A DNA stretch of 61,416 nt, the filler included, from Dugesia japonica (Eukaryota): assembly GCA_001938525.1 (NCBI GenBank). It is 6 parts of 6 records of this genome, joined end to end, with 100 filler letters (N's around TTAATTAATTAA, not from the genome) between each part and the next. Parts side by side here need not be neighbours in the genome. Positions count along the whole stretch, not along the records: positions 11,991 to 21,380 come from MQRL01627410.1; 5 more parts are not named here. One strand, 5' to 3'. Positions 1 to 61,416 of the stretch are shown one piece after another; positions within the stretch are counted from its first letter, which is position 1; every line of letters begins with the position of its first letter. The notes beneath the pieces were generated by a model. It did not search any database. It saw nothing but the letters and a program-made list of their open reading frames with translations, and had not been told where the DNA came from. The position numbers and the translations under genes are program-made.

Positions 1-12194: not shown

Positions 12195-12558
12195 GGTGGA
12201 TTGGTCAGCAAGACGCCATTATTTTGATTGGTGGATTCCAACACCTAATTACCTCATCTTACCCAACCTCCCCGACCTCCCCTACCCCTCCTCCCAGCCC
12301 TCTAAAACGAACTTGCACATCAACAACCACTTTAAAAATCAAGAACCACTTTAATAATCAAAAATCACTTCAAAAATTGATAATCAATAATCAATCAGAT
12401 CAAAAATCGACAATCAATAATCAATATATGCGCGATAACTCATAAGATCGCAGACCCCACTTTAATTTGTTTTCACGAGGGAGGAGGGGGAGAGGGGCCT
12501 AAGAGATATTTTTGGAATCGACCAATCAAAATGATGGGGTCATGCTGAGCAATCCACC
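12195..12558. repeat. Foldback/MITE-like element with 47-bp inverted arms
   Basis: 12195-12241 matches the reverse complement of 12512-12558 at 42/47; inner C-rich and G-rich tracts are also roughly complementary. Confidence 0.8.
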
Positions 12559-13699
12559 TACTAAATATCTTTACAAAGTACTATCATTGTTATAAACGAA
12601 AGACGTTAAAAAAAATTTTCAAATTAAGAATTTTTATTAAACGTGAAAATTTATACTATTTCACTTTATTCTTCTTCAGATTGTAATCGATAACTATACG
12701 AAGAAAAATTTATCAATAATTAACAATTAATGAACCAAAAACATATTATCTCTTCAAGTTTTCTCATAGCTAATTGTGGATCTGACATTTGCCATTGGTA
12801 AAATTGAACCGATCCGCGTTAAAGTTGTTTTACTAATCATTTTTGAATAATCTTTTTAAGGTAGATTTTGAGCTTTTGCAAACGATACTAGTATTTTTGG
12901 CAAATTTCCCTTTCTTTGTGGATGGAGTATTTGTACATATTTCACTTATTACAGTTTCTTGCGCTTCTGAAATAATTAAATTGTAAACATCTGCTTAAAC
13001 TAGTGTCGTCGGAAACACGTGGATTAGGTTCTAGCTTCACCATATTTATTAAACATTGAATATTATGTTTACAAGAATATTTTTCAGTTGGATAGAATTT
13101 TATTGACGCATACTTCGTGACTATCTTCATATTTTCCATACATATACTTCCATCCATCACCTAGTATCGTAGAAGTTGAAATACTTAATACTTTTGACAT
13201 CGTCAAAAGCTAAATAATGAGAGATTAGAGCAAAATTATAGCAGACTTTGCATATGTATACATGTGTAATACATACACATGTATCATATCAAAATGTATA
13301 CTGGAGTAGACATTGAGGAAACCATCTAAATCTACTTTAATGAATCTATCAGTTATCCATATTGTTTCACATGTTGTCAACAAATTAAACTCAGAAAAAT
13401 TATAAAACAATTTTTTTAATTAATCTCAATTAATAAATCTTGTTTTATTATATTTACACTATTCAATATTCTCATATAAAAATAATAAAACAATAGTAAT
13501 AAAATACATCAGTACATAACTATCAAAAATAAATCGAAGCCATATTAAAGTTAAAACATTTTAATAATCATAACAAATCTAGTTTTTCTTTTGGATGATT
13601 TTCATAATCTATATTGTTTTCTAGTTTCTTATACCAGACTTATGAATTCAATTTTTCATTACGTATTCCAAACTCATCTAACAAGGGGGCAGCGGTAAA

Positions 13700-14300
13700 C
13701 ACCAATGTGATCACAAAAAGATTATTTCCAAAATTATTTTGCCGAAGCGATGATCTAGAGAAGTTTAAAAAACGGTGTGAAATATCATTTAAAGGGAAGA
13801 ATATATCTAATGATATAGAACAGGAGCGCTTAAAAATATGCATGCTTGATGAAGAAATAATGGAGACATATGTAAAAACATTAAAGATAGTTGACGAATT
13901 TCAAGGGTGATTGTGACTAGCTTTTGAGAGCAAGAGAGATGCAATAAAAGATTTTCAGAAACTTGTAAACTATCAAAGTGGCGATGAAGACTTTGAGGTG
14001 TTCTTGAAAAAGTGTAATATTTGGTTGATAAATACTTAGCAAATGAGAACTGACGAAAGAAAAACTCTTGTAAAAATGCTTATAATTTGCGCAGATAGTG
14101 AAAAGAAGAATAAGAGATAATCATGCGGAAATTGGAAAAGAAGATATAAAAAAACACTGTCACTATTTGAAAAAATAGAAAGAGTAATACGTGGGGAATT
14201 ATCGGTGACATGATACGAAACATCGAGAATGTTACGCAAAGAACATAACCAGTGTTGGACATGTCAGAATTATGGTACATAAAAAAAGAGTGTCCCAAAT
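13700..14300 (+). mobile_element. LTR retrotransposon gag remnant
   Basis: Helical gag-like ORF fragments ending in a frameshifted CWTCQNYG-HIKKECP zinc knuckle. Confidence 0.65.
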
Positions 14301-15179
14301 ATTATTGGGCAAATCCTCCGCTCTTTTAAAGAACACTTCAAGGTCTTCACAAACATTTTGATAGTTTACGAGATTCTGAAAATCTTTTATGAACTTTCAC
14401 CATGAACGTCAAAGATGCAGCATTATATACTAAATCACTTGAAAACAATTTAAGAAAATAAAAAAGACATGTAGAGATGCTATTGAGAATGCTAAGATAA
14501 GCTGTGAAGAATGAGGGATTGGCATTAAAAGATGAATCAGTCGAGGGTAAAGAATGCTTGAAAAATTGGCACAAGACTCTTATTGTTCAGCATAGGAAGA
14601 GATTGTGTGTGTCATGAAATCTGTTTTAGATTTTTTCCAACAAGAAACAACAAGCCTATTTACTAGGTTGAACCATCTGAATTCAAATTTGGATTTATGC
14701 TTGACACAAAAACTCTTCTAATAAGTGGAAATTTAGATGTCCACCATGTACTCTGTTAAAAGTGCTTAAATTTTTTAAGCTTTTATGCCACTAATCTTAA
14801 CGAGGAAGAACAATGCCTCAGATTTGCGATTCTAAAATACTGCTGGATGCTAAAAGAGGTATTTTATCATTGTCTCCTTTGACGTTTCGTACATTTATTG
14901 GGTCGACGATTTTTCCAATTTACGCATTGCCTTAAAATCATCCTAGCAATTTATGTGCCACAAGCAAGCTGCAAAACATCCTCAGGAAGTTGAAACTGAT
15001 TCTGCCATACATCGTGCGTCGATGAGACAATTGTGTTTGGGCAATCTATTACTGCTTATTGTAGAGAGAGAAACAATTAACTTTTATGATGTTATTGAAA
15101 TCTTTAGTAAAACGCTACTTTTAATGTATAGTGTGTTCCAAAGAAAACTTCGTTTTTTTAAGTTTAATAGTTTAATTTG

Positions 15180-15960
15180 ATGATCTTTACAGAACATTTG
15201 CGTTACGACAGCCGTATGAGGACAAGCATTAAATTGCATTAGCTCCAGACATCACGCTTCTCTCATATCTAAGAATGATTTCAGAAAATCGATATTTCGT
15301 TCAAAATTAATGGTTTGTTTACGTTCTAAGACTGTATATCTGAAATCTTCATGAAAATTACAGGCCACAAATTTGTGAAACTTCATATATCATATTGTTT
15401 TTCTGGCGATCATTGGTCGATAACCACCTTTTGGCACCCAATATAAATTATTATGGCCAGAAGGAAAAGGCTCAGTATAAACCCACTTTTTGTCTACAAC
15501 CACAGTAAGATTATTCAGATTTCGATAGAAATCTTCGGCCAATTTAAATCTCTGAACCTTATGATCATCTGTTAATTGATGTGTAACCCACCTTGTCTGG
15601 ACACAATTCATCATCAATTTTTCAGAAATAATTCGATATATTGAAGTGGTGCTCAAATCAGTAAGAGCAGATATTTCTCTAATCGAGAAACTTGGATTTT
15701 TATCAAGGAGTTCCTTCACCTTATTTCATATCTTCATTATTTGATTTAGTCAGTGATCTTCCGGAGCCTTTGACTTTACGGACTCTTATAAGACTGTTAT
15801 TTTTAAATTCATCGGCAATTTGTTGGATTTATCACAAGGTTTTTATTTCTCCACAGGCTGTCACCAAAACTTCTTGTATTTCTGTAGCCGTAAAATCATT
15901 TTTTGTCATAACTTCGACAAAAAATCACATTTTCGGTTATAACGTTGTTTATCATATTTT
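15180..15960 (-). mobile_element. mariner-type transposase remnant
   Basis: HTH region (ATEIQEVL; SIREIS...TSIYRII), RWVTHQL (WVPHEL-like), VVVDKKWVY, MQFNACPHTA (HDNARPH-like). Confidence 0.85.
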
Positions 15961-16073
15961 TGAGGTTTACAAGCATGCAACATAACAGTACACACACAAA
16001 ACACAAAAATCCCATGTGTTTAACATTATATTATTTTTATTTGGAAGTGCAGTATATTTGTTTATTTAGACAG

Positions 16074-16680
16074 TGTAAATTAATTTCAGTTATTGATTGA
16101 TCTAAGAATTTTTATTAATGTTATGGAAATTTTTATTATTTATGAATTTATCTGAAAATTTTATTATGGAAAATTTTGTTAATTGTGAATTTAATAATGT
16201 AAGTAAAATTTATTATTTATGAATTTTATTATGGAAAATTTTATTAATTATGAATTTAATTATATTAAGTAAAAATTTTTGAATGAAGTATGGAATGATG
16301 AACACTAGGTCATTGCATGAGGCCTAGTGTGAATTTACTATAAATACTGACATATGTCAGTTTGATTTCAGACACTTTTTATTAAGGAAACCTCTTTTTT
16401 AAGTGGCTTTCCTTCTTTAAATTAAAATTAGCTAATAAGGATTCTTATAGTTGTATTGTTATATACTCTAATATAAATTTTTAAGGTATATTGTTTTCTT
16501 TTATTATAGAAATAACACACTTTATCACAATATTTATAATTTGATAATTTATCATTTATATAATAATGTATCTACATATAAAGGAAAAAATCAACACCAA
16601 TAGTCTCACATACATAATTGTTGTTAATAGTTATGAAATATACGAACCATAAAATCTTTTGTTAAGTTAACTACCAAACA
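16074..16680 (+). repeat. Putative 5' LTR
   Basis: TGT...ACA ends, AT-rich tandem subrepeats, TATAAA at ~16339, immediately followed by a PBS. Left boundary uncertain because no second LTR is in the contig. Confidence 0.6.
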
Positions 16681-16684
16681 AATT

Positions 16685-16703
16685 TGGTTCCGCAAACCGG
16701 GAA
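16685..16703 (+). promoter_or_regulatory. Primer-binding site, tRNA-Glu-like
   Basis: TGGTTCCGCAAACCGGGAA four nt after the LTR end; resembles the complement of a tRNA-Glu 3' end. Confidence 0.7.
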
Positions 16704-17224
16704 TCAAAATAACAAAAATTAGTAAAATCAGTTTAAAATCAAGCGGGTGTTCAGACCTTTATTAAAATATACCGTGTATTGATCAGTTTGATATCAGATA
16801 TTGGAGAAAATCCTACTACGATCTCTTATCAAAGTTAATTAATTTAATTATCTTAAGTTTGGTATTAGATTTGGATTAGATTCCAGCCGCAATCTCTTTC
16901 CAAAGTTCTGATAATATAAAATCAGTTCCCTTAAAATAATAAAGTTAAAAGTGATTATAAAGTTAAAGGTGATTTACCAGTAGGAACGAAACCGACGAAA
17001 TTGTTTAATTAGAGTACTGGTTGAAACGAAACCCAAGAAAATAATTGTTAGTATTCCAGTTGAAAGAAACTGAAGGAATAATCTTTGAAGAGAATATAAT
17101 ATATAAATTGCGAACCAGAGATATTCAAAAAATGGTTGCAGCAAATAATAATAATGAAAATATGCCATTTAAAAATGTACCGATTAATGATTAAGTAGGA
17201 GGTGGATTTGGACACCGGGGTACA

Positions 17225-18762
17225 TTGAATATATTACCAATACAATTTTATGCAGGGAAACTTGAGGAATTCGATGAGTACTTTGAGCATATGCATATCT
17301 GTGCCACAGCTTGTGGATGGACAGAAGCAGAATTGATTAAAATATTGCGACTTTATTTAAAAAAATATTCATTAAAATGTTATAAAAATATGGGTGCCAA
17401 ACTTGAGAAATGGAATGATTAAATAGCAAAATTAAGAAAAAAGATAATAGTTCAAAGTAAACTAGAGAGAATTTGTATACAAAAGTTTAGAGACAGAACA
17501 CAATCAGCAAATGAAACAGTGGGCGAATATATATATGAACTAACAAGGTTAGCAGAACAAGCTTTTGGAAAAGGAGATAATACTGGTCATATTATAGAAT
17601 TTCAATTTCTAAATGGAATACATAAACATATTTGAGATGCTCTAATTGCAGCAGAGTATAAAAATCTAGAGGAATTGACAGCAAAAGCAAGACGAATTGA
17701 AGCAAATACAAAACATAAAGAGAAAACCAGACAGATATATACAATTGAAGCAAGTAATGAGGAATCATTGTGGAATGAAATGAGGAAAGCGTATCAAAAT
17801 CGTCAAGATAGTAGAAAAGATCAAAATGTAAAACTCAAAACAGATTATTACCAAAAAATGATAGTAGTTATAACAGAAATTCTAGTCCTAAGAGAAATTA
17901 CAATAACTATAATAGAAATTCAAGTCCTGGAACGAGCTATAACAATTATAATGGAAATTCATGCTCTGGAAGGAGCTATAGCAATAATAACTGAAATTCA
18001 AGTCCTGGGAAAAATTATAATAATTATAATAGGAACTCTAGCCTAGGTAGAAATTATGAAAGAAACGCAAGTCCAACGAGAGGATATAATCGAGATAACC
18101 GAGGTTATAGTCCAAAGAGATACGATAATAGACGGAGTCCAAGTACGTACTTTTCGAATGAAAGAAGAGATAAATTGAATAACAGAGGACAAATAAAGTG
18201 TTATAATTGTAATAAATACGGACATATAGCGAGAGTATGTAGCAATAAACCAAATGATTCTAGAAGTATTCTAAAAAAATATGTATCATACAGTTCAGAT
18301 ACAAGAGAAGCTAATGCTATTGAAGTAATTGACAATGAAGCTTATGAAAATATGAGAACTGAGTTAGAAGATATGAAAATACATTATCAGCGTATGATGG
18401 AAAGACAGCAAGAAAGAGAAGAATATGAAATAAATATGTGTGAACCAACAGAAGTAGATTTTGATGCGATTGATGAAAAAAAGCAAGAAATATTGATAAA
18501 GAATGTCCGATTAGAGATAAAAAAAGAAAGAATTAATGAACGCAAATTGTTACAATATTTAAAGGATATAAATAAGTATCCTATCAACTTTCAGAAAACT
18601 AAACCAATAATAATCACTTTAGCAAAAAACCGAAGTAAAATAGAAATATCAGAGAATTTGGAAGCAATAGATAAGATATTTCAAAAATATAGTGAGCATG
18701 TGAAAGGAAATGAAGTGTTGCAAGAATCGTTAAATATCAAAGTAGTAGCAGGAAAAAACTAA
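17225..18762 (+). pseudogene. Ty3/Gypsy-type gag with 13-aa repeats and CCHC knuckle
   Basis: CATACGWTEAE..., RTQSANETVGEYIYELTRLAEQAF, QFLNGI, ARRIE, CYNCNKYGHIARVC; several stops. Confidence 0.88.
17870..18065 (+). repeat. 39-bp coding tandem repeat, about 5 copies
   Basis: Units start at 17870, 17909, 17948 etc.; encode YNRNSSPGxxYNN-like peptides in the zinc-knuckle frame. Confidence 0.9.
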
Positions 18763-19771
18763 TGCTCTGTAACAGCATTAGAATTGACAATGCACGCGTG
18801 TACAAAAACGAATAAATTGTATAAAATAGTAAAAATGAATTGGCCAGTGGTATTACAAAATGAAGATTTAATGCAGCTATCGTTTTATAATACAGAGTTA
18901 AATGAGAATTGATGGAATACGGAATTATTCCAGGTAATGTGAATATCATAAAAGTAACAATAATGAATCATACACCACAAGTATTAACAAATGATCAACA
19001 AAAATCTATGGAAGAAAATTTGAATATGATGGCAGAAGCAGATAAAGCTGAAGAGCAAAGAGTAAACCAACAAGAAAAAGAGATAAGAAAGAGATAAAAC
19101 AGCCACCAATGTCAGCCACAAGGAATGAAAAACCATCTACATCAGATAATGCAAGAAGGGAGATGCCAAGACAGAAAGTATTTAAAGATAAATGTTTCAG
19201 ATTACAAAAGATCAAGAAGTAGACCCAAATTAGAAAATATATTACAAGAAAAATGGCAAGCTGAACATTTGAATAATATATTACAAAGATATGATGAACA
19301 AGCATCAGCAGGATCAGATCAAGGACTTATAAGAAGTCTAATTAAATTGGTACATGCTGATTTATATGATTGTATAATNACTCAGAATAGAGCATTAATG
19401 ATATATGAGGACATGAAAATCATATTAAAGGAAGTAAGCAAATTAATAATAGCAGATCCAGAAATTGATGATTATAAAGTAATGAAAACAATGATGAAGG
19501 AAGTAATAAACAAAAATAAAGTAGTTACAGCTATTCTATATTTAATACTCAAGAATCGAGAACAATTAGTTGAGAGACCTGATAAAAACATTGTGGTTGT
19601 AGAGCGAATANNNNNNNNNNNNNNNNNNNNNNNNNNNNNNNNNNNNNNNNNNNNNNNNNNGAAACATTATATCCAACAGTTAATCGTAAGCAAAAAATTC
19701 AGGAAACAGAACAGGAAGATGAAATAAAGAAACTTATTAATAAAGAGACAAAGAAATCAAATCGATCACTA

Positions 19772-21380
19772 ATGGGTACAATAATAACAAATTATAATAA
19801 TTTTATTGGAATTAGCAAGAGGAGCAAATGCAATAGTAGCATATGATTGTAATACTCCAAAATGAGGGGAAAAGTATTCATTATTAGATGTGGAAAACTG
19901 CCCAGAGGCGCACCCTACAAAAATAAAAATATAAAATCCAATCATCATGCATTTATATCAAGAATCTGACTTTGTACATGCAGAAGCGTATGAATGTAGT
20001 ATAAAATTTGAGGAAGAAAATTCATATTATGATGTTACGCAAAGTATACCACTAATACCAGCTTAGTCTCCAGACATAATATTAATAGATGCGAGCAATT
20101 GTGAGCAAGCGTTTAAAACAAAAACTCTGAAATTACATGGTAATGAATTACAGGTAAGAGTTGGTGCGAAAGTAAAGCAGAAAGTGGACATTGTACGATG
20201 GTCAACCGCGAATGGATATTGTGGAGGAGGAAATTATAGGATATGGATACAAGTGAAATCTGACATCTTAGTTCGAAGGCAATATCATGTTGAATTAAAG
20301 AAAATAAAAGTAATATTTGATGCTGCTACGTGAAAAATGATGACACATCCATTTTGTAGCTTAAAAGATACAAGTTGTGATACTGGAGAATCGATGGTGT
20401 ATAAAGTAAATCCATTTGAATGTACACTTACGAAATTACGGACAGTAGCAATAAAAGAAGTTAGTGGAACTTTACCAACAGATAAACCACCTAACATACG
20501 AGATGCAAAGAGGAAAGCAACAGTGATTGGTGAAAAGGCAACACCAACAATATATTTCAAATTCAACACAAGAAGCACTAAGACTTATTGAAAAAGGAGT
20601 AGATATCAAGTGTGTAGTGGAAGTGACAGTGACAAATTATAATTGGTTATATCTATCAAAAAAGGAAATAAAAGATGCCAGGTCAGAGGTTGATAAACTG
20701 GATGTAAAAATAGCAACATATTTTAATAACAAAATCGATTTTATCTATCATAAAATTTTAAGACAAGTAGATAGAATATATCAAGAAACAATTATGAAAA
20801 ATGGCAAGAATCAGCGAGAATTGTTAAGGGCAAAAATGGCAATGGTAGTCACAAATCCGGATTTGGTAGCACCGCTCCTGTTCGAAGAAAGAGGAACATT
20901 TGGAAGAATAGTGGGAGAAACTTTAGTGAGTTTTAAATGCAAACCAGTAGCAGTTACGCTTACAGATCATGAGAAATGTACTAATGAATTACCAGTGATT
21001 TATAAAGGAGAGAACGTATTTTTGCTTTTAATAACAATAATTCTAACAGATAAACTTTATCAACCAAAAGTGATTGAAAAATGTAGTAATATTCTTTATC
21101 CTATGTACAAACTAAAGGAGTAGGTATGGATAACAGTGTCAGACAAAAAGACAGCACCAACTCCACTGATGATGGAAATGATAGAGCTCGGTAGAACAAC
21201 AGAATTGGAAAGGATTGATAATATGGAAAAGCGTGGTATTTATACAATAAATGATATTAAAAAAAGCAAGGAAACACATGCTTATTTCAATACAAAGAGA
21301 AAAAACAATATCGATAATGGTTGATAAATTAGATAGAGGGAGTAATGGAGACGATGTAAATTTTGAATCACTGTTACACG
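19772..21380 (+). pseudogene. env: Envelope glycoprotein, chuvirus-like, truncated by contig end
   Basis: Hydrophobic signal then AIVAYDC...YSLLDVENC, YECSIK, CKPVAVTL...CTNELPVIYKG..FL, CSNILYPMYKL..W, GIYT; this Cys/motif spacing matches chuvirus-type glycoproteins. Confidence 0.8.
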
Positions 21381-21480
21381 NNNNNNNNNNNNNNNNNNNN
21401 NNNNNNNNNNNNNNNNNNNNNNNNTTAATTAATTAANNNNNNNNNNNNNNNNNNNNNNNNNNNNNNNNNNNNNNNNNNNN
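21381..21480. other. Artificial contig-joining linker
   Basis: N-TTAATTAATTAA-N. Confidence 0.95.
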
Positions 21481-21840
21481 AACATTTGAAACAAAAAGAA
21501 AGTGAAGTATTCAAACATTTTCAACACAAACATAAAATTTCACCAGAAAAACATCACATTACATGGCAAACACTAGGAACAGGCTACATTTTTACACTAC
21601 ATAGATAAAAACATGAAGAAATACTAATCAAAGAAAGCAATCCTAAAATACATATAATTTACAATAATTAAATTAAATAATTAAATATAAAATAAGAATT
21701 CAAATTAACCAATTATAATTTAATAAAAATAAATTATTTCAAAAATTATTACTATTATAAACATAAATCTTGAATAAATTAAAAAGTAAATTCCTGACGA
21801 AGACAAGGTCGAAATATCGATTTTTTATCCAATATCAATA
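21481..21840 (+). mobile_element. Penelope-like element 3' end
   Basis: HLKQKESEVFKHF...HEEILIKESNP resembles the GIY-YIG C-terminus, followed by a hammerhead motif. Confidence 0.7.
21788..21824 (+). ncRNA. Minimal type I hammerhead ribozyme motif
   Basis: ttc-CTGACGA-a-gac-aag-gtc-GAAA-ta-TC-ga: conserved core, short stem II, palindromic stem III. Confidence 0.7.
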
Positions 21841-21879
21841 GTTAAAAACTAAATTTTGATCTAAGCTTTTATATTAAAT

Positions 21880-22450
21880 GAATACTACAATAGATGTATT
21901 ATAACACTTTATTAACACATTTTATTATTTTAGGTTTCTTGATACTTTCATATTGTAGTTTTTCATCACTAATACGTATTATAGTATATTACGAGTCTTT
22001 TAATCCTAATGATTTTGTTAACGAATTTAACACTTTTAGTTTTTATGACAATGTAAATTGAAATATTTTATCTTGATTTAATGAAAACGTTTTAAATAAC
22101 ATTGAAAGGTTTTTCTTAATATAATCATTTGGTTGATTTATACCCTTTATATACAAATCGGATTCAAATTGAAAATAATGTTTAGTTACAATCGCATAAT
22201 AATATTATAGTTTTATTGGTTCAACGGAAGCATCGTTTTTAAAGTCATGAAAGCGAATCGAAAAAGTTTTATGGTCATTAAAAGTTATACATTTTCTTAA
22301 CTTCTCTTCTATTATATGTAAATCTTATCAAGTTTAAAAAGTATGAAATGATAAACTGTGGGATTTAATATCACTACTAAAGGTTATCCAATTTTTCTTG
22401 AATGTTTCTTTAACCGTTTATTGTAATAATGTTATATTTATCTTGCGAAT
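21880..22450 (-). mobile_element. Highly degraded Penelope-like RT fragment
   Basis: Weak fragments only (IVTKHYFQFESDLY; PTVYHFILFKLDK). Confidence 0.3.
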
Positions 22451-35600: not shown

Positions 35601-38064
35601 NNNNNNNNNNNNNNNNNNNNNNNNNNNNNNNNNNNNNNNNNNNNNNNNNNNNNNNNNNNNNNNNNNNNNNNNNNNNNNNNNNNNNNNNNNNNNNNNNNNN
35701 NNNNNNNNNNNNNNNNNNNNNNNNNNNNNNNNNNNNNNNNNNNNNNNNNNNNNNNNNNNNNNNNNNNNNNNNNNNNNNNNNNNNNNNNNNNNNNNNNNNN
35801 NNNNNNNNNNNNNNNNNNNNNAACTCATCGGATTATCAACATCAAAATTCAACTCCATAAAATTTATTTCAAATAAAAACTATAAACATAAATTTACTTT
35901 TTTCAAGCAAATTTAAAAATTCATATTTAAAAGCGAAAAATATTAAATATCAGCAGTTGTTAAAATTTTTAATATTAAAGCTTTATTAGCAAATTTTTAA
36001 ATACACCAAAAATATTAAATTTATTTATTTACTTTTATATTTTATTATATTCGAAATATTTTTTAAATTTTGAAGCTTTTATTACCTAATTTTAAAATAT
36101 ATTAAAAATATATTTTATTTATTTACTTATATATTTTATTCTTCTGATATAAATTTCAAATACAAATTTGACATTATTAAATTTCACCTTAAAACACAAA
36201 AAATTTAAATCTGTTTTAAAACATCTTATAATTATAATATGGAATGTACTAATGAAAAAAATAATGCGAGAAAATAATAAAATAATTAGAGAATAATTAA
36301 TCGAAAATGGTAACTGAACATTTTCAAAAAAAAAATTGTATTAAGTTTTTCATAAAAANNNNNNNNNNNNNNNNNNNNNNNNNNNNNNNNNNNNNNNNNN
36401 NNNNNNNNNNNNNNNNNNNNNNNNNNNNNNNNNNNTTAATTAAATTTCTATTTAGAACTGCAAATTTCAAGGAAAATGCCAAAATTTTTGATTTTACTTT
36501 TGATAATGAACCAATAGATGAAAGTATTTCATTTCAAATTGAATGGGATGATAATGACAGTACTGAATCAAAAAATGAGAATAATAATGGCTATCTTGAT
36601 TCATTTTCTAATAGCGTAATGGATGTAATGTGTCTGCAATATAAATTTATGATTTGCTTAAAATTAATTTCTGAAGAATTATGCACTCTTGCTACTGGAA
36701 TTGAAGTATTTTGATTATTTATTATTATTTATTTTAATCTATAGTCACATGGATCATATCTTCGATATCATCTTTACTCTTGGTTGGAAAAAGAAGTTCA
36801 AGTTCTTCGAAATTTATGTTCCTGTTCCTCTAATTATGAGAGTGAGATTATTAAATAGATATATTACAAAAATATTACTTTTTAGATGATAATGTAAAAT
36901 TATTGTTTGATGAAAATTCCAAATTTTCAATTAAAGAACGTGTTTTGCTTCGAAAACAATGGCTTAAAGTTCTTAATTCTATTGTCTAATAATAAAAATA
37001 ATTCGAAAATATTTAGACGAATCAATCTCTTATTATCAATCTTTACAGTTTTTGTTCTTTACATGGACAAAATATTGTTGGACTAGCAGCCATTAGAATG
37101 GAGCTTTTAATTTTAATACAAGAACTCCAAGGTAATAACTGTATCCATTTTGATTCTTGCTTAGATTCACATTCAAGCGTGAATCTTCCGTTTGTTATTT
37201 CATCCATTTCTCCAGATAGTGGTTTAATCATAACACCTATTCAGCAACTGAATGTTAGATTTACTATTAAATATATGTTAAATTTAACCTGAAATTTAGA
37301 TATTTATTCTCGAAATTGTAGATTGTATTCATAGTTTTAAATGTCCATTTTCATTTATATATCATCATTCATTCCACTGTAATAATAAATCAGAAAAAGA
37401 AACTAATGAAAATAAAAGTAAAATTAAACTGTTGAGAAACCAATGTCAATCACTGTCAGCTTGTCTACATCAGTGTTTATCTAATTTTACTGGAATTAAA
37501 AACAATGAAAATTTTAATTATGATAAAAAAAGGAGACCTAGACAGAGTAATTGAAATTACTTAGTTAAAATTTCAATTTTTGATTAGGTTCGACTAGTGT
37601 TATTTATTCTGCTGATAGTGATATTCAATTACGTTCCAAATATTTGTCAGAATTAGATAACAATCAGAAACATATTCCTAATTCTGATCCTATTAAATGG
37701 CCTGGTTTGTCAGATTTAATAAATTGAAATAATTATTTTTTTATAAATAGGTCACGTAAATCTGTTTAAAATTATTGGATCTAAAACCAACAACAATATT
37801 ACCAATTTTAGTCACATGTTAGCTGAAGCTTTAGTTGCGGTGTATACCGGCATTTTAATTTATGCTCTTCATCTAAATGATTCTAATTTATTATATCGAT
37901 TAATTACTATAGATTTTAACAAGTAAAAATTATTTATATTGGATTTTATCGTTATTTTTAAGAAATTTATGGGGGAAAATCTTTGGTGGAACTTTTAGGC
38001 AGAAACCAGAGCGTCCTACTGGGCCTCCTACTGGTAGTCCTGGAAGTAACAGGGAATCTTCAAA
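32682..38064 (+). CDS. DMXL: DmX-like / Rabconnectin-3A, internal multi-exon portion (Rav1p_C region)
   Basis: IPPLPLYMLL, LPGLSALDQ, MDECGLRFLLAM, WGFHSE, GCGWWIRN, AIFYLAM, KRRFDHAVALFLL, DIQLALIISRLY, ERRLYFRTA...GCPDLALEVLSKLP, ELCTLATG, WLEKEV, AIRMELLILIQE; about 17 GT-AG exons. Confidence 0.92.
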
Positions 38065-38864
38065 AGTGTAAGATAATTTACTTTTTTAAATTACCTTATT
38101 AAATGTAATGTAATTATTAAATGTATATTTTACAAAAATATTACCTTTTAAAAATATTGTTGAATGAAAGATCCTAATATTCTTTTTATTTTTTTAATGC
38201 ATTCAGACTAATGCACACTTATTTTGATGATATGTTAAATTATTATTTTATATAAATTATAAAATTTATCATTTTTAAATTAAACAGCCAATTTGTTTTA
38301 ATTGTCGAAATTCAAAAACATACCGGACTATTTATCTAAATGTCATGGTTATAAATAACCTGGCTTCCCAATTTATATATTTTCATCATTGGTTTTAAAC
38401 AAAGATTTTAACATATTGTTTCCATATATAAAGAAAATAGGTTTGGATATTAATCAAAATTATTGATATTTTCGATTTTAAAAATAATGTTTAGTCTAAG
38501 GATTTAGTCTATAGATTTAGTCTTTTTCAAACTTTTACTAATAAGTAAAAACTTACCTAATTAATCTAACAAAGCAACAATCTTACATAAATATTTTTTT
38601 TCAAATTAATATTATTTTTAAAAAATTATTTTAAAATGGTCTTTAAGGCTATCGAGTTACTGTGTCATAAAATCGGCGTTATTACTTGAAACTCACTGAA
38701 TCGGCTATAATTTATACAACGTGCATTTTTAATAATAAAATTAAGAGCATAAACTTTCTTGATGTAATTAAAATGTTTTGTTTTCTTTATTTTTTAATGG
38801 TGTTTTAAAGTTAAAATAGGCAAAGGCATTTTGCGAACTTTATTGAAAAAATAACTTTTGAAAA

Positions 38865-39110
38865 AGAAAAGTTTCGGCACGTTTTGTTCCTAAAGTCATC
38901 ACTAGTGAGGCGAAGATGGCGAGACAAAATTGTTGAGGAGTTTCTTGAAACCATTTATCCAAATCCATATTTTATTGGAAAAATTTAAATAGTGAGGAAA
39001 CTTGGGCCTTTTCCTAAAAACCTGTAATCAAAATACAAAACATGGAATGGTGAGGGAAATTTTCACCAGCGAAAAAGGTCGCTAGGCTGTCAAAATCTAT
39101 TATGATTAAA
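38865..39110 (+). mobile_element. mariner transposase fragment
   Basis: KVSARFVPKV...EETWAF...MEW....SPAKK. Confidence 0.75.
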
Positions 39111-39189
39111 TATAGAGGTTAAGAAATTTAGTAGCTAATGNNNNNNNNNNNNNNNNNNNNNNNNNNNNNNNNNNNNNNNNNNNNNNNNT

Positions 39190-39420
39190 TTTTTTCGAGT
39201 CAAGACCATGAGTTTAATGTTGATTTTATAACCTTCAATGAATCCCTTAAATTATCCCTATGTATTTTTGTTATGGACAACGTTCCTTTCCATAAATGTT
39301 CAAAAATAAGAGAATTTATTTAATCCAAAAATCATCAAATACGCTTTCTACCACCATAAACTTCCCAATTTAATACAATTATAAAAATGTTGCAGAATGG
39401 AACAATAATATAAGAAGAGA
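39190..39420 (+). mobile_element. Tc1/IS630-type DDE fragment
   Basis: FVMDNVPFHK...IRFLPP*TSQFNTI. Confidence 0.75.
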
Positions 39421-40949
39421 AAAATCCAGTTGCTATGATGAATTCATGTTTGTTAGAATTGCTGTTTCTTAAATTTAGAGAATTCATAATAATATAATCT
39501 AAAACCAATTTCAAAATTTATATATTTTTAAAAATTCTTAAAGCAATTACAATATTAAAACAACCCACTCTTCTGAGGATTTTGTAATTCTCTTGTAATT
39601 TAATAAAAATTGATTCATGATACATAAAATGCAAACATTTGAAATTTATTTACAAACCATTTTTGATTTAAAATCATTACTTTATCAAACTCATTTTAAT
39701 TATGTTTATTATTTTTAAATTTGTTAATCTCACAATATCTACGATAAATAATAGATGTGATTACTTCGGTCGATTGTGCTGGATTTTTTCGTAATATGCT
39801 TAAATAGATAAGAAATATTGTATAAATGCTTGAATTAAATTTAGTTTTCTTTTATTATCATTCTTTTGTTATATTTTTAAATTTGTCACTTTATATTTTT
39901 TAAACAAATATTAACTTTATTAATTTGGGACATTCAAATCATAAAATATCACAATTTCTCAAAAATGGGATTCTATATTTTTTTCAAAAATTTGATTAAG
40001 TTTTAGAATTTCCAAATTTATTTTTAATCTAGCCATCATTATTTCTGTCAATATATATTTGTCAACTACAATATAATAAGTTCTGAATGTTGCAATTATT
40101 CATTTCTAATGTTTCCTTATATTCCTAGCTATATTACAGATTCTGGAAATTGTATTGATATTTTTTTTTGAATTCGCTAACGATATCTTTCTGTAAATAT
40201 TTAAATTATTGACTTTCATTAAGGTTAAATTTTCATCACTAATCTTAATTCTGAAAATGTATATTTAATAATAACATTAATAGAATTCAAACTGATAAAA
40301 TTTTATTTTTTCTTACTAAAATAAAAATATTGGATTTCACATTTTAAAATGTGGAATATTCTTTTTGATGCCCCATTCACAAATGAAATAGGGCTGAAAC
40401 TAATCACGTATTTCAACGTTTCAATCGAAAAAAATTTGTGTCATCTATTCTAAGTAATTTATTAGGAAATGATAATTATGTAATTATTATTCATAGATGT
40501 AATAATAATTCAATAGAAAAAATTGTCTTGGTGTTTGTCACGTGTTTTACGTGAATAAGTTTTTAATTTAAATGAGAATTCAAACATAATTTACAATTAG
40601 TTCATGCATTACTTTTAAAGTAATTCTTGGACTTTTATTTTATGCAATGTGTAATTTTACACTTCAATATGTAATCTATTTTTTTATTATTACTTAAAAA
40701 TTCAGACGAGAAATAACTTTCGCAATAATTTAGATAAATATCTATTTCATGAATCTTTGAAGAAAAGTTATTCTAATAATATTTTTATTTTTAGAAAAAA
40801 AGAAAGTGGAAATCAAATAATACAAGGTAATTTATTTTAAAATATATATGTATTTAAAGTAGGCATGTCCAACTTCGTCGTGATCGCGGGCCGGAAAATA
40901 AATATTATATTTATCACCTGACTTATTAGACTTGAAAATCGAATTAAGC

Positions 40950-41900
40950 ATAAAATATATTTATTATGGCAAAAATGACACTAACAAATATACATAGGTT
41001 TTGAGGAATCGGTATATTTTATTATACACACTCATACATTCAATCATGTGTTCACCTATTATTAAATACATATTACTCTTTCAAAAATACAAAGTTCAAT
41101 ATAGAATTATTATAAAATTCTTAGTCATCTCACATTCCCCCTTTTTAGAGTGTTTTAACCATTCAATATTTTTTCAATATTATTTTTTACAATATTAATG
41201 GGTTACAGCATTAATGGGTTTTAAATTAAAACTACTATCATGTATTTTGTCTATAATTATTGCTGGTTCTTCATATCTGTTTTCATTTTTATGAAAACCT
41301 TTTTTAATTAAAACTACGTCATCAATATTAAATTTTCTGATTTTATTTTTCTTTTCTAAATATTTTGAATTCTCAGTCATTTAAACTGCTTATAATTCCT
41401 TTACGCTTTAAATTTCTTTCATTTGAATTTTTTAATCATTTCTAGCAATTCATTCTTTGTATAAATTTTTCCCAAAAACTATTTCAGCAGGAGATACATT
41501 TGTCGCTCTCTGAATTGTGTATTTTCCTGTACTTCCTTATCCTATAAACTAATATGAATTGTATCTCTTATAGTTCGAAATTGTCATTCAATTATTCCAT
41601 TAGTAATGATATTAATACTATAAAACAATAACCTAAATTTAGATAAAAAATCAATTTCTGCAATAACCTTGGGAGAAATGATTTTTGCTACATACAACTT
41701 AATAGATTCTGTTTGATTATTAAGTGTAATTTTTAATATATTACTTCCTATTATTTTCAATTGACATTCATTAGTACAAGTAACATTAATATATTCACTT
41801 TAAATTTTAGTAATATTTAATTTTCAAAATATTACATAATCAATCACATAAGTCTTAACACCAGTATGAAGTAAACAATCGTTATTTATTTTTAATTTTA
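40950..41900 (-). mobile_element. Gypsy remnant: protease piece, integrase C-terminus, PPT and start of 3' LTR
   Basis: RATNVSPAEIVFGK, RKFNIDDVVLIK, RYEEPAII; AAAAAGGGGGAA followed by TGTGAG at ~41134. Confidence 0.65.
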
Positions 41901-42159
41901 AAAATGTTCTTCATGGCATTTTATGATAAACAATCTTAACTTATTTATTATTTGTTAAATTTACATTATTTAAATCCTTATTTAAAACTGAAGCATCATT
42001 AGAAATTAAAATGTTATCTTTAAAATATACATTTTTATATTCTATAGTTATCATCAATCAACAAATAGTTACATTCATTCAAGCAAAATAAATCATTTAA
42101 TTTTTTATAATTTTCATTAATTACATCAAACAATCATTCACAAGCATTCATATCATAAA

Positions 42160-42720
42160 AAAGTGGGATGATAATCAGGAAGGTTACAGAAAAAGTATAC
42201 AAGTTCTTGAAGAGGGAAGATTTTGTGAAGTTGGAGGGGTTGGAACAATTGAAGCAGAACAGAAAATAAATTTTTCGTACCATAAATTGCAAGGCAAACC
42301 AAATGTTACTGTATCAATTCATGGAAATNNNNNNNNNNNNNNNNNNNNNNNNNNNNNNNNNNNNNNNNTAAAGTTGAATGTCTTTTAGATACAGGGGGTC
42401 GAATTAACGTTATAAGTTTGAGTTGTTTTAATAAGACCTACATTACAAGACCTACATTTAGAAATGAGTGATGATAAATTGTGTTGTGCAAACGATTTAT
42501 CACTGGAGATTGTTGTGAAAGTTAGAACTAAAGTGGAAATTGATGAAGTTTACATTTCTTAGTTGCAGAAAGAGTGACAAATCTGATGGGAGGAATTTAT
42601 ATATACATAAGACCTNNNNNNNNNNNNNNNNNNNNNNNNNNNNNNNNNNNNNNNNNNNNNNNNNNNNTTTGTAATATTGAAGAAAAATTTGGGAGACAAA
42701 TTAAAAAGGGAGTAATTAAC
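42160..42720 (+). mobile_element. LTR retrotransposon aspartic protease fragment
   Basis: KVECLLDTGGRINVIS. Confidence 0.7.
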
Positions 42721-43450
42721 AAGAGCTTTAAATACTCTGAATGTTACAGGCGATCAACGGTTATCAGCTATTCTATCGGTTGTTTTACCATAAAGTAATG
42801 CTTGATCATCCATTTGTCTATTACAAATTAATTCGATAAAAACAATAATCTATTGTAATTTTGCATAAATCCAAATAAATGTTTTAATTCAAAATATCCT
42901 TAAAATTTTTTTAATTAAATTATACATTTTTTCTTTTATAGGGCAGTTTTTTTCAATAAAGTCAATTGCATCTTAAATCACTCAAAATTTAATAATATGT
43001 AAAAAAATTTTTGACTACATATAAACATATTATTTTTAAATTTATAAAGTCAAAATTTTTTTCAAAAGGTCAAAAATATTTTTGACCAGTCAAATTTTCA
43101 AAAATTAATCTACGTCACACGATAAAAAATCAACAATTTTTAATTAAATACACTAAATTGTATATAATAATATACTGTCAGTAATTATCATTGGTAATTC
43201 TTCAATAGTGAAATGATGCCAAAAGCCATTTTTAAAAATTTAAAATTTGTAACGATTTTTTTATGATATCAACAAATATTATGCGTTGGGCACAATATTT
43301 TTGTGATAACTCTATAAAAACCCGTTGCTAAAACAATAAATACACAACATTTAAACGAAATATCACTAATTTTACTCACAAAAAACAACCTATAAAACAC
43401 GTACTAAATGAGGTTGAGATCTGCTTTTGCTATCAAGACTGCATATTTTC

Positions 43451-43451
<1 letters not shown>

Positions 43452-43503
<52 letters not shown>
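43452..43503. repeat. (ATT)n microsatellite
   Basis: Direct inspection. Confidence 0.95.
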
Positions 43504-43505
<2 letters not shown>

Positions 43506-43901
43506 CATATTGGATTTTTTAGTCATTTATGAATTAATATTTTTAATATTTAGTTTCTCCAAGCATGCCTAGAAATAGATTGTATTCTCGTTTATCACCT
43601 CCTATTAATATAAAAACTCAGTCACTAGATGAAAGGTTCATTCCTCCACTATGTCCTATTTTAACATGTCTACTAGAAAAAGTAAATACTATATTTGAAT
43701 ATTGCTAAATTTCTAGTATTTTCATAAACCATCTTTTTGTAATTGTTATAAATTTTTCATTTTATTTTTATAATTACTAAGTTAACCTTCATCTCCGATA
43801 GTAATTTTAGTTTTATTTATATATGATATCGTTTAAAAACGAAATATCTTGATAAAATATCTTTTCAATAATGTTTGGTTTATAAGTGAAAATAAACTTA
43901 C

Positions 43902-44085
43902 TTGTGCTCATCATGTCATCTATTAGAGTAGATAGTTCCACACTGCCACAAACCCCACTCCAGGTTAGAAAATTCTTTGGCAGAAATTTTATTGGTCGCC
44001 CACATGTTTCCTGTGATTTAATTGGTCGAAATATTTTTTGTGCAATTACGTAATTTGTGGCAGTAATACTGCAGTTTGATTGGTA
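43902..44085 (-). CDS. Possible exon of an unidentified gene
   Basis: Open frame (YQSNCSITATNYVIAQKIF...WSGVCGSVELSTL) ending at a GTAAGT donor. Confidence 0.35.
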
Positions 44086-44185
44086 NNNNNNNNNNNNNNN
44101 NNNNNNNNNNNNNNNNNNNNNNNNNNNNNTTAATTAATTAANNNNNNNNNNNNNNNNNNNNNNNNNNNNNNNNNNNNNNNNNNNN
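44086..44185. other. Artificial contig-joining linker
   Basis: N-TTAATTAATTAA-N. Confidence 0.95.
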
Positions 44186-44330
44186 CCATTTTAATAAATG
44201 CATAAAATTTTGACTTTATAGTCTACATAAATATTTTACTAAATTTTAATTAATAGTCAAGTGAAATTAAAAAATCAAAATAATTAAATATGAAAAGTTA
44301 TTGCTTTTTAAATTATTGGATATTATATTA

Positions 44331-44870
44331 TCAAATATCTATTTTACTTGTTGATTTTGTTTTTGGTATATTATTCATCAAAATAGAAGTTTTTGTGGTG
44401 ACATTTTCAAATATCTTTTTGGTAACATTTAGTTTTATCTGTCTTGAAGTAATACCTTCATAAGAACAATACCATTCCCCATTTATTCTTTTTAAGTTTT
44501 CAACATCAATAGTATACTGAAATCTTACATAGTCACTTCCTTCAGCTTTTTTTTCACAAAGAGTTATATACTTCAGTTCAGAAGGTATCAAGCAATTTTC
44601 TTAAAACTGACAGTCATAACTGCAATAAAAAATTATTAAAATACCATTTTCATATCTACATTCTGGATTACAATTAAAATAACATATATCTGCATCTAAA
44701 AGGGGACAATGCAAACGAATTCCTGATACGCCTTTGTCATCAGATACAATACATGTGATTCTGACCAAAGAGGGTGAAATTGCATCTTGTTCGATGAAAA
44801 GACTTTTTGTAGCCACGACTTCTTTATAAATTATGAATATCAATGTTACAGTTATTAATCTATGGCACAT
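44331..44870 (-). CDS. Secreted/surface Cys-rich Ig-like protein, two exons
   Basis: Signal peptide, VRITC, GEWYCSYEG; a ~45-bp GT-AG intron at ~44600-44644 joins the two ORFs in frame. Confidence 0.7.
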
Positions 44871-45478
44871 TTGTTTTTAAAATAAAAGTCAATAATATAT
44901 TCAAATCATTTACAAATTAAATTAAATTTTTTCATATTTATTGGTGCGTAACTTAATTATGATTGGCATGGTTAAGTAATGTTTTTGAAGTAAAAAATTA
45001 TTTTGGAGAAATTATTTTAATATAGTCTTTTGATTTTATTATAAATTATTTTTGAATTTATAAAACCTATCCATTTTACTAACATTTGGTTAGATAGTCA
45101 TTTCTTTCTATTTTAATCCGCATTCTTCCAATACTGAATAAACTAAATTTATTTAATTTAAAATTTTTTAATGAAATTTGTTTTTAAAAATTTCTATTTA
45201 TTACATTAAATATATTTGTTTAAATATATACTATTTTATAGTGATTTATTTAAATAACTATGAAAACGAAGCGAGCGTTTTTTAAATTAACATTAATTTT
45301 AACTTTTAAAACGTTTTAAAACAATTTTCTCTAACAAACTCACAAAAAGAAAAATTGCTTACGTTATTTTAGAATTAAATGTATAATTGATTTAAAATTT
45401 AATTGATTATTTAATACTTATTGAATATATTCATTAATTTGTAGATTTATTTCAGAAAATAGTAATTTCTAAAATTCA

Positions 45479-45970
45479 ATGGAAATTGTAAATTTAGAAA
45501 AGATTGGAATCAAAATTATTGACAAGAATGCTAGTTTAATTTTGATTTATAAAAATGGGAAAAAACTTAAAAAACATTCTGTTAAATTAAAAGGATTTAA
45601 TGAAAATAGTAATTTAGTTGATTACCTGGATCAGTTGAAAGTTGAAAATGATCATAAAGTTTATTTTGAAAACTCATTAGATTCACAAATCTTACGTTTG
45701 TTAAGTATCGTACGAGACAGATTTAAAGGACATTCATTGCAAGAAAGTATAGAGAAAAACAAAAATATTGATACGATTAATTCCGAAGAAGATTTGAATG
45801 TTGTTGATGAAGAAATTTTAGTACGTAAAAAAGCAGTTATGGAAGAAACGTTTATTTCAAACCAGAAAAAGCCTTCAGATCCTGATTTTCAATATGATAT
45901 TGTTAAAGAATTTGATAGCGTTATTGAATCCAATAACTGGGACTCGGACGATAATGATTCGGGATTTTAA
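45479..45970 (+). CDS. CEP19: Centrosomal protein of 19 kDa
   Basis: GIK...LILIY, EEDLN.VD...RKKAVMEETF..NQKKPSDPDFQYDI..EF...WD. Confidence 0.88.
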   Translation: MEIVNLEKIGIKIIDKNASLILIYKNGKKLKKHSVKLKGFNENSNLVDYLDQLKVENDHKVYFENSLDSQILRLLSIVRDRFKGHSLQESIEKNKNIDTINSEEDLNVVDEEILVRKKAVMEETFISNQKKPSDPDFQYDIVKEFDSVIESNNWDSDDNDSGF

Positions 45971-46327
45971 TGAGATAATATCCGCGATTTACGAAACAAT
46001 ATTTGTATTTTCAGTTAAAGATTTTATAGAATCATGCTTTTATTGAGATCGATTTGTTTTTTATAAATTTCATTGATTTTTTCGATTGATTTTTCGATTG
46101 ATTTATTGATTGATTTTTTCAATTGATTTATCGATAAGTTTTTCTAAGAATTATTAATTTGTCTTACAACTGGTTGTTTTAATTTTGAACACATATTAGG
46201 ATAAAATTTGATTTTTCCTGTCAATTAAGGATTCATGGTAAAATTAACAAATTACATTTGCATATTGATTGATACATTCACACCTCACTTTACAGGCTTC
46301 ATTCTTTCCAAGAAAGTTCTAAGTAAA

Positions 46328-47510
46328 AGACTGTCCATTAATTATGTCAAACTTTCAATGACCCCTCCCCCACCAATACAATTATGCCAACAAATGTTTA
46401 CCCCCCCCACAAATATTTTAATTAATTTTCTTTTGATTAATTAAATTTATTGTTAAAAAATTTTTTACGTCAATAATACTTGGTACCCTCCTCATCTTTG
46501 TCAACCATTTTTTTCAGTGACCTCCCCCCCAATAAAATTATGCCAGCAAATGTTTACCCTCCTACAAATTAACAATATTTTAAATTAAAGAACACAATTA
46601 GTCGTAAATTTGAAATACTAACAAAAAATTAAATCATAAAAAGAACAAGATTTTGATCGAAGCTTTTATTTTAATGAAATCTCATATACGATCAATGGTC
46701 ACGTTCAACAATTATTCTCTCAATAAATCTTGTAATTGTAAAATTCTTTTGATTTATTAAATTTATCTCAAAAAAAAAATTTTTACGTCAATTAATACTG
46801 AATATCCTCCTCTTTGTCAACAATATTCAATCTTTCAGTGATTCCCATAATAAAATTATGTCAACAAATGTTGAACCTTCCCAACAAATTAACAATATTT
46901 TAATTAAGTTTCTTTTGATTTATTAAATTTATTAAATCGTAAAAAAGTACGACTGACAACAATCACCAATTCTATATGGGTTTAACCGTCATTATTCATT
47001 GAAGTAATATGAAGATTTTTGATTTACGTTGTGAAATAAGGGGAAACTTACTGAATTTTGTATTTTCAAAAAACCAATGTTTTATTAACAATAATTTAGT
47101 AATAGTAATTGAATTAAGAAAACCGAACAATGATAAAAGCTGTTATTTTTTCATAAAACAAACAACATAATCATAAATTCACCAATAACCTCATTAATAA
47201 TATCCAAAATTATCTACTTGTCTACAACAAATCAAATTAAACTTAAGTTCGTTTTTAAAATCAGAATTTTTGAGAACTTATCAATAATTTGCAGAAGCGG
47301 CTGTCCATTAACCATGTCAACAATTGTCAGGTCATTTTTAACTTCGTCCCTTTTCAATAACTGTCAAAGCACAAGTTACTTCAATAATAAAATTATGTCA
47401 ACATTTGTTTACCCTCTCTATCAAATTAACTAATTTTTTTTGATTTAATAAATTTATCGTTACAAAGTTTTTAACGTCAATTAATCTTGAAGATATAATT
47501 AATGAACAGT
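46328..47510. repeat. Cluster of modular MITE-like repeats
   Basis: AAATTATGYCAACAAATGTTTACCC-like motif at ~46380, 46535, 46853 and 47390; CTGTCCATTAA starts at ~46331 and ~47301 with an inverse-like end near 47505. Confidence 0.7.
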
Positions 47511-50500
47511 ACATATAACGAATCAATTATTTTGACAACACNNNNNNNNNNNNNNNNNNNNNNNNNNNNNNNNNNNNNNNNNNNNNNNNNNNNNNNNNNN
47601 NNNNNNNNNNNNNNNNNNNNNNNNNNNNNNNNNNNNNNNNNNNNNNNNNNNNNNNNNNNNNNNNNNNNNNNNNNNNNNNNNNNNNNNNNNNNNNNNNNNN
47701 NNNNNNNNNNNNNNNNNNNNNNNNNNNNNNNNTTCTATTACGAATATCTGAAATATAATTTTGAAATGAATCTATTTTTAAATTTAAATTGTGGCATAAT
47801 AGTAGTAAATGGCTACTTGTGAAATTTATTCTATTGCATAATTAATCCACACTTAATAAGTATGGCTTTGGACCAATTACATATTCATCTTCATGTATCT
47901 CGACATTACGTAATTACTATGTTACATAATATTTATTCCTTAATATTTAAAAATTGAAATCGATTAAAAAAAAATTTAAAACTCTTTTTTTTATTACCAT
48001 AAATATTGTAAAACATTCAATCAATTGATCTTTGCAATTGAAAATAAATTTTACTTATTAAATTTGTTTTTGAAAACATTTGTTTAATTTACAGATCAAT
48101 GGAAAAGTAATTTTTAGATAATAAAATATTTTGAAATGAAAATTTTAAAATTTTCGTTTCTGAAATGAAATTTAATAATGGTTTGCACCACATTTCCGAG
48201 AAAATGTTCAATAAAGTTTAAATTTAATATTAGCTACCAATGAAAATTAATTTTAATCACATTAATTTAAATTGTGTTTCTATTTAAACGTTTATAACCA
48301 GAATGAATTNNNNNNNNNNNNNNNNNNNNNNNNNNNNNNNNNNNNNNNNNNNNNNNNNNNNNNNNNNNNNNNNNNNNNGTTTTGATCTTTGTAATAAAGA
48401 GCTGAAATAATATAAACATTCCATTAATTTCTCAACAGTTTTTCAAAAAATATATGATTAAGTTGCTTTTCTATAAATTGTAAAATGGAAATTGAACAAT
48501 CAATTATAGTTTCTTAACTTGCTTCATTAAATTCTTTTACAATATATTGCTTCAGAAATTTACTTCTTTGCCAGGAATCTGAACGGTAATGATGATTTCT
48601 ACTGAATTGAAATTCTCGATTGTAGTAGTGTTATAGCAATGTACAACCAACAAAATACTGAAGAATATCTATATCTAAACACTGAAATTTATGAGTCCGT
48701 CTTTTGTTGGATTGAGTTAAAATATCTGGAAAGAACATTTTTTTGAATTCATCTTTTTTTCTTAGCGCATTTAAGTTAATAAGTTTAAGTTCAAGTTAAT
48801 AAGTTGCATTTTATACTTAGTTTATACAGTATCATTTTCGATTCTCTTCTTGGATTTGTAAGATCCTTTGATATAGCTCGATATTTAGTGAACATATTGT
48901 TCTATTATTTTACTATTATTTCATTGATTCTCAGTTAATTTCTTTGAACTTGGTGCCAACGGAACTCCTTCAATAGTTTTACTTTTCTTCCTAGTTCTGG
49001 AATTGCTGCCAAGAGTATTTCTTTTTGTCGCCAAACTTTTTTCTTCTTCCATATATTTTTCCGGCCTTTCTTTTATCTTCATCGTCATTTCGTTTAGTTG
49101 TTGAAACTATAAAATTTAAAACTTATTTTCTATTTAAACAAAATCTATATATTTACCTCTATCTAGTAATATTAGTAATATTGGCAATATCTTGCAGTTC
49201 CTTCTAGATGGAGTGGTATCATATTAATCTTATCTTCCCTTTCCNATTTGCTTATCTAATCAGACTGAAATTTCTAATAAAATAAATAATTTTTTATTGA
49301 AATATTTACCGTTAAAATATGCAGTTACAAAATGGCAGAAAAATAATAAATTGGAGCGAATAATTCAACAAACTCTTATTAAAAAGTTCTTTAGTTTTTG
49401 AATTGTTATTATTTTATTTAAAATTAAAAATAAATTATTTTTATTTTTTCACATTTTTGTTTTAAAGTTTATTTTATTTTTAAAAACAATATAATGTATC
49501 TATCTCTTTTCAACTAGAGGAAAATAACTTCCAAATTTTTATAAACATATTGAATAGACCAAATGTCTTTATAAGTAAGCTATACAAGAAAGATCGCCGT
49601 ATTGTCCTACGTTCAGCAATATCATTCCAATATTTTACTGAACTTTACAAAAACACTTATTATCACATTGGCTCTAATCTTGTCCTAAATAGTTGTCTGA
49701 CTAACAAAATTATATTTAATGTCAAATATCTTTTCAAGTCTGGAAATTAATACACAGAGCTCGTATCAACCTCCTCCATTTCTTTAAATCAATAAGGAAG
49801 ATCGTCGCAACTGCTAACATTGTATAATGTCTGAGACCCGATCAAAGGTTCTTCAGTCTTAATATTACAATATTTAACTAATTACAGAAATACATGATGG
49901 GTATCTATCACTCCTTGTCAACGAACTGAAGTCTAAAGATACTGTTCTCATCGTTGACAAAATTTGTTCTTTAGTTTGTTAAGTAAATAGAAAAAGGATT
50001 GATCTGTCAATAGTCAACCTTTCCGAAAATATTATTATTACGGTAGATATGAAGTCCCCTCAAGACTGTCTAAAGTACCTCGTCAGTATTGATTCCTGCA
50101 ATATCTTGAAGTACAATTTGATATTAGAAATAGATAAAGCTAAGGATAATTTCCATATAAACATTAGAACACTTATTATTGTCACACTAGGTTATATGGG
50201 TTAGGTTACCGCTTTGAGATCCTACATAAACTTGGAATTAAAAACCCTAAAGGTTTTATAAATTGGATAGCTTTTTTGAATATCAAGACATTTTCTCATA
50301 TTTGGTACTAAAACAAATCAAACCAAATTTTTCTCTATAATACAAGAAAAATTATTCGTGATGAAAAACGATTGGTGGGAACAAGTCGCTGTNNNNNNNN
50401 NNNNNNNNNNNNNNNNNGGATAACGTGTTTGATAAAAAATCCACTGGTAGAAAGATATTGGTCAACATCAATGATTTTATAGGTGGATTACACATAAAAA

Positions 50501-50629
50501 TCCATTTTATTGAAATGAAATTTATAATTAATTATAATTAACATATAATTAGTTTATATTTCTGAACAAATTATACATTTGGTAGAATATTTCCTTTTTA
50601 AGTTTTTGCGTAATTATTGAGCTACGATA

Positions 50630-50878
50630 CAGAAGCGTAGCTAGTGTGTTTGGCGCCCGGGGACAAGATTCATATTTTGCNNNNCCCCCCCATTGAAAAA
50701 TTAAGGGTCATCCAATGTAACGGCTACTAAAATAAAGACTAATGAAGAAACTGATGCAGAGGAAACATGTGATTAATCAAGCAAGAATTAATACCAACGA
50801 AATACTATACACAATACAAATATTTCAAACCCATTTTGGGGACATTTGTCCTCCCCCTTCCTCCTAGCTACGCCTCTG
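50630..50878. mobile_element. hAT-type MITE
   Basis: TIRs CAGAAGCGTAGCTAG / CTAGCTACGCCTCTG with a perfect 8-bp TSD CTACGATA. Confidence 0.92.
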
Positions 50879-51263
50879 CTACGATATTCCATAATTGATA
50901 TAATTAAAAGTTTCAAATATTTTTAAACAAAGTAAGTATTGATATTTAAATGGTAGGATTTTATCATCAATTTTTTTCCTAAATTTTAAATATCACGTAT
51001 GAAATAACGATTAAAACAAATAATATATTAAAGAATAATGTAGATAAGTTTAATATTTGAAAGAATGTGATAAAGAAAATTATGAATTTCGTGGCATTCA
51101 TTTAGAATTTATTCCAAGATTGTATTTATTTGACCAGGTTATTGTTTCAGGANNNNNNNNNNNNNNNNNNNNNNNNNNNNNNNNNNNNNNNNNNNNNNNN
51201 NNNNNNNNNNNNNNNNNNNNNNNNNNNNNNNNNNNNNNNNNNNNNNNNNNNNNACAAATAGAA

Positions 51264-52442
51264 TTACTTTAATATTCTTGTCATTGAAATCGTGTATTCA
51301 TCTTTAAAATCTCTTAATTCTGCCCACAAATCAGAAAACAACTTTAAATCATCAATACAAAAACAGCATCTGTCCCTGTTATCCCACTTAACACCAACAT
51401 TTACATTATTATTCATTGGATGGTCAAGAAGAAACAAAATGAAATTCCAAAATAGCAAATCAGAGTTCAATTCTGAATGTGAGCTGTTCTGCAGAAATCT
51501 AATTGAATTGAATTGCTTCATATTAAGAGAAGAATGCAAAAGACTTTTCATAATTACAAGATTATTCTTTTCCATATTTCGACGATGTTCTAAATTTCCA
51601 ACGGAAACGGATTCTGAAGACTTATTAAATTTGTTAATTAGTGGGAAATCAGTTGGACCAAAATCAGTTACAATTTTTACTTTCCGTTTACGTTTATTAT
51701 TTATTCGTTCATTAGTAAAATCAACTGAAAATCCAATGAATTAAATAAAATTTCAATCTAGAAAATCTAAACAAACCTAAACCATCTTTATCAGCTTGAT
51801 AATTATTATTAGTTTCATTTGAATTNNNNNNNNNNNNNNNNNNNNNNNNNNNNNNNNNNNNNNNNNNNNNNNNNNNNNNNNNNNNNNNNNNNTGATTAGT
51901 AACTTGTCTATTGGTAAAGTGGTCTGGATCCAAGTTAGTATAAGTTTCAAATTCCGATAATTCTATAACTGAAATGCTAATATTAGAAATTTAATTGGAA
52001 AATTGTAGAAACTACCATTATAATTAGATATTTTATTTGGAATCTGATTTTGATATATTGGATGAATAGAATCAATTGTGATATTTGGTTTCGTTTTTAT
52101 TTGGAATAAATTACTCTCAAATNNNNNNNNNNNNNNNNNNNNNNNNNNNNNNNNNNNNNNNNNNNNNNNNNNNNNNNNNNNNNNNNNNNNNNNNNNNNNN
52201 NNNNNNNNNNNNNNNNNNNNNNNNNNNNNNNNNNNNNNAGGTAATTGGTTATTATTTGATGGGGAACTTGTTTCTTCAAAAATATTGAATAAATCGTCAC
52301 ACTGGTTTGTACTTTGATCTTCACCAGATGGAACTATTTCCGGTGTTTTCAATGTATCGGTTTGAACATGATCATTCACTGAAGGATTTGTGTCATCCTC
52401 GTCCCAAATCGAGTCCCATAATTCGTCTAAATCTTGATTCAT
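51264..52442 (-). CDS. Divergent ETS-like transcription factor, multi-exon; 3' end obscured by Ns
   Basis: Acidic N-terminus, KRKRK basic patch, LFWNFILFLLDHP...VKW....CFCIDD...LWA matching the ETS W-W-W pattern. Confidence 0.65.
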
Positions 52443-52874
52443 TGTTTTTTAAAATATACTAATTTTATCGGAAATGATATATATATGTGATTAATAAATA
52501 CAGGAAATTCCTGAAAAAAATATTTAAATATATTTTAATTTTGTATTTCCGTAAATTATTTTGTAATTTTTTACTATCGAAACTTTATTTAGTTTATATA
52601 TATGTTGGGGTTTTACTTTTTTTACGTTGATGATTTAGGTAATTAATTCTAGGGGGTCCATCTTTATATAAAATCAGGTCTAGGGTCATTGATTTNNNNN
52701 NNNNNNNNNNNNNNNNNNNNNNNATCTGGTGTCCCCCAAAAATCCAGATCTTCGGAATGAAGCCGTTGACTCGTAGCTCGAGTACAGACTCGCATTCATC
52801 TAGTTCGGGTTCGTTCACATGATACTCGCTTAACTTTCCAATCGAGATTAACTTGCACGATTATCCTGTAATAA

Positions 52875-52974
52875 NNNNNNNNNNNNNNNNNNNNNNNNNN
52901 NNNNNNNNNNNNNNNNNNTTAATTAATTAANNNNNNNNNNNNNNNNNNNNNNNNNNNNNNNNNNNNNNNNNNNN
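52875..52974. other. Artificial contig-joining linker
   Basis: N-TTAATTAATTAA-N. Confidence 0.95.
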
Positions 52975-53574
52975 TCAGCTGACAATAATCAAAAATTCGA
53001 ATTACTAACAACTAAAAAAATATTAAAAACCAAAATATTGATCGAAGCTTATAATTTATGAAATTCGAATACTAATTTGATAATTTATACTTTATTTCAA
53101 AATTCCTATAAAGTTAATTATTTGTGTTTTGCAAAGTATAATCGAGAAAAAAATGCATAATAATTTCCATTATTATTCCAGTCATGGTTTTAATTAATAT
53201 TAAACTTTAAGACATGTTTCTATTTGAAGGATAAATATTATATAAAAAGTGAATCTGTATTTTGTGAATACTAGATAAATAAATTGTGACTACTCTCAAA
53301 TTAAGAGTTGTCAGTAATTTTGCAGAATAATAGTAAAAGTAAAATTAATCAGCCATTTTTCTAAGCAGCCTCAGTAGCTAAATAATAAATAAAACAGTGG
53401 ACTTACTAATTTTTGTAGAAATCACTTATATTCTAAATAATTTTAGCAAATGTTTAAAAAAAGTAAAAGAAGTATATTAGTTTTTTTTTCCTAAGATATG
53501 TTTATCAAAATGTAAAAATTTATTTTGCCTCATTCTTCTATTGCTGAAAAATTAATTCCTAAAATTAAATTTAG

Positions 53575-53749
53575 AATATCCTATGTGGAAATTTATAACG
53601 AACAAATATGTGATTTACTTTCGAATTTTAATAACGAAGGGGAACAAACATTAACGGTGTTAGAAGACGAAAAAGGAGCTACTTGGGTAAAAGGATTGGG
53701 ATGCCATTTAGCTCAGTCAGAAGAAGAAGCTTTGAATTTTTTATTTGAA
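53575..53749 (+). CDS. KIF9: Kinesin-9 motor exon
   Basis: ISYVEIYNEQICDLL...VKGLGCHLAQSEEEALNFLFE with AG/GT boundaries; KIF6 not fully excluded. Confidence 0.8.
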
Positions 53750-55491
53750 GTAAATTTAAAATATCATTTAATATTATATTAAAATAAAAACAATATTTAT
53801 ATCGTGTCAATTTTATAATTTATTTATTATTTTTATTTCAAGTAATAATTGTTTTCTTAATTAGTATTATATAACTTTTATGAAATTACATACGAAAATT
53901 TTAACGAACAAATTTATTCATTCAGATAAAGAACACAAGTTCTGACAATCATCAGTCTTAGAACAAATACAAAAAATAAGCAACGGTTTTAAGAGTTTTA
54001 ATAGTTTTCAACAAAACCTGTTTGTGCATTATTTGATTAACCAATTTGTGTTCACACATATTTTTTAAAATATATTTTTTTAATATATTTTTTAGGCTTT
54101 CTTATTAAGTGAATAAATAATATTACAATAACTTTGGGAACTTCCACAAGTTCACATTACACTATAAAACCATTAAGATAATATATTCTCATTATATATC
54201 CCCCATTCTCAGATTTCTAAAGCGTACATAAATTAGTACAGTGAATACAGGTGAGTTAATCTTTTGATTTTTAAAAAATTTGTTTTGAAAATTTTTGTGC
54301 TTCTTTTGGTACTTGTTTTTTATTCCACCTCAAAATATTTTAAATTAAAAAAAGATTTATAATTTTAATATATTGACTGTTATTGATTGCAGAAAGTTAA
54401 GATAATAATTTAGTTATTCTAATCCAATGAATTTTCTAACACTTTCAGAAATAGTTAATGACAAACAATCAAGCGTTGCATATCTCCAACAATATAGAAT
54501 TTTGCACAATACCAGTGTTGTTGTGCTCGGGTGAAATTTAATATCATTGGAGATGCAGACGACGTTAGTGCGGATGGATTTTCCACTGAGAGATCGTATG
54601 TTGTTACTAGGATCAAAATTAGACTATCGTTAAATTATATTATTTATTTATTGCTGGTTAAAGGAATTCACAACGATTACTTTTTGTGAAGAAGAATTGG
54701 ACATTAAATAAATATGTTATTTTTTGGAACAATCTCTTGTAATTATTTATTTCAGTGAAAATTAACTCTTAGTTTATGTATTTAAAATTAATATTCTAAA
54801 AGAAAGTTAAAATTAAATTATAGCATTTATAAATAATTTTGAAATTTTTCTAAAAATCCTAAATTGATTTATAAATGCTACACATAGCCTTTACTGTAAA
54901 AGGGTCCACAAAACAAAAAGGCTAGAAACCTCTGTTTTAGAAGTTTTTATAGTTATGTTGTCAATTAAAGTGATAAAATTAGTTACTTATTATTTATTTA
55001 TTAGTGAAAAAGAGTGAAGCAATTAAAAAAAACGTTAATCGTAATATCCGCTTCAACTTTCAATTATAAAAATTACATCGTAACAAATTACAATAGCTAC
55101 CTTATTTAATAATATTATTAAGAACACAGAATACATCGTTCTATCATTTTATTTCGATATTTTTGTAAAAGAACTCAGAAAATCACTTTGGATCAACATT
55201 TTACGGCAAAAATTACGAAGTTTTAAAAAGAAATTTAAATTTAGTACTTTTTATTATTTTTTTTTATTTATTTTCAAGATATTATCTTTTTAAAATACAA
55301 TTTTCTTATTAATTCGAAATTCATTATTTCAATCGTTTGTTTTTGGTTATAAACTCAATAGTCAAATTATTTATATAGCATTTATATATTAATTTAGGAT
55401 TTTTATAAAAATTCTATAATTTAATTTTAACAATACTGTATAATTGAAAAAGAGTATTTACTTGTTAAAATAAAAACAATATTTTTTCCAG

Positions 55492-55668
55492 GGAGAGTCA
55501 AATCGAACTACAGCAGCCCACATATTGAATAAACGTTCATCGAGGTCACATTGCATTTTTACCGTCTATTTGGAATCGCGGTCCAAAATACAATCTCAAG
55601 CAAATTTTTCAGTAGCAAAATTACAATTTGTGGATTTGGCAGGTTCTGAAAGACTTCAAAAAACACAA
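55492..55668 (+). CDS. KIF9: Kinesin-9 motor exon (switch I/II)
   Basis: GESNR...SSRSHCIFTVYLE...VDLAGSERL, in phase with the previous exon. Confidence 0.85.
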
Positions 55669-56639
55669 GTAATGCTTTATATTATAAAATTAAAATGAAC
55701 TATACGGTCTTAATTAAATGTTTCGTCAAATTATATTTTTAATATATTTTAGTAATTTTCGATGAATACGGTAAGTTCACAAGAATTTTTTCACTTAAAA
55801 ATTAACTTTACTTTTTTACATTCTAAAAATATATATTCCGATTTGTTTTTTTACTTCTTTATATTCTCTATTACAATACTGAATTACAAATTGAAGACAC
55901 TTCTTAGAAATAAAAGATTTTTTTGCTAATTTATTATCAGTATTGTTTTTATTTTTAATTTTCTTAATACTTGTTTTAAAAGGAGTCAAGGTTTTTTAAA
56001 AAATTAATTTATGAAAAGATTTTATTGTATCCCTCATTATTTAAAAGGTTACTGTTAGATGAGTTTATTACACTCATCGTTGAATTCAAAGGACCAACAC
56101 TTTTCATATCCAAAATTTATTACAACAAAATACAACACAAAAAACAGAATACAAATTTGTCTTTTTAAACAAATTTAAAAAATTTATATATGAGACTAAA
56201 ATAAAAAAAGTATTAGTTTATAAAAAATATTTCATCAATAAATTTAAAAATATAATAACAATATATTTTAAAAGAAAATCAGTAATTAATGTATATCAGA
56301 AATTTAATAATTTATAAACTACAAATTAAAATTATAAAATTTAACAATTTATAACTAACAAATTAAAAAATCACAAACTTATTAAATTTCTTCAAATAAT
56401 TAATAAATTAAAAAATATATTTAATTTTTAAACATTTCATTACATAAAAATTAAATATTTATTTCACAAACTTTTATGATGATTTAATTTAAAAATTAGT
56501 CTCAAATTACAAATAATTTAAATCCGCATTTTTAAAATCAACCCTTCAGTTACTACTGAAAGTGTTTTATTACATTTAATACATTTCCCAAAAATTATAA
56601 ATATGTGGAAAAATTTATATCTGAATTATTAATTCGTAG

Positions 56640-57760
56640 ATCTAGAATCTCGTCTAGCAATAACTCCTCAATATTACCCAAAGCTGTTTTTCGTCCTCCC
56701 CTGTTATTCTAATTTTTGATGATGACTCGTCTTTAATCTTATATCTATTTTTAAACCACTTTTAAAGTACTGATTGATCATAGCTAACCTTATCTCGGCA
56801 TTGGAAATATCATTTGACTTTGTAACAGAAATTTCCTTTTTCCATATAATCTTTCTAAACCATCCTTCAAATGATATTGTCTCTTTCTCTGTAACATGTT
56901 GGATTATTTTTTCTATTTCTCGATAGAGGTTTTTAATCTTTGTATACAGCTTTAAGATTTGAAAAATATTGCTCTATTGAAATGGGCTAAAAATAACAAG
57001 CAGGTAAATAAAAACAAATAATTCATCTTTTGAATCTAATAATTCGTTTACATCTACACCGACAATTATTCATTACAAAAATATTATACTATCATCACAA
57101 TTTTGAAGCAATCCATTCTTGATCAAATTCATTAATCCAGTTCGTCAAATGAACCCTTTTTTGATATCATATAAAACTATTCCTACTCATCTAATTGTTA
57201 AGGCCAAATTTATATTTTTTCGGTGATTCTCAGGAATTGTCTTGTAACACTTGCTGCTGATAGAGGAACAACCATGACATAAAGGTTAAAACCCGCCTAA
57301 GAAAAAAAATGCCAACCTATTGTTTGATATGGTTATGTATATTTCCTGAATTTTCTTTGTCAAATATCAATTTTTCTGATGCTATTTCTTTTTTAAAGTG
57401 CCTTTTATACTCTTTTTAAGGAAAATTTACCTTCTTAATGCATCTTGAGATTAAAGAAATACTGGTGGTTATATTCTTGATCAAATTTTATTGCTCAGGG
57501 AGTTTGGCATAAGTACTGGATCTCTGATCAATATAGACTTTGTCTCTAATTTCATATCAACATAAATTATTTAGGTCTTTCTTTTTTAGTATCTAATCTT
57601 TCTGCATATGTTAATTCTGCTAGAATTTTGTTGATTAATTTCTGTGCTGTTCCGTTGTTTATCCCTGCTTCTTTGTCTGTTTTTTAATGATGTTTTTCAG
57701 TATCTCTTTGTTTATAATTGCTCTTCATTTTCTTTGATAATTTTTATCCATAAATAATTT
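56640..57760 (-). mobile_element. Heavily degraded non-LTR retrotransposon fragment
   Basis: Weak RT and C-terminal-like fragments (ISNAEIR, GGRK); many stops. Confidence 0.35.
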
Positions 57761-58283
57761 TAGATACTGTAAAAAATTAATTTTAATGATATTATTATTT
57801 TAAATCTTTAATTGCAATAATTTTTCCATATATTTTTGTAAATTATTCTAAAAAAATGTATTTATATTTTGAGAAAATTTATTTATATTTATGGGAAATC
57901 CTATAAATCAAATGATACTTTACTAATTATCATAAACAATATTAATTAAATAAAAGGTACCTGAATACAATTTTACAACGATAAAGTATAAAATGACTTT
58001 TTAATACGACCGATTATTTTTAAAACATTATTCAGCTTATTAAAACGGTTAGAATGAACAATTTATTAAAAATAACATTTAAAAACAATATTTTTTGCAA
58101 TATACAACAATTTAGAAGCATTCTTATTTAAATAATTTAAACTGGTAGCCAAAAGCAAAGGTATTGAAGGCATCACAATGCTACATTAATGTAAAAATTG
58201 AGCACTACTTTTTTAAATCTTGTTTCATATTTGTTGTTTTAAATATTTTGTAACTAGGAAATAGTTGACATTATAATATAAGC

Positions 58284-58685
58284 CAGTTCTTCGCAACCGA
58301 TACAGGTGTGCCGAGGTCAAAACAAATTCTAACTAAATAATTTTTCAAAGATCCTTTTTTAGAAAGAAAATAACGGGAATATGTGCAATAAAGAGAATAC
58401 CTGTAATAAAAAAATACTTTTAATAAAATATATTGAAGAATTAGAATATAAAACTTTTGTGTATATTGAAAAGAGCGAATATATCGCATTAATCAGTTAT
58501 TATTCTATAATAATTAAAGAGATTTCATAAAAGAAAATATAGTCTGGTTTTATGTATGCTTATTTAACAAATCAAAAAAAAATTATGTTTCGAATTATTA
58601 TCTATATAGTTTAGTTTTTGATGTGCCGCAGAATTTCGGGGAAAACTTTGGTGTGCCTTAGGAGAGAAAAGGTTGCGGTGCACTA
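58284..58685. mobile_element. hAT-type MITE
   Basis: Imperfect TIRs CAGTTCTTCGCAACC / GGTTGCGGTGCACTA, subterminal GTGTGCC motifs, 8-bp TSD ATATAAGC/ATATAACC. Confidence 0.8.
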
Positions 58686-59249
58686 ATATAACCTAATCGA
58701 TTAAATTTATTCAGGTGATTTAACAGACAAGGTTTATTGTAAAATTTTATTCGGGTTAATTAACAAACAAGTAACGAATTAAATTTTTTTCTGATAATTT
58801 TATAGTTAATATTTTAATTATTGAATTATTAAATTAGTTTTTTTAATTTCCAAAAAGATTTTTTTCAGAAAATTTGAAGTTTATTTACAAAGATTTTTTG
58901 AAAATCGCGTATTTTTATTATTCCGCATGTATTTGGCTCAATGGAATTTTATTAAAGTATTTTAATTATTTAATTCACTTTTGTAAGTTTGAATACGATC
59001 ACATATTTTAACTGAACGATTTAGATTCTCACTGTGAATCAATATATAAAAATAATTTTTCATTTATTAATCCAATGAAATCATAATGACTTAATATTGA
59101 AAACAAATTTATTATATAATACAATAATATAATCTTCAAAATAAATAAATAAATAACTTAAAAAACGATATTCCAATATTTCCAAAGAAACGCGCCATTA
59201 ATAATTATTTGGGTAAAGAAATATTTGTAGCTTGACCTATTAAATGGAT

Positions 59250-59800
59250 CTATAAAATCAACGATAGCCTCAATTAAAAAGCAAAATTATCCCTATTAGA
59301 TACTTTCTAAATTAGCAATAGTTAATTTTAAAGTTCTTGTTCATTTATGTCCACATAAAAATATTCACTATCCGATAACTAATCATTATTCTTTTATACA
59401 TTGGAAAATTTAATAAATTTATTGTCATAACATCAAAATTATTTAAATAGCGTCGAGATTTCACTAAAGAAGATGGAAACATTTCGTAAATCACATTCCA
59501 ATGTATTTGGTTGGAATGTTCAATACTTATGAGATTGTGCAAAATACGGATTAGCTGATTAGTACGCATGAGCTGTCTCTCGCGTTTTTATGATCCAGAC
59601 CAGATGTACAATTATGAATGGTGTATCCACACCTGTTATTATTCTTTATGTACCTCTCTGTGTAAGCTACATCATTACTGAAATACAAAATTTGAATTAT
59701 CATATTTTTAAAGTTTAACAATGTTAGTTAGGATAAGGGGCTTCTGTTATTATTGATGAAACAAACACAGGCCTATTCTGGTCCCTAACTAAAATTGCCT
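59250..59800 (-). mobile_element. Possible hAT transposase remnant
   Basis: CGYTIHNC and IHWNVIYEMF weakly resemble hAT CxxH and TRWNS motifs. Confidence 0.3.
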
Positions 59801-61416
59801 GACTTTATGTGTGATCGTTTACACTTAATTTTTTCAACTATGTGAGTGGTTTTGAAGTGAGTTGAAATTTTTGTGCTTTGATTGGGAATTATTTTTTAAA
59901 AAATCTCTTATTTTATAAATTGGAAGTCACAAATTAATCAAGAAATTAAAATAAATTAAATTAAGTTTTGGTACGAAAATGTGTAGTTAAAGATTAATTC
60001 AAATATTTTTATAAAAATATTTATATAGTTTAAAAATTTTTAAAATTAAGAATTAAATATTTTAGTAGCGACTGATGTTTTTTTTAAAAATTTTTGTGAA
60101 AGTTTTTTTATAAAAAAATTTTGAAAACAGATAATTATTTGCTTAAATTTTCGAAGTCTTTTAAATAAAGTTTTAATTTAAAATTTATTGGAAAATAATT
60201 CCCAATTAAAGCATGGATTTTAATTTGTTTGTTTAAGCCAGTAATGATGTTATAGTTTTTATTTTAATAAATTTATGGAGTTGAATTCTGATGTTAATGA
60301 TTCGATTAGTTTTCCAAGCTCTCATAACAAACTACATTTAATCGACCAATACAAGTTATACTATCATTGTCACAATGAACCAGCTGACATTTTAGTCATC
60401 TACAAGATATTGATGGACTCTAATAATATTAAATGAGCCCATCTATCAACTCAAGCATATCATACATATGTTTTGTTTGAATAATCTTCCAATTAAATCA
60501 TAATTTAATAATTAATTAAATCATTTATATATTGTGATATTAAACAAGTCAAATTCATTAATCGGAAAATTAAAGTTATATCGTTATAAAGTTATACCCT
60601 TATTAAATATTTAGTATCAGCATGAAAATTCACACCTGGTGATTACGTCACTTAATTTATTCTTAATTTTATTCACCTTTTTTAGCCGAAAGGTATATAA
60701 TCATTTAGTTACAGATAATTGGCCGTGTAAGTTAATTTGCATCAGTAAAACATTGTTGCCTATGTTGATATATTTTCTAGAAATGTGGTTGAAAAAAACC
60801 TTGTAACTGAGGATTTTTTTAACGTAAAAATTAATGTTTGCAATCACAATTATCTACGATTAGTTTTAAAGGGCGATGATAATAAAAATAAACTTTTAAA
60901 TCCATTCAAAGTAGAGTTACCTACAGATCTTTCATTTATAGCAAATAATAATAAAATAATTGAAAAAATACTCACATGACAAAATAATTAATTGATGTGA
61001 TTATAGTACAATAAAATAATTAAATGTTTAAACGTTTAATAAAGAAAGCATTATATGTGTACCATACTTTTAATCCCCGTTCTATAAATGAAATAGATTT
61101 CCAAGTAATGTTTTGGTTTGTACAGAATCTTTATACAACCGAAGTGTTCTCGCATGCAACGAAAAGTTTTTAAAACTAAATTCAATATCGCCAGTTATCA
61201 AGCGTCACATGATATTCTGGTGATTTCATCCTGTTTAGCATTCTTCAAATCCTTCCATCCTCACTTGCAACGGTTTCATATTAATTTTAAAGGTTTTCTG
61301 CGTTATTTTTTTTACAGAATTAACATGTTAATACTATTATTATTATTATTAGGGGTTGGGCCTACATACCCTACATTAAAAACACTTTCTTCTGTTGATA
61401 AAATTTATTTCTAAAA

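What the first reader, a model, noticed from the sequence alone, without database searches (positions are those of the whole stretch)
16074..21380. LTR element with Gypsy-type gag and a chuvirus-like envelope but no pol
Seen in one contig and on one strand: LTR, PBS, gag with CCHC knuckle, ~1.4 kb with no recognisable protease, RT, RNase H or integrase motifs, then a glycoprotein with chuvirus-type motifs. Known: chuvirus-like glycoproteins have been reported in some LTR elements, notably arthropod BEL/Pao. Inference: a capture of a negative-strand RNA virus fusogen by a Gypsy-type lineage in a different host group, either as an internally deleted copy or as a non-autonomous gag-env family relying on a helper for Pol. 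This is the strongest candidate for an undescribed system in the window.
Basis: partly seen in the sequence, partly recalled or inferred. Interest (0 to 1): 0.82.

Follow-up and report, generated by a model that had tools for sequence, protein, structure and literature searches.

The report
Truncated gag-env-pol retroelement, not pol-less
This is the broken front half of a much-repeated retrovirus-like mobile element whose assembled sequence stops inside the envelope gene, so the "missing" polymerase likely lies just beyond the end, in the gag-env-pol order already described for such elements in flatworms and nematodes.

Summary
The parts are real: a putative 5' LTR, a primer-binding site, a Ty3/gypsy-type gag with a CCHC knuckle, and a Monjiviricetes-type (gB-like, class III) env, with no pol domain between them. 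The reading "pol-less" does not hold. The contig ends at 21380 inside env, before its membrane anchor. Of 23 env relatives scanned, 11 carry protease directly behind env (5 with RT-RNase H, 4 with integrase) and none has RT in front of it. The 50-N gap fits the relatives' spacing and leaves no room for pol. The 1.4-kb "empty" stretch is coding: it is colinear with relatives and holds a degenerate domain that is weakly but repeatedly Bcl-2-like in those relatives, as in planarian Burro elements. Public DNA runs show a high-copy family across the whole internal region. Gag-env-pol gypsy elements with gB-type env are published for flatworms, nematodes and bryozoans, and this env is close by eye to Schmidtea errantivirus 3. 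Verdict: a decayed new member of a known kind. The remaining point of interest is the Bcl-2-like cargo in a compact element.

The parts
16074..16680 (+). Putative 5' LTR (TG...CA, 607 bp, very AT-rich); boundaries inferred
   Evidence: Terminal dinucleotides and adjacent PBS; no second copy in the window; depth in public runs is low at 16065-16277 and rises towards its 3' end, so the 5' boundary is not independently confirmed
16685..16705 (+). Primer-binding site, likely tRNA-Glu type
   Evidence: Starts TGG 4 nt after the CA; its complement shares the last 9 nt with the tRNA end listed as Glu_UUC in the eLife supplement; not matched to a host tRNA (none in the window)
17132..17850 (+). gag capsid region, Ty3/gypsy type, 3 premature stops
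   Evidence: Retrotrans_gag PF03732; BLASTP hits to the gag of P0007, P0021 and P0026, E 1e-13 to 3e-6; stops
18193..18243 (+). CCHC zinc knuckle after an Asn/Arg/Ser-rich repeat region, in a different frame from the capsid part
   Evidence: zf-CCHC PF00098 E 4.2e-5
18448..18846 (+). First part of the gag-env spacer: coding, homologous to the spacer of the gag-env-protease relative P0012; domain identity unknown
   Evidence: Local alignment score 100 against a shuffle maximum of 52, 0 of 300 shuffles reach it; a ubiquitin-like reading was not supported
19311..19586 (+). Degenerate Bcl-2-like domain (N-terminal and BH1-like part); the BH2-like part would fall in the N gap
   Evidence: Profile of 5 relatives' pre-env domain hits only here in six frames of the window, E 8e-9; 0 of 999 scored shuffles reach the score. 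The Bcl-2 label comes from the relatives: Pfam E 7.7e-5 and 9.6e-4, below the cut-off, PDB Bcl-xL E 0.004. The window's own stretch has no Pfam hit
19611..19660 (.). 50-N assembly gap inside the spacer
   Evidence: BH1-like motif to env start is 109 codons here against 98-128 residues in 5 relatives, so the gap hides little
19764..21380 (+). env: Monjiviricetes/gB-type class III glycoprotein, with several stops and frame changes, cut off by the contig end before the membrane anchor
   Evidence: PF24664; 45% identical to P0006 over both halves, whose model (pLDDT 88.6) matches herpesvirus gB, E 3.5e-14; profile positions 10-524 strongly and 518-557 weakly, of 675
21381..21480 (.). Contig-joining linker: the end of the element's contig; what follows is another contig
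   Evidence: Same linker at 11891, 21381, 31766, 44086 and 52875

Best explanation
This is a decayed, assembly-truncated copy of a high-copy LTR retroelement with a Ty3/gypsy-type gag and a gB-type env, whose pol likely follows env (gag-env-pol order) beyond the contig end. Shown: gag, spacer and env in this order, no pol between them, many stops, contig end inside env, and a high-copy family. Inferred from relatives: intact members are transcribed from the 5' LTR and make one long polyprotein (Gag, spacer with a Bcl-2-like domain, signal peptide and Env with its membrane anchor, then protease, RT, RNase H and integrase). They would prime reverse transcription on a tRNA-Glu and integrate by their own integrase, so no helper is needed. 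Env would give particles a class III fusogen for cell-to-cell passage, and the Bcl-2-like domain would dampen death of the host cell; neither function was tested. The host is probably a planarian flatworm (inferred from the closest described env and the Burro-like cargo, about 80%). This copy is dead.
For: Contig ends inside env. Of 23 env relatives scanned with Pfam (picked by me, mostly for length, from the 2 hits and the 150), 11 have protease right behind env, 5 of them RT-RNase H and 4 integrase, in gypsy order; none has RT before env. In the 10 of these 11 where a D[TS]G protease motif was found, it lies 144-403 residues past the point where this contig stops. P0021 is colinear with the window over gag, knuckle, spacer and env. 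The env's C-terminal half falls in a 21-row clade (SH-aLRT 98) that holds the env-protease and env-pol polyproteins and excludes the two named viral glycoproteins and the BEL/Pao env (quick tree, 64 rows). Summed depth is 3,464-75,261 in every bin from 16491 to 21380 in 3 of 3 contig runs, against 31-51 at 16065-16277, so the spacer belongs to the family layout. Published gag-env-pol elements with gB-type env exist in Platyhelminthes; Smed_errantivirus_3 matches this env at 15 of 20 and 27 of 41 residues in two blocks counted by eye.
Against: Pol was never seen on a contig of this very family: the nearest relatives P0006 and P0013 are also short fragments, no genome is held, and scans for related loci found none. 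12 of the 23 scanned relatives show no protease after env (fragments, proteins that stop after env, or rows outside the clade). In the tree of the first env half, P0022 and P0026 fall on the viral side of the midpoint root, so the retroelement envs are not one clade there. The Bcl-2 label is weak: below the Pfam cut-off, Foldseek E 0.55 or worse on a pLDDT-55 model. The two by-eye blocks were picked for good alignment and overstate overall identity.
Confidence: 0.9

Rival explanations
1. A non-autonomous gag-env family that lost pol (3' of env) and is mobilised in trans by an autonomous partner.
For: No pol within the contig; high family depth over gag, spacer and env; the 3' end is unseen, so it cannot be excluded for this copy.
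Against: Absence of pol in front of env is the normal layout in 11 of 23 scanned relatives and in published flatworm elements; nothing in the data points to an early 3' LTR.
Confidence: 0.05
2. A gag-pol-env element whose pol was deleted internally or is hidden in the 50-N gap.
For: An N gap lies between gag and env.
Against: The sequence on both sides of the gap is colinear with single open frames of P0009, P0021 and P0027; spacing is 109 codons against 98-128; no protease before the gap and no integrase tail after it; depth does not break at the spacer.
Confidence: 0.03
3. A BEL/Pao (Anakin-like) element, or a chuvirus glycoprotein fossil inserted by chance behind an unrelated gag.
For: The env belongs to the same Pfam family as chuvirus glycoproteins, and named viral glycoproteins are among the hits at 25% identity to P0006.
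Against: gag hits Retrotrans_gag and no BEL/Pao family; the env is 32-45% identical to retroelement envs (top hits) and groups with them, away from the DUF5641-bearing BEL/Pao env P0064; gag, spacer and env are colinear with one relative, P0021.
Confidence: 0.02

Closest known systems
GAG-ENV-POL 'errantiviruses' with HSV/gB-type env of Platyhelminthes, Nematoda and Bryozoa (Chary and Hayashi, eLife, PMC13524379), nearest by eye Smed_errantivirus_3
   Same: Gypsy-type gag, gB-type env placed before pol, multicopy; shared env blocks with Smed_errantivirus_3 (15 of 20 and 27 of 41 residues by eye)
   Different: This copy is broken and truncated; pol is not seen. The paper lists no PBS for its six Schmidtea elements, while this copy shows a tRNA-Glu-like one. 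The passages shown for 'bcl' in its main text were all 'subclade' (12 of 14 places shown), so a Bcl-2-like cargo does not appear to be described there.
Burro / GYPSM1 giant gypsy elements of planarians (as described in PMC6431247)
   Same: Retrotrans_gag with CCHC, a BCL2-like motif, then env in frame before protease-RT-RNase H-integrase; env with hits to mononegavirus glycoproteins
   Different: Burro has an internal region up to 25 kb with BIR, RING, MATH, ankyrin and SUMO-like domains. Here only about 2.7 kb separate the gag start from env, and Pfam finds none of those domains.
Nematode non-canonical ERVs (Sacco et al. 2022, J Gen Virol)
   Same: Metavirus with env before pol, according to its citation in PMC13524379
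   Different: Paper not held; not compared directly
Anakin, mosquito BEL/Pao elements with a chuvirus glycoprotein (Dezordi et al. 2020, PMC7642597, search listing only)
   Same: Same glycoprotein family in an LTR element
   Different: BEL/Pao lineage; in the one BEL-type hit here (P0064) env follows the integrase tail, and it sits in the other half of the env tree

Membership tests
gag-env-pol Ty3/gypsy errantivirus (gB-type) | Ty3/gypsy-type gag with CCHC knuckle | tested here: met
   PF03732 just above its cut-off and PF00098; homologous to the gag of P0026, which carries gypsy-order pol
gag-env-pol Ty3/gypsy errantivirus (gB-type) | gB-like class III env | tested here: met
   PF24664 on the window's own sequence; fold shown on the 45%-identical relative P0006
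gag-env-pol Ty3/gypsy errantivirus (gB-type) | env directly after the gag region, no pol in between | tested here: met
gag-env-pol Ty3/gypsy errantivirus (gB-type) | Ty3/gypsy pol (protease-RT-RNase H-integrase) after env | tested here: inconclusive
   Contig ends inside env; present in relatives, not seen for this family
gag-env-pol Ty3/gypsy errantivirus (gB-type) | Paired LTRs and target-site duplication | not testable with these tools
   3' end absent; no genome held
gag-env-pol Ty3/gypsy errantivirus (gB-type) | tRNA primer-binding site behind the 5' LTR | tested here: inconclusive
   Position and TGG start fit and it resembles a tRNA-Glu end, but no host tRNA was available to match
gag-env-pol Ty3/gypsy errantivirus (gB-type) | Multicopy in the host genome | tested here: met
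   Summed depth in the thousands to tens of thousands in 3 of 3 contig runs, 8,647-10,104 records laid per run; not a copy number
Burro (planarian giant gypsy) | BCL2-like motif just before env | tested here: inconclusive
   Homology to relatives' pre-env domain is strong; the Bcl-2 identity of that domain is weak but repeated; the wide structure search listed no Bcl-2 chain in its top 50
Burro (planarian giant gypsy) | Giant polyprotein with BIR, RING, MATH and ankyrin domains before env | tested here: not met
   About 2.7 kb from gag start to env; no such Pfam hit
BEL/Pao (Anakin) | BEL/Pao gag and pol upstream of env | tested here: not met
   env tree
Non-autonomous LTR derivative | 3' LTR reached without any pol | not testable with these tools
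   Contig ends inside env

The most novel reading that the evidence does not exclude
A compact, high-copy gag-env-pol lineage keeps a Bcl-2-like domain between nucleocapsid and env without the rest of the Burro cargo, so an anti-apoptotic passenger is a widespread module of these enveloped retroelements (seen here and in 5 relatives with a BH2-like motif in front of env, plus the fragment P0006) and not a quirk of the giant Burro elements; it would help the element keep its host stem cells alive.
Probability: 0.45. Interest if true: 0.45.

Novelty: new member of a known kind. Interest (0 to 1): 0.24.

Why it matters
It corrects a reading that will recur in fragmented invertebrate assemblies: gag followed by env with no pol is the expected 5' half of gag-env-pol elements, not a helper-dependent family. 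If the Bcl-2-like domain holds up, compact elements like this would be a simpler way than 30-kb Burro to ask how enveloped retroelements affect host cell death.

Tried and rejected
No host genome was available. The search for related loci found no relatives in viral contigs or metagenome contigs. An exact search for 18 nt of the PBS gave 33 metagenome loci; none lies in a tRNA gene or encodes a relative, so they are chance matches. Homolog searches among longer proteins with the spacer and the knuckle ORF found nothing, which is weak evidence. PDB sequence searches with env half P0002 and with P0027 alone gave no meaningful hit. The Atlas gave only sub-0.9 leads for P0027 1-110; the window's own spacer was not tested there. 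The wide VIA search of the P0027 model gave generic helical bundles, best Z 7.3, which is inconclusive. A ubiquitin-like domain in the window's spacer was considered because P0021 has a weak Pfam ubiquitin hit (E 0.031) and Burro has a SUMO-like domain; P0021's region aligns neither to the window nor to P0012 (261 and 121 of 500 shuffles reach the score), so it is not claimed. Rfam found nothing in the LTR and leader (best E 3.7). No RNA holder was listed; in one RNA run 158 reads lay on 15000-21380, none at 99% identity or more, which says little. Pol fragments at 95-870, 1331-2485 and 26232-27869 lie on other contigs and cannot be linked to this element. The careful tree did not finish; quick trees are cited, using the top-scoring 64 of 125 and 41 of 107 rows. 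dN/dS was not estimated. Sacco 2022 and Grohme 2018 are not held.
Full report
Observation. The window is a chain of contigs: a linker of 44 N, 12 nt and 44 N stands at 11891, 21381, 31766, 44086 and 52875. The finding lies at the right end of the piece 11991-21380 and stops at the linker. On the + strand it shows TG at 16074, CA at 16679-16680 and a TGG-starting stretch at 16685. A gag follows from 17132 (Retrotrans_gag, E 3.9e-5; zf-CCHC at 18193-18243, E 4.2e-5) and an env from about 19764 (Monjiviricetes_fusion PF24664, E 3.7e-14 and 5.4e-33 for its two halves). The copy is decayed, with at least 11 premature stops and at least three frame changes. Profiles of protease, RT, RNase H and integrase built from relatives find nothing in 16074-21380 but do find pol fragments on other contigs of the window, so the absence inside the interval is real.

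Why pol is missing. The env runs to the last base of the contig, reaching about position 557 of a 675-position profile (the last segment only weakly, E 0.017). In 10 of 10 relatives the most hydrophobic segment lies 525-551 residues after the env start, which is beyond that point. The second hit of the first homolog search, P0007, already showed gag, env and protease in one frame. A full search with the nearest relative P0006 gave 876 proteins at E 0.001 or better, 150 listed. I scanned 23 relatives, picked mostly for length. Eleven have protease directly behind env, five of these RT and RNase H, four of these integrase, in Ty3/gypsy order; none has RT in front of env. The other 12 are fragments, end soon after env, or lie outside the clade; one of them, P0064, has a BEL/Pao integrase tail before env. 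In 10 of the 11 a D[TS]G protease motif lies 144-403 residues past the point where this contig ends; P0022 lacks that exact motif. Pol is therefore expected just outside the sequence. This is an inference from relatives: no contig of this family that reaches pol was found.

The gap and the spacer. The 50-N gap does not hide pol. Single open frames of P0009, P0021 and P0027 align across it, and the distance from a BH1-like motif to the env start is 109 codons here against 98-128 in five relatives. The spacer is coding. Its first part matches the spacer of P0012 (score 100, 0 of 300 shuffles), though not those of P0021, P0020 or P0014 (105, 17 and 147 of 300 shuffles reach the score). Its second part, 19311-19586, is the only significant place in the window for a profile of the relatives' pre-env domain (E 8e-9; 0 of 999 shuffles). 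In relatives that domain gives Pfam Bcl-2 hits below the cut-off (P0027 E 7.7e-5, P0008 9.6e-4; P0021 0.055). A profile of six relatives hits Bcl-xL and Bcl-2 chains in all 60 rows shown, best E 0.004, over the BH1-BH2 region. A low-confidence model of P0027 (pLDDT 54.6) has Bcl-2-family chains in 36 of 38 listed Foldseek rows, none significant, while the wide VIA search lists only generic bundles. Four of the top relatives (P0010, P0011, P0012, P0007) show no such motif before env. I call the domain Bcl-2-like with moderate confidence; the window's own stretch has no Pfam hit.

The env. P0006 is 45% identical to both halves of the window's env. In a quick tree of the C-terminal half (64 of 125 rows) the window's env pairs with P0006 inside a 21-row clade (SH-aLRT 98) of retroelement envs, apart from a named chuvirus glycoprotein, a named turtle-virus glycoprotein and the BEL/Pao env. 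In the N-terminal tree (41 of 107 rows) it groups with P0006 and P0013 (100), but two env-pol rows fall on the viral side of the midpoint root. These trees are unrooted in substance and do not show the direction of transfer.

Family size. In three public contig sets the summed depth at 85% likeness is 3,464-75,261 in every bin from 16491 to 21380, against 31-51 at 16065-16277, and most laid records are 90-95% alike. The tool warns that this is no copy number, and some runs may be the window's own source, but it shows a large family covering gag, spacer and env without a break. The LTR's 5' part is much less shared, so its boundary stays inferred.

What is known. Chary and Hayashi (PMC13524379; I read the abstract, sections 14 and 15, the first parts of sections 5, 6 and 9, found passages, and rows of supplementary files 1, 2, 4, 5 and 6; figures and protein sets were not visible) report that errantiviruses of Nematoda, Bryozoa and Platyhelminthes carry only gB-type env in GAG-ENV-POL order, and that this glycoprotein resembles Chuviridae envelope genes. 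They list nine flatworm elements, six from Schmidtea mediterranea with 1-215 copies. The env of Smed_errantivirus_3 matches this one at 15 of 20 and 27 of 41 residues in two blocks that I chose and counted by eye. The review PMC6431247 (found passages only) describes planarian Burro as gag with CCHC, accessory domains, BCL2-like motif, env in frame, then pol. Dezordi et al. 2023 (PMC10084718, passages) found no clear gypsy capture in arthropods, which may explain why the combination looked new. Burro1's anti-apoptotic role is known to me only second-hand (PMC13465017, passages). Two searches for Bcl-2 with gypsy or Burro terms returned only PMC6431247 as relevant; subscription papers are not covered. 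The host assignment to planarians is an inference from these resemblances and the 24% GC background, and was not tested on host genes.

How it likely works. Shown: order of parts, decay, truncation, family abundance. Inferred: an autonomous element that makes a Gag-cargo-Env-Pol polyprotein, primes on a tRNA-Glu, integrates by its own integrase, uses the class III Env to pass between cells, and uses the Bcl-2-like domain to limit host cell death. The last two steps are untested. How a cytosolic Pol is released behind a membrane-anchored Env is open; several relatives carry two or three protease domains there.

Verdict. A new, broken member of a published kind. The pol-less claim comes from the contig end (90%); a non-autonomous family remains possible at about 5%. 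Interest 0.24, carried mostly by the Bcl-2-like cargo in a compact element.

Noticed in passing
window 3200-11860: Polinton/Maverick-like remnant on the previous contig: Endonuclease_7 hit at 4332-5018 (E 1.3e-4) inside DNA-polymerase-B-like text, and a phospholipase A2-like domain (PF08398, E 3.7e-9) at 11086-11856 minus. The polinton label is my recall of this gene set.
   Followed up: partly
window 95-870 (-), 1331-2485 (+), 26232-27869 (+): Three separate gypsy-type pol fragments (RT/RNase H; protease/RT; RT-RNase H-integrase) on other contigs, 24-37% identical to relatives' pol; no link to this element.
   Followed up: partly
window 15393-15725 (-): Transposase-like remnant (looks Tc1/mariner-like by recall; no Pfam hit) just left of the LTR; repeated at summed depth 81-357.
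   Followed up: no
window 34618-35079 (+) and 45473-45967 (+): Host gene exons: Rav1p_C (E 7.8e-19) and CEP19 (E 2e-29).
   Followed up: no
P0014 (HBK71150.1): An env-protease-RT-RNase H-integrase polyprotein is labelled as a Flavobacteriaceae MAG protein, probably animal DNA binned into a bacterial genome.
   Followed up: no
P0009, P0010, P0011, P0012, P0018, P0019: Several relatives carry two or three aspartic-protease domains in tandem between env and RT, possibly tied to processing of the env-pol polyprotein.
   Followed up: no
window 41638-41880 (-): Weak retroviral-protease-like match (E 0.0013) among host exons; not examined.
   Followed up: no
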